Positions 1-43,362 of a DNA stretch of 43,362 bases are shown here, piece by piece. Both the position numbers and the translations under genes were made by a program. The DNA is from Acetobacteraceae bacterium (lineage in GTDB: Bacteria > Pseudomonadota > Alphaproteobacteria > Acetobacterales > Acetobacteraceae). Below the pieces are notes generated by a model. It worked only from the letters and a program-made list of their open reading frames with translations. It did no database searches and had not been told where the DNA came from. Every line of letters starts with the position of its first letter. Within the stretch, counting starts at the first letter, position 1. The stretch is taken from the NCBI GenBank assembly GCA_035252035.1, contig DATFDN010000076.1:1-43362 (forward strand), read 5' to 3'.

Positions 1-3
1 GCA

Positions 4-309
4 GTGACCGGCGCGGCGACGGAACCGCCCTGGCGGCGGCTTGATTTCTGGCTTTGGTGCGCGCGTTTCGCCCGGAGCCGGGCCGACTGCGCGCGGCTGG
101 TCGGCCAGGGCCTGGTCCGGATCAACCGCCAGCCGACGGACAAGGCGCACGCTCGGCTGCGCGTGGGCGACGTTCTTACGCTCGGCCTGCATGGCAATGT
201 GCGGGTGATTCGGGTCGTGTCGCTCGCTGATCGCCGCGGACCGGCGGCGGAAGCAAGGCAGCTATACGAGGAAATCGCGGAGGCGCCCCCGGCCTTGCGC
301 CTCCCGTGA
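4..309 (+). CDS. RNA-binding S4 domain protein (Hsp15/HslR-like)
   Basis: 101-aa ORF. 'RLDFWLWCARFARSR...GLVRINR' resembles the S4 RNA-binding signature of Hsp15-like proteins. The GTG start is 3 nt from the window edge, so the true start may lie upstream. It sits in the S4-fdxA-carD neighbourhood common in Alphaproteobacteria. Confidence 0.7.
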   Translation: MTGAATEPPWRRLDFWLWCARFARSRADCARLVGQGLVRINRQPTDKAHARLRVGDVLTLGLHGNVRVIRVVSLADRRGPAAEARQLYEEIAEAPPALRLP

Positions 310-348
310 AACCCAGCCATATGGCGCGCTGGGATCCGGGGGAGCCGC

Positions 349-681
349 ATGACCTACGTGGTCACCGAAAACTGCATTCGCTGCAAGTACATGGACTGCG
401 TCGAAGTCTGTCCGGTGGACTGCTTTTATGTCGGCGCGAACATGCTGGTCATCCACCCTGACGAGTGCATCGACTGCGGCGTGTGCGAGCCGGAGTGTCC
501 GGTCGAGGCGATCGTTCCGGATAGCGACGATCGGGCTGCGGCCTGGGCTGAACAGAACCGCTCTTACGCCCAGGTCTGGCCCAATATCACCCGGAAGGGT
601 GAGCCGCCGCCGGATGCGGATGAATGGAAGGACAAGCCCAACAAAGGGCCGCTGTTCGACCCAGAGCCTGGCAAGGCTTAG
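349..681 (+). CDS. fdxA: 7Fe ferredoxin (3Fe-4S + 4Fe-4S)
   Basis: 110 aa, '[26 protein letters not shown]' plus '[16 protein letters not shown]'. These are the two cysteine clusters typical of FdxA-type ferredoxins. Confidence 0.9.
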
Positions 682-852
682 GCCGATTTGCCAGTTGCCG
701 CCCCCTGACGGGCGCTCAGTTACATGCTATATATTTGAACGAGGCTTGATTGTGCTGCATGGCCGTTCCCCGCTTGGTTGCAGAGAATCGACCCGTTCGG
801 TTTGCTGCCAAATAAGGTTCATTCAGCAGAGTCGGGACATAGAGGGCCACGT

Positions 853-1701
853 ATGAAGGAATCCGCCGAAATCGAGGCGATTACTCGCGAGGGCGCGTCC
901 GCGCGGGCGTCTGATGAGGACTCGACACAGTCAGCCTCCGCGGGTTCGGCGCCTGCCCGGACGCCTGCCGTCAGCGCCAAGCCGGCGGCTGCCCTGGGAC
1001 GGCGGACCGAGCCCGAGTCGCCCGAGGACGGTCCCGAGCCCGCGCGGGAGACGGCGGAGCCTCCTGCCCTTGAGCCCGATGAGGCCGAGGCGGGTGACGA
1101 AGCGGATCAGCCCCCGGAGGAGTCTGAATTGGAGCAAGCCGCCTCGGCGCCAGGCTCGCGCTTTCAGCCAACGTCGGCGCCCCGTGTCACGCCCCGCCCC
1201 ATGGCGCCTCCCGAGACATTCGCCGAGGGCGACTACGTCGTTTATCCCACGCACGGCGTCGGCAGGGTCGAGAAGATCGCCACCGAGGAGATCGCTGGCC
1301 ACAAGCTCGAACTGATCCACATCACGTTCGAAGAGAACCGCATGACCTTGCGGGTGCCTGTCGCCAAGGCGCGCACCGCCGGGCTGCGCAAGCTCGCCAC
1401 GCGCCACATGTTCGACAAGGCGCTGGACGTGCTGCGGGGGCGGGCGCGGATCAAGCGCACGATGTGGTCGCGTCGCGCGCAGGAATACGAGGCCAAGATC
1501 AACTCCGGTGATCCGCTGTCGATCGCGGAGGTGGTGCGCGACCTGCACCGCAACGCGGGCCAGCCGGACCAGAGCTTTAGCGAACGGCAAATCTACGAAT
1601 CGGCCATGGATCGCCTGGCCGCCGAACTCGCCGCTCTCGACAGGACGGACAAGGCGGCGGCGGCGACCAAGCTCGCGGAGTTCCTGAAGACGGTGGGGTA
1701 G
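853..1701 (+). CDS. CarD/CdnL-family RNA-polymerase-binding regulator with a long acidic Pro/Ala/Glu-rich N-terminal extension
   Basis: The C-terminal ~165 aa, 'DYVVYPTHGVGRVEKI...LRVPV...RKL...IKRTMWSRRAQEYEAKINSGDP...EVVRDL', match CarD_CdnL_TRCF. The ATG at 853 follows a 170-nt lower-GC spacer. Codons 853-1200 keep the G/C-rich third position of coding DNA, so the long form is favoured over the ATG at 1201. Confidence 0.75.
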   Translation: MKESAEIEAITREGASARASDEDSTQSASAGSAPARTPAVSAKPAAALGRRTEPESPEDGPEPARETAEPPALEPDEAEAGDEADQPPEESELEQAASAPGSRFQPTSAPRVTPRPMAPPETFAEGDYVVYPTHGVGRVEKIATEEIAGHKLELIHITFEENRMTLRVPVAKARTAGLRKLATRHMFDKALDVLRGRARIKRTMWSRRAQEYEAKINSGDPLSIAEVVRDLHRNAGQPDQSFSERQIYESAMDRLAAELAALDRTDKAAAATKLAEFLKTVG

Positions 1702-1710
1702 CCCCAGCTC

Positions 1711-1736
1711 CCTCTCCGCCCTTGGGGGTGGAGAGG
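1711..1736. repeat. GC-rich hairpin (REP-like, possible bidirectional terminator) between convergent carD and the VOC gene
   Basis: 'cctctccgcc' - cttggg - 'ggtggagagg': 10-bp stem with one mismatch. It belongs to the same 'ctctcc...ggagag' motif family seen at 9567 and 20936. Confidence 0.5.
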
Positions 1737-1787
1737 CCGGGGTGAGGCGGTGGGAGACACCAGCGCCCGCTGTAAGCTCCGCCCCGA

Positions 1788-2177
1788 TCACCCCCGCTGG
1801 ATCAGCTCGATCGACACGTTCTCCGGGCCGCGCAGGAAGGCGATGCGGACGCCGGGGCGGACCGTGGTCGGGTCCAGGGTGAAGCGGACGCCCTTGGTCT
1901 TCAGCTCGGCCACCGCGGCGTCGATGTCGGATACCGTCAGGCCGATATGCTCAAGCCCCATATAGGGCGCATCCGGCGCGGGACCGGGCATTGCGGCCGG
2001 ATTCGCCGGCGCGACGAACACTTTCTGGCTGCCGCCCAGCAGCAGGTCGACTCGGGCGGGACCGTCGGACTGCTCCGTGCGGATCACCTCCGCGCCCAGC
2101 ATCTCTTCGTACCACCGTGCCGTTGCCTCCGGATCGGGGCTGCGCAGGTGTATGTGCTCCCACGTAAAAGTCGCCAT
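1788..2177 (-). CDS. VOC (glyoxalase/bleomycin-resistance/dioxygenase) family protein
   Basis: 129 aa. 'WEHIHLRSPDPEATARWYEEMLGAEV' and 'LEHIGLTVSDIDAAVAELKTKGV' are the paired beta-alpha-beta-beta-beta modules typical of VOC proteins. Confidence 0.8.
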   Translation of the reverse strand: MATFTWEHIHLRSPDPEATARWYEEMLGAEVIRTEQSDGPARVDLLLGGSQKVFVAPANPAAMPGPAPDAPYMGLEHIGLTVSDIDAAVAELKTKGVRFTLDPTTVRPGVRIAFLRGPENVSIELIQRG

Positions 2178-2282
2178 GGCTCACTCGCCTCCTATCCCAT
2201 CGCGCGATTAGTTCACCGGAACGCGGCCCCGGCAAGGATCGTTGGCCTTCCAAATGACGCGTCATGGCGCCACACTCGCACC

Positions 2283-2942
2283 ATGTCGCGACGCTTGATC
2301 GAGATTACGCCGGATCTGATGCTGCGGGCGTACCGCCACGGCCTGTTCCCCATGGCGGAGACGCGGCGCGGCGACCGGCTCTACTGGCTGGACCCGGAGC
2401 GGCGGGGCGTGTTGCCCCTTGGGTGCTTCCACCTGCCGCGACGGCTGCTGCGCACCGTCCTGTCGGGCGGGTTCGAGATCACCGCCGATCGCGACTTCGC
2501 CGCCACCATCGCGGGCTGCGCCGCATCGGCCCCTGGCCGGGAGGATACCTGGATCAATCCGCAGATCGAGGCGCTGTTCGTTGAGCTGCACCGCATGGGT
2601 GTGGCGCATTCGGTTGAGTGCCGGCGCGACGGCAAGCTGGTTGGAGGGTTGTACGGTGTCGCCCTCGGGGGGGTGTTCTTCGGGGAGAGCATGTTCAGCA
2701 CCGTCCGCGACGCCTCCAAGGTGGCGCTGGTGCATCTTGTCGCGCGTCTGCGCGTGCTGGGTTTCCGCCTTCTGGATACGCAATTCGTGACTGCCCATCT
2801 GGCACAGTTCGGAGCAGTCGAGATCCCGCGTGACGCGTACCGGATGCAGCTCGCCGCTGGATTGGCGGCGCCGGCCCGCTGGATGGCCGAGATCGATCCT
2901 GCGATGATCAATTCCGAGATCAGGGCGCTTGCCGCTCGGTGA
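2283..2942 (+). CDS. aat: leucyl/phenylalanyl-tRNA--protein transferase
   Basis: From the ATG at 2283: 'LMLRAYRHGLFPM...LYWLDPERRGVLPL..FHLPRRL', 'GGLYGVALGGVFFGESMFS' and 'ASKVALVHLV' are hallmark L/F-transferase motifs. The longer track ORF from 1947 overlaps the VOC gene antisense and is not supported. Confidence 0.9.
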   Translation: MSRRLIEITPDLMLRAYRHGLFPMAETRRGDRLYWLDPERRGVLPLGCFHLPRRLLRTVLSGGFEITADRDFAATIAGCAASAPGREDTWINPQIEALFVELHRMGVAHSVECRRDGKLVGGLYGVALGGVFFGESMFSTVRDASKVALVHLVARLRVLGFRLLDTQFVTAHLAQFGAVEIPRDAYRMQLAAGLAAPARWMAEIDPAMINSEIRALAAR

Positions 2943-3565
2943 GATGGAAGGGACAGGGCGTGAGGCGTTTGATTCTGGGCGGGGCGGTGCTGCTTGCGTT
3001 CGCGGGAGCCCGCGTCGTGCCCGCGGCGGCGGCGCAGGACATGCCGACGCTGCGCCCGACGCATGACGTGACGGTGGTTTATGGGGTCGTGGGCTCGCCG
3101 CCGCCGAGCGGCGCTGAGCAGACCCACACGATCCGCATGATCTGGGGCGACCGGGGGCAGGCGCTGCGGGTGGAGATCGACCAGGGGAAAGCGATCACGT
3201 TGATCGACTTCGCGCAGCACCGCGTGACCATGTTGATCAAGCCGCAACGGCTCGCGCTCGACTTCACGCTGGACCCGCGGCTCGTTCCCGGTTTCGTCAT
3301 TCCTGCCGACGCACATCTCAGCCGCGTTGGCACGGACACGGTGGCGGGTCAGGGCTGCGAGGTTTGGAAGCTGACCGGCCCGCGCGGCGCGGGCACGGCC
3401 TGCATCACGCGGGACGGATTGGTCCTGCGCGCGGTGGGAACAATGGCGAATGCCGGGACAGGGCGGCTGGAGGCGGTCTCCGTGACGTATGGACCACAGC
3501 CGGCCGCGCTGTTCGCTCCACCTCCCGATTTCCGGCGGATGGACCTGCAAACGGCGGGACGGTAG
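2939..3565 (+). CDS. exported hypothetical protein (signal peptide, probably beta-rich periplasmic)
   Basis: 208 aa. The N-terminus 'RRLILGGAVLLAFAGARVVPAAAAQD' is signal-peptide-like. The GTG start overlaps the aat stop (GTGA). Third-position GC bias is good. I recognise no family motif. Confidence 0.55.
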   Translation: MRWKGQGVRRLILGGAVLLAFAGARVVPAAAAQDMPTLRPTHDVTVVYGVVGSPPPSGAEQTHTIRMIWGDRGQALRVEIDQGKAITLIDFAQHRVTMLIKPQRLALDFTLDPRLVPGFVIPADAHLSRVGTDTVAGQGCEVWKLTGPRGAGTACITRDGLVLRAVGTMANAGTGRLEAVSVTYGPQPAALFAPPPDFRRMDLQTAGR

Positions 3566-3592
3566 GCTCGCCCGGTCGAAAGGGGGCGCGCG

Positions 3593-4600
3593 ATGCTCAA
3601 GCTTGGCTACAAGGCGTCCGCCGAGCAGTTCGGCCCGCGCGATCTGCTGGCTTTCGCGATCCGGGCCGAGGAGACGGGGTTCGACTCCGTCTTCGTCAGC
3701 GACCATTTCCAGCCTTGGAAGCATACGGACGGACATGCGCCCTATGCCCCGGCTTGGCTTGGCGCACTGGGGACGCGGACCGAGCGGATCGTCATGGGCA
3801 CGAGCGTGCTGACGCCGACATTTCGCTATCATCCGTCGGTCGTGGCCCAAGCCTTCGGCACACTCGGCGCAATGTTCCCTGGCCGCGTCGTCCTTGGCAT
3901 CGGCACGGGGGAGTCACTCAACGAGGTGCCAGCCACCGGCATCGTCTGGCCGGAGTTCAAGGAACGCTTCGCCCGGCTGCGCGAGGCGGTGCAGCTCATC
4001 CGCAGGCTCTGGTCGGAGGAGCGGGTGACGTTCGAGGGCCAGTACTACAAGACGCATGACGCGACGATCTATGACCGGCCGGCCTCGCCCGTGCCGATCT
4101 ATGTCGCCGCCGCCGGCGCGCTGGTCGCCAAATACGCCGGCCGGCAGGGCGACGGCTTCATATGCACCAGCGGCAAGGCTTGGTCGCTCTATACCGAGAC
4201 CTTGCTGCCCAATGTCGCGGAAGGGCGAAAGGCGGCCGACAGGCCGGGCAGCGGCCCGTATGAGCGGCTGATCGAAATGAAGGTGTCCTTCGACACTGAT
4301 CTCGCCCGCGCGCGCGAGGACACGCGCCACTGGGCGGCGCTCGCGCTGACGCCGGAGGAGAAGGTCTCCATCCACAACCCGACCGAGATGGAGCAGCGCG
4401 CGGCCGAGCTTCCGGTCGAGCGCGCGGCAAGCCGGTGGATCGTCTCGTCCGATCCGGACGAGCATGTGGAGAAGATCCGGCCCTATGTCGAGCTTGGCTT
4501 TGATCACCTGGTCTTCCATGCCCCAGGGCCGGACCAGGACCGCTTCCTGCGCCTCTACGCCGCGCAAGTCCTGCCGAAGCTGCGGCAGAAGTTCGGGTGA
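3593..4600 (+). CDS. fgd: F420-dependent glucose-6-phosphate dehydrogenase-family LLM oxidoreductase
   Basis: 335 aa, alignable along its whole length to my recollection of mycobacterial Fgd1: '[13 protein letters not shown]', 'SDHFQPW.H..GHAP', '[12 protein letters not shown]', 'GTGE.LNE', '[13 protein letters not shown]', '[10 protein letters not shown]', 'RWIV.SDPDE', '[10 protein letters not shown]'. Confidence 0.85.
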
Positions 4601-5379
4601 TCGCGTCGGCGGCCGACAAGGCGCTCCAGCTCCTGCCTCTTCCGGGTTTACCCCTGGTCCGGCCCGGCGATGACTTGGCGGAGCTGATCGCCGAGGCTCT
4701 GGCTCGCGGATCGGTCACGCTGCGCGCCGATGATGTCGTGGCGGTGGCGCAGAAGATCGTCTCCAAGGCGGAGAATCGGGCTGTCGCGCTCGATACCGTC
4801 GTTCCCTCGGCACGCGCGGTCGCGCTCGGCGCCGAGATCGGCAAGGATGCGAGACTCGTCGAGGTGATCCTGTCGGAATCGGTGCGCGTGGTGCGCAGCC
4901 GGCCCAACCTGCTGATCACCGAGCACCGGCTCGGCTTCGTGATGGCGAATGCCGGGGTCGATCATTCCAATGTCGCGGCACCGGGCGAGCCCGATCAGGT
5001 GCTGCTGCTGCCCCTCGACCCGGATGCCTCGGCGGCGCGGCTGCGCGCGGGCCTAGCCGCCCGATTCGGCGTGGCGCCGGGTGTCGTTGTCACCGACAGT
5101 TTCGGCCGGCCGTGGCGGCGCGGCACATGCGGGGTGGCGATCGGCGCGGCGGGGATCGCGTCGTTGATCGACATGCGCGGCAAGCCCGACCTGTTCGGCC
5201 GCACCCTGGAAGTGACCATCATCGCGCGCGCCGACGAGATCGCCGCCGCCGCCGGCTTGTTGCAGGGCCAGGCGGGGGAAGGCAGGCCGGTCGTCTTGCT
5301 GCGCGGCCTCGCCCCCGAGGCGCCCATCCTGCCGGCCGCCGCCCTGGTGCGCCCGGCGGCCGAGGATTTGTTCCGGTGA
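4597..5379 (+). CDS. cofE: coenzyme F420-0:L-glutamate ligase (single-domain CofE type)
   Basis: 260 aa. '[15 protein letters not shown]', '[20 protein letters not shown]' and '[14 protein letters not shown]' are CofE/FbiB N-domain motifs. The GTG start overlaps the fgd stop (GTGA). There is no C-terminal nitroreductase-like domain. Confidence 0.9.
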
Positions 5380-6290
5380 TCGTTGCGCTGTCGGGTGGGA
5401 TCGGCGGGGCGAAGCTGGCGCTGGGCCTGGCGCGGGCGCTCCCGCTCGAACAGCTTGTCGTGGTCGCCAATGTGGGCGACGATTTCGAGCACCTGGGGCT
5501 CGCGATCTCGCCCGATATCGACACGCTGACCTATACGCTCGCCGGCCTCGACAATCCCGAGCTGGGCTGGGGACGGCGCGACGAGACCTGGTCGTTCATG
5601 GAGACGCTGGCGGCGCTGGGCGGGGAGACATGGTTCCGCCTGGGCGACCGCGACCTCGCGCTGCACGTGGAGCGGACGCGGCGGCTGCGCGCCGGAGAGA
5701 CTCTGTCCGCCGTCACCGAGGATTTCGCCCGGCGGCTGGGGGTTGGCCCCCGCATCTTGCCCGCGACCGATGATCCGGTACGGACCCGGCTGCGCACGGA
5801 GCGCGGCTGGATGGACTTCCAGCCCTGGTTCGTCGGGCTTCGCGCCGAGCCTCCGGTCACGGCGCTCGCATTCGCCGGCGCCGAGCAGGCCCGCCCGCTT
5901 CCCGCCGTGCTGGACACCGTGGCGCGCGCCGAGGCGGTCGTGATCTGCCCCTCCAACCCGTTCATCAGCATCGAGCCGATGCTGGCGCTTCCCGGCCTGC
6001 GCGCGGCTCTTGCCGCAGCACGGGCGCCCGTGATCGCGGTCTCGCCGATCATCGGCGGCCGGGCGGTGAAGGGGCCGACCGCCCGGATGATGGCGGCGCT
6101 GGGCATGGATGTCAGCGCGCGCGCCGTGGCGGAGCGGTATGGCGACCTGCTCGATCTCTTCGTGGCCGACGAGGAAGATGCCGGCACGCTGGACGGGCTT
6201 GCGTGCCGGGTCGTGCTGGCCCCGACGCTGATGCGTAGCCTGGGCGACAAGATCGCCCTGGCGCGCGTCGTGCTCAACGCGGCGCGATGA
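5376..6290 (+). CDS. cofD: 2-phospho-L-lactate (LPPG:FO) transferase
   Basis: From the GTG at 5376, overlapping the cofE stop: '[18 protein letters not shown]...VVVANVGDDFEHLGLAISPDIDTLTYTLAG...WG...ETW' is the typical CofD N-terminus. The track ORF start at 5112 lies inside cofE and is rejected. Confidence 0.9.
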   Translation: MIVALSGGIGGAKLALGLARALPLEQLVVVANVGDDFEHLGLAISPDIDTLTYTLAGLDNPELGWGRRDETWSFMETLAALGGETWFRLGDRDLALHVERTRRLRAGETLSAVTEDFARRLGVGPRILPATDDPVRTRLRTERGWMDFQPWFVGLRAEPPVTALAFAGAEQARPLPAVLDTVARAEAVVICPSNPFISIEPMLALPGLRAALAAARAPVIAVSPIIGGRAVKGPTARMMAALGMDVSARAVAERYGDLLDLFVADEEDAGTLDGLACRVVLAPTLMRSLGDKIALARVVLNAAR

Positions 6291-6934
6291 GCCGAGGCGT
6301 ATGGGCCGCCGTGCCGGTGAAAGCGTTCGCCGGCGCCAAGCATCGGCTGTCTCCGCTCTTGACGCCTGCCCAGCGTCAGGCCCTCGCCGCTGCCATGCTG
6401 CGGGACGTGCTGATCGCGCTGGCCGAGGCGCCGCTTGCCGGGATCATGGTCAACACGGTTGATCCGCAAGCCTCCGCGCTCGCCCGCGCCTATGGCGCGC
6501 GCGTGGTGAGCGAGGATGCGCGCGCGGGACACACCGCCGCCGTCGCCGCGATGGCGCGCACCCTGGCGGGCGAGGGCGCCGAGGCCATGCTGACCTGCCC
6601 TGGCGATGTTCCGCTGCTCACGGCGGCCGAAGTCGCGTCCGTGCTGGACGCGCACGGCCCTGCGCCGTCCTTCACCATCGTCCCGGCGCATGACGAGCGT
6701 GGCTCGAACGCAGTCCTGCTTTCTCCACCCGATCTGATGGCGCTGCGCTTCGGCGATGATAGTTTTTTGCCCCACCTTGCGGCGGCACGGCAGCATGGGT
6801 TGGAACCAAGCATTGTACGCCTGACCGGAATCGGTCTCGACATCGACAACCCCGAGGACGCGCGCGCTTTCTTGCGGGCAGCGCGGGGGCGTTCGACGGA
6901 GGCAGGGACTTTGCTGCGGTCCTTCCTGATCTGA
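6287..6934 (+). CDS. cofC: 2-phospho-L-lactate/PEP guanylyltransferase
   Basis: 215 aa. 'AAVPVKAFAGAKHRLSPLL...R..LA.AMLRDVL' and 'CPGDVPLL' are CofC/FbiD-like. The ATG overlaps the cofD stop (ATGA). Confidence 0.85.
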   Translation: MSRGVWAAVPVKAFAGAKHRLSPLLTPAQRQALAAAMLRDVLIALAEAPLAGIMVNTVDPQASALARAYGARVVSEDARAGHTAAVAAMARTLAGEGAEAMLTCPGDVPLLTAAEVASVLDAHGPAPSFTIVPAHDERGSNAVLLSPPDLMALRFGDDSFLPHLAAARQHGLEPSIVRLTGIGLDIDNPEDARAFLRAARGRSTEAGTLLRSFLI

Positions 6935-6964
6935 TACTAGTCCATCTTGATCCTGACCCATTCC

Positions 6965-7049
6965 GTCATTCCCGCGAAAGCGGGAATCCAGGCCCACACG
7001 CACCAAATTCCGAGTGGTTCGCTTGGATTCCCGCTTTCGCGGGAATGAC
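6965..7049. repeat. REP/BIME-like element: two inverted copies of a 26-bp self-palindromic unit
   Basis: 'gtcattcccgcgaaagcgggaatcca' (6965-6990) has its exact reverse complement 'tggattcccgctttcgcgggaatgac' at 7024-7049, 33 bp away. Each unit is itself a hairpin (attcccgc-gaaa-gcgggaat). It sits in the cofC/DJ-1 intergenic gap. Confidence 0.85.
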
Positions 7050-7129
7050 GGCCTGAAGGTTCACGCTGGCTGGTATGACTTGTCCATGCCATGAGGCTCG
7101 CGTCGCCCATTCCAAGGAAGGCTCCCTCC

Positions 7130-7813
7130 ATGACCCTCCAAATCGGCCTCCTCGTGTTCCCCCGCGTGCAGCAACTCGATCTCACTGGCCCGTATGAGGT
7201 CTTCGCCTCCCTGTCTGGCGCCGAGGTCCATCTAATCTGGAAGAGCAAGGAGCCTATCGTCTCCGCCACCGGCCTGGTTCTGACGCCCACGGCGACGTTC
7301 GCGGACTGCCCCGCGCCACTCGACGTGCTCTGCGTGCCAGGCGGGGCGGGCGTGAACGCGCTCATGCGGGACGCGGAGGCACTCGATTTCGTGCGCCGAC
7401 AGGCCGCAGACGCCCGCTATGTCACCTCGGTCTGCACCGGCGCGCTCGTGCTGGGAGCCGCGGGGCTGTTGCGCGGCAAGCGGGCCACCACGCACTGGGC
7501 CTCGCACGATCTGCTCTCCAGGTTCGGCGTCATCCCCGTCCGGGCGCGCGTGGTGCGCGACGGCAACCTTGTGACCGGCGGCGGGATCACGGCGGGGATC
7601 GACTTCGCCCTTTCCCTCGCCGCCGAACTGGTCGGGCGAGAGAAGGCCGAAGCCGTGCAGCTCAATCTGGAATACGCGCCCGCGCCGCCCTTCGACGCCG
7701 GCACGCCCGAGACCGCGCCGGACGCGGTGCGCGCGGCGGTCCAGGAACGCGCGGCCGCGATCCGGCGGGAGAGGGAAGAGATCATCGCCGCGCTCACGGG
7801 TGGCCCGGTGTGA
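7130..7813 (+). CDS. DJ-1/PfpI family protein
   Basis: From the ATG at 7130 (SD 'aaggaagg' upstream): 'IGLLVFPRVQQLDLTGPYEVF', 'LCVPGG.G', nucleophile elbow 'VTSVCTGALVLGAAGLL.GK.ATTHW', and 'VRDGNLVTGGGITAGIDFAL'. Confidence 0.85.
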   Translation: MTLQIGLLVFPRVQQLDLTGPYEVFASLSGAEVHLIWKSKEPIVSATGLVLTPTATFADCPAPLDVLCVPGGAGVNALMRDAEALDFVRRQAADARYVTSVCTGALVLGAAGLLRGKRATTHWASHDLLSRFGVIPVRARVVRDGNLVTGGGITAGIDFALSLAAELVGREKAEAVQLNLEYAPAPPFDAGTPETAPDAVRAAVQERAAAIRREREEIIAALTGGPV

Positions 7814-7988
7814 CCGGGCTCTACTAAGCCCGACGATGCCTCGGGCGCCCTCTCCTACTCCCAAATATCCAACCGGCTTCAGCCTATTGGAGAGGTCCAC
7901 AAGGTGCCCGGAACGTGCCCAGAATGTTGCGCGGCCTTGTAAGCAATTTGGTGTGGCAAGGCGCCGCGTTCATTTGGGAGGGGAAGCA

Positions 7989-8231
7989 ATGAGGCGCCTG
8001 AAATTCACGCTGCTCGCCGCAATCGCCTTGGGTTTTGCCACAAACGCCGCGCCTTTGCAGGCTTGTAATGGCAGGGGCAACTGCGATCACGGTGCGCCAG
8101 GGCCATTGGCCGGGGCGGGGCTGCCGTTCCTCATCGCGGCGGGAGCAGCAGGCGGATACTGGCGCCTCCGTCGGCGGTCGCAGGAAAGCCGTTATCGTTC
8201 GGGAGATGCGGCGCAGGTTCGTGACCACTAA
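7989..8231 (+). CDS. 80-aa secreted mini-protein with a PEP-CTERM-like tripartite C-terminal sorting signal
   Basis: SD 'gggagg' lies upstream of the ATG at 7989. The signal peptide is 'MRRLKFTLLAAIALGFATNAAPLQA' and the core is 'CNGRGNCDHG'. The sorting signal is 'APGP' + hydrophobic 'LAGAGLPFLIAAGAAGGYW' + basic 'RLRRR'. The 3' end overlaps the next gene. Confidence 0.55.
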   Translation: MRRLKFTLLAAIALGFATNAAPLQACNGRGNCDHGAPGPLAGAGLPFLIAAGAAGGYWRLRRRSQESRYRSGDAAQVRDH

Positions 8232-9039
8232 GGTTGGCCTCTCCCGTACCGAACTCTTCGCTGGCCTTTGCATCCTGGGCTTCGTGAACGGGATCACCGG
8301 CCGCGCACATAATGCCATCGTCAATCATGGGCCGACGGCGGCGCTCCTCGACACGTTTGGAATCAGCGCCATCGTCTGGGTCGCCTTCTTCGCCTGCCCC
8401 GCCTTGCTGCTCCGTGCCCCGAGAGAGAGGCTTCGCCGCGCCGATCTGATCGTGGCGGCGTGCGCCCTCGCGGCCTTCATGCTGCCCATCACCCCCTTGA
8501 GCTGGATCGCCCTTACCGGCCTCGCGCTGTACCTCCTTCGCGACCGGCAGCCGCGTTCCGAGGCGCATTGCGGCGCCTGGATTCTCCTCGCCATCACTGG
8601 CGCAATGTTCTGGGGGCGCTTGTTGATGCTGACCTTCAACGGCCCGATCCTGGCGGCCGATGCCCTCCTGGCGTCCTGGTTCGCCGGGACGGATCACGCG
8701 GGCAACACGGTCCGCTTCGCCGACGGCGAGGGCTATGTCTGGATCGCGCCACCCTGCTCCTCGCTCGCCAACGCCTCGCTCGCGGTCCTCTGCTGGGTTC
8801 TGTTCATGCAATTTCGCGGCCTCAAATGGTCGCTTGGGAACGTCGGCTGGTGCCTGCTCGCCTGCGTCGCCGTCACCGCCATCAACGTCACGCGCATCGG
8901 GCTGATGGTCCTGCACCGCGACGCATTCGACGTGATCCATGGTCCCCTGGGCGCCGCCGTGGCGAGTTGGTTGAGCATGGGCGTCATGCTAGGAATCGGC
9001 ATGGTGGGAACACGACGTGGCCGCCTCGCTCACGTTTAG
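8206..9039 (+). CDS. exosortase/archaeosortase-family-like polytopic membrane protein
   Basis: About 8 hydrophobic segments. Ordered candidate triad: Cys in 'VWIAPPCSSLANASL' (codon at 8755), Arg in 'AINVTRIGLMV' (8893), His in 'DVIHGPLG' (8938). This echoes the Cys/Arg/His signature I recall for exosortases. C-ending codon bias is strong. The start is either the ATG at 8206 or the GTG at 8221, and both overlap the upstream mini-gene. Confidence 0.6.
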   Translation: MRRRFVTTKVGLSRTELFAGLCILGFVNGITGRAHNAIVNHGPTAALLDTFGISAIVWVAFFACPALLLRAPRERLRRADLIVAACALAAFMLPITPLSWIALTGLALYLLRDRQPRSEAHCGAWILLAITGAMFWGRLLMLTFNGPILAADALLASWFAGTDHAGNTVRFADGEGYVWIAPPCSSLANASLAVLCWVLFMQFRGLKWSLGNVGWCLLACVAVTAINVTRIGLMVLHRDAFDVIHGPLGAAVASWLSMGVMLGIGMVGTRRGRLAHV

Positions 9040-9517
9040 GAGCCTCGTCGCGCTTCTGCTCGTCGTGAGCGTCGGCATCAAGCTCACTATCAGGAGCCAG
9101 CCATCACACGGCGCGGTGCCGGCCACCGAAAGCCCCGCGACCGGCGCGGTCGCCGCCTTTCTCGATCGCCACGGATTTCGGGTGAATGAGGCTGACTCCC
9201 GGCCCGAGTCCCCAGTCGTGTTCGCCGACGCGGGCACTTGCCGCCTGCTGGCGGTCTTGGCCGCGCCGGAGGGATGGCACCGGGAGCTTGTCCGCCGCTT
9301 GGCATCCCCCGACGATCAGGTCTTCTTCGTGTTCGACGGCACGGTGTATCCCAACCAGCCGGTATGGCGCACCTGGATACACCATATCTGGGGCGAGTTG
9401 AATCGTTATATCGGACTCACGCCCTCCAGCCGGCCGGTCGTGGGAGTCATCGCGTCTCCAAGCTGCGATCTGCGGAACATGCCGTGGCGGGAGCTTGCGG
9501 CGCCCTTGCCGCGCTAG
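9017..9517 (+). CDS. membrane-anchored hypothetical protein (third gene of the cassette)
   Basis: 166 aa. The GTG start overlaps the previous gene by 23 nt. It has an N-terminal TM 'LVALLLVVSVGIKL' followed by a soluble domain. Third-position GC bias is good. I recognise no family. Confidence 0.5.
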   Translation: MAASLTFRSLVALLLVVSVGIKLTIRSQPSHGAVPATESPATGAVAAFLDRHGFRVNEADSRPESPVVFADAGTCRLLAVLAAPEGWHRELVRRLASPDDQVFFVFDGTVYPNQPVWRTWIHHIWGELNRYIGLTPSSRPVVGVIASPSCDLRNMPWRELAAPLPR

Positions 9518-9566
9518 AACGTTTTCGGATCACATTAAAGCGTTCGAATTCTGCTTGCGCCCGTCA

Positions 9567-9592
9567 CACCTCTCCCGCCTGCGGGAGAGGTG
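9567..9592. repeat. GC-rich hairpin (REP-like, possible terminator) between convergent genes
   Basis: 'cacctctcccgc'-ct-'gcgggagaggtg' is a perfect 12-nt inverted repeat, flanked by the outer pair ctgctt/aagcag. A related half-motif 'gcccgcaaggggaggggtc' lies at 9666-9684. Confidence 0.6.
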
Positions 9593-9701
9593 AAGCAGCA
9601 GTTCGCCGTACATCACCTCTACTCCCTGGTCCGGCAAATCGTTCCGCACATGTGAGGCCGCCGTAGCCCGCAAGGGGAGGGGTCGAAACTACAATCGCGG
9701 A

Positions 9702-11012
9702 TCAGTACCGGTACAGCTCGTGCTTGAACGGCCCGCTCGGCGGCACCCCGATATACTCGGCCTGCTTCGGCGTCAGCTTGGTCAGCTTCGCGCCCACCTT
9801 GGCCAGATGCAGCGCCGCCACCTTCTCATCCAGCGCCTTCGGCAGCGTGTACACCTTGCGCTGATAGGTGCCGGCCGGCGCGGTGAACAGCTCGATCTGC
9901 GCCAACACCTGATTGGTGAAGGAGGCGCTCATCACGAAGCTCGGATGACCGGTGGCGTTGCCGAGATTCACCAGCCGCCCCTCCGACAGCACGATCAGCC
10001 GCTTGCCGTCCGGGAACACCACCTCGTCCACCTGCGGCTTCACGTTCTCCCAGCGATAGTTGCGCAAGGACTCGATCTGGATCTCGGAATCGAAATGACC
10101 GATGTTGCAAACGATGGCGCGGTGCTTCATGCGCCGCATGTGGTCGAGGGTGATGACATCGACATTGCCCGTGGCGGTCACGAAGATGTCGCCCGCCGGC
10201 GCGGCGTCGTCCATGGTGACGACCTCGTAGCCCTCCATCGCCGCTTGCAACGCGCAGATCGGGTCGATCTCCGTCACCATCACCCGGCACCCGGCGTTGC
10301 GCAAGGACGCGGCCGAGCCCTTGCCCACGTCGCCGAAGCCGTTCACCACGGCGACCTTGCCCGCCATCATCACGTCGGTGCCGCGCCGGATGCCGTCCAC
10401 CAGCGACTCCCGGCAGCCATAGAGGTTGTCGAATTTCGACTTGGTGACGCTGTCATTCACGTTGATCGCCGGCACCAGCAGCGTCCCGTCCCGCTCCATG
10501 TCGCGCAGCCGATGCACTCCGGTCGTGGTCTCTTCCGAGAGGCCGCGCACATCGGCCAGCATCTCCGGATACTTGTCGTGCATCAGCTTGGTGAGATCCC
10601 CGCCGTCATCGAGGATCAGGTTCGGCGTCCAGCCATCCGGGCCGCGCACCGTCTGCTCGATGCACCACCAGAATTCCTCCTCGCTCATCCCCTTCCAGGC
10701 AAAGACCGGGATGCCGGCGGCGGCCACGGCGGCGGCGGCGTGGTCCTGGGTGGAGAAGATGTTGCACGAGGACCAGCGCACGATCGCGCCCAGCGCCGTC
10801 AGCGTCTCGATCAGCACCGCCGTCTGCACCGTCATGTGCAGGCAGCCGGCGATCCGCGCGCCCTTGAGTGGCTTGGAGGCCCCGTACTCGGCCCGCAGCG
10901 CCATCAGGCCGGGCATCTCGTCCTCGGCCATAGAGACTTCCTTGCGGCCCCATGCGGCGAGCGAGATGTCCTTCACCTTGTAGTCCTCAGTCGGGGTCCG
11001 GCCGGCCATCAC
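9702..11012 (-). CDS. ahcY: adenosylhomocysteinase
   Basis: 436 aa. '[28 protein letters not shown]', '[21 protein letters not shown]', '[11 protein letters not shown]' and the C-terminal 'GPFK...YRY' are classic SAH hydrolase motifs. Confidence 0.95.
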
Positions 11013-11150
11013 GCGCTCCTGAGTGGGTCGCGGACCCTATAGATAGGCCAGAGGCCGTGCGCAATGGCACGCAACCCTGATCGGCGCCCGCGCTTGCCTT
11101 GGCGGCCGGTCATCGCAGATCCAGTCGGTGCCGGAAGGAGCGGCCTTGCC

Positions 11151-12407
11151 ATGACAATCTATACGGGTCCGGTGTTCGAGATGGCCCGCACCCAGTTCCA
11201 TGTGATCGCCGACTACCTCGAAATCCCCTTCGACGAGCGTGATCGTCTGCTGTTCCCGAAGCGCGCGATCACCGTGGCCTGCCCGGTCCATCGCGACGAC
11301 GGGAGGCTGGCCGTGTTCCACGGCTTCCGCGTGCAGCACCACCTCACCCTCGGTCCCACCAAGGGCGGAACCCGCTATTCCTCCAAGCTCGACCTTGGCG
11401 AGGTGGCGGCTCTGGCGATCTGGATGAGCTGGAAATGCGCGCTTGCCGGCCTGCCCTACGGCGGGGCGAAGGGCGGCATCACCGTCGATCCCTACGCGCT
11501 CAGCCGCCGCGAGTTGGAGTCGCTCTCCCGCCGCTACATGCAGGAGATGATCCCCTTCGTCGGGCCGCACACCGACGTGATGGCGCCCGACATGGGCACC
11601 AACGAGCAGGTGATGGCCTGGTTCATGGACACCTACTCCATGTACCAGGGCAAGACCGTGACCGAGATCGTCACCGGCAAGCCGGTCGCCTGCGGCGGAA
11701 CATTGGGGCGGCGGGACGCCACTGGGCGTGGCGTCGCGCACCTGGTGGATTGCGCGCTCGCGCGGATCGGAATGGCCGCGATGGGCGCCACCGCGATCGT
11801 GCAGGGATTCGGCAACGTTGGCAGCGTCGCCGCCCAGGCGCTCGCCGAGCGGGGGGTGAAGGTGATCGGCGTCGCCGATCACGTCGCCTGCTATTTCGAC
11901 CGGAAGGGGCTGGACGTCTCCGCGCTGGTGCGCCACACGGTCGCCAAAGGCAACCTTGGCGGGTTCTCCAACGAGCTTGCCGCCGATCCGGCCGAGCTGC
12001 TGGTCCAGCCCTGCGACATCCTGGTACCGGCGGCGGTCGAGCGCGTCATCGATGCCCCCACCGCCGCCCGGCTGCGCTGCCGCGTGCTGGCCGAGGGCGC
12101 GAACGGACCGACCACGCCGGAGGCCGACGCGGTGCTGGCGCAGCGGCCGGAGATCTTCGTGATCCCCGACATACTCTGCAACGCCGGCGGCGTGGTGGTC
12201 AGCTACTTCGAGTGGGTGCAGGACTTGCAGCAATTCTTCTGGGACGAGCCGGAAGTCATGAACCGGCTCTACCACGTCCTCGACCGCGCCTTCGCGGAGG
12301 TCATGGCCCGTGTCGAGCGTGACAAGGTTACGCATCGCACGGCGGCCATGGCGATTGGCGTGCATAAAGTGCGCAACGCCAAGCAGGTGCGCGGACTTTT
12401 CCCGTGA
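11151..12407 (+). CDS. gdhA: Glu/Leu/Phe/Val-family (glutamate) dehydrogenase
   Basis: From the ATG at 11151 (SD 'ggaaggag'): 'GPTKGGTRY', 'MSWKCALAGLPYGGAKGG', 'GPHTDVMAPDMGT' and 'VQGFGNVGS' (Rossmann). The track ORF start at 11064 lacks an SD. Confidence 0.9.
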   Translation: MTIYTGPVFEMARTQFHVIADYLEIPFDERDRLLFPKRAITVACPVHRDDGRLAVFHGFRVQHHLTLGPTKGGTRYSSKLDLGEVAALAIWMSWKCALAGLPYGGAKGGITVDPYALSRRELESLSRRYMQEMIPFVGPHTDVMAPDMGTNEQVMAWFMDTYSMYQGKTVTEIVTGKPVACGGTLGRRDATGRGVAHLVDCALARIGMAAMGATAIVQGFGNVGSVAAQALAERGVKVIGVADHVACYFDRKGLDVSALVRHTVAKGNLGGFSNELAADPAELLVQPCDILVPAAVERVIDAPTAARLRCRVLAEGANGPTTPEADAVLAQRPEIFVIPDILCNAGGVVVSYFEWVQDLQQFFWDEPEVMNRLYHVLDRAFAEVMARVERDKVTHRTAAMAIGVHKVRNAKQVRGLFP

Positions 12408-12472
12408 TATAAGGAACAGAGGCGCCGCCCGCGCGTTGCCTCGGGATCGGCGCCAACGAGGAGGAGAGCGCC

Positions 12473-12688
12473 ATGTCTGCGGATCGACCAGGCTCACCCG
12501 CTACATCGGAGGCATCGAAAGCGGCGCGGCTGCGTCGCGAGATCGATGCCGGCCGGACCGGCGACAAAGTCGGTGCGCCGGACCCCGCGGCCTCGCCGCT
12601 GGGCACCGATGCCGAGGCTGGCGCGGGGCATGACGAGGAGGGGCTCAGGATCGCTCGCCAGGCGCACCGGCCCGCGCGCTCCAAGTAA
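12473..12688 (+). CDS. small conserved-looking hypothetical protein (71 aa)
   Basis: A strong SD 'aggaggag' lies 5-6 nt upstream of the ATG. 'GRTGDKVGAPDPAASPLGTDAEAGA' resembles a small alphaproteobacterial protein family I recall only vaguely. Confidence 0.5.
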   Translation: MSADRPGSPATSEASKAARLRREIDAGRTGDKVGAPDPAASPLGTDAEAGAGHDEEGLRIARQAHRPARSK

Positions 12689-12764
12689 CCGGCCGGGCTG
12701 GCCGCCCTTGCCGGTGCTTGCCTCTGGTGCCTAGAACCGGCTCCTCGCATCCAGTGAGGCAGCC

Positions 12765-13115
12765 ATGAGCAAGATCATCCGTACCGAGCCCAACAAGATC
12801 CTCGCGAAGGCCGTCGAGTACCACGGCTTTGTCTATCTGCCGGGAGTGACGGCGCGCGACAACGGGGGCGATGTCAAGCGCCAGACCGCCGATGTCCTGG
12901 AGCAGATCGACCAGCTCCTAGAGACTCACGGCACCGACAAGACCCGCCTGTTGCAGGCGCAGATCTGGGTCAAGGACATCCGCGACCGCGAAGCCATGAA
13001 CGAGGTATGGGCCGCCTGGCTTCCGCCCAACGGAGCGCCGGTGCGCGCCTGTGTTCAGGCCCATCTCGCTGACCCACGCCTATTGGTCGAGATCATGGTG
13101 ACGGCCTGCAAGTAA
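12765..13115 (+). CDS. RidA/YjgF/L-PSP family protein
   Basis: 116 aa. 'AVEYHGFVYLPGV', 'QTADVLEQIDQLLE..G', 'AMNEVWAAWL' and 'RACVQA.L......VEIMVTA' are typical of RidA-family proteins. Confidence 0.8.
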   Translation: MSKIIRTEPNKILAKAVEYHGFVYLPGVTARDNGGDVKRQTADVLEQIDQLLETHGTDKTRLLQAQIWVKDIRDREAMNEVWAAWLPPNGAPVRACVQAHLADPRLLVEIMVTACK

Positions 13116-13322
13116 AACGGGTGGCGCAGCGGGCAAACCCGTCCCGCCGCTTTTCGGCTCCCAGGATAGGATCATTTTCTGGCCAATTGATCTTATCCAC
13201 AGGCCCCTTTCGAGAAACTGCAATGCTCTAGCGGTCAAACTTCATATCGCGGGTTGCCCGTCCGCGAGGCGGGGCGTACCGCCAGCAACTAACAAGCGAA
13301 TCGCACCAGGGGGAGCTGGCGG

Positions 13323-14096
13323 ATGGGCGTACGGGCAACCGGCGGCACGCTATTGTGTGTATTATATTCCGCGATGTTCGGCCTGGCCGTCGGGCCGGCC
13401 CTGGCCGATACCGAAGCGCAGCGCCGCCCGCCCTCTGTTTTCTATGGTCCGAACACCTTCAGACTATCGCACCTGGATGAGTTTACCATACCAGCGCGCC
13501 CGATGCGCCAGGCGCGCTATCGCAGCAACACGCGCTACGCCACAATCTCCTGCGTCCCCTATGTCCGGAGTCACTCCGCTGTGAAGGTGGCGGGCAATGC
13601 CTGGCAATGGTGGGCGAACGCGGCCGGCAGCTACGCGCGCGGCAATGTTCCCGAGATGGGCAGCGTGCTGGTGTTCCAGTCCAATCGTCAAATGCACCTG
13701 GGCCACGTCGCGGTAGTCAGCCACGTGCGCAATCCGAGGATGATCGAGATTGATCAATCCAACTGGCCGACCGGCCAGGGCGTCACCCGTCATGTGCCGG
13801 TGGTGGACGTTTCGGAGCGAAACGACTGGACGGCGGTGCGCGTCGCGCTAAGGCAGAGCGGCAAGTTCGGCAGCATCTATCCGACCTACGGCTTCATCTA
13901 CGCCCGCCCCGACACCGGACGGATGATCGCGGCCACCCTGAGCCCAGCCCCGACGCCGCCGCTCGATCCCGCTCCGAGCGACTTGCGCAGCCTGGACGGC
14001 GACGAGCAGATAGCCGAAGCACCTGCGCAGCACTCTGCCCGGCCGCGTCATCCCGGAACGTGGGCGAGCGGCGCGCGGCGCGGGAATAGGAGCTGA
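13323..14096 (+). CDS. secreted CHAP-domain peptidoglycan amidase/peptidase
   Basis: N-terminal signal 'LLCVLYSAMFGLAVGPALA'. Catalytic Cys context 'ISCVPYVR', 'GSVLVF' and His context 'GHVAVVSHV' match a CHAP domain. Confidence 0.8.
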   Translation: MGVRATGGTLLCVLYSAMFGLAVGPALADTEAQRRPPSVFYGPNTFRLSHLDEFTIPARPMRQARYRSNTRYATISCVPYVRSHSAVKVAGNAWQWWANAAGSYARGNVPEMGSVLVFQSNRQMHLGHVAVVSHVRNPRMIEIDQSNWPTGQGVTRHVPVVDVSERNDWTAVRVALRQSGKFGSIYPTYGFIYARPDTGRMIAATLSPAPTPPLDPAPSDLRSLDGDEQIAEAPAQHSARPRHPGTWASGARRGNRS

Positions 14097-14114
14097 CGAG
14101 GGGAGACTGGCGAT

Positions 14115-15140
14115 CTAGCCGCCAGTTACGCTCATGTGCCGCGCGACGGCCGGACGATCGTGGCGCCGGTCGATAACGAAATCATGCCCCTTGGGCTTGC
14201 GCGCGATTGCGGCGCGGATTGCGTCCTCCAGTTGCGCGTCGCCGGCCCCGCCACGCAAGACCGCGCGCAGGTCGGCCTGGTCGTCCTGACCCAGGCACAT
14301 GTACAACGTGCCAGTGCAGGTGAGCCGCACCCGATTGCAGCTTTCGCAGAAATTGTGGGTCATGGGCGTGATGAAGCCGATGCGCCGCCCGGTTTCCGCC
14401 ACGTCGAAATAGCGCGCCGGACCGCCAGTGCGATATCCGGTCTCGGTGAGCGTCCAGCGCCGGCGCAGGCGGCCGCGCACGATCGAGAGCGGCAGATACT
14501 GGTCGGTGCGGTCTTCGGTGATCTCGCCCAGCGGCATGGTCTCGATCAGGCAGAGGTCGAAGCCGTGCTGTCCGCACCAGGCGATCAGGGCGTCGAAATC
14601 GTCCTCGTTCACGCCGCGCAGCGCCACGGTGTTGATCTTGATCGCGAGCCCCGCTCGCTTGGCGGCGAAGATGCCTTCGAGCACCTGTTCGATGCGGCCC
14701 CGCCGAGTCATCGCGGCGAAGGTTTCGGGATCGAGTGTGTCGAGCGACACATTCACGCGTCGCATCCCCGCCCGATAAAGGTCGGCGGCATAACGGGCGA
14801 GCTGCGTGCCATTCGTGGTGAGGGTCAGCTCGTCAAGGCCGGAGCCCAAGCGGCGGCCGAGCCGATCTATCAGCGTGAGCACGTCGCGGCGGACCAGCGG
14901 CTCGCCCCCGGTCAGGCGCAGCTTGCGCGTCCCGAGCCGGACGAACGCGGCGCAAATCCGCTCCAGCTCCTCAAGCGTGAGCAGGTCTCGTTTGGGGAGG
15001 AAGGTCATCTCCTCGGCCATGCAATACACGCAGCGGAGGTCGCAGCGATCCGTGACCGAGACGCGCAAATAGCTAATCGCCCGGCCGAACGGGTCGATCA
15101 TGGGAGATGGCTTCAGAGATGCGACTGACATAGCTGGCAT
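14115..15140 (-). CDS. moaA: GTP 3',8-cyclase (molybdenum cofactor biosynthesis protein A)
   Basis: Radical-SAM '[14 protein letters not shown]', '[11 protein letters not shown]', 'LTTNG', 'VNVSLDTLD', 'KINTV' and the C-terminal '[19 protein letters not shown]'. The start is ATG 15140, 15131 or 15101. The track start at 15431 would overlap the upstream gene. Confidence 0.9.
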
Positions 15141-15193
15141 AAGCAAGAAGTGCGCCACTCTGCCACCCGGATCAAGCCCCTCCGGGCGGACCT

Positions 15194-15382
15194 TCAATCC
15201 GGCGTGTCGAGCACGTCGAGCGCGACATGCGCGGTGTTGATCAGAACCTTCCCAGCATTCTCGAAATTGACCGTAACCCGCTCCCCAATGACGGATTGGA
15301 CCTGACCGAGCCCCCACTCCGGCCGAGTAGGGTGCCTCACCCATTGTCCAGGTTCGATCGTCGAGGCAGGAGGTGGCGTCAC
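15194..15382 (-). CDS. DUF3553-like small protein (62 aa)
   Basis: '[38 protein letters not shown]' resembles the SH3-like small alphaproteobacterial family I recall as DUF3553. It lies directly upstream of moaA on the same strand. Confidence 0.6.
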
Positions 15383-15507
15383 GAAGCGCCTCCACGTCCG
15401 TCGTAAACCTTACGTATAATTTTATAGACATGTCTCACTTTTTGGTCCACCTCTATCATGCTTGCCGCAAGACTGCCCGCCCGCGGCGGCCATGAGGAAC
15501 CTGGCTG

Positions 15508-16161
15508 ATGGACGATCCCCTGCGTCTTGCCGAGTTGATCGCGGCACGGATCTTCCACGACATCGGCAGCCTTGCCGGCACCCTCGCCGGCACCATCGAA
15601 CTCGCGTTGGAAGAGGCCGGCGCGGCAGGGGAAAGCCTGACCTCCGCGGCCGACCTCGCCGCGGAACTCAGCCGCCGCGTGCGCCTCCTGCGGGCCGCCT
15701 GGGGGCCAACCACGGAGGAGCTGGACATTGCACGCCTGCAAGATCTTGCCCTCGGCACGCCCGGAGCGCACCGAATGCGGCTCGACCTCTCGGGGCTGCC
15801 GCGAGAAAGCCTGTTTTCCCCGGAGTTGAGCCGTGTCCTCGTCAACGTGATTATCCTCGGCGCCGAGGCGCTGCCGCGTGGGGGTACGCTCACATTCTCC
15901 CCAACCAATGAGGCGCGCGTCCGCGCGAGCATTCGCGGCACACGGGCCGCCTGGCCCGCGGCGCTCGCGCCCTCGCTTGTCAGCGAGGCGGCCGCCTTGG
16001 CAGCCCTCGACAACCCGCGCACCGTGCTCGGCCCCTTGGTAGCGCTGATCGCGCACCGGCTTGGCATTCCCCTCGTGCTGGAGCGTGGCACGCACCCATC
16101 AGGCCGCCGAGGACCGCCCGCCCTGCTGATAGGTAGCCCGGCCGCGATGCCAGCCACATAG
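15508..16161 (+). CDS. ChpT-family histidine phosphotransferase paralogue (HPTransfase)
   Basis: 217 aa. 'LAELIAARIFHDIGSLAGTLAGTIELAL' (His17), 'LLRAAWG' and 'SRVLVNVIILGAEALPRGGTL' are collinear with Caulobacter ChpT 'LAARLCHDFISPASAIVSGLDLL', 'LLQFTRVAFG' and 'SRAVLNIAQIAASALPAGG' as I recall it. Confidence 0.7.
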   Translation: MDDPLRLAELIAARIFHDIGSLAGTLAGTIELALEEAGAAGESLTSAADLAAELSRRVRLLRAAWGPTTEELDIARLQDLALGTPGAHRMRLDLSGLPRESLFSPELSRVLVNVIILGAEALPRGGTLTFSPTNEARVRASIRGTRAAWPAALAPSLVSEAAALAALDNPRTVLGPLVALIAHRLGIPLVLERGTHPSGRRGPPALLIGSPAAMPAT

Positions 16162-16227
16162 CTTAACAGTTTCTTCTTCCATTCGGGCCAGTATCGGTCG
16201 CGCATCGATCCTGGGTCCGCAGACGAA

Positions 16228-18381
16228 ATGGACGAGTTGCTGGCCGATTTTTTGGCAGAAGCGAATGAGAGCCTTTCCGAACTGGACGCGACGCTGCTGC
16301 GGTTGGAGCGCAACCCAGACGATGCTGCGACGCTGTCACAAATCTTTCGCTCGGTGCATACCATCAAGGGCACCTGCGGCTTCCTCGGCCTACCACGCTT
16401 GGAGCGGTTAGCCCACGCCGCCGAAAATGTCCTGGGCCGGCTGCGGGATGGCACACTCGGCGCCAGCCCCGAAATCGTCACCTCGGTGCTGGCGGCACTC
16501 GATGGTGCGCGGACGATCCTGAGTAGCCTCGGTGCGACAGGTGCCGAGCCAGCGGGCGACGACATGGCCCTGATCGCCGCCCTCGACGAGGCCGCGCAAG
16601 GCCGGCCAACGGCACCCAAACCCGCCAGCGCACCCGAACCGGCCGCACCCGCGAGGGATGCGCAACTTGCTCCGCCGCACGCGCCAATTCCCGCCATCGA
16701 GCCTCCCCAGCCAGGGAGCGACGCTGCCGCCGCGCAGACGATCCGCGTCGCCGTGGACGTGCTCGATAACCTGATGACCTTGGTGAGCGAGCTGGTGCTG
16801 ACCCGCAACCAGTTGTTGCAGCTTGCCCGCGGCTTCCAAAACAGCGCGCTCGCCGCGCCCTTGCAGCGATTGTCGCACATCACTTCGGACCTTCAGGAAG
16901 GTGTGATGAAGACGCGGATGCAGCCGATCGGCAACGCCTGGAACAAGCTGCCTCGCTTGGTGCGCGATCTCGCACGCGATCTGGGCAAGTCGATCGAGCT
17001 CGCTATGCATGGCGCCGAGACCGAGCTTGACCGTCAAGTGCTGGAGCTCATCAAGGATCCGCTGACGCACATGATACGCAACGCCGCCGATCACGGGCTG
17101 GAGCCGCCGGATGAACGCAGGGCAGCGGGCAAGCGCGAGACGGGGCGGATTACGCTGACTGCGTTCCACGAGGGTGGCCACATCAACATCGAAATTGCCG
17201 ACGACGGACGCGGGCTGGCGGCCGAGCGCATCCGTGCCAAGGCGCTGGCCCAGGGCCTCGCGAGCGAGGCCGAGTTGGCAGCCATGAGCGAGGCGCAAAT
17301 CCAGCGGTTCATCTTCGATGCCGGGTTCTCGACGGCCACTACGGTCACTTCCATCTCCGGACGCGGCGTCGGGATGGACGTGGTGAAGACAAATATCGAG
17401 CGGATCGGCGGCACGATCGACCTGACGAGTCACCCCGGAAAGGGCACGACGTTCACCATCAAGATTCCGCTCACCTTGGCGATCGTCTCGGCGCTGGTGG
17501 TGGAAGCGGGCGGAGAGCGCTTCGCCATTCCGCAGATCAGCGTGATGGAGCTGGTCCGCGCCGGCCGGCCTGGCGAAGCCGGAGCCGAGAGCGTGATCGA
17601 GCGGATCAACGACACCCCGGTGCTGCGCCTGCGCAACCGCCTGCTGCCGCTGGTGAGCCTCGCCGGACTCTTGGGGCTGGCGGGATCGGACGGGACCGGC
17701 ATCATCGTCGTGGCCCAGGTCGGCTCCAGCCTGCTCGGCGTCGTTGTGGACCGGGTATTCGACACCGAGGAAATCGTGGTCAAGCCGGTGGCCCCGATGC
17801 TGCGCCAGCTCACCGTGTTCAGCGGCAATACGATCCTGGGAGACGGGTCGGTGATCATGGTCCTTGATCCCAACGGCATCGCGCGCGCCACGGGGATCGG
17901 CGCGGGCGAGAGCACGCGCCCTGCGCCAGCCTCGACCAGCGACGGCGCGGCATCGGGCAAACGCGAGGCCATGCTGCTATTCCGCGCCGGTGGCACGCGC
18001 CCGCTGGCCGTGCCGCTTAGCCTGGTGGCCCGACTCGAGCAGATCCCGCGCGAGCGGATCGAGGTCTCCGCAAGCGTGCCGGTGGTGCAGTACCGCGGCA
18101 AGCTGATGCCGCTCGTGGCGTTGTCCGGCGGCTCCGCTGACCATCCGTCATCCGCCACCCAGCCGGTGCTGGTTTTCGCGGATGGCGAGCGCAGCGCGGG
18201 ATTGATGGTGGACGAGATCGTGGACGTGGTCGAAGACCGCCTGGACATCGAGCTCTCAGCCACGCGGCCCGGCCTGCTCGGCACGGCAGTCATCGGCGGG
18301 CAGGCGACCGACGTGATCGATACGGCTTACTGGCTGGCGCGATTGCCCGCCCCGGCGCCTCGGCGGGAGGCCGGAGCATGA
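16228..18381 (+). CDS. cheA: chemotaxis histidine kinase CheA with two tandem C-terminal CheW-like domains and no receiver
   Basis: P1 Hpt 'FRSVHTIKGTCGFLG'. Kinase N-box 'HMIRNAADHGLE', G1 'DDGRG', G2 'SGRGVGMDVV'. P5 'ERFAIPQISVMELV...VVDRVFDTEEIVVKP...GDGSVIMVLD'. A second CheW-like module follows: 'AMLLFRAGG..PLAVPLSLVARLE...LMVDEIVDVVE'. Confidence 0.9.
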   Translation: MDELLADFLAEANESLSELDATLLRLERNPDDAATLSQIFRSVHTIKGTCGFLGLPRLERLAHAAENVLGRLRDGTLGASPEIVTSVLAALDGARTILSSLGATGAEPAGDDMALIAALDEAAQGRPTAPKPASAPEPAAPARDAQLAPPHAPIPAIEPPQPGSDAAAAQTIRVAVDVLDNLMTLVSELVLTRNQLLQLARGFQNSALAAPLQRLSHITSDLQEGVMKTRMQPIGNAWNKLPRLVRDLARDLGKSIELAMHGAETELDRQVLELIKDPLTHMIRNAADHGLEPPDERRAAGKRETGRITLTAFHEGGHINIEIADDGRGLAAERIRAKALAQGLASEAELAAMSEAQIQRFIFDAGFSTATTVTSISGRGVGMDVVKTNIERIGGTIDLTSHPGKGTTFTIKIPLTLAIVSALVVEAGGERFAIPQISVMELVRAGRPGEAGAESVIERINDTPVLRLRNRLLPLVSLAGLLGLAGSDGTGIIVVAQVGSSLLGVVVDRVFDTEEIVVKPVAPMLRQLTVFSGNTILGDGSVIMVLDPNGIARATGIGAGESTRPAPASTSDGAASGKREAMLLFRAGGTRPLAVPLSLVARLEQIPRERIEVSASVPVVQYRGKLMPLVALSGGSADHPSSATQPVLVFADGERSAGLMVDEIVDVVEDRLDIELSATRPGLLGTAVIGGQATDVIDTAYWLARLPAPAPRREAGA

Positions 18382-18854
18382 GTGCGGCCTTGTTCGATTG
18401 GCCCGCCGGCGCCCATGAGGGGGCACGGCAGTTCGTGACCCTGACCGTCGCCGAGCAGCTTTGCGGCGTGCCGGTCTTGGGGGTGCGCGACATCCTTTCA
18501 CGGCAGACAATCACCCGTATCCCGCTGGCACCCCCGGAGGTGGCTGGGAGCCTCAATCTACGCGGGCGCATCGTCACGGCCATCGACCTGCGCCGGCGGC
18601 TGCGCCTGCCCCCTGCCCCACCCGGAGCGCCGACGATGTCCGTTGTCACGGAGCAGGATGGCGAGCTCTACGCACTTGTGGTGGACCAGGTTCGCGAAGT
18701 GATGAGTCTGCCGACAGAGGCCTTCGAGCGGAATCCGCCGACGTTGCCGCCCGCCTGGCCGGCGTTCAGCAACGGCATCTATCGCCTCGCTGGCACGCTG
18801 TTGGTGGCGCTTGATGTCGCACGGCTGCTCGCGGTGCGGACCGAGCCGGGATGA
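18378..18854 (+). CDS. cheW: chemotaxis coupling protein CheW
   Basis: 158 aa. 'QFVTLTVAEQLCGVPVLGVRDIL', 'VAGSLNLRGRIVTAIDLRRRL' and 'LVVDQVREVM' match CheW. The ATG overlaps the cheA stop (ATGA). Confidence 0.85.
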   Translation: MSAALFDWPAGAHEGARQFVTLTVAEQLCGVPVLGVRDILSRQTITRIPLAPPEVAGSLNLRGRIVTAIDLRRRLRLPPAPPGAPTMSVVTEQDGELYALVVDQVREVMSLPTEAFERNPPTLPPAWPAFSNGIYRLAGTLLVALDVARLLAVRTEPG

Positions 18855-19933
18855 TGCCCGTCGAAGCCAGAGTCGCCGGCGCTGACACCGTGCGCGTCAT
18901 GATATGTGACGACTCCGTTGTCATGCGCGCCGCCATCGCGCGGGCGTTCGAAGCTGACCCCACGATACGCATCGTGGCTCGCGTCGCGGACGGGAAACAG
19001 GCTCTGGCCGAAGTGCGGCGCCAACCCATCGACGTGCTGGTGCTCGACATTGAAATGCCGGTGATGGACGGGTTGACGGCGCTGCCATTGCTGATGCGCG
19101 CCGCTCCACGGCTGCGCGTGCTGATGGTTTCCACCCTCACGACACGCGGCGCCGAGGTCACGCTTCAGGCGTTGCGGCTGGGCGCGGCCGACTATGTGGC
19201 GAAGCCGAGCGCCATCGCGGGGCAGAACGCTGAGCTGTTCCGTCGCGAGCTTCTGGATAGGGTGAGGGCTCTCGCGTCGCGTCCCGCGCGTCCATCCGGC
19301 GCCCGGACGACCGCTGTCGTCCCGGCGCGGCCACGTCTTGGACCCGCTGCGCTGCCCCGCCTGCTTGCGATCGGCAGCTCTACCGGCGGGCCGCAGGCCT
19401 TGCTCGCCCTGTTCGCGGCGCTTGGACGCACCGTGCCGGTTCCGGTGATCGTGACCCAGCACATGCCCGCCGCCTTCACGCCAATTCTCGCCCAGCACAT
19501 CACGCGTGCCGGGGGCCTGCCCTGCGCCGAAGCCGTTGATGGCGAAATGCTACTATCCGGACGTATTTATCTCGCGCCGGGAGACCGGCATCTGTTGATC
19601 GAGCGTGATGCCGCCGGCGCGCGTGCGCGGCTATCAACCGCGCCAGCGGTCAATTTCTGCCGTCCGTCGGTCGATCCAATGCTGGAGAGCGCAGCGGCCT
19701 CGTTCGATGGCCGCGTGCTGGTTGTCATGCTCACCGGCATGGGAAGCGACGGATTGGAGGGGACGCGCCGCGTGATCGAGGCCGGAGGGGCCGCCATTGC
19801 GCAGGACGAGGCGAGCAGCGTGGTATGGGGGATGCCCGGCGCCGTCGCTCAGGCGGGCCTCTGCCAAGCCGTTTTGCCGCTGAGCGCCATCGCGCCGCGT
19901 CTGCGCGAGGTGCTGCGAATCGCCGCGCAATGA
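18851..19933 (+). CDS. cheB: protein-glutamate methylesterase/deamidase CheB (REC + esterase)
   Basis: REC 'VRVMICDDSVVMR...DVLVLDIEMPVMDG...DYVAKP'. Esterase 'LLAIGSSTGGPQAL', 'VTQHMP..FT', 'MLTGMGSDG' and 'QDEASSVVWGMPG'. The ATG overlaps the cheW stop. Confidence 0.9.
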   Translation: MMPVEARVAGADTVRVMICDDSVVMRAAIARAFEADPTIRIVARVADGKQALAEVRRQPIDVLVLDIEMPVMDGLTALPLLMRAAPRLRVLMVSTLTTRGAEVTLQALRLGAADYVAKPSAIAGQNAELFRRELLDRVRALASRPARPSGARTTAVVPARPRLGPAALPRLLAIGSSTGGPQALLALFAALGRTVPVPVIVTQHMPAAFTPILAQHITRAGGLPCAEAVDGEMLLSGRIYLAPGDRHLLIERDAAGARARLSTAPAVNFCRPSVDPMLESAAASFDGRVLVVMLTGMGSDGLEGTRRVIEAGGAAIAQDEASSVVWGMPGAVAQAGLCQAVLPLSAIAPRLREVLRIAAQ

Positions 19934-20859
19934 GCGCGATCGCGGGGAGCAGTGCCTTCCAAATCCTGGCCGAGCTGCTGCGGTCGCGCTCGGGCCTCGC
20001 GATCGGTCCCGACAAGTTGTATCTGCTCGAAACCCGTCTCGGGTCGATCATCCGGCGCGAGAAGCTGGGCGACCTCGCCGGGCTCGCGCAGCGGCTGAGC
20101 GCACCAGCAGCCGAGACACTGGCCGGCGAGGTGGTCGAGGCGATGACCACCAATGAAAGCTTCTTCTTCCGCGACGACAAGCCCTTCGCGCATGTCCGCG
20201 CCAAGGCGCTGCCGCGCCTGCTGCTCGCGCGTCCGCCCGGAACCCCCATCCGTATCTGGTCCGCTGCCGCCTCGTCGGGGCAGGAGGCGTATTCGCTGGC
20301 GATAATCGCGGCGGAGCTGGGGGCCAGCAAGCGCGTTGAGATTGTCGGCACTGACATCGCCCGCGCCCAGCTCGCCCGTGCCCGCGAGGGACTCTATAGC
20401 CAGTTCGAGGTGCAGCGCGGCCTGCCGGTCCAGCTCCTGGCGAAACATTTCCGCAAGGAGGAGGACCAGTGGCGTGTCGCCCCGCCGCTGCGCGAGATGG
20501 TGCAGTTTCGTGAATGGAACCTGCTTGCCGATCCCGGCCCGCTGGGCCGCTTCGACATTGTGTTCTGCCGCAACGTGCTGATCTATTTCGACCAGCCCAC
20601 GAAGGCCCGCGTGTTGGAGGCGATTGCGCGGCAGATGGCCGAGGATGGCCTCCTCTATCTGGGGGGTACCGAGACGGTGTTGGGCCTTACGAATCAGCTC
20701 GTGCCGCTCGCCGAGGATCGCAGCGTCTATTCAAAGGTCGCCGCACCGCCCACCTCGATCTCCAGCCAGCCTCGCGCATCGAACCGACCCGTGTCACCCG
20801 CGCGCAGCAGCACGGTTGTCGTCTCCGACTCCACGATCGCCGGCCCGTGCAGCGCCTGA
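19930..20859 (+). CDS. cheR: chemotaxis protein methyltransferase CheR
   Basis: From the ATG at 19930, overlapping the cheB stop: 'MTTNESFFFRD..PF', 'IRIWSAAASSGQEAYSLAI', 'IVGTDI' and 'FDIVFCRNVLIYFD'. The last ~45 codons overlap the 3' end of hyuA on the other strand. Confidence 0.9.
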   Translation: MSAIAGSSAFQILAELLRSRSGLAIGPDKLYLLETRLGSIIRREKLGDLAGLAQRLSAPAAETLAGEVVEAMTTNESFFFRDDKPFAHVRAKALPRLLLARPPGTPIRIWSAAASSGQEAYSLAIIAAELGASKRVEIVGTDIARAQLARAREGLYSQFEVQRGLPVQLLAKHFRKEEDQWRVAPPLREMVQFREWNLLADPGPLGRFDIVFCRNVLIYFDQPTKARVLEAIARQMAEDGLLYLGGTETVLGLTNQLVPLAEDRSVYSKVAAPPTSISSQPRASNRPVSPARSSTVVVSDSTIAGPCSA

Positions 20860-22826
20860 CCGGACGCCAGTGCAGCGAAGTCGAACACCGCGAGATCGGA
20901 CCACGCGCCATCCAGCCAAACGCGGCGATTCGCGGGATGCTCCCTCTCCCCGGCCCCCTCCCGCAAGGGAAGGGGGAGAAGAGAATCCCCCTCCCCTTGC
21001 GGCAGGGGATTGGGGGAGGGGTCGCTCCCAAGCCGCCCTATCACCGAAAGCCGCGCGCTCACCAACACCGGCTCCTGCTCGCGCATCGCATAGGTGTAGA
21101 GCGCCGCGTGTCGGGCATGGAACGCCTCGGCGACCGCCTGCGCCGCATCGGGTGCGGCAAGGTCCAAGCCGTCCAGACCCACCGCGACCTCGAAGACCTG
21201 CTCGCCATAGCGCATATCGGCGGAGCGCTGGACCGAGATCATGCCCTCGAACTGGGGCAGACGGGAGCGGCCCTCGGCCTCCATGGCTTCGAACGCGGCG
21301 CGCAGAGCGGCAACGTCAAGGCTGCCGGTCTGCGTCAGGCTGCGCGTCAGTTCCACCCGCAAATCGGTGTTCAGCATTCCCCAGGCCGAAAGGACCGAGG
21401 CGGCCAGCGGCACGATGATCCGGCGCACGCCGAGTTCGGAGGCCACGGAAGCAATGTGCAGACCCGCCGCCCCGCCGAACGCGAGGATCGCGTGCCGGCG
21501 CGGATCGACCCCGCGCCGGACCGTGGCGATCCGCACGCCATCGGCCATCCGCGCGTTGACCAGGCGCACGATTCCCGCCGCTGCCGCCTCCGTGGCAAGC
21601 CCAAGCGCCTGGCCGATGCCGCCGATCGCCGTCTCGGCCGCTGCCCGATCGAGTTTACGCCGCCCGCCCAGGAAGCGCGCCGGGTCCAGCAGACCCAGCA
21701 CCAGATTGGCGTCGGTCACGGTCGCCCGCGTGCCGCCCAGCCCATAGCAGGCGGGTCCGGGATCGGCGCCCGCGCTCTCCGGCCCGACCTGGAGCAGCCC
21801 GGCGCCATCGACTCGTGCGACGCTGCCGCCCCCGGCCCCGAGGGTCACGATGTCCAGCGCCGGAAGGAAGATGCGCGCCTCTCCCACCTGCCGGCCGGCC
21901 GAAAGCGAGGGCTGGCCGCCCTGGACCACGGCGAGGTCGGTGCTGGTTCCACCCATGTCGAAGGTGATGAGGTCGCGTGGGATGCCTTGCCGCGACAACG
22001 CGACCGATGCCGCGACCCCGCCCGCCGGTCCCGACAGCGCCGTGCCGACGGCAAGCCGTGATGCTTCCTCCGCCGAGGCGACGCCGCCATGCGACAGGAT
22101 GACGTACACTGGCCCATCATACCCCTCTGCCGCCAGCCGGCCGGTCAGGCGGCGCAGATAGGCCGCGATCACCGGCCCGACCGCCGCGTTGGCGGCGGTG
22201 GTGGAGAACCGCTCGAATTCCTTGATTTGCGGCAGCACATCGGCCGAGGCGGTCACATAGGCGCCCGGCAGGCGCGCGCGAGCCGCCGTCGCGGCGATGC
22301 GCTCATGCTCCGGGTTGGCCCAGGCGTGCAGAAAGCAGACCGCGACCGCCTGCACTGGCTCGGCCGCCAACTGGTCGAGGGCCGCTTCCAGCGACGCGGG
22401 ATCGAGCGGCGTCTCGATCCGCCCGTCGGCGCGGATGCGCTCCGTCACGCCAAGCCGGAGCCGGCGCGGCACGATCGGCGCCGGCGGCGTCATGCGCAGA
22501 TTGTAGCGATCGGGCTTCAGCCCCTCACGCATCTCGATCACGTCGCGATGCCCGGCGGTGGTCAACAGGCCGACCCGTGCCGCCTTTCCCTCCAGCAACG
22601 CATTGGTCGCGACCGTCGTGCCGTGGACGACGCGCCCGGTGCGTCCGAGTAGCGCGGCCGGGCTCAGTGCCAATGTAGCAGCGGCGCACGCAATCGCATC
22701 CAGCACGCCGTCCACCGGATCGCGGGGCGTGGTGGGCGCCTTCGCGGCGATGATGGAGCCGCCCGCACCCCTGACGACGATATCGGTGAACGTGCCGCCG
22801 ACATCGATGCCGACAGCGTATATCAT
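20727..22826 (-). CDS. hyuA: hydantoinase/oxoprolinase family protein, A (ATP-binding) subunit
   Basis: 'MIYAVGIDVGGTFTDIV', 'VVHGTTVATNALLE', 'ITFDMGGTSTD' and 'TLGAGGGS'. The ATG at 22826 forms an ATGA overlap with the vapC stop. The alternative ATG at 22838 also overlaps vapC. Confidence 0.9.
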   Translation of the reverse strand: MIYAVGIDVGGTFTDIVVRGAGGSIIAAKAPTTPRDPVDGVLDAIACAAATLALSPAALLGRTGRVVHGTTVATNALLEGKAARVGLLTTAGHRDVIEMREGLKPDRYNLRMTPPAPIVPRRLRLGVTERIRADGRIETPLDPASLEAALDQLAAEPVQAVAVCFLHAWANPEHERIAATAARARLPGAYVTASADVLPQIKEFERFSTTAANAAVGPVIAAYLRRLTGRLAAEGYDGPVYVILSHGGVASAEEASRLAVGTALSGPAGGVAASVALSRQGIPRDLITFDMGGTSTDLAVVQGGQPSLSAGRQVGEARIFLPALDIVTLGAGGGSVARVDGAGLLQVGPESAGADPGPACYGLGGTRATVTDANLVLGLLDPARFLGGRRKLDRAAAETAIGGIGQALGLATEAAAAGIVRLVNARMADGVRIATVRRGVDPRRHAILAFGGAAGLHIASVASELGVRRIIVPLAASVLSAWGMLNTDLRVELTRSLTQTGSLDVAALRAAFEAMEAEGRSRLPQFEGMISVQRSADMRYGEQVFEVAVGLDGLDLAAPDAAQAVAEAFHARHAALYTYAMREQEPVLVSARLSVIGRLGSDPSPNPLPQGEGDSLLPLPLREGAGEREHPANRRVWLDGAWSDLAVFDFAALASGQALHGPAIVESETTTVLLRAGDTGRFDARGWLEIEVGGAATFE
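20936..21024. repeat. GC-rich REP-like double hairpin lying in frame inside the hyuA coding sequence
   Basis: 'ccccctccc-gcaa-gggaaggggg' and 'aatcccc...ggggatt' / 'cccctccccttgcgg'. It shares 'gctccctctcc' with the element at 1706 and 'cccctccccttgcgg' with the reverse complement of 9666-9684. It is translated as 'SDPSPNPLPQGEGDSLLPLPLREGAGERE'. Confidence 0.6.
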
Positions 22827-23209
22827 GCGGCGGCCCATAACTGGGCCACGCCGTCATAGGCGCGGATGACACTATCCGCGGTCAACAACGTGCAGGCCAA
22901 GCGCCGCGCCTGGGCGATGAGCATTCGATCGAAGGGATCGTCGTGGCGCCACGCCAGCGCGCCGGCCGACTCCGCGTCCACTGGGAGAATCGGTGCTTCG
23001 TGGAACCCGTTGGCGCCAATCGCGGCCACCGCCGAGCCTTCGAACTCCAACTTGTTCAGCCGCCGCTTGATGGCGATTTCCAACACCGACACCGCGCTGA
23101 CAAAGACCTGGTTGGCGGGGTCCGTGATCAGCGCGCTGGCATTCGCGCTCAATCCAGGATCCTGCCTGTCCCACCAGAGGAAGACATGCGTATCGAGCAG
23201 CAGGTTCAA
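22823..23209 (-). CDS. vapC: type II toxin, PIN-domain VapC family
   Basis: 128 aa. 'LLLDTHVFLWW', 'VSAVSVLEIAIK' and 'HDDPFDRMLIAQA......LLTAD' carry the PIN acidic residues and the typical VapC layout. Confidence 0.85.
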   Translation of the reverse strand: MNLLLDTHVFLWWDRQDPGLSANASALITDPANQVFVSAVSVLEIAIKRRLNKLEFEGSAVAAIGANGFHEAPILPVDAESAGALAWRHDDPFDRMLIAQARRLACTLLTADSVIRAYDGVAQLWAAA

Positions 23210-23448
23210 TCTTTCCTGCCCTCGAACAGGCGCTCGATGGCGGGATCAGGTGCATCGAAATCCGCGGCGAGGCGGCGGATGCGCATGGCGTTGGCGGGGC
23301 TGCGCGCCACGCCCCGAAAGGCGATCGGAACCAGCCTCGCCTGCGGCACGCCGTTCTTGGCGATAATGATCTCCTCACCGGCGGCGGCACGGGCGACCAA
23401 GCCGGAAAGCCGCGTCTTGGCCTCATAGAGACTGACGAACTGGGGCAC
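23206..23448 (-). CDS. type II antitoxin, Phd/YefM family
   Basis: 'VSLYEAKTRLSGLVARAAAGEEIIIAKNGVPQARLVP' and 'DFDAPDPAIERLF' are typical of this family. The GTG at 23448 lies 5 nt after a perfect SD AAGGAGG (23460-23454). The stop overlaps the vapC start (ATGA). Confidence 0.8.
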   Translation of the reverse strand: MPQFVSLYEAKTRLSGLVARAAAGEEIIIAKNGVPQARLVPIAFRGVARSPANAMRIRRLAADFDAPDPAIERLFEGRKD

Positions 23449-23505
23449 GAGAGCCTCCTTGACCGGGTCGACCAGTAACGGCAACGCCGCCGTTGGTCAA
23501 GCTGG

Positions 23506-25113
23506 TCAGGGCTGATCATCCAAGTGGTTCCGCTGCGCCGGATCGCCCCACCCCCCGCCGCCGCCGGAGAGGATGTGGAACACGCTGCCGGGTGGCACCG
23601 CGACGCCGACCTCCTTGCTGCGCAGCTTCCGCGCGGCCAAGCCGGGGGCGAGCAGGGCGTAATCGTGCGGCGCCCCGTCCTGCCCGCCCAGGATGCCGCG
23701 GGCGCCGTGGACCACGCCTTCCCCGGCAGTGTTGGCGAGGGCCGGTTCCTCGGTTTCCACCCGCAGCCGCATCTCCGCGCCCAAGCCGCCCCGAAAGCGC
23801 CCGTCGCCCCCCGAGCCGGAGCGATACTCGTGGGTTTCGAAGAACAGCGGAAAGCGGCTTTCCGCGACTTCCAGGCTGCCGAACTTGATCCCGCCGGCCG
23901 AGTGCCACTCGCCGATCGTCGAATAGCCATCGCCCGCCGCCGAGGCGCCCCCGCCGGGACGGGCCTGGAACATGTGCCAGATGAAGCGCCGGCCGTTGCG
24001 CGGGTCGCGTCCGGCGAGCGCGATGCGCAGCCGCCGTCCCCACCCGCCCATCGCCCGCTCCGGGCAGGCCGGCGCCAGGGCGACGATCACCGCCTCGATG
24101 ATCTCGTTCGCGCAGTGGCTCGTACACATCGTCACCGGCGCGCCCTCCTCCGCCCAGACGATGGTTCCGGGCCGGGCGCGCACATGAAGCGGGCGGAACG
24201 CGCCCGCGTTGCGCGCCATGTCCGGATCGAGCAGGAAGGCGAAGGCCATGCTCACCGCCGACTGCATGTTGGCGTGCGAGGAGTTGACGAAGCCTGTCGC
24301 CTGTGGGTCCGAGTCCGTCAGATCGACCGTGACCTCGCCCGCGTGGACCGCGCAGCGGGCGCGGACGCGTATGTCGCTGCGGCCGAACCCGTCGTCGTCG
24401 AGCAGGGCCTCTCCCGTATAAACCCCCTCGGTCCAGGACGCGACGATGCGCCGGGCGCGACGCTCGGCTGCGTCGAGCATGGCCTCGACCGCCGCACGGA
24501 GCACACGCTCGCCATAGGAGGCGATCACCGCGCCAAGCCGCTGCTCGCCCAGCCGCGCCGCGCCGATCTGTGCCGCCAGATCGCCGCGGAAATCGCGTGG
24601 ATGGCGCACGTTCAGCGCCAGCATCGCGAGCAAGTCCTCGCGCAGCGCGCCATTGTCGGTGAGGCGGATGGGCGGGATGCGCAGCCCTTCCTGAAAAATC
24701 TCGGTGGCCGCCGGGTTGTAGGCGCCATGCGTGCTGCCGCCGATATCGCTGTGGTGAGCGCGCACCACCGACCAGAACATCAGCCCCTCGGGGCCGAACA
24801 CCGGCACACAGATGGTCAGGTCCGGCAGGTGGCTGCCGCCCCGGTACGGATCGTTCATCAGGTAGACATCGCCCGTCCGAGGATTTGGGAACGCCTCGGC
24901 GACGGCGCGTGCCGCCCAGGGCATGGCGCCGACATGGACGGGAATGTGGTCCGCCTGCGCCACCAGCCTGCATTGCGCATCGATCAGTGCGGTGGAGAAG
25001 TCGCGGGAGGAGTTCAGGATCTGGGAATAGGCGGTGCGCAGCATCGCCTCGCCCATCTCCTCGGCGATGGCATTCAGCCGGTTTTGCAGCACGGCGACGG
25101 TGATCGGGTCCAT
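23506..25113 (-). CDS. hyuB: hydantoinase B/oxoprolinase family protein, B subunit
   Basis: From the ATG at 25113: 'MDPITVAVLQNRLNAIAEEMGEAMLRTAYSQILNSSRDFSTAL', 'DVYLMNDPYRGGSHLPD' and 'GGGGGWGDP'. The track start at 25467 adds an Arg/Pro-rich, non-homologous N-terminus. Confidence 0.9.
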   Translation of the reverse strand: MDPITVAVLQNRLNAIAEEMGEAMLRTAYSQILNSSRDFSTALIDAQCRLVAQADHIPVHVGAMPWAARAVAEAFPNPRTGDVYLMNDPYRGGSHLPDLTICVPVFGPEGLMFWSVVRAHHSDIGGSTHGAYNPAATEIFQEGLRIPPIRLTDNGALREDLLAMLALNVRHPRDFRGDLAAQIGAARLGEQRLGAVIASYGERVLRAAVEAMLDAAERRARRIVASWTEGVYTGEALLDDDGFGRSDIRVRARCAVHAGEVTVDLTDSDPQATGFVNSSHANMQSAVSMAFAFLLDPDMARNAGAFRPLHVRARPGTIVWAEEGAPVTMCTSHCANEIIEAVIVALAPACPERAMGGWGRRLRIALAGRDPRNGRRFIWHMFQARPGGGASAAGDGYSTIGEWHSAGGIKFGSLEVAESRFPLFFETHEYRSGSGGDGRFRGGLGAEMRLRVETEEPALANTAGEGVVHGARGILGGQDGAPHDYALLAPGLAARKLRSKEVGVAVPPGSVFHILSGGGGGWGDPAQRNHLDDQP

Positions 25114-25208
25114 GGCGCGATCCTGAGAGAGGCGAGCCGCCGGCTCAAGGTGCGGCACGATGCCGTGTCCGTTTTCTTCCTGCCGCACGGCCGGGTAAAC
25201 CGGCGCTG

Positions 25209-26567
25209 ATGCGGCTCCTTGTCCCGCTCCGCGATCCTTCCGTTGCGCTCCTCTGGGGCGGGCTGTCGCTGTCGGCGATCGGCGACCAGCTCTACATGGT
25301 CGCGATCGTGTGGATCGCCGTCGGGCTGCTCGGCGCCTGGGCCGGGTATCTGCCGGCGCTGGGCGCCGCGATGGTGCTCGCGACCGCACTGTTCGCCGGC
25401 TGCTGGGCCGACCTGGTTGAGCCCCGGCCAGCAATGATTGCGGCGGACGTGGTGCGGGCCGCCGCACTCGGGCTGGCGGTCGCCGAGTGGAGTCTGCGGG
25501 GCCATGTCTCGGTCGCCACCCTGGTGGGCCTAACCGTCATCCTGGCGGCCGGCCAGGCCGTGTTCCGGCCGGCGCTGCAAGGAATGCTGGCGCCACTGGT
25601 CGGCGTGCCGTCGCGACTGCCGGCAACCAATGCCCTGCTGGATACGACGGACCGGATCGCGCGGCTCCTGGGGCCGGGTCTGATCGCGGCGCTAGGGACC
25701 GTACTGCCCGCCAGACATTTCCTATCGCTGGACGCGGCCAGTTTCGTTGCGTCCGCGCTGGTGGTCATGGCGATCGGCCGCCTGCGCAAGCTGCCGCCAT
25801 TGCGCCGTGCCGGCGCGGGGGAGGCCTTTCGCGATTCGGTCCTGCGAGGGTTCCGCGCCGTTGCCGCTCACAAGCTGCTGGCGCTGGAGCTGCGGGTCAG
25901 CGGCGCGCTGAATGGCGCCTGGTACGCCATCGTGTTCCTGGGGCTGCCGCTGGCGATCAACCGGCTGGGAACCAGCGCCGGGCTGGGGGCGTACGGGCTG
26001 GTCATCTCCGCCTATGGCAGCACCAACCTGCTCGCGACGCTGCTGATCGGCAGCCGTGGGATGCCGGCCAATCCGGGGCGGATGGTGTTCGGCGGCAATC
26101 TGGTCATGGGGATCGGGATGCTGCTGATGGCGGCCACGGCCATGGCTTCATTGGGGCCGCACGCGACGGTGTTGGGATTCGCCGCTGCTGCGTGCGTCGG
26201 GGCCATCGGCGGCCCGATGCACGACATTCCAGTAGCAGTCCTTCGGCAGACCGAGCTGGTGCGGGAGGACGTGGCGGCGGCAGTGCGGGCCTCGCTGGTG
26301 GTCAACAACGCAGGGACGCTGATCGCCATGGCGGCGGTGCCGGCTGCGTATGCGGTGCTGCCGCTGGCGGCGGTGATAACCGGCTGCGCCGCGATCATTC
26401 TCGCAATCGGGTTGTTCGGGATCAGCCGATTCCCGAGCCGCGGGCCGGCCGGGACGATGATCGCCGGCCTTGAAAACAGAGGTCCATCAGGACAGCAACC
26501 CCGCCGCTCCCAGAAGCGCGGCGGCGCCCAGGACGATGAGCGGGTGCAGCCGCGTGGCCAGGAATAG
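25209..26567 (+). CDS. MFS transporter (EntS/MFS_3-like)
   Basis: About 12 hydrophobic segments. 'LWGGLSLSAIGDQLYMVAIVWI' and 'ADLVEPRPAMIAADVVRA' resemble enterobactin-exporter-type MFS proteins. The hydrophilic C-tail overlaps the convergent chrA gene. Confidence 0.75.
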   Translation: MRLLVPLRDPSVALLWGGLSLSAIGDQLYMVAIVWIAVGLLGAWAGYLPALGAAMVLATALFAGCWADLVEPRPAMIAADVVRAAALGLAVAEWSLRGHVSVATLVGLTVILAAGQAVFRPALQGMLAPLVGVPSRLPATNALLDTTDRIARLLGPGLIAALGTVLPARHFLSLDAASFVASALVVMAIGRLRKLPPLRRAGAGEAFRDSVLRGFRAVAAHKLLALELRVSGALNGAWYAIVFLGLPLAINRLGTSAGLGAYGLVISAYGSTNLLATLLIGSRGMPANPGRMVFGGNLVMGIGMLLMAATAMASLGPHATVLGFAAAACVGAIGGPMHDIPVAVLRQTELVREDVAAAVRASLVVNNAGTLIAMAAVPAAYAVLPLAAVITGCAAIILAIGLFGISRFPSRGPAGTMIAGLENRGPSGQQPRRSQKRGGAQDDERVQPRGQE

Positions 26568-27011
26568 CGCGGTCGCGACCGCGATCAGCGCGGCGCCGCG
26601 CCAGTCCTGCGCGGTGGTCCGCACCAGCAGGGCCGCGCCGGCCATGACCAGGCCGGCGGTGACGGGCATGATCCCCGCCTGCACCATCCTCCGCCACGGC
26701 CGATCCCGCAGCCGATGCCAGGCGGAGGCGCAGAGGAAGGTCAGCGCCGAGGAGGGTGCGCACAGCGCCCCAGTCGCGATCAGGGCACCGGGCAGCCCCG
26801 CGACCCGCATCCCGATCAGCGCCGAGACCAGCATGTTCGGCCCCGGCGCCGCCTGCGCCAGCGCATAGAGCGACGCGAAATCCCGCGCGCTCATCCAGGG
26901 ATGCACCTCCACCACTTGGCGCTGCATCTCCGGCAGGATGGAGTTTCCGCCGCCGAACGCGAGGAGCGAGAGCTGGGCGAAGATAGCGGCCAGGCTGCCG
27001 AGCGTGCCCAT
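26487..27011 (-). CDS. short chromate-transporter-family protein (second half of a split ChrA pair)
   Basis: From the ATG at 27011: 'LSLLAFGGGNSILPEMQRQVVEVHPWMSARDFASLYALAQAAPGPN' is the CHR-domain signature. The start shares 1 nt with the stop of the upstream half. Confidence 0.8.
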   Translation of the reverse strand: MGTLGSLAAIFAQLSLLAFGGGNSILPEMQRQVVEVHPWMSARDFASLYALAQAAPGPNMLVSALIGMRVAGLPGALIATGALCAPSSALTFLCASAWHRLRDRPWRRMVQAGIMPVTAGLVMAGAALLVRTTAQDWRGAALIAVATALFLATRLHPLIVLGAAALLGAAGLLS

Positions 27012-27556
27012 CAGCGCGGCCGAGTCTCGGCCCGCCAGGCGAGCACGATCGAGACGGGCGCGAGCGCCACGATCGCCAGCGGCAGGGGCAGGCGCAGCAC
27101 CGCGACCGTGCCGAAGGTCAGCAGCGTGATCCCTGCCCCCAAGGGCCGGGCGCACAAGGGGCCGGCGATCCGGCACGCGGTGGCCAGCACCAGCGCCGCC
27201 GCCGCCGCTGATAGCCCAGCGAAAGCGTGCTGCACCGCCGGGAGCTGTCCCAGCCGGGCATAGGCAAGCCCCAGCAGGAGCACGATCGACATTGGCGTGG
27301 CCATCAGCCCGCCAAATGCCGCGACCGACCCGGCGAGGCCGTGGAACCGCGCCCCGAGCGCGACTGAGAGGTTGATCACATTCGGCCCCGGCAGGAACTG
27401 GCACAAACCGAGCAACTCGGTGAACTCGCCCGCGCTCAGCCAGTGCCGCCGCTCGACCACGGTCCGCCGTGCCCAGGGCAGCACGCCTCCAAAGCCGCAC
27501 GCGCCGATTGCAAGGAATCCGAGGAACAGGGCCAATAGGCTGGGCGGAGGCGTCAT
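27011..27556 (-). CDS. short chromate-transporter-family protein (first half of a split ChrA pair)
   Basis: From the ATG at 27556: 'FLAIGACGFGGVLPWARRTVVERRHWLSAGEFTELLGLCQFLPGPN' is the CHR-domain signature. The longer track ORF to 27739 is antisense to the tRNA. Confidence 0.8.
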   Translation of the reverse strand: MTPPPSLLALFLGFLAIGACGFGGVLPWARRTVVERRHWLSAGEFTELLGLCQFLPGPNVINLSVALGARFHGLAGSVAAFGGLMATPMSIVLLLGLAYARLGQLPAVQHAFAGLSAAAAALVLATACRIAGPLCARPLGAGITLLTFGTVAVLRLPLPLAIVALAPVSIVLAWRAETRPR

Positions 27557-27655
27557 CGCACCGGTGTAGCGCGGGTCCACAGGGGCTGGATACCGCGCCG
27601 GCGCAGGCGGAGGCCCTTCCGCTTTGATGGGTTTGTCTGTATGCATACGCCCGCT

Positions 27656-27732
27656 GGACCCGTAGCTCAGTTGGATAGAGCGTCGCCCTCCGAAGGCGAA
27701 GGTCGCACGTTCGAATCGTGTCGGGTCCGCCA
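27656..27732 (+). tRNA. tRNA-Arg (anticodon CCG), CCA encoded
   Basis: Manual cloverleaf. Acceptor ggacccg/cgggtcc, D-arm gctc/gagc, anticodon arm tcgcc-CTCCGAA-ggcga, variable loop aggtc, T-arm gcacg-ttcgaat-cgtgt, discriminator g + cca. Confidence 0.9.
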
Positions 27733-28222
27733 CACCCAAATCCTAAGCCAGCGCCGAGTCGTCGCGCATTTGGCGCGGAGTCGGGTTAACTCTTTCTTAA
27801 CCCCCTATTCGTATTTTGTTCTTGCACGCCGCTCGCGGCAGGCAAGAGGTGTACTAGATGAGTCGGACAAGTCCCAGTACCGAATGTGCCAGGATCGTGA
27901 CTTGCACGCCGCGTCACGACGCATGAGACTGTGCCATGAGGCGAGATTTCCTTCCATCGCAGGGTGGCGAAGGCGCTGCCGATGGGGAATTCACGCGCTG
28001 CTCGCGCATCAGTCCGGGTGCTCGCGTTCGGCGCCAATTCGCCACACATTTTCCACGCTGGGTTCGCTTATCTTGCAAGCCGGGGGGATCGTCCAACGTT
28101 CTTCTCAGGAGGTCTCTATGATTCGCTTGTCCGGACGCTGCGGTGCCGTTTGGAGAAGAAAAACTTACCGCGACGCGCCCCGGCTCGGCTACGCTCGGGC
28201 ATATCTTGTGGTGAGGTAAACT

Positions 28223-30196
28223 GTGGCATCCAAACGCATGGAGCTGCCGATGCAGCCGGTGGACGACATCTTCAGCGCCTACGCCCGCGGCTATGAGGCG
28301 CATCGCGAAGCGGAGATGACGCTGGCCGAGTATCTCGAGGGATGCCGGACCGACCCGATGATGTACGCCAGCGCGACGGAGCGGCTGCTGGCGGCGATTG
28401 GCGAGCCCGAGATGGTGGACACCTCGAAGGACGCCCGCCTTGGCCGGATCTTCATGAACCGGACCATCCGCGTCTATCCGGCGTTCGACGAGTTCTACGG
28501 CATGGAGGAGACGATCGAGCGGATCGTCGGCTTCCTGCGCCACGCCGCCCAGGGCTTGGAGGAGCGCAAGCAGATCATGTATCTGCTCGGCCCGGTGGGC
28601 GGCGGCAAGTCGTCGCTGGCCGAGCGCATCAAGGCGCTGATGGAGGTCCATCCGATCTACGTGCTGAAGGCCGGCGACCAGGTCAGCCCGGTGTTCGAAA
28701 GCCCGCTCGGCCTGTTCAACCCCGAGCGGATGGGCGCGGTCCTGGAGGACCGCTACGGCATCCCCCGCCGGCGCCTGACCGGGCTGATGAGCCCATGGTG
28801 CCTCAAGCGGCTGGACGAGTTCGGCGGCGACATCTCGCGCTTCCGGGTGCAGCGCCTGATGCCCTCGCGCCTGCGCCAGATCGCCGTCGCCAAGACCGAG
28901 CCAGGCGACGAGAACAACCAGGACATCTCCTCGCTGGTGGGCAAGGTCGATATCCGCAAGCTGGAGCTGCACGCGCAGAACGACCCCGACGCCTACAGCT
29001 ACTCGGGCGGCCTCAACCGCGCCAACCAAGGCATTCTTGAGTTCGTCGAGATGTTCAAGGCGCCGATCAAGATGCTGCACCCGCTGCTGACGGCCACGCA
29101 GGAGGGGAACTACATCGGCACCGAGAATATCGGCGCCATCCCGTTCTCCGGCATCATCCTCGCCCACTCCAACGAGGCGGAATGGCAGAGCTTCAAGAAC
29201 AACCGGAATAACGAGGCCTTCATCGACCGGATCTACGTTATCAAGGTTCCCTATTGCCTGCGCGTGACGGAGGAGATCCGGATTTACCAGAAGCTTCTCG
29301 CCGGCAGCGAGCTGTCGGAGGCGCCCTGCGCTCCGGCCACCCTGGAGATGCTGGCCCGGTTTTCAGTGCTCTCGCGGCTGAAGCGCCACGAGAACTCCAC
29401 CGTGTACGCCAAGATGCGGGTCTATGACGGCGAGAGCCTGAAGGAGACCGACCCCAGGGCGCGCAGCCTGCAAGAGTACCGCGACGCCGCCGGCGTGGAC
29501 GAGGGCATGGACGGCGCCTCCACCCGATTCGCCTTCAAGGTGCTGGCCGCCACCTTCAACCACGACACCACCGAGGTGGCGGCTGACCCCGTCCACCTGA
29601 TGTACGTGCTGGAGCAGTCGATCCGGCGCGAGCAGCTCCCCGCCGAAACCGAGAAACGTTACCTGGAATTCATCAAAGGGGAGCTTGCGCCGCGCTACGC
29701 TGAGTTCATCGGCAACGAGATCCAGAAGGCCTATCTGGAGTCCTACAACGACTACGGGCAGAACCTCTTCGACCGCTATGTGGCCTATGCCGATGCCTGG
29801 ATCGAGGATCAGGACTACAAGGATCCCGACACTGGGCAGTTGCTCAACCGGGAGCTGTTGAACCAGGAGCTGACCAAGATCGAGAAGCCCGCCGGCATCG
29901 CGAATCCGAAGGATTTCCGCAACGAGGTGGTCAAGTTCTCGCTGCGGGCGCGGGCCGCGAACGCCGGGAAGAACCCGTCCTGGACCAGCTACGAGAAGCT
30001 TCGGGAGGTGATCGAGCGGCGCATGTTCTCCCAGGTGGAAGAGCTGCTCCCGGTCATCAGCTTCGGCTCGAAGAAGGACAGCGAGACGGAAAAGAAGCAC
30101 GAGGACTTCGTGAACCGCATGGCCGAGCGCGGCTATACGGAACGCCAGGTCCGGCGGCTGGTGGAATGGTATATGCGCGTCAAGCAGGCCGGGTGA
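28223..30196 (+). CDS. prkA: PrkA/YeaG-family serine protein kinase (AAA+ N-domain)
   Basis: 657 aa. 'AYARGYEAHREAEMTLAEYL', 'YPAFDEFYGMEETIERIV' and Walker A 'LLGPVGGGKSSLAE' are collinear with E. coli YeaG. The GTG at 28223 has SD 'gtgagg' 6 nt upstream. The ATGs at 28238 and 28250 are alternatives. Confidence 0.9.
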   Translation: MASKRMELPMQPVDDIFSAYARGYEAHREAEMTLAEYLEGCRTDPMMYASATERLLAAIGEPEMVDTSKDARLGRIFMNRTIRVYPAFDEFYGMEETIERIVGFLRHAAQGLEERKQIMYLLGPVGGGKSSLAERIKALMEVHPIYVLKAGDQVSPVFESPLGLFNPERMGAVLEDRYGIPRRRLTGLMSPWCLKRLDEFGGDISRFRVQRLMPSRLRQIAVAKTEPGDENNQDISSLVGKVDIRKLELHAQNDPDAYSYSGGLNRANQGILEFVEMFKAPIKMLHPLLTATQEGNYIGTENIGAIPFSGIILAHSNEAEWQSFKNNRNNEAFIDRIYVIKVPYCLRVTEEIRIYQKLLAGSELSEAPCAPATLEMLARFSVLSRLKRHENSTVYAKMRVYDGESLKETDPRARSLQEYRDAAGVDEGMDGASTRFAFKVLAATFNHDTTEVAADPVHLMYVLEQSIRREQLPAETEKRYLEFIKGELAPRYAEFIGNEIQKAYLESYNDYGQNLFDRYVAYADAWIEDQDYKDPDTGQLLNRELLNQELTKIEKPAGIANPKDFRNEVVKFSLRARAANAGKNPSWTSYEKLREVIERRMFSQVEELLPVISFGSKKDSETEKKHEDFVNRMAERGYTERQVRRLVEWYMRVKQAG

Positions 30197-30232
30197 GCCT
30201 GCTCCCCTGAGGAACGAGGACGGACAGGCTCA

Positions 30233-31534
30233 ATGCAGATCATCGACCGTCGCCTCAATCCTGGCGGCAAGAGCCTCGCCAACCGGCAGCGGTTCATCCG
30301 CCGTGCCAAGTCGCTGATCCGTAAGGCGGTGCATGAAAGCACCGCCAACCGGAGCATCAAGGACGCGGATGAGGCCGGCGAGGTCTCGCTGCCCGCCCAG
30401 GGCGTGCATGAAGCTACCTTCCACCGCGGCCAGTCTGGCGGCATCCGCGACTACCTGCTGCCCGGCAACAAGGAGTATGTGCGCGGCGATACCATTCCCC
30501 GCCCACCTTCCGGCGGCGGTGGCTCGGGCTCGGAGGGCAGCCCGGACGGGGAAGGGCAGGACGATTTCCGCTTCGCCCTGTCGCGTGACGAATTCGTGGA
30601 TCTCTTCCTGGAAGATCTCGAACTGCCCGATCTCGCCAAGCGGCGCGTCGTTGATACCGAGGCGCTGAGCTGGAGCCGCGCCGGCTACTCCGTCACCGGC
30701 TCGCCGGCGAACCTCGCGGTCATGCGCACGGTCCGCAACAGCCTGTCGCGCCGGATCGCCCTCAAGCGGCCGAGCGGCGAGGAGCTGGCGCGGCTGCGCG
30801 AGGAGATCAGCGCGCTTGCCGAGGACGACCCGAAGCGGACCGAACTGGAAGCAGAGCTGGACCGCAAGCTGCGGCGCTCCAGCCTAATCCCCTACATCGA
30901 CCCGATCGATGTCCGCTACCGGCGCTTCGAATCCCATCCGAAGCCCGTTGCCCAGGCAGTGATGTTCTGCCTGATGGATGTCTCGGGCTCGATGACCGAG
31001 CACATGAAGGATCTGGCGAAGCGGTTCTACGTCCTGCTGTACATCTTCCTGCGCCGGAAGTACAAGAGGGTGGAGGTGGTCTTCATCCGCCATACCCACC
31101 AGGCCCAGGAGGTGGACGAGGACACCTTCTTTCATTCGCCGGAGACCGGAGGAACGGTTGTGTCCACCGCGCTTGAGGAGATGCGGCGGGTCATGGCCGA
31201 GCGCTACAGCCCGGATTCGTGGAACATCTACGCCGCGCAGGCTTCCGATGGCGACAACACCGCGTCGGACAATGACCGGACAGCCAATCTGCTGACCCAG
31301 AGCATCCTGCCCTACTGCCAGTACTACGCGTATCTGGAGGTGGGCCGCGATTCCGAGCATTTCCCGCCCGGCTTCATCCGCCGCGACAGCGACCTGTGGC
31401 AGACCTACACCGAGATCTGCCGGACGGGTGCGCCGATGGCGATGCGCAAGGTCAGCCACCGTCGCGACATCTATCCCGTCTTCCGCGAGCTGTTCGCTCG
31501 CAAGCAGGCCCCTGCCGGAGCCGAAAGCCCATGA
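30233..31534 (+). CDS. yeaH: YeaH/YhbH family protein (DUF444, vWA-like)
   Basis: 433 aa. 'MQIIDRRLNPGGKSLANRQRF.RR', MIDAS-like 'FCLMDVSGSM' and 'IYAAQASDGDN'. Confidence 0.9.
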   Translation: MQIIDRRLNPGGKSLANRQRFIRRAKSLIRKAVHESTANRSIKDADEAGEVSLPAQGVHEATFHRGQSGGIRDYLLPGNKEYVRGDTIPRPPSGGGGSGSEGSPDGEGQDDFRFALSRDEFVDLFLEDLELPDLAKRRVVDTEALSWSRAGYSVTGSPANLAVMRTVRNSLSRRIALKRPSGEELARLREEISALAEDDPKRTELEAELDRKLRRSSLIPYIDPIDVRYRRFESHPKPVAQAVMFCLMDVSGSMTEHMKDLAKRFYVLLYIFLRRKYKRVEVVFIRHTHQAQEVDEDTFFHSPETGGTVVSTALEEMRRVMAERYSPDSWNIYAAQASDGDNTASDNDRTANLLTQSILPYCQYYAYLEVGRDSEHFPPGFIRRDSDLWQTYTEICRTGAPMAMRKVSHRRDIYPVFRELFARKQAPAGAESP

Positions 31535-33093
31535 ATTACGTCAACCACGACGCCGTTCGCCCGCTGTTCGAAGGCGCCGACTGGGAGTTCTCCACCGTCC
31601 AGCGCGCCTTCAACGCGATCGAGGCGGTGGCGCTCGGCGAGCTTGGCCTCGACGTTTATCCCAACCAGATCGAGGTTATCAGCGCCGAGCAGATGCTCGA
31701 CGCCTATTCCTCGGTCGGGATGCCGCTGTTCTACAAGCATTGGTCGTTTGGCAAGCACTTCGCCCGCCACGAAGGGCTATACCGCGCCGGTATGCAGGGG
31801 CTTGCCTACGAAATCGTCATCAATTCCAACCCGTGCATCTCCTACATCATGGAGGAGAATACGGCGACGATGCAGGCGCTGGTGATCGCCCACGCCGCGT
31901 TCGGGCATAACCACTTCTTCAAGAACAACTACTTGTTCCGCCAGTGGACGGATGCCGACGGCATCCTGGACTACCTCGACTTCGCCAAGGGCTATATCGC
32001 CAAGTGCGAGGAGAAGCATGGCGAGGCGGCGGTCGAGCGGCTGCTGGACTCCGCGCACGCCCTGATGAGCCAGGGGGTGCATCGCTATCCGCGCCGCCGC
32101 AGTGCGGACCTGCGCTCGGAGGAACGCCGGGAGCGGGAGCGGCGCGAGCACGAGGAGCGCGTGTTCAACGACCTATGGCGCACCGTGCCAGCCAAGGCCG
32201 CGTCGAAGCGGGACAAGACCGTGGAAGAGCGGCGGCGCGCCCTGCTCCAGTTGCCCCAGGAGAACATTCTATTCTTCCTGGAAAAGACCGCCCCGCGCCT
32301 GGCGCACTGGCAGCGCGAGGTGCTGCGCATCGTGCGGCATGTGGCGCAGTACTTCTACCCGCAGACCCAGACGAAGGTGATGAACGAGGGCTGCGCCACC
32401 TTCGTCCACTACAAGATCATGAACCGCCTGCACGAGAAGGGGCTGCTGACCGACGGATCAATGGTCGAGTTCCTGCGCTCCCACACCAACGTGGTGTTCC
32501 AGCCGGAGTTCGACGATCCGCGCTATTCCGGCATCAACCCCTACGCGCTCGGCTTCGCGATGATGCAGGACATCGAGCGGATCTGCACCGAGCCGACCGC
32601 CGAGGACCAGCACTGGTTTCCCGCCATCGCGGGGCGGGGTGATTCGATGGCCGTGCTGCGCGACTGCTGGGCCAATTACCGCGACGAGAGCTTCATCCTC
32701 CAGTTCCTCAGCCCGCGCCTAATCCGCCAGCTCGGCCTTTTCCACGTCGTGGACGACGCCGACGAGCCGACCTTGCGGGTGGAGGCGATCCACGATGAGC
32801 GCGGCTACCGCAAGATCCAGCGCGCGCTCGCCCGGCAATACGACATCGCCTGGTCGGTGCCCGACATCCAGGTGATGGATGTCGATCTCGCCGGCGACCG
32901 GCGGTTGATCCTGCATCATCGCGCGCTGAACCGCGTTCTGCTCGATGAGCGCGACGCGCGCCTCACCTTGCAGCACCTGGCCGACCTCTGGGGCTACGAC
33001 GTCGTGATGCGCGAGGTCGATCCGGTGAGCGAGGCGGTGCTCAAGGAACATGCCGCATCGCCGCGGCCAGGGTTGCTTCCCCCGGCCGCCTGA
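31531..33093 (+). CDS. SpoVR/YcgB family protein
   Basis: From the ATG at 31531 (ATGA overlap with yeaH): 'YPNQIEVISAEQMLDAYSSVGMP..YKHWSFGK', 'AYEIVINSNPCISYIMEENT' and 'HAAFGHNHFFKNN'. Confidence 0.9.
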   Translation: MNYVNHDAVRPLFEGADWEFSTVQRAFNAIEAVALGELGLDVYPNQIEVISAEQMLDAYSSVGMPLFYKHWSFGKHFARHEGLYRAGMQGLAYEIVINSNPCISYIMEENTATMQALVIAHAAFGHNHFFKNNYLFRQWTDADGILDYLDFAKGYIAKCEEKHGEAAVERLLDSAHALMSQGVHRYPRRRSADLRSEERRERERREHEERVFNDLWRTVPAKAASKRDKTVEERRRALLQLPQENILFFLEKTAPRLAHWQREVLRIVRHVAQYFYPQTQTKVMNEGCATFVHYKIMNRLHEKGLLTDGSMVEFLRSHTNVVFQPEFDDPRYSGINPYALGFAMMQDIERICTEPTAEDQHWFPAIAGRGDSMAVLRDCWANYRDESFILQFLSPRLIRQLGLFHVVDDADEPTLRVEAIHDERGYRKIQRALARQYDIAWSVPDIQVMDVDLAGDRRLILHHRALNRVLLDERDARLTLQHLADLWGYDVVMREVDPVSEAVLKEHAASPRPGLLPPAA

Positions 33094-33140
33094 GACGCCA
33101 CAGCTTGACCGGACTGGATCGGCCCCTTAGCTGCGCGGCC

Positions 33141-33611
33141 ATGCACCTGCCCCCGCACGACGAGATCATCCGGCCGGAGTGGATCGACTCCAACGGCCAC
33201 ATGAATCTCGCCTATTACATCGTGGTGTTCGACCGCGCGCTGGACGTGGCGTTCGAGGCGCTGGACATCGGCACGGACTACCGCCGGCGCACCGGCAACT
33301 CCTCCTTCGCCGCCGAGACGCACACCTTGTACCGGCGCGAGGTGCGTGAGGGGGACACGGTGCGCGTGACCACGCGCATCCTCGGCGCCGACGCCAAGCG
33401 GCTGCATCTTTTCCAAGAAATGACGCACCTTGCCAGCGGAGAAGTTTCCGCCACGCACGAGCAGATGTGCCTGCATATCGACATGGCGACCCGCCGTGTC
33501 GCGCCCTGGCCGGCCGACCGGCGGGCGGTGCTGCAAGAAGCGATCCGCGCCGATGCCGCGCTGCCGATCCCCCCGGCGGCCGGACGCCGCATCGCGATGC
33601 CGGCCGGCTGA
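33141..33611 (+). CDS. hotdog-fold acyl-CoA thioesterase (4HBT-like)
   Basis: 'EWIDSNGHMNLAYYIVVFD' and '...ETHTLYRREVREGDTVRVTTRILG...KRLHLFQEM' match the layout of YbgC/4HBT-type thioesterases. Confidence 0.7.
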   Translation: MHLPPHDEIIRPEWIDSNGHMNLAYYIVVFDRALDVAFEALDIGTDYRRRTGNSSFAAETHTLYRREVREGDTVRVTTRILGADAKRLHLFQEMTHLASGEVSATHEQMCLHIDMATRRVAPWPADRRAVLQEAIRADAALPIPPAAGRRIAMPAG

Positions 33612-33658
33612 GTCGGCGGGGGCGGGCAAGCAGACCGAGCCGGTCAGCCGGCACAGAC

Positions 33659-34885
33659 TCAAACGCGCTGCCGCCGCAGGGAGGCCATGCGCCGCTGGCG
33701 AAGTCCCACCAGCGCGAACACGAAGGCGCCGAGGATCGGCAAGCCGCTCACCCGCATTAGCGCGGCGTCCGCGCCGATCCGGGCGACGGCGTAGCCGACC
33801 AGAGTCACCAGCACCGAGCCGATGCCGAAGGCGACGCCGTTTATCAGCCCGAGCGCCATGCCGAGATTGCGCGGCAGCATTCGCTGCACCAGGGCGACGG
33901 CTGGCGCGGTCTGGATGTTGAGCAGCGCGTTGGCGGCCAGGAGCAGCGGGATCGAGCCCCGCCCACCCAGCACGAGGAAACCGTAGAGGCACGGCACCGC
34001 AAGCAGAAGCGCAAGGACCGATACGGCGAGCGGTCCCACCCGGTCTCCGAGGTATCCGCCAAGATACAGACCCAACACGCTGGCTATCAGGAACGCGGTC
34101 ACGATCTCGCCGGCGAAGGTGACGCCGCCGCCGCGCGCGGTGATGAGATTCGGCAGGTAGGTCAGGAACGAGGCGCCGACGATGTATTCGAGCGCCGTGC
34201 CCGCGACCAGCAGCATGACCCCCAGCCGATCGACGCCGCCGTTCCGGCTGCCCAGCTCCTTGGTCGCGGAGTCGTGGAGCCGCTGGGCCGCACCATCGAC
34301 GCCTGGCATTACCGCCAAGAGGAACGCAACCGCGCACGCGCCGGGAATCAGCATCCAGAGCGAGCCCCGCGTGCCCTGCGCCTGCACGAGCGCGGCGGCC
34401 GCCAGGGGACCGAACGCAAAGCCGATCTGACCGCCGATCTGGAAGATCGAAATGCCGCCAGACCGGCGAGGCCCGCTCAACATCGCCGCGTACTTCCCGG
34501 CTTCAGGGTGCATCATGCCCGAGCCCAGCCCGCCCAGCACGATGAGCCCGGCGAGCGTGCCCAGGCCACCGGCGAGCCCGGCGCACGACACGCCGGCCAC
34601 GGTCAGCGACACCGAGAACGGCAGGAACCACCAGCGCCCTCTCGTGTCGGCATAGGCGCCGAACAGCGGCTGCGTGATGGAGCTGGTCAGATACCAAAGG
34701 AAGCCGATCGCGCCTTGATAGGCGGGCGAGAACCCGCGCCCGGTGACGGTGGCGAAGATCAGAAACGGCACCATGCCGGAGTAGAGATCGCTCGCCCCAT
34801 GCGCGAACGCCGCGACTCCCAGGCCGCGGAGGTTCCATCGGCCAGCGGATTCCAACCTCTCTTGGGTCGCGGCATCGGTCGTCAC
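33659..34885 (-). CDS. MFS transporter (Fsr-like)
   Basis: Polytopic. 'FAHGASDLYSGMVPFLI' and 'GAYADTRGRWW' match MFS motif A-like loops. A GTG at 34885 is preferred over the ATG at 34966, which would leave only 12 nt to the divergent SDR gene. The start is uncertain. Confidence 0.7.
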   Translation of the reverse strand: MTTDAATQERLESAGRWNLRGLGVAAFAHGASDLYSGMVPFLIFATVTGRGFSPAYQGAIGFLWYLTSSITQPLFGAYADTRGRWWFLPFSVSLTVAGVSCAGLAGGLGTLAGLIVLGGLGSGMMHPEAGKYAAMLSGPRRSGGISIFQIGGQIGFAFGPLAAAALVQAQGTRGSLWMLIPGACAVAFLLAVMPGVDGAAQRLHDSATKELGSRNGGVDRLGVMLLVAGTALEYIVGASFLTYLPNLITARGGGVTFAGEIVTAFLIASVLGLYLGGYLGDRVGPLAVSVLALLLAVPCLYGFLVLGGRGSIPLLLAANALLNIQTAPAVALVQRMLPRNLGMALGLINGVAFGIGSVLVTLVGYAVARIGADAALMRVSGLPILGAFVFALVGLRQRRMASLRRQRV

Positions 34886-34978
34886 CTGGCAAGCCCCTCG
34901 CCAGCCCTGGCCTTGATCGCGCGGCACACCTGCATGACCATACGCTGCGCGCAGCGTCGCGTGCATAGGGAGGAAGGC

Positions 34979-35761
34979 ATGGTGTCGCTGTTCGACCTCA
35001 CCGGCAAGGTCGCCGTCATCACCGGGTCATCCAGGGGGATCGGCCGGGCCATCGCCGAACGCATGGCCGAGCACGGCGCCAAGGTCGTGGTCTCCAGCCG
35101 CAAGGCGGACGCCTGCGAGCAGGTGGCGCTCGGCATCCGCGACAAGGGGGGCGAGGCCACGGTCATCCCGTGTCACATCGCGCGCAAGGAAGAGCTGCAA
35201 CGGCTGGTGGACCAGACCAAGGCGCTCTGGGGCGGCATCGACATCCTGGTCTGCAACGCCGCGGTGAACCCCTATCTCGGCCCCGCCACCGGCGTCACCG
35301 ACGAGGTGTACGAGCGGGTCATGGGCGCGAACGTGCGCAGCAACTTCTGGCTGTGCAACATGGTGCTGCCGGGGATGGCCGAGCGCGGCGGCGGATCGGT
35401 CATCATCATTTCCTCGATCGGCGGCCTGCGCGGCTCCGCCCATCTCGGGCTATATGGCATCTCCAAGGCGGCCGACATGCAGCTCGCGCGCAACATCGCC
35501 GTCGAATGGGGGCCGAGCAACGTCCGCGCCAATGCCATCGCGCCTGGTCTGGTCCGCACCGATTTCGCGCGCGCCCTGTGGGAAGACCCCGAACTCTACC
35601 GCAAGCGCACCAAGGGTACGCCGCTTCAGCGCATCGGCGAGCCCGACGAGATCGCCGGCGCGGCGGTGTTCCTGGCCGCCAAGGCCGGCAGCTTCCTCAC
35701 CGGCCAGACAATCGTGATCGACGGCGGCACCACGGCGGGGACGGTCGCTTCAGAGGACTGA
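34979..35761 (+). CDS. SDR-family oxidoreductase
   Basis: From the ATG at 34979 (SD 'gggaggaagg'): 'KVAVITGSSRGIGRAIA', 'NAAV' and catalytic 'YGISKAA', then 'PG.V.TDF'. The track ORF start at 34274 is antisense to the MFS gene. Confidence 0.9.
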   Translation: MVSLFDLTGKVAVITGSSRGIGRAIAERMAEHGAKVVVSSRKADACEQVALGIRDKGGEATVIPCHIARKEELQRLVDQTKALWGGIDILVCNAAVNPYLGPATGVTDEVYERVMGANVRSNFWLCNMVLPGMAERGGGSVIIISSIGGLRGSAHLGLYGISKAADMQLARNIAVEWGPSNVRANAIAPGLVRTDFARALWEDPELYRKRTKGTPLQRIGEPDEIAGAAVFLAAKAGSFLTGQTIVIDGGTTAGTVASED

Positions 35762-35783
35762 CCGCCACCCGCCAAACGCCCCT

Positions 35784-36083
35784 TTACTCCCCGCGCGCCT
35801 CGTATTCGCGCGCGAACTCTGGATCGAAGATCCGCCCTATGTCGTAGCGGTTGATGCCGATATCGGCGAGTTCGCGATCCGACATGGAGGACAGTTCGTG
35901 CTGCACCGCCCTATGGCGCAATGCTTCGCTCAGGGCACGCCGGAACGAGGCAAGGCGCTCCGCCCAACCAGGCCGGCGCCGCGGGAAGACAGGCTCGTAG
36001 TCGGCATCATCCCAGGTGCTGTGGTAGGACAGCATCTCCGGAAGCTTGAAGGCCACCGCCTGTTTGGAAGTTTGAACGCTCAT
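35784..36083 (-). CDS. DUF1127 domain protein (99 aa, long N-terminal extension)
   Basis: The C-terminal 'RHRAVQHELSSMSDRELADIGINRYDI' is the DUF1127 signature. ATG at 36083. Confidence 0.7.
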   Translation of the reverse strand: MSVQTSKQAVAFKLPEMLSYHSTWDDADYEPVFPRRRPGWAERLASFRRALSEALRHRAVQHELSSMSDRELADIGINRYDIGRIFDPEFAREYEARGE

Positions 36084-36278
36084 GGGTGTTATCCCCCACA
36101 ACGATGCGCCCTGGGTCCGGCGCGGTGTCCGCACGGCAACGCGTCCTCAGGGTCTGCCGCAGTGCAACATAGGATTGATTCGCCTTCGCGTCATTGCGAA
36201 TTTTCATTGGCCGACATGCGAGTGTGACATGCTGATTGTCCGCAATGTGGCCCCTAGGCCACAGAAGGCAGGAAGGGC

Positions 36279-38078
36279 ATGACGACCCAAAACACTTATG
36301 CCGAGCGCCTGGCCGCGTTGCGGGCGGAGATGGCGCGGCAGGGCCTAGATGGCTTCATCGTGCCGCGCGCCGACGAGCATTTGGGAGAGTATGTTCCCCC
36401 CTGCGCCGAGCGCCTGGCCTGGCTCACCGGCTTCACCGGCAGCGCCGGCTTGGCTTGCGTGTTGGCCGACCAGGCCGCCGTGTTCACCGATGGCCGATAC
36501 GTCCTGCAACTGGAGCAACAGACCGACGGGACGGTGTGGGAACGGCGGCACATCACCGAGGAGCCGCCTCCCGCTTGGCTCGCCCTCCATGCCCCGGCGG
36601 GCGCGCTGATCGGCTATGATCCGATGTTGCTGAGCGAGGAAGGACTTGGCCGCTATACCGAGGCGGGACTGCGCATGGAGCCGGTCTCCCGCAACCCGCT
36701 CGATGCGGTCTGGACTGACCGGCCGGCACCCCCGCGCGCCAAGGCGCGGGCGCATCCGCTCCGCTTCGCGGGCCGCGAGTCGGCCGACAAGCGCGGGGAG
36801 ATCGCCGCGCTATTGCGGTCCGCCCGCCAGAGCGCCGCGATTCTCACCGACCCGGCTTCGATCGCCTGGCTGTTGAACATCAGGGGGGACGATGTTCCGT
36901 TCACCCCATTCGCGCTCGGCTTCGCCATCCTGCACGACGATGGGCGGACGGAGCTGTTCATGGACGCCGCCAAGCTCGACGACACGGTTCGCGCCTGGCT
37001 TGGCAACGCGGTGAGTCTCGCCGCGCCCGAGGCCTTGGGCCTGGGCATCGCCCGCCTCCGGGGCCGGGTTCGCATCGACCCTGCCGGCTCGCCCGTCTGG
37101 TTCGCCCAGCAAGTGCGGGCGGCGGGCGCCGAGCCGGTGGCCGGACCCGATCCCTGCTTGCTGGCCAAGGCCTGCAAGAACGAGGTGGAGCAAAGCGGCG
37201 CCCGCGCGGCCCACGCGCGCGATGCCATCGCCTTGTGTCGCTTCCTGCATTGGTTGGCGGAGACAGCCCCTTCCGGTACAGCGACCGAGATCTCCGCCGC
37301 CGGGCGGCTGCTCGCGCTGCGCGCCAAGCACGCGGAGTTCCAGGGCGAGAGTTTCCCCGCCATTTCCGGGGCCGGCGAGCATGGCGCGGTGATCCATTAC
37401 CGGGTCACGCCCGACTCGGACCGGCCGATCCGCCCGAACGAGGTCTATCTGATCGACTCGGGCGCCCAGTACCCCGACGGCACCACGGACGTCACCCGCA
37501 CCATCTGGACCGGCCCCGATACCGCCCCCGCCGAGTTGCGCGCCCGCGCGACCCTGGTGCTGAAGGGTCACATCGCCATCGCCACTCTCGTGTTTCCTCA
37601 CGGCGTGGGCGGCGCGCACCTCGATGCCTTCGCCCGGCGCGCGCTGTGGCAGGCCGGCCTCGACTACGACCACGGGACCGGGCACGGGGTCGGCAGCTAT
37701 CTCTCCGTCCACGAAGGTCCGGTCAGCCTGTCGCGCCTCGCCAAGCCCGTGCCGATCGCGCCCGGCATGATCCTGTCGAACGAGCCTGGCCTCTACATTC
37801 CCGGCGCCTACGGCATCCGCCTGGAAAACCTGCTTCTGGTCCAGCCTGCCACTCTGCCCGGCGCGGCCAAGCCCTTCCTGCGCTTCGAGACGCTGACCCT
37901 GGCACCCTTCGACCGAGGGTTGATCGATCCCACGCTGCTCGACGCGGCGGAACTCGCCTGGCTCAACGTCTATCACGCCCGCGTCGCCGCCGAAGTCGGG
38001 CCGGCGCTCGACACCGCCGCGCGGCCCTGGCTTGAGGCCGCCTGCGCGCCCCTGGAACGCAGCGGATATCCGGGCTAG
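36279..38078 (+). CDS. aminopeptidase P family protein (M24B, three-domain type)
   Basis: 599 aa. 'RLAALRAEMARQGLDGFIVPRADEH.GEYV', 'FTGSAG' and metal ligands in 'YLIDSGAQY.DGTTDVTRT', 'HGTGHGVG', 'SNEPG.Y' and 'GIRLEN'. Confidence 0.9.
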   Translation: MTTQNTYAERLAALRAEMARQGLDGFIVPRADEHLGEYVPPCAERLAWLTGFTGSAGLACVLADQAAVFTDGRYVLQLEQQTDGTVWERRHITEEPPPAWLALHAPAGALIGYDPMLLSEEGLGRYTEAGLRMEPVSRNPLDAVWTDRPAPPRAKARAHPLRFAGRESADKRGEIAALLRSARQSAAILTDPASIAWLLNIRGDDVPFTPFALGFAILHDDGRTELFMDAAKLDDTVRAWLGNAVSLAAPEALGLGIARLRGRVRIDPAGSPVWFAQQVRAAGAEPVAGPDPCLLAKACKNEVEQSGARAAHARDAIALCRFLHWLAETAPSGTATEISAAGRLLALRAKHAEFQGESFPAISGAGEHGAVIHYRVTPDSDRPIRPNEVYLIDSGAQYPDGTTDVTRTIWTGPDTAPAELRARATLVLKGHIAIATLVFPHGVGGAHLDAFARRALWQAGLDYDHGTGHGVGSYLSVHEGPVSLSRLAKPVPIAPGMILSNEPGLYIPGAYGIRLENLLLVQPATLPGAAKPFLRFETLTLAPFDRGLIDPTLLDAAELAWLNVYHARVAAEVGPALDTAARPWLEAACAPLERSGYPG

Positions 38079-38218
38079 CTTCCGTCGGCGCAGCTATCCG
38101 GGCTGGCCCTGACCGCTGCCGCCGCGCAGGGCCGATCGCATCCCGCATCGCGGCAGGCCCGCGCCATTCAAAACACAATGGCGGGATGCCGGTCTCGCCA
38201 AAGCAGGGGGGCTAAGCG

Positions 38219-39412
38219 ATGACATCTCTATCGGCATTGACACGCCGTCATGCGCTGCTCGGCGTCGCCGGGTCGATCCTGATTCCCGCCGCAGCGGCGC
38301 GCGCGGCGCCGGTGCGCGGCGTCACCGACACGGAAATCGTTATCGGCACTATGACCGACCTCTCGGGCGTGACCGCCGTGCAGGGGACGAACAATGCCAA
38401 CGCCATGCGCCTGGCATTCGACGAAGCCAACGCGAGGGGAGGCGTCCACGGCCGCAAAATCAAATTCATTGTGGAGGACAACCAGTACCTGGTTCCCAAG
38501 GCGGTTCAGGCCATGAACAAGCTGCTGAACCGCGACAACATTTTCTTCGCGCTCGGCAACGGCGGCACGCCCATGAATCAGGCGGTGATGCCGACCATGT
38601 TCGAGCAAGGTGTTCCGAACGTCTTTCCGCTGACTTGCGCGCGTTCCATGTACGAGCCGTTCCACCGGCTCAAATTCGGCCAGTTCGCCTCGTACTATGA
38701 CCAGATGCGCGCCGGAGTGAAATATTTTGCGGAAAGGAAGGGCAAGAAGACGATCGGCGCGATGACGCAGGACACAGACTACGGGAGGGATGTCCTGGCC
38801 GGGGCAGCGGCGCAACTCGGGGCCATGGGCATGAGGATGGCCGCGGCGACCGAGCACAAGCCGACGGACACCGATTTCAACGCCGCCGTCACCAAGTTGC
38901 GTCAGGCCGGCTGTGACCTGGTCGTGATGGGCACCATCGTGCGGGACACCACCATCATCCTTCAGACGGCCCGCAAAGTCGGCTGGGATGCCGAGTTCAT
39001 GGGCAATTTCGCGACCTATTCCACTGCCGTTGCCGAGGTGCCGGGCGGCGCGGCCGAGGGCTTCTATTCCATGGCGCCGGGACTCTATGCCTACCCGGAT
39101 GACCCGCGCCCGGCGGTGCGGGACTTCACCGCCAAATACAGGAAGACCTATGGATTGGACGTGAACTATCTGGGGGAGGCAGGCTACTCGGCGGCGACCT
39201 TCGTGCTCGCGGCCTTGGAAAGGGCCGGTCGTGACCTGACACTGGACAGCTTCATCGCGGCACTGGAGAGCATGAAGGATTGGCGGGACATCTTCGGCTC
39301 CCCGCCGCTCAGCTTGAGCGCCACCAATCACCATGCCTCCAACCAGTCTTTCCTGTCGGTGATTCGCAACGCCCGCTGGGTGCCCGTGGAGGCGGAGCCG
39401 CTCAGCTACTAA
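38219..39412 (+). CDS. ABC transporter periplasmic substrate-binding protein (LivK/Peripla_BP_6-like), orphan
   Basis: Signal 'LTRRHALLGVAGSILIPAAAARA', 'IVIGTMTDLSG', 'GG..GRKIKFIVEDNQY.VPKAVQA..KL' and 'VFPL'. No permease or ATPase gene is adjacent. Confidence 0.85.
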   Translation: MTSLSALTRRHALLGVAGSILIPAAAARAAPVRGVTDTEIVIGTMTDLSGVTAVQGTNNANAMRLAFDEANARGGVHGRKIKFIVEDNQYLVPKAVQAMNKLLNRDNIFFALGNGGTPMNQAVMPTMFEQGVPNVFPLTCARSMYEPFHRLKFGQFASYYDQMRAGVKYFAERKGKKTIGAMTQDTDYGRDVLAGAAAQLGAMGMRMAAATEHKPTDTDFNAAVTKLRQAGCDLVVMGTIVRDTTIILQTARKVGWDAEFMGNFATYSTAVAEVPGGAAEGFYSMAPGLYAYPDDPRPAVRDFTAKYRKTYGLDVNYLGEAGYSAATFVLAALERAGRDLTLDSFIAALESMKDWRDIFGSPPLSLSATNHHASNQSFLSVIRNARWVPVEAEPLSY

Positions 39413-39686
39413 CCCGCCTTTCTTGGCTCCGTCGCTGCAGCGGTGCTGCGGCGGATGCCGGGCGCCAGGGCCGGATGGGCTTCGATCGGATGCACCACGG
39501 GCCGACCAGTCTGCCCAGAAAATCCGGCGAGCCAGCAGACGTTCCGGGGGCCAGCGTGAGAGGCAGGGAGACGCACCATCCGCGCTCGGGCTTGCCGGAT
39601 GCGCGGCATCGCCGCTAGGTGTCCACACGGCGGCGGCACCGGAGCGGGCGCCGAGCGTTCCTGTTCATTCTTGAGGGAGGCGGCGC

Positions 39687-40388
39687 ATGACGCTCGATGC
39701 CAGCACGCGCGATGCCCTGCGCGGGGTTTCCACCGCCACGGTCACGACGATCCTGCTGAAGAAGGGCCTGCGCAACGTCTGGATGCGGGGCACCCGCCCG
39801 CTCCGCCCCGACCAGCCGCGCCTGGTGGGACCGGCCTTCACGATGCGCTTCATCCCCGCCCGCGAAGACCTCGCGACCCCGGAATCCTGGTCCTCGCCGC
39901 GCTCCACGCGGGCCGCCATCGAAGACATGCCGGAGGGGTGCATCACCGTCGTTGACGCCATGGGTGTCACCGATTCCGGCATCTTCGGCGACATCCTGTG
40001 CGGGCGGATGCGGCGGCGGGGCGTCTCGGCGTTGGTGACGGATGGGGCGGTGCGCGACCTGGCGGGGGTGCTCGCGACCGATCTCCCCGTCTGGTGCGCC
40101 GCCGCGGCCGCGCCCCCCTCCGTCGCGGCCTTGACATTTACCAATTGGCAAGAGCCGATCGGCTGCGGCGGGGTGGCGGTGTTTCCGGACGACGTGATCC
40201 TGGCCGACGCGGACGGCGCGGTGGTCATCCCGCGCGCCTTCGTCGATGAGGTCGCGAAGGAAGGCCCGGAGCAGGAGCGCCTGGAAGCCTGGATCATGCA
40301 GGAGGTGGATCGCGGCGCACGCCTGCCCGGTCTCTATCCGCCCAATGCCGAGACACGGGCGCGCTACGAGGCCAGCCACCGGCCATGA
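39687..40388 (+). CDS. RraA-family protein (long form, aldolase/decarboxylase-like)
   Basis: 233 aa. 'VSTATVTTILLKKGL', 'VGPAFTMRF.P', 'GDILCGRMRRRGVSALVTDGAVRD' and 'DADGAVVIP' are RraA/HMG-aldolase-fold motifs. Confidence 0.8.
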   Translation: MTLDASTRDALRGVSTATVTTILLKKGLRNVWMRGTRPLRPDQPRLVGPAFTMRFIPAREDLATPESWSSPRSTRAAIEDMPEGCITVVDAMGVTDSGIFGDILCGRMRRRGVSALVTDGAVRDLAGVLATDLPVWCAAAAAPPSVAALTFTNWQEPIGCGGVAVFPDDVILADADGAVVIPRAFVDEVAKEGPEQERLEAWIMQEVDRGARLPGLYPPNAETRARYEASHRP

Positions 40389-40504
40389 CGCTGCAGGAAC
40401 TATAACGAGTTAACCAGGATGTAAGCATGGTCACGGCGCTGCGACTCGTATGCGCCGGGCTCTCCGCACATATTTGTCTCCCGGAACTGCTGAGGAGCAG
40501 GCCC

Positions 40505-40729
40505 ATGACCGTTTTGCAACACGATACCAGGGAAACGGCACGTATGCTCATCAAGCGCCACGGCTTGCGGGCGCAGGCTATCGCGCTTGAACGCGTGCAG
40601 GAGATGCGGCTCCAGGGAGACACCGCCGGGCTGGACCGCTGGCAGGCGATCTATGCCGCGATCTGCGACCTGCGCCGCTCGGCCGGCCAGCGTGTCGGAC
40701 CCGAGGAGCTGCACGACTACCGCTGCTGA
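40505..40729 (+). CDS. small hypothetical protein (74 aa)
   Basis: The ATG at 40505 is preceded by SD 'gaggag'. The product is helical-looking: 'ARMLIKRHGLRAQAIALERVQEMRLQGDTAGLDRWQAIYAAICDL'. No family is recognised with confidence. Confidence 0.4.
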   Translation: MTVLQHDTRETARMLIKRHGLRAQAIALERVQEMRLQGDTAGLDRWQAIYAAICDLRRSAGQRVGPEELHDYRC

Positions 40730-40798
40730 CCCATGCGCACTCGCGCCTGGCCCTCGCGCCGGGCGCGTGCCATGCTCGTCCGAGACCGGGAGACGGGC

Positions 40799-41566
40799 AT
40801 GAGCCACGAGAGTCTGATTCGGGATCAATTCACGCGCCAGGCAACACCGTTCAGCACCGCGCCAGCTATATCGGACGAGCAGGCGCTGCGGATGATGCTG
40901 GACGCCGCGCGGCCTACGCCGCACGACACCGTGCTCGATCTCGCCTGCGGGGGCGGGTTGATCGTCTGTGCCTTCGCCCCGCGTGTCCGGCACGCCACGG
41001 GGATCGACCTCACCCCGGCGATGCTGGCCCGCGCCCGAGACTTGGCGGCCGAGAAGAAGCTGGACAACGTGAGCTGGCACGAGGGGGACGTCCGCGCGCT
41101 CCCTTGGCCCGACGCCGCGTTCAGCATTGTCGTGACCCGCTTCTCGCTCCACCACCTGACCGACCCCTTGCGCACAGTGCGCGAGATGGCGCGCGTGTGC
41201 CGGCCTGGCGGGCGGGTCGTGGTGGCCGACATGTACGCCTCGGAAGACCCGGACAAGGCGGCGGCCTGGAACCGGCTGGAGGTGCTGCGCGACCCCTCGC
41301 ATGTCCGCAGCCTGAGCCTGACGGAGCTGAAGGCTCTGTTCCCCGCCGCCGGCCTGCCCGCGCCAGAGGTGACATTCTACGAGCTGCGCAGCGACGTGGA
41401 CAGCCTGCTCGCCCGTTCGTTCCCCAACCCAGGCGACGAGCAGCGGATCGTCGCCCTATTTGCGGCCCAGGCGGAGCGGGACAGCATGGGAATCGAGGTG
41501 CGGTCCGACAATGGGAGGCTCCGCTACGCCTACCCGGTCGCTATCTTGGCATCAACGCGCCCGTAG
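40799..41566 (+). CDS. class I SAM-dependent methyltransferase
   Basis: Motif I 'VLDLACGGG', 'GIDLT.AML' and 'F.IVVTRFSLHH', with motif 'GGRVVVAD'. Confidence 0.85.
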   Translation: MSHESLIRDQFTRQATPFSTAPAISDEQALRMMLDAARPTPHDTVLDLACGGGLIVCAFAPRVRHATGIDLTPAMLARARDLAAEKKLDNVSWHEGDVRALPWPDAAFSIVVTRFSLHHLTDPLRTVREMARVCRPGGRVVVADMYASEDPDKAAAWNRLEVLRDPSHVRSLSLTELKALFPAAGLPAPEVTFYELRSDVDSLLARSFPNPGDEQRIVALFAAQAERDSMGIEVRSDNGRLRYAYPVAILASTRP

Positions 41567-41609
41567 CGGGAGCTTGACGCTGGCAGCCTGGCCGGGGACG
41601 GTGCCGCCC

Positions 41610-42623
41610 ATGACCAGTTCCCTCGACATTCATCGCAGCCTGCTCGCCATCGACACGCATATAGACATCCCCTGGCCCGACGGCCCGGACCCATTTGACG
41701 AGACACGCCGTAGGGTCGATCTGCCCAAGATGCTGCGCGGGGGCATCGCCGCAGGGTGCTTCGCCGCCTACGTGCCGCAGGCGCCCCGCACGGCCGAGAA
41801 CGAACAGGCGGCCTACGCGCGTGTCCTGGCGATGCTGGAGACGATCCAGGCCATGGCGCGCTCCGAGCGCGGCCTGACGATGGTACTGGCCACCACCGCC
41901 GATGCGATCGAGGCGGCTTGGCGCGATGGGGTGGTGGGCATCATGCCGGCGGTGGAGAACGGCTTCGCGATGGGCACCGACCTATCCCGCTTGGCGCGCT
42001 TCCGGGCGTTCGGCGCCCGCTACCTGACGCTCACCCACAACGGCCACAACGCGCTGGCCGACTCCGCGCAGGCGCGCGCCGATTTCGGCGACGCCGAGGC
42101 CGAGCATGGCGGGCTCTCGGCGTTGGGGCGCGCGGCTATCGCCGAGCTGAACCGGCTGGGTATGCTGGTCGATGTCGCGCATGTCTCCCGCGCCGCCATG
42201 ATGCAGGCCGCCGCGTGCTCGCGGACCCCGATCGTCTCCACCCATTCCTGCATCCGCGCCCTGTGCGACCACCCCCGCAACCTTGATGACGAGCAGCTCG
42301 ACGTGCTCCGCGACGTGGGCGGGGTGGTGCAGGTCACGGCGGTTTCCGCGTTCATCAAGGCCGGCGCGAAGCCGGACCAGGTGGGGGTGGCCGACTTCGT
42401 GGATCATATCGACTACGCGGTGCGCCGGATCGGCGTGGAGCATGTCGGGATCTCCTCGGATTTCGACGGCGGCGGCGGGTTCGCCGGATGGCACGACGCC
42501 GGCGAGAGCCCGAACCTGACCGCCGAGCTGCTCCGGCGCGGCTATGGGCGGCGTGAGCTTTCGCTGCTATGGGGCGGCAACTTCCTGCGCGTGCTGCGCC
42601 GGGCGGAGGGGCTTGCCGCATGA
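41610..42623 (+). CDS. membrane-dipeptidase-family (M19) zinc dipeptidase
   Basis: From the ATG at 41610: '[10 protein letters not shown]', '[12 protein letters not shown]', '[10 protein letters not shown]', '[10 protein letters not shown]', 'PIVSTHS' and 'GISSDFDGG'. Confidence 0.9.
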
Positions 42624-43222
42624 GCCGCCAAGCGCGCCTGCCTGACGGCACCCTCGTTCCCGCGCTTGGCCAGGGAACATGGCATATGGGCGAGCGGAAG
42701 GGCGCCGCCCGGGCCGAGATCGCGGCCCTGCGGCTCGGCCTGGACCTCGGCTTGACGCTGATCGACACGGCCGAGATGTATGGCGAGGGCGGGGCCGAGA
42801 CGATCGTGGGCGAGGCGATCGCTGGGCGACGCGACGAGGTGTTCCTGGTCAGCAAGGTCTATCCGCACAACGCCTCGGCCAACGGCATCCCCGCTGCCTG
42901 CGCCCGCAGCCTCAAGCGGCTGCGCACCGATCGCCTTGATCTCTACCTGCTGCACTGGCGCGGGCGCTTCCCGCTGGCAGAGACGGTGGCGGCGTTCGAG
43001 GCGCTGCGCGCGGCGGGGCAGATCCGGTTCTGGGGCGTGTCGAACCTGGATGTCGAGGACATGGAAGAGCTTCAGGGTGTGCCGGGGGGCGGCACCTGCG
43101 CAGCGGACCAGGTGCTCTACCATCCGGGCGCGCGGGGGATCGAATTCGATCTGCTGCCCTGGTGCCGGGACCGGAACCTGCCGGTGATGGCCTATTCCCC
43201 ACTCGGGCAGGGCGGCCTGCTC
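42620..43222 (+). CDS. aldo/keto reductase, first 201 codons in native frame; beyond 43222 the frame runs into a +1-shifted repeat of the gene's own 5' part
   Basis: My own translation (this ORF is not in the track because it has no stop in the window): '[25 protein letters not shown]...[14 protein letters not shown]...VFLVSKV...LDLYLLHW...IRFWGVSN...[13 protein letters not shown]'. The AKR Asp/Tyr/Lys/His tetrad contexts are present. The ATG overlaps the dipeptidase stop (ATGA). Confidence 0.8.
42655..42794 (+). repeat. Copy 1 of a 140-bp (or longer) exact direct repeat (tandem duplication, period 568 bp)
   Basis: 42655-42794 matches 43223-43362 base for base when the two printed stretches are compared. 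Confidence 0.9.
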
Positions 43223-43362
43223 CGTTCCCGCGCTTGGCCAGGGAACATGGCATATGGGCGAGCGGAAGGGCGCCGCCCGGGCCGAGATCGCGGCCCTGCG
43301 GCTCGGCCTGGACCTCGGCTTGACGCTGATCGACACGGCCGAGATGTATGGCGAGGGCGGGG
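43223..43362 (+). repeat. Copy 2 of the direct repeat, truncated by the window end
   Basis: Identical to 42655-42794. In its own frame it re-encodes AKR residues 13-58 ('[22 protein letters not shown]...AEMYGEGG'). Confidence 0.9.

What the first reader, a model, noticed from the sequence alone, without database searches (positions are those of the whole stretch)
7989..9517. Compact three-gene cassette: sorting-signal mini-protein + exosortase/archaeosortase-like membrane protein + anchored unknown
Seen in sequence: three overlapping, same-strand genes (11-26 nt and 23 nt overlaps). They sit between unrelated housekeeping genes and visibly use more A/T-ending codons than the neighbours. Gene 1 ends in a tripartite signal (APGP, ~19 hydrophobic residues, RLRRR), the architecture of PEP-CTERM/PGF-CTERM-type sorting signals. 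Gene 2 has about 8 hydrophobic segments and an ordered Cys(241)...Arg(287)...His(302) (numbering of the 8035 track ORF). The contexts 'PPCSSL', 'NVTRIG' and 'IHGPLG' resemble the catalytic signature I recall for exosortases/archaeosortases. Gene 3 is a single-pass protein of unknown family. It could be an EpsI-like accessory or something new. Inference: a dedicated one-substrate sortase-like system of an undescribed subtype. The usual EPS/glycosyltransferase loci that accompany XrtA are absent here.
Basis: partly seen in the sequence, partly recalled or inferred. Interest (0 to 1): 0.78.

Follow-up and report, generated by a model that had tools for sequence, protein, structure and literature searches.

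The report
Unnamed exosortase cassette with mini-protein substrate
Three overlapping genes encode a divergent membrane cysteine protease of the exosortase family, a tiny secreted protein with a new matching C-terminal sorting tag (HGAPGP, membrane helix, RRRR), and a conserved partner protein, a unit that recurs across soil Alphaproteobacteria and that the libraries and papers searched here do not describe.

Summary
Three same-strand overlapping genes lie at 7989-9517 between F420, DJ-1, AdoHcyase and GDH genes. Only the codon-bias remark is weak.

- **Gene 2** has no direct hit to any exosortase model. It does belong to a large family (over 1100 50%-identity clusters). 34 of 36 sampled members hit the exosortase/archaeosortase core signature TIGR04178, and several reach its cutoff. 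No named Xrt/Art subtype model is reached. The family keeps invariant Cys184, Asn227-x-x-Arg230 and His245-x-x-x-Gly249. These are the published EpsH motifs, except that C-x-G is C-S-S here. They sit at the periplasmic ends of three consecutive helices of an 8-TM model.
- **Gene 1** carries a strongly conserved tail, [H/K/R]-G-A-P-G-P-x-A-G-A-G-L-P..RRRR. No NCBIfam sorting-domain model matches it. It occurs almost only on 48-79 aa mini-proteins. A copy lies within 4 kb of gene 2 in 21 of 24 genomes, sometimes as 2-5 copies, with extra copies elsewhere.
- **Gene 3** follows gene 2 in 23 of 24 loci and is fused to it in 10 proteins. This mirrors EpsI in position only. It has no family or fold match.
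- **Context:** Rhizobiaceae relatives place genes 2-3 inside EPS loci, without gene 1.

Verdict: a real, undescribed exosortase subtype with a cognate "PGP-type" signal. Cleavage is inferred, not shown.

The parts
7989..8231 (+). g1: 80-aa mini-protein precursor (signal peptide, 10-aa core CNGRGNCDHG, sorting tail)
   Evidence: ORF. GGGAGGGG Shine-Dalgarno 6 nt upstream of the start. Homologues lie within 4 kb of g2 in 21/24 loci. Tail profile: 2323 hits at E<=10 among 8000 scored candidates.
7989..8063 (+). g1 N-terminal Sec-type signal peptide (aa 1-25; cleavage after TNA or LQA inferred)
   Evidence: Read directly from the sequence: MRRLK + hydrophobic core + A-x-A. In relatives A-x-A falls directly before the first Cys of a CxxGxxC loop. 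The cleavage site is inferred.
8088..8105 (+). g1 signature motif H-G-A-P-G-P (aa 34-39) abutting the helix
   Evidence: P and P invariant and G nearly so in 26 tails. In 119 database mini-proteins position -1 is A (109), -2 is G (112), -3 is H/K/R/S.
8106..8177 (+). g1 C-terminal transmembrane helix (LAGAGLPFLIAAGAAGGYW) plus basic cluster RLRRR
   Evidence: The helix itself is strongly conserved (AGAGLPFL..G.Y).
8178..8228 (+). g1 17-aa cytoplasmic extension after the basic cluster; overlaps the g2 start
   Evidence: The Acetobacteraceae-type relatives (L001-L005) have 11-13 residues after the basic cluster; most others have 0-5.
8206..9039 (+). g2: 277-aa, 8-TM exosortase/archaeosortase-family protein of no named subtype
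8755..8763 (+). g2 Cys184-Ser-Ser: putative nucleophile motif (EpsH C-x-G, with Gly replaced by invariant Ser)
   Evidence: Invariant in A1 (36 sequences) and A4 (64 sequences). At the periplasmic start of TM6 in the model of homologue P0040. Motif definition from PMC1569441.
8884..8895 (+). g2 Asn227-Val-Thr-Arg230 (EpsH N-x-x-R motif)
   Evidence: Invariant. Near the periplasmic end of TM7.
8938..8952 (+). g2 His245-Gly-Pro-Leu-Gly249 (EpsH H-x-x-x-G motif)
   Evidence: H245 and G249 invariant. In the periplasmic loop before TM8.
9017..9517 (+). g3: 166-aa single-pass partner with a periplasmic alpha/beta domain; unknown family
   Evidence: Directly downstream of g2 in 23/24 loci. Fused to g2 in 10 proteins. 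AF2 pLDDT 80. No Pfam, NCBIfam or PDB match.
9080..9082 (+). g3 invariant Lys22 at the periplasmic end of its membrane helix
   Evidence: Invariant in 24 sequences. Any role is speculative.
9239..9241 (+). g3 invariant Cys75 (with Cys150 at 9464-9466: a probable periplasmic disulfide)
   Evidence: Both invariant in 24 sequences. The disulfide is inferred.

Best explanation
The cassette is a self-contained exosortase-type protein-processing system of an unnamed subtype.

1. g1 is exported by its N-terminal signal peptide. Its C-terminal helix holds it in the inner membrane, with RLRRR in the cytoplasm. This places the HGAPGP motif at the periplasmic membrane surface.
2. g2 is an 8-helix membrane protein. 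Its invariant Cys184, Arg230 and His245 lie at the periplasmic ends of three consecutive helices. g2 recognises the conserved motif and helix and cleaves at or near PGP through a Cys-acyl intermediate.
3. The short mature peptide (here about CNGRGNCDHGAPG, probably disulfide-looped) is then either passed to an acceptor by transpeptidation or released. The acceptor could be a lipid head group or a polysaccharide precursor.
4. g3 has its globular domain on the same periplasmic side and is sometimes fused to the C-terminus of g2. It acts as an obligate accessory, for example in substrate or acceptor presentation. It occupies the position EpsI has next to EpsH/XrtA.

**Shown:** homology of g2 to the family, conservation and placement of the motifs, conservation of the tail, and gene linkage and fusion.
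**Inferred:** cleavage, its exact site, transpeptidation, the acceptor, and the role of g3.
For: **g2 belongs to the exosortase family**
- 34/36 homologues hit TIGR04178 exo_archaeo (best E 1.8e-8). Weaker hits go only to other Xrt/Art/Crt models, over the same region.
- Six of ten tested members reach the 23-bit cutoff: 31.9, 28.0, 23.8, 23.6, 23.4 and 23.2 bits.
- Invariant C184, N227, R230, H245 and G249 match the EpsH invariants C-x-G, N-x-x-R and H-x-x-x-G, described at the outer ends of three consecutive helices (PMC1569441).
- 232 of 242 full-length members keep the pattern. Six of the other ten look frameshifted before the C-terminus, and four are CSA/CAS variants that still keep Cys, N-x-x-R and His.
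- The AF2 model of fusion protein P0040 has pLDDT 84, with blocks mostly above 90 in the g2 part. It shows 8 TM helices with the three residues on one face and the g3 domain on that same face. Charge distribution agrees.

**g1 carries a cognate sorting signal**
- The tail is conserved across 26 sequences.
- The 120 best of 2323 profile hits are all 48-79 aa.
- The motif abuts the helix without a spacer. This is noted for signals cut by membrane-embedded enzymes (bioRxiv 10.1101/2023.06.07.544157).

**The three genes are linked**
- g3 lies next to g2 in 23/24 loci. g1 lies within 4 kb in 21/24.
- Only these three genes are shared across the loci.
- There are 10 g2-g3 fusions.
- Rhizobiaceae g2-g3 pairs sit inside EPS loci, as EpsH-EpsI do.
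Against: - The window's own g2 gives no hit to any exosortase model, even at E<=10. Membership rests on homologues 40-70% identical to it.
- Many family members score just below the TIGR04178 cutoff.
- The canonical C-x-G is C-S-S here.
- No solved exosortase structure was found to compare folds.
- The 'cargo' is tiny, and less conserved than the tail that would be discarded. That is unusual for a sorting system and fits a structural role for the tail.
- Three loci have no g1 within 4 kb.
- g3 shows no similarity to EpsI.
- Nothing here demonstrates cleavage.
Confidence: 0.72

Rival explanations
1. g1 is not a substrate. It is a small bitopic membrane subunit or regulator that stays intact and assembles through its conserved helix with g2 and g3 into a three-part membrane complex, for example one acting on polysaccharide or envelope material. 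The conserved PGP-helix-RRRR would be the functional part and the variable N-terminal stretch only a linker.
For: - The tail is far more conserved than the rest of g1.
- In the Methylocapsa locus the putative mature part is only about 5-8 residues.
- Some g1 types (L017, L019) have an N-terminus that looks like an uncleaved helix rather than a signal peptide.
- g2-g3 can exist in EPS loci without an adjacent g1.
Against: - g2 keeps the invariant Cys/Arg/His of a peptidase family whose archaeal member ArtA is required for removal of such tails.
- The tail has the exact tripartite layout of known cleaved signals.
- g1 occurs in 2-5 tandem copies and in unlinked extra copies. That fits substrates better than a stoichiometric subunit.
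Confidence: 0.13
2. g2 is a hydrolytic maturation protease that simply releases very small peptides into the periplasm or medium, as signals, metal-binding peptides or antimicrobials. Nothing is anchored or 'sorted'. The conserved tail would act like a RiPP recognition sequence and the hypervariable core would be the product.
For: - Cores are hypervariable next to a conserved recognition tail, and there are multiple tandem precursor genes.
- Cores are disulfide-loop (33/119) or G/N/H/D-rich.
- No acceptor-making genes lie in the window.
Against: - No modification enzymes, exporter or immunity gene is conserved with the cassette.
- Relatives sit in EPS loci. The family precedent (ArtA) couples cleavage with lipid attachment.
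- This differs from the best explanation only in the fate of the product.
Confidence: 0.12
3. The three ORFs are chance or mis-called reading frames in GC-rich DNA.
For: High-GC DNA gives many long spurious ORFs on both strands here.
Against: - All three are conserved as proteins, in order, across at least five alphaproteobacterial families.
- There are hundreds to thousands of database relatives.
- AF2 models are confident.
Confidence: 0.01

Closest known systems
Exosortase A / EpsH with EpsI and PEP-CTERM proteins (TIGR02602, TIGR02914, TIGR02595; Haft 2006, PMC1569441)
   Same: - An 8-TM enzyme with Cys, N-x-x-R and H-x-x-x-G at the periplasmic ends of three consecutive helices.
- A substrate with a signal peptide and a motif-helix-Arg cluster tail.
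- A partner gene immediately downstream of, or fused to, the enzyme.
- Some family members are embedded in EPS loci.
   Different: - No XrtA/EpsH model reaches its cutoff; only 1 of 36 members gave any hit to 8TM_EpsH.
- C-S-S replaces C-x-G.
- The signal motif is HGAPGP, not PEP, and does not hit the PEP-CTERM model.
- The partner is not detectably EpsI.
- Substrates are about 70-aa mini-proteins, few per genome, usually next to the enzyme, rather than dozens of larger proteins.
- In this window there is no EPS locus.
Archaeosortase A with PGF-CTERM (Haloferax volcanii)
   Same: - Same superfamily signature (TIGR04178).
- The motif begins with Pro-Gly and directly abuts the helix.
- It gives the experimental precedent for tail removal linked to lipid attachment (as summarised in bioRxiv 10.1101/2023.06.07.544157).
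   Different: - ArtA is archaeal, and its substrates are large S-layer glycoproteins.
- ArtD/ArtE models give only sub-threshold hits here (22 bits against a cutoff of 125).
- No accessory like g3 is known to me for ArtA (from memory).
Dedicated one-to-one sorting systems such as JDVT-CTERM with MrtJ (Haft 2023 preprint)
   Same: Enzyme and target are encoded by adjacent genes with few targets per genome. The transmembrane part of the signal is itself conserved, suggesting recognition within the membrane.
   Different: MrtJ is a CPBP/Rce1-type glutamic protease, unrelated to exosortases. Its signal has an invariant Cys, which the signal here lacks.
Sortase A with LPXTG
   Same: A Cys/Arg/His chemistry and a tripartite C-terminal signal. 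g1 tails give only sub-threshold generic hits to LPXTG-anchor models.
   Different: The fold is unrelated, with a single membrane anchor. There is a spacer between motif and helix. It is a Gram-positive cell-wall system.

Membership tests
Exosortase/archaeosortase superfamily (core signature TIGR04178; Pfam PF09721) | The protein itself scores at or above the curated cutoff of the core-domain model | tested here: not met
   Window g2 gave 0 NCBIfam families at E<=10 and no PF09721 hit.
Exosortase/archaeosortase superfamily (core signature TIGR04178; Pfam PF09721) | Close homologues (same family by full-length alignment) match the core-domain model over the catalytic region | tested here: met
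   34/36 members hit TIGR04178 (best E 1.8e-8). 6 of 10 examined reach the 23-bit cutoff. Model positions about 3-93 of 97 map to the Cys-to-His region. These members are 42-71% identical to window g2.
Exosortase/archaeosortase superfamily (core signature TIGR04178; Pfam PF09721) | Three invariant motifs in order: C-x-G, N-x-x-R, H-x-x-x-G (Haft 2006) | tested here: met
   C184, N227, R230, H245 and G249 are invariant in 36 and 64 sequences. The one deviation is that the Gly of C-x-G is an invariant Ser (C-S-S).
Exosortase/archaeosortase superfamily (core signature TIGR04178; Pfam PF09721) | At least 8 transmembrane helices, with Cys, Arg and His at the outer ends of three consecutive helices | tested here: met
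   In the AF2 model of homologue P0040, Cys is at the start of TM6, Arg near the end of TM7, and His just before TM8. Loop charges of window g2 agree. This rests on a prediction, not a structure.
Exosortase/archaeosortase superfamily (core signature TIGR04178; Pfam PF09721) | Co-occurrence with proteins bearing a cognate C-terminal tripartite signal | tested here: met
   A g1-type gene lies within 4 kb of g2 in 21/24 genome loci and in the window. Genome-wide co-occurrence was not testable.
Exosortase/archaeosortase superfamily (core signature TIGR04178; Pfam PF09721) | Cys-dependent removal of the C-terminal signal | not testable with these tools
   Needs experiment.
Named exosortase/archaeosortase subtypes (XrtA-XrtX, CrtA/B, ArtA-ArtE models in NCBIfam 20.0) | Score at or above the subtype model's cutoff | tested here: not met
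   The best subtype hits are far below their cutoffs: XrtK 20.4 against 55, ArtD 22 against 125, XrtW 16.7 against 425, XrtX 17.2 against 170, CrtB 15.6 against 300.
PEP-CTERM sorting domain (TIGR02595) | Match to the PEP-CTERM model; Pro-Glu-Pro signature | tested here: not met
   No PEP-CTERM hit for 10 g1-type proteins at E<=10. The signature is G-A-P-G-P.
Tripartite C-terminal sorting signal (criteria of Haft 2023 preprint, section 5) | At or very near the C-terminus; at least 3 near-invariant signature residues; hydrophobic helix; 2-5 basic residues | tested here: met
   P, G and P plus the following A-G-x-G-L are invariant or nearly so. A helix of about 19 residues follows, then RRRR/RRYR. 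0-13 residues follow the basic cluster, 17 in the window.
Tripartite C-terminal sorting signal (criteria of Haft 2023 preprint, section 5) | N-terminal signal peptide on most members | tested here: met
   By inspection of about 50 sequences. A minority (L017/L019 type) look like uncleaved N-terminal helices. No signal-peptide predictor was available.
Tripartite C-terminal sorting signal (criteria of Haft 2023 preprint, section 5) | Either many unrelated carriers per genome, or (dedicated systems) regular adjacency of enzyme and target genes | tested here: met
   The adjacency criterion is met. Regions upstream of the tail are dissimilar between lineages: Cys-loop, His/Asp-rich, Gly/Trp-rich. 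The count per whole genome was not testable.
EpsI family (TIGR02914; Pfam PF11984) | Sequence match to the EpsI models | tested here: not met
   None of 24 g3 homologues hit any EpsI model at E<=10 in NCBIfam or Pfam.
EpsI family (TIGR02914; Pfam PF11984) | Encoded immediately downstream of, or fused to the C-terminus of, the exosortase | tested here: met
   23/24 loci and 10 fusion proteins. This shows the same position only, not membership.

The most novel reading that the evidence does not exclude
The system may not sort folded surface proteins at all. It may be an exosortase-based factory for very small ribosomal peptides. A hypervariable core of 5-35 residues (a CxxGxxC disulfide loop, or His/Asp/Asn/Gly-rich) is cut from a conserved C-terminal recognition helix. 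It may then be joined to a lipid, a polysaccharide, or even the invariant Lys22 of g3. That would be a new class of envelope-attached or secreted mini-peptides in soil and symbiotic Alphaproteobacteria.
Probability: 0.3. Interest if true: 0.72.

Novelty: new variant of a known kind. Interest (0 to 1): 0.58.

Why it matters
- **A missing subtype.** Exosortases are widespread, but only a few of their systems have been studied by experiment. This family is large: over 1100 clusters at 50% identity for the enzyme, and 2323 tail-bearing proteins at E<=10 among the 8000 candidates scored. It occurs in Bradyrhizobium, Microvirga, Methylobacterium, Methylocella/Methylocapsa, Rhizobium and Acetobacteraceae. 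In the one PGAP-annotated locus examined, both the enzyme and the partner are called 'hypothetical protein', and no curated subtype or sorting-signal model covers the family.
- **A simple test system.** The unit is compact: one enzyme, one partner, and one to a few tiny substrates. It looks simpler than PEP-CTERM/XrtA systems with dozens of substrates. It could show what exosortases do chemically (cleavage site, acceptor) and what an EpsI-position partner contributes.
- **A link to EPS.** EPS-embedded and stand-alone versions exist within one family. This gives a natural comparison for how exosortases relate to polysaccharide export.

Tried and rejected
- **Direct model scans:** HMM scans of the three window proteins found nothing useful.
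- **Solved structures:** a PDB sequence search with the g2 profile gave no hit at E<=10. Foldseek against PDB gave no significant hit for the g3 model or the g2-g3 fusion model. Fold comparison therefore could not test membership.
- **Canonical exosortases for profile-profile comparison:** I could not obtain any. tblastn of P0062 against plasmids returned only family members. The representative search lists only its 150 best hits, all of them family members.
- **g3 as EpsI:** rejected at the sequence level.
- **g1 tail as a known signal:** PEP-CTERM, MYXO-CTERM and LPXTG were rejected, with only sub-threshold generic helix-plus-basic similarity.
- **Combined alignment:** MAFFT misplaced stand-alone g3 sequences against fusion proteins (A3). 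I discarded that alignment and used A4.
- **Tail search in plasmids:** tblastn with a 40-aa tail found nothing. This is uninformative, because the query is short and the database large.
- **Regulation:** there was no promoter-like site, and the single terminator-like match (7949-7966, upstream of g1) is within chance expectation. There was no Rfam hit in 7000-10000, and no conserved upstream DNA motif among the window and its five closest loci.
- **Horizontal transfer:** the codon-usage argument is not supported for g2 and g3.
- **Literature:** searches found no description of this subtype or signal. The Haft 2012 J Bacteriol paper was not held.
Full report
**1. What is in the sequence**

Window 7989-9517 holds three + strand ORFs.
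- g1 is 7989-8231 (80 aa).
- g2 is 8206-9039 (277 aa). The product on record, P0001, starts at GTG 8221 and has 272 aa.
- g3 is 9017-9517 (166 aa).

They overlap by 26 (or 11) nt and by 23 nt. g1 has a GGGAGGGG Shine-Dalgarno sequence. The flanks are CofD, CofC and DJ-1/PfpI upstream, and convergent AdoHcyase then glutamate dehydrogenase downstream.

GC3 is 0.667 for the 81-codon g1. It is 0.838 for g2 and 0.814 for g3, against 0.787-0.92 for the neighbours. The g1 tail, PGPLAGAGLPFLIAAGAAGGYWRLRRR (8097-8177), is the only one of its kind in the 43-kb window.

**2. Gene 2 is an exosortase-family protein of no named subtype**

Scanned directly, window g2 hits no exosortase model in NCBIfam 20.0 or Pfam, even at E<=10. 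It does have many full-length homologues.
- The word-indexed search found 194, at 40-72% identity. They come from Acetobacteraceae, Microvirga, Methylocella and others, and are named 'hypothetical' or 'exosortase/archaeosortase family protein'.
- A profile search of 1.84 billion cluster representatives found 1144 at E<=1e-3, 806 at E<=1e-10 and 306 at E<=1e-30.

Each of 36 sampled members was scanned on its own, and 34 hit TIGR04178 exo_archaeo (best E 1.8e-8). Smaller numbers hit ArtD, XrtX, ArtE, XrtK, XrtW, CrtA/B, XrtO and 8TM_EpsH. All other hits were isolated noise.

In ten members examined in detail, TIGR04178 positions about 3-93 of 97 map onto the Cys-to-His region. Six reach the 23-bit cutoff (31.9, 28.0, 23.8, 23.6, 23.4, 23.2) and four fall just short. 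No subtype model comes near its cutoff.

The alignments show invariant C184-S-S186, N227, R230, H245 and G249. Haft et al. 2006 (PMC1569441) define the EpsH family by exactly three motifs: Cys-x-Gly, Asn-x-x-Arg and His-x-x-x-Gly. They predict these at the outer ends of three consecutive helices. Here five of the six residues are kept in register, and the Gly is an invariant Ser.

Of 242 full-length members, 232 match C[ST][ST]...N-x-x-R...H. Six of the ten exceptions look frameshifted before the C-terminus, and four are CSA/CAS variants that still keep Cys, N-x-x-R and His.

An AlphaFold2 model of the homologous fusion protein P0040 has pLDDT 84 and pTM 0.74. Ten-residue blocks are mostly above 90 in the g2 part. 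It has eight transmembrane helices.
- Cys lies at the start of TM6.
- Arg lies near the end of TM7.
- His lies just before TM8.

Loop charges in window g2 put that face in the periplasm. No PDB entry resembles the family by sequence or fold, so fold-level confirmation was not possible.

**3. Gene 1 carries a new, strongly conserved sorting-type tail**

A genome scan with the g2 alignment returned 24 loci. They come from Falsiroseomonas, Dankookia, eight Microvirga species, four Bradyrhizobium, Methylobacterium aerolatum, Aliirhizobium, Methylocapsa, a Beijerinckiaceae MAG, and unnamed alphaproteobacterial MAGs.

A g1-type gene lies within 4 kb of g2 in 21 of the 24.
- It is usually immediately upstream on the same strand.
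- It appears five times in tandem in L012 and twice in L015.
- It is on the opposite strand in L015 and L017, and downstream in L019.

The shared part is the C-terminus. Its consensus is [H/K/R/S]-G-A-P-G-P-[ILV]-A-G-A-G-L-P-[FI]-L-x-x-x-G-x-Y-x-L-[VI]-[RK]-R-R-R.

No NCBIfam sorting-domain model reaches its cutoff on ten such proteins. PEP-CTERM does not hit at all. Only generic helix-plus-basic similarity to LPXTG-anchor, GVDTG and MYXO-CTERM models appears, all below cutoff.

A profile of the tail found 2323 database proteins at E<=10 among the 8000 scored. The best 120 are all 48-79 aa, and nearly all are named 'hypothetical protein'; three carry unrelated automatic names (YjeT/DUF2065, LPXTG-motif, MYXO-CTERM).

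Between the signal peptide and the motif lie only 5-35 residues. They are rich in G, N, H and D. In 33 of 119 cases they contain a CxxGxxC-type loop, as in the window (CNGRGNC).

The layout meets the published criteria for tripartite sorting signals, including the 'dedicated system' criterion of enzyme-target adjacency. The motif abuts the helix, as in signals cut by membrane-embedded enzymes.

The relation is not strictly one-to-one. Bradyrhizobium sp. Leo121 has at least three such mini-proteins, two of them with no g2 gene among the called genes of their contigs.

**4. Gene 3 is a conserved partner in the EpsI position, but not detectably EpsI**

A g3 homologue starts at or before the g2 stop in 23 of 24 loci; the 24th contig ends there. 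Ten database proteins of 438-462 aa are g2-g3 fusions.

g3 has one N-terminal helix and an alpha/beta domain (AF2 pLDDT 80). K22, C75, P140 and C150 are invariant. In the fusion, an extra helix carries the domain to the same side as the catalytic residues.

None of 24 homologues hits any Pfam or NCBIfam family, including EpsI. Foldseek finds no PDB relative.

EpsI is likewise encoded just downstream of, or fused to, EpsH, and has no known function. The resemblance is therefore positional.

**5. Context in relatives**

ORF clustering across the 24 loci and the window shows that only g1, g2 and g3 are shared, so the cassette is the unit.

The three Rhizobiaceae members are L018, L028 and L029, with g2 about 37-40% identical to other family members. 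They lack a nearby g1 and sit inside polysaccharide loci. Those loci hold GT1, GT2 and GT4 glycosyltransferases, a Wzz-GNVR tyrosine-kinase-type protein, a MurJ/Wzx-type flippase, an epimerase and an acetyltransferase.

Microvirga loci have a GT2, a methyltransferase, a weak Wzy_C hit, a VanZ-like protein and RTX beta-helix proteins nearby.

The window has no homologue of 13 such EPS proteins.

**6. Mechanism**

The best-supported reading (confidence about 0.7) follows these steps.
1. g1 is exported by the Sec pathway.
2. Its C-terminal helix retains it in the inner membrane, with HGAPGP at the periplasmic surface.
3. g2 recognises and cleaves it through Cys184, assisted by Arg230 and His245.
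4. The small mature peptide is transferred to an acceptor or released.
5. g3 acts as an accessory on the periplasmic side.

Homology, motif conservation, topology (predicted) and linkage are shown. Cleavage, the cleavage site, the acceptor and the role of g3 are inferred from the family precedent (ArtA/PGF-CTERM, as summarised).

Two rivals remain open.
- g1 could be an uncleaved small subunit, since the tail is the most conserved part.
- g2 could purely release tiny peptides.

**7. Novelty**

The enzyme kind is known. This subfamily, its signal and its partner are not covered by NCBIfam 20.0 (June 2026) or Pfam. No paper describing them was found. The one PGAP-annotated locus examined calls both g2 and g3 'hypothetical protein'.

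Four features set it apart from described exosortase systems:
- the C-S-S motif in place of C-x-G;
- the PGP-type signal;
- the almost exclusively mini-protein substrates;
- the non-EpsI partner.

I rate it a new variant of a known kind, of moderate to good interest.

Noticed in passing
L012:2384-3830 (Methylocapsa MAG): Five tandem genes of about 55 aa lie upstream of g2. Each is a signal peptide plus 5-8 variable residues plus a near-identical PGP-helix-RRWRKR tail. The arrangement resembles multi-copy precursor-peptide arrays.
   Followed up: partly
L018:2254-8635, L028:1-6331, L029:3501-12755 (Rhizobiaceae): g2-g3 homologues with no nearby g1 are embedded in exopolysaccharide loci. These hold GT1/GT2/GT4 glycosyltransferases, Wzz-GNVR kinase, MurJ/Wzx flippase, epimerase and acetyltransferase.
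   Followed up: partly
P0040, P0044, P0045, P0049, P0051, P0058, P0127, P0136, P0149, P0263; L030:4001-5300: There are natural g2-g3 fusion proteins of 438-462 aa. Microvirga ossetica has one on the chromosome and one on a 1.3-Mb plasmid. The plasmid copy has two g1 genes upstream, on opposite strands.
   Followed up: partly
window 9080-9082 (g3 Lys22); 9239-9241 and 9464-9466 (Cys75, Cys150): An invariant Lys lies at the periplasmic end of the g3 membrane helix. Two invariant Cys probably form a disulfide. The Lys could in principle be a transpeptidation acceptor, but this is pure speculation.
   Followed up: no
window 8049-8084 (g1 aa 21-32): In Cys-loop-type mini-proteins the A-x-A signal-peptidase site falls directly before the first Cys. 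The window's PLQA|C is loosely lipobox-like, so N-terminal lipidation cannot be excluded.
   Followed up: no
L001:2499-4505(-), L006:5711-7009(-), L009:5394-6710(-): RTX-repeat secreted proteins (serralysin-like or right-handed beta-helix) recur next to the cassette in Falsiroseomonas and Microvirga loci. A VanZ-like gene, a GT2, a methyltransferase and a weak Wzy_C hit also occur in Microvirga.
   Followed up: partly
window 9567-9592: A perfect 12-nt inverted repeat with a 2-nt loop (CACCTCTCCCGC gg GCGGGAGAGGTG) lies in the 184-nt gap between convergent g3 and ahcY. It may be a bidirectional terminator; no T-run was checked.
   Followed up: no
L025/L026:3339-4818 and L027 (Bradyrhizobium sp. 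Leo121): Unlinked g1-type genes lie among several other small ORFs without Pfam hits (79, 87 and 156 aa), near ATP-dependent DNA ligase-like genes. Only the queried gene in each locus carries the tail.
   Followed up: partly

What the first reader, a model, noticed from the sequence alone, without database searches (positions are those of the whole stretch)
15508..20859. Che-like operon headed by a ChpT-family histidine phosphotransferase and lacking cheY and MCP genes
Seen: chpT-like, cheA, cheW, cheB and cheR are co-directional. cheA through cheR are chained by ATGA overlaps. The ChpT-like gene lies 66 nt upstream of cheA. No CheY, MCP, CheD/CheZ or flagellar genes are within the cluster or its flanks. 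CheA has no receiver domain, so the only REC domain is in CheB. Established: ChpT normally shuttles phosphate between receiver domains (CckA to CtrA/CpdR). Inference: this may be an 'alternative cellular function' chemosensory pathway whose output is routed through a His-phosphotransferase to a distal response regulator rather than to the flagellar motor. I do not know of a described ChpT-Che coupling.
Basis: partly seen in the sequence, partly recalled or inferred. Interest (0 to 1): 0.62.

Follow-up and report, generated by a model that had tools for sequence, protein, structure and literature searches.

The report
ChpT gene heading eroded chemotaxis operon
The small gene is this bacterium's ordinary, single-copy ChpT phosphotransferase in its ancient place just upstream of a flagellar-type chemotaxis operon, and the missing cheY and CheA receiver are recent losses in this lineage, not a new signalling design.

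Summary
chpT (217 aa, PF10090), cheA, cheW, cheB and cheR are co-directional. There is a 66-nt gap and three ATGA overlaps. No cheY, MCP or flagellar gene lies in the 43-kb window.

The interpretation mostly does not hold. The gene is the genome's only ChpT-family gene. It is single-copy in all 66 family genomes that have one, and CtrA is present elsewhere in this genome. Its profile and its predicted fold match the solved ChpT structures.

The chpT-cheA adjacency is not special to this locus. In a class-wide sample of Alphaproteobacteria, 75 of 101 genomes with both genes have cheA directly downstream of chpT. The usual layout is chpT, cheA(REC), cheW, cheY, cheB, cheR, then a convergent ctrA.

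Relatives carry a CheA with a C-terminal receiver and a 122-aa cheY. This genus lost the receiver, and this species cleanly deleted cheY, as confirmed in independent metagenomes. Ten family genomes keep chpT with no CheA at all. A conserved CtrA-box-like motif sits between chpT and cheA in 53 of 53 loci.

Best reading: canonical CckA-ChpT-CtrA relay gene beside, and probably regulating through CtrA, an eroded flagellar chemotaxis operon. A direct Che-to-ChpT phosphorelay is untested and unlikely here.

The parts
14115..15101 (-). moaA (radical-SAM molybdenum cofactor synthesis gene), divergent upstream neighbour of chpT
   Evidence: Pfam Radical_SAM plus Mob_synth_C. The 328-aa gene call comes from the near-identical contig L133. 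It lies upstream of chpT in 69 of 72 evaluable related loci. It serves as a control showing strong synteny inertia without any functional link.
15508..16161 (+). chpT, a 217-aa histidine phosphotransferase and the genome's only ChpT-family gene
   Evidence: PF10090 at 41.5 bits. It is the only hit over the cut-off in the own genome. The family profile hits Brucella ChpT 4QPJ at E 3.8e-25 and Caulobacter ChpT 4FMT/4FPP at about 1e-20. The AlphaFold model has pLDDT 92.4, and its top 7 Foldseek hits are all ChpT structures with TM about 0.7. dN/dS against the sister species is 0.21.
15556..15558 (+). Codon of His17, the predicted phospho-accepting histidine (ARIFHDIG)
   Evidence: His17 is at least 90% conserved and Asp18 is invariant in 37 homologues. 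The motif aligns with RICHD of 4QPJ and RLCHD of 4FMT.
15574..15585 (+). 12-nt direct-repeat copy (GCCGGCACCCTC, AGTL) that is polymorphic within the species
   Evidence: It is absent from the 99.7%-identical contig L133, whose ChpT (P0002) has 213 aa. The window's length matches the other homologues.
16163..16180 (+). Conserved promoter or operator-like motif TTAACAGTTTCTTCTTCC in the chpT-cheA spacer, resembling a CtrA box (TTAA-N7-TTCT)
   Evidence: The motif TT(T/A)ACC-N-TTTCTTCG occurs in 53 of 53 family spacers, at a median of 73 nt upstream of the cheA ATG, against 0.1 of 53 in shuffles. At the same position, distant families have TTTAC-N6-TTAA or TTAAC half-sites. That CtrA binds it is an inference.
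16228..18381 (+). cheA, 717 aa: P1 (His44), dimerisation domain, kinase domain and two CheW-like domains, with no P2 domain and no C-terminal receiver
   Evidence: Pfam and catalytic motifs. Relatives' CheA proteins are 836-911 aa with a C-terminal REC. It is the only CheA in the genome.
18378..18854 (+). cheW
   Evidence: Pfam CheW at 109.6 bits. ATGA overlap with cheA.
18851..18854 (+). cheW/cheB ATGA junction, the scar of a clean deletion of cheY
   Evidence: Sister locus L009 and same-genus genome G015 carry a roughly 120-aa cheY at exactly this position. The junction is spanned by independent contigs.
18851..19933 (+). cheB (receiver plus methylesterase), the only receiver domain left in the operon
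   Evidence: Pfam. NCBIfam CheB subfamily NF001965 at 384.9 bits, above the cut-off of 293.
19930..20859 (+). cheR methyltransferase (start at the ATGA overlap; the longest ORF begins at 19825)
   Evidence: Pfam CheR and CheR_N. The 309-aa gene call comes from L133.
20727..22826 (-). Hydantoinase/oxoprolinase A, the convergent downstream neighbour, sitting where many relatives have ctrA
   Evidence: Pfam and the gene call in L133. ctrA is convergent after cheR in 12 family genomes and in 8 of 12 distant loci. The own-genome ctrA lies on contig C194.

Best explanation
The 217-aa protein is the organism's canonical ChpT, the dimeric, kinase-like histidine phosphotransferase that carries phosphate from the receiver domain of CckA to CtrA. 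It sits where chpT has sat since early in alphaproteobacterial evolution: directly upstream of, and co-directional with, a flagellar-type (Azospirillum Che1 / F5-like) chemotaxis operon. The ancestral form of that block is chpT, cheA(REC), cheW, cheY, cheB, cheR, followed by a convergent ctrA. The link between chpT and the che genes is most likely regulatory and historical. CtrA~P, produced through ChpT, switches on motility and chemotaxis genes. The che operon has its own conserved CtrA-box-like element in the 66-nt spacer. In this lineage the block has eroded. ctrA moved away, the genus lost the CheA receiver, and this species deleted cheY precisely, which left the cheA-cheW-cheB-cheR genes chained by ATGA overlaps. 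The remaining genes are intact and under purifying selection, and the cell still has flagellar genes, one CheA and two MCPs. The operon therefore probably still forms receptor arrays with adaptation through CheB and CheR. Its output receiver is unknown: it may be an orphan CheY-like protein or a gene in the unassembled 8% of the genome. Shown here: the gene identities, single copy, synteny statistics, the two losses and the motif. Inferred: CtrA binding, separate transcription of the che operon, and the phosphotransfer partners.
For: ChpT identity: PF10090; the profile hits 4QPJ, 4FMT and 4FPP over nearly the full length; the model has pLDDT 92.4 and all top 7 fold hits are ChpT with TM about 0.7, against 0.5 or less for true kinases; His17 is conserved.
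Single copy: one hit in the own genome; exactly one in each of 66 family genomes; almost always one across the class.
Relay partners: CtrA is present in the own genome (337.5 bits to NF045991), and CckA-like hybrid kinases are present.
Ancient synteny: cheA lies within 3 kb on the same strand in 42 of 66 family genomes and in 75 of 101 class-wide genomes that have both genes. Twelve distant loci show chpT-cheA(REC)-cheW-cheY-cheB-cheR, and 8 of them have a convergent ctrA.
Independence from Che: 10 family genomes keep chpT and ctrA with no CheA at all; two have chpT next to ctrA with no che genes between; 45 class-level genomes have ChpT but no CheA. chpT is still under purifying selection (dN/dS 0.21) in the clade that lost CheA-REC.
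Erosion: relatives have CheA-REC and cheY, and the cheY deletion is clean.
Regulatory element: the motif is present in 53 of 53 spacers, with CtrA-box-like versions in distant lineages.
Flagellar character: FlhA and FliG are intact. In B. diazoefficiens, blr2191 is ChpT and blr2192 is cheA2, the main chemotaxis kinase (PMC4287336; 10.1101/2025.10.14.682368).
Synteny inertia control: the unrelated gene moaA is adjacent to chpT in 69 of 72 loci.
Against: No exact TTAA-N7-TTAA box lies near chpT or cheA in the window or in 51 family loci. The conserved motif departs from the consensus in its second half, so CtrA binding is unproven.
No terminator-like or sigma-70-like site was found in the spacer, so co-transcription of chpT with cheA cannot be excluded.
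The same-strand, immediately adjacent chpT-cheA junction is conserved across the class far more strongly than co-regulation alone requires.
NCBIfam ChpT equivalog scores are far below their cut-offs (43.5 against 225), and no CckA candidate reaches the equivalog cut-off.
25 family genomes have CheA, and 47 have CtrA, without a detectable PF10090 gene. The relay may therefore be wired differently in parts of this family (see also Brilli 2010, PMC2877005).
No CheY orthologue was found in the 92%-complete genome, so the output of the che operon is unexplained.
Confidence: 0.75

Rival explanations
1. ChpT is a genuine phosphotransfer partner of the adjacent Che pathway. In the ancestral block the hybrid CheA passes phosphate from its own receiver to ChpT and on to CtrA, or in the reverse direction, so chemoreceptor arrays feed the CtrA switch. 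In this window that link would be either lost or carried by CheB-REC.
For: The junction is class-wide, same-strand and immediately adjacent in 75 of 101 genomes. chpT and ctrA bracket the operon. The CheA of relatives is a hybrid kinase with a C-terminal receiver, which is the kind of domain that Hpt proteins serve. No published account of the synteny was found. From memory, Sphingomonas melonis has a second hybrid kinase (CcsA) feeding ChpT, which is a precedent for branched input.
Against: chpT is kept with ctrA in genomes that have no CheA. This genus lost CheA-REC and this species lost cheY, yet chpT stays intact under purifying selection. A conserved promoter-like element separates chpT from cheA. 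moaA-chpT adjacency is even better conserved without any functional link. CheA-REC from a relative shows no special similarity to CckA-type receivers in this genome. In this window the only Che receiver is CheB.
Confidence: 0.1
2. After losing cheY and CheA-REC, the operon has been repurposed, or is on its way to being lost. CheA, CheW, CheB and CheR would then signal to an orphan receiver protein with a non-motor output (ACF-like), or would no longer signal at all.
For: There is no cheY in the operon and no CheY orthologue in the genome. The best small receiver scores only 45 bits against the relatives' CheY. The genome has only two MCPs and one CheA. Other related loci show different erosions, for example loss of cheB in 12 of 50.
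Against: All four genes are intact with translational coupling. dN/dS is 0.15-0.20. CheA, CheB and CheR are 100% identical in protein and CheW 99% between two strains that differ at the nucleotide level. Flagellar genes are intact. The genome is only 92% complete in 599 contigs, so a cheY may simply be unassembled.
Confidence: 0.12
3. The adjacency of chpT and cheA is a chance juxtaposition with no meaning.
For: In this particular window the neighbours on both sides (moaA and the hydantoinase genes) are unrelated housekeeping genes.
Against: The adjacency is conserved in 55 of 69 close loci, in 42 of 66 family genomes and in 75 of 101 class-wide genomes, always on the same strand.
Confidence: 0.02

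Closest known systems
ChpT of the CckA-ChpT-CtrA/CpdR phosphorelay (Caulobacter CC_3470, PDB 4FMT/4FPP; Brucella ChpT, PDB 4QPJ/4QPK)
   Same: It shares the Pfam family, the full-length profile match, the predicted DHp plus pseudo-CA fold (TM about 0.7) and the phospho-His motif R-x-C/F-H-D. It is single-copy per genome, and CtrA is present in the genome.
   Different: Sequence identity is only 20-25%, and the NCBIfam equivalog models score far below their cut-offs. An earlier best-hit survey missed ChpT in Acetobacteraceae (PMC2877005). The species is polymorphic for a 4-residue indel in the helix after the His. No biochemistry has been done.
Azospirillum brasilense Che1 operon cheA1-cheW1-cheY1-cheB1-cheR1 (five genes per PMC8561660; the F5 class assignment is recalled from Wuichet and Zhulin 2010 and was not tested here)
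   Same: The relatives of this window share the gene order and a CheA with two CheW-like domains and a C-terminal receiver. The operon contains no MCP gene.
   Different: The window's operon has lost cheY and the CheA receiver. I could not verify here that chpT lies upstream of che1 in Azospirillum; that is only a lead from earlier scan notes.
Bradyrhizobium diazoefficiens USDA110 blr2191 (ChpT) and blr2192 (cheA2, che2 operon)
   Same: chpT lies immediately upstream of a cheA on the same strand, judged from consecutive locus tags in two papers. That cheA is the main driver of flagellar chemotaxis.
   Different: According to the preprint, CheA2 there has the canonical architecture and the operon has a cheY. 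Neither paper comments on the adjacency.
Branched CcsA/CckA-ChpT-CtrA relay of Sphingomonas melonis (recalled from memory, not checked here)
   Same: It shows that ChpT can take input from a second hybrid kinase, which is the precedent for the bold reading.
   Different: The second kinase there is not a CheA, and nothing here shows a second input.

Membership tests
ChpT histidine phosphotransferase | HPTransfase (PF10090) pseudo-CA domain above the gathering score | tested here: met
   41.5 bits against a cut-off of 22.9. All listed homologues carry PF10090.
ChpT histidine phosphotransferase | Conserved phospho-accepting His in the first DHp helix (R-x-C-H-D motif) | tested here: met
   His17 is at least 90% conserved and Asp18 and Arg14 are invariant in 37 sequences. 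The motif aligns to RICHD and RLCHD of the solved ChpT proteins.
ChpT histidine phosphotransferase | Histidine-kinase-like fold (DHp hairpin plus degenerate CA domain) closest to the solved ChpT structures | tested here: met
   The model has pLDDT 92.4 and pTM 0.89. Foldseek ranks 1-7 are 4QPJ, 4FPP, 4FMT and 4QPK with TM 0.66-0.73. True kinases score 0.5 or less.
ChpT histidine phosphotransferase | One orthologue per genome, together with CckA and CtrA | tested here: inconclusive
   Single copy is met. A CtrA is present at 337.5 bits, just under the cut-off of 350. Several CckA-like hybrid kinases are present, but none is near the equivalog cut-off. The genome is 92% complete.
ChpT histidine phosphotransferase | NCBIfam ChpT equivalog score (Caulobacter or Brucella/Rhizobium type) | tested here: not met
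   43.5 and 34.3 bits against cut-offs of 225 and 240. These models are lineage-specific, so the result shows divergence and not exclusion from the family.
ChpT histidine phosphotransferase | Phosphotransfer from CckA-REC to ChpT to CtrA/CpdR | not testable with these tools
   This needs purified proteins.
F5-like flagellar chemotaxis operon (Che1 type) | Gene order cheA-cheW-cheY-cheB-cheR without an MCP gene | tested here: not met
   The window lacks cheY. 45 of 50 related loci and 12 of 12 distant loci have it. The window is therefore a derived, eroded form.
F5-like flagellar chemotaxis operon (Che1 type) | CheA with two CheW-like domains and a C-terminal receiver | tested here: not met
   Two CheW-like stretches are present, but the receiver is absent. 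It is present in 43 of 50 related loci.
F5-like flagellar chemotaxis operon (Che1 type) | Assignment by the MiST / Wuichet-Zhulin class HMMs | not testable with these tools
   The class HMMs are not available here.
F5-like flagellar chemotaxis operon (Che1 type) | Flagellar genes present in the genome | tested here: met
   FlhA at 808.8 bits and FliG_C at 128.7 bits, both in intact frames on contig C325.
ACF (alternative cellular function) chemosensory pathway | Class HMM or phylogenetic placement, and an output other than the flagellar motor | not testable with these tools
   There is no positive evidence for it. The orthologous operons of relatives carry cheY, and the Bradyrhizobium counterpart drives chemotaxis (10.1101/2025.10.14.682368).

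The most novel reading that the evidence does not exclude
The near-universal, same-strand chpT-cheA junction, often bracketed by ctrA, exists because ChpT exchanges phosphoryl groups with a receiver of the Che pathway (CheA-REC, CheY or CheB-REC). Chemoreceptor arrays would then tune CtrA activity in many Alphaproteobacteria. This species would be a natural knock-out of two of the three candidate receivers, leaving CheB-REC as the only possible partner.
Probability: 0.1. Interest if true: 0.8.

Novelty: new member of a known kind. Interest (0 to 1): 0.3.

Why it matters
As it stands, this is a divergent but ordinary ChpT next to an eroded chemotaxis operon. Three points have modest value.

(1) It places a ChpT orthologue in Acetobacteraceae, where an early comparative study found none.

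(2) It adds to the evidence that chpT, an F5-like che operon and ctrA form an ancient gene block. That fits the view that the ancestral job of the CtrA relay was control of motility. I did not find the block described in the searchable literature.

(3) This lineage is a natural experiment. The CheA receiver and cheY are gone, yet chpT stays intact and selected. That argues against an obligatory ChpT-Che receiver partnership.

If the bold reading were true, it would reveal a new input into a master regulator.

Tried and rejected
Exact CtrA boxes (TTAA-N7-TTAA, with 0-1 mismatch) near chpT and cheA: none in the window and none in 51 family loci. I therefore describe the conserved motif only as CtrA-box-like.

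Genome-wide search for the motif, to define a regulon: only the window copy was found, against 0.25 expected. This was uninformative.

Sigma-70 promoter and intrinsic terminator scans of 15000-16500: nothing found.

RNA evidence for co-transcription: only DNA metagenome runs hold the stretch.

Search for a replacement CheY: phmmer with the relatives' CheY against all ORFs of the genome found only generic receivers.

Chimera hypothesis, that the CheB N-terminus arose by cheY/cheB recombination: rejected. The alignment shows a clean excision between the cheW stop and the cheB receiver.

Assembly artefact for the cheY loss: rejected.

NCBIfam naming of CckA: several paralogous hybrid kinases score 280-350 bits against a cut-off of 1000, so no assignment was made.

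Literature searches for a described chpT-che link: six queries found nothing explicit.

Confirming the F5 label for Azospirillum Che1 from the two papers I opened failed, so the label rests on memory.
Full report
OBSERVATION. Pfam assigns 15508-16161(+) to HPTransfase PF10090 (41.5 bits). It assigns 16228-18381 to CheA, with Hpt, H-kinase_dim, HATPase_c and two CheW-like stretches and no receiver. 18378-18854 is CheW, 18851-19933 is CheB (receiver plus methylesterase) and 19930-20859 is CheR. The chpT-cheA gap is 66 nt, and the three downstream junctions read ATGA. The CheA catalytic motifs are intact. Pfam scans of the other ORFs over the whole 43-kb window found only metabolic and transport genes. 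There was no MCP, CheY, CheD/Z or flagellar gene. The upstream neighbour is a divergent moaA, and the downstream neighbours are convergent hydantoinase genes.

WHAT THE SMALL GENE IS. A profile built from 37 homologues, which are Acetobacteraceae MAG proteins, matches the solved ChpT proteins over almost the full length. Brucella ChpT (4QPJ/4QPK) scores E 3.8e-25 and Caulobacter ChpT (4FMT/4FPP) scores about 1e-20. The R-x-C/F-H-D phospho-His motif is aligned in both. An AlphaFold model has pLDDT 92.4. Its seven best structural neighbours are those same ChpT entries, with TM about 0.7. Genuine histidine kinases follow at TM 0.5 or less. His17 is at least 90% conserved. NCBIfam's ChpT equivalogs are the best hits but score far below their cut-offs. 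The protein is therefore a divergent member of the family. This fits an early best-hit survey that found no chpT in this group (PMC2877005).

IS IT A SPECIAL, CHE-DEDICATED PARALOGUE? It is not. It is the only PF10090 gene over the cut-off in this 92%-complete genome. Among 121 genomes of the family, 66 have such a gene, and each has exactly one. Across 251 genomes of the class the count is almost always one. The own genome also has a CtrA (C194, 337.5 bits to NF045991) and several CckA-like hybrid kinases. The simplest reading is that this is the canonical ChpT of the CckA-ChpT-CtrA relay.

THE SYNTENY IS OLD AND WIDE. Among the 80 closest loci, moaA lies upstream in 69 of 72 evaluable cases and cheA lies downstream in 55 of 69. 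In the family sample, 42 of 66 chpT genes have cheA within 3 kb on the same strand. Twelve of these also have ctrA convergent about 6 kb away, on the far side of the che operon. Two genomes have chpT beside ctrA with no che genes between. In a class-wide sample, 75 of 101 genomes with both genes have cheA immediately downstream of chpT. Twelve loci fetched from different families show chpT, cheA(REC), cheW, cheY, cheB, cheR, and eight of them end with a convergent ctrA. Two papers together show the same adjacency in a model organism. Blr2191 is ChpT (PMC4287336). blr2192 is cheA2, the main kinase for chemotaxis of Bradyrhizobium diazoefficiens (10.1101/2025.10.14.682368). Earlier notes of this scan report the same block in more than 40 genomes. 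I reached the same picture independently from my own counts.

WHAT IS PARTICULAR TO THIS WINDOW. In relatives, CheA is 836-911 aa with a C-terminal receiver, and a 122-aa cheY lies between cheW and cheB. Among 50 complete related loci, 43 have the receiver and 45 have cheY. The same-genus genome G015 and the sister locus L009 lack the CheA receiver but keep cheY. The window's species has excised cheY cleanly, so that the cheW stop now overlaps the cheB start. A 99.7%-identical contig from another assembly has the same order. Contigs of runs from two studies cross the junction. The features that made the locus look like a new design, no cheY and no CheA receiver, are therefore recent losses. 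ctrA has also moved away in this sub-clade: 0 of 50 loci have it downstream.

DOES ChpT DEPEND ON THE CHE PATHWAY? Ten family genomes keep chpT and ctrA with no CheA anywhere. Forty-five class-level genomes have ChpT without CheA. In the clade that lost the CheA receiver, chpT is still under purifying selection. Its dN/dS is 0.21, similar to the 0.15-0.20 of the che genes. Conserved adjacency alone is weak evidence here, because the unrelated moaA is an even more faithful neighbour.

A REGULATORY ELEMENT BETWEEN chpT AND cheA. All 53 family spacers, including the window's, carry TT(T/A)ACC-N-TTTCTTCG about 73 nt upstream of the cheA start. Shuffled sequences give 0.1 of 53. The window's copy (16163-16180) begins two bases after the chpT stop codon. 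At the same place, distant families have TTTAC-N6-TTAA, TTAAC half-sites or full TTAA-N7-TTAA boxes. The family motif therefore looks like a diverged CtrA box. No exact box exists in this family, and I found no second copy in the genome. CtrA binding is thus inferred and not shown. The element suggests that the che operon has its own regulated promoter, although read-through from chpT is not excluded.

HOW IT MOST LIKELY WORKS. CckA phosphorylates its own receiver. ChpT (His17) shuttles the phosphate to CtrA. CtrA~P then activates motility genes, including this che operon. The first two steps are established for the family and inferred here; the activation of this che operon is my inference. 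The operon encodes a kinase, a coupling protein and the adaptation pair. With the two MCPs elsewhere in the genome and intact flagellar genes, it probably still builds receptor arrays. The missing piece is the output receiver. No CheY orthologue was found, but 8% of the genome is unassembled.

RIVALS. A direct CheA-REC/CheY/CheB to ChpT relay remains possible in general. The class-wide, same-strand junction bracketed by ctrA is striking, and I found it undescribed in six literature searches. It is nonetheless disfavoured by the independence data, and in this window only CheB-REC could take part (about 0.1). Repurposing or decay of the CheY-less operon is possible (about 0.12). Chance juxtaposition is excluded.

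VERDICT. This is a divergent canonical ChpT in its ancestral position beside an eroded F5-like chemotaxis operon. It is a new member of known kinds and of modest interest. Its main value is as a natural experiment bearing on an unexplained, ancient synteny.

Noticed in passing
window 15574-15585: There is a 12-nt direct-repeat indel (AGTL) in the ChpT helix just after the phospho-His, and it is polymorphic within the species. The window has the ancestral length. The 99.7%-identical contig L133 and a Logan contig encode the 213-aa form (P0002).
   Followed up: partly
window 16163-16180; L009-L088 about 73 nt upstream of cheA: A strongly conserved motif TT(T/A)ACC-N-TTTCTTCG occurs in 53 of 53 chpT-cheA spacers. 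In most relatives a second block, CCAGGATGG, follows about 13 nt later. It is possibly a diverged CtrA operator with its promoter.
   Followed up: partly
L119-L130 (distant alphaproteobacterial families); G003, G011, G014, G016, G023, G027, G039, G041, G054, G101: ctrA lies convergent directly after cheR, so chpT and ctrA bracket the che operon. In G103 and G119, chpT and ctrA are neighbours with no che genes between them.
   Followed up: partly
L050, L055, L056, L070, L072, L073, L076, L086: A sub-group of related loci has chpT, cheA, cheW and cheR but no detectable cheB. This is a different erosion pattern of the same operon.
   Followed up: no
window 22823-23450 (-): A PIN-domain toxin gene and a PhdYeFM antitoxin gene are inserted between the hydantoinase A and B genes.
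   Followed up: no
window 28223-33093 (+): A PrkA, DUF444 and SpoVR trio, the conserved stress and starvation kinase cluster, is intact.
   Followed up: no
own genome contig C304:240-2860 (-): A second, distant CheB-like and CheR-like pair (about 30-33% identity) has no CheA or CheW nearby. It is probably part of a different methylation-linked signalling protein set.
   Followed up: no
own genome contig C574:19-630: A second CtrA-like response regulator (232 bits to the CtrA model, 49% identity to Caulobacter CtrA) lies at a contig end.
   Followed up: no
family-level genomes: 47 of 112 CtrA-positive and 25 of 81 CheA-positive family genomes have no PF10090 hit at E<=1e-5. In G040 and G044, cheA still lies about 7 kb from a convergent ctrA, so a more divergent chpT may be hiding upstream.
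   Followed up: no
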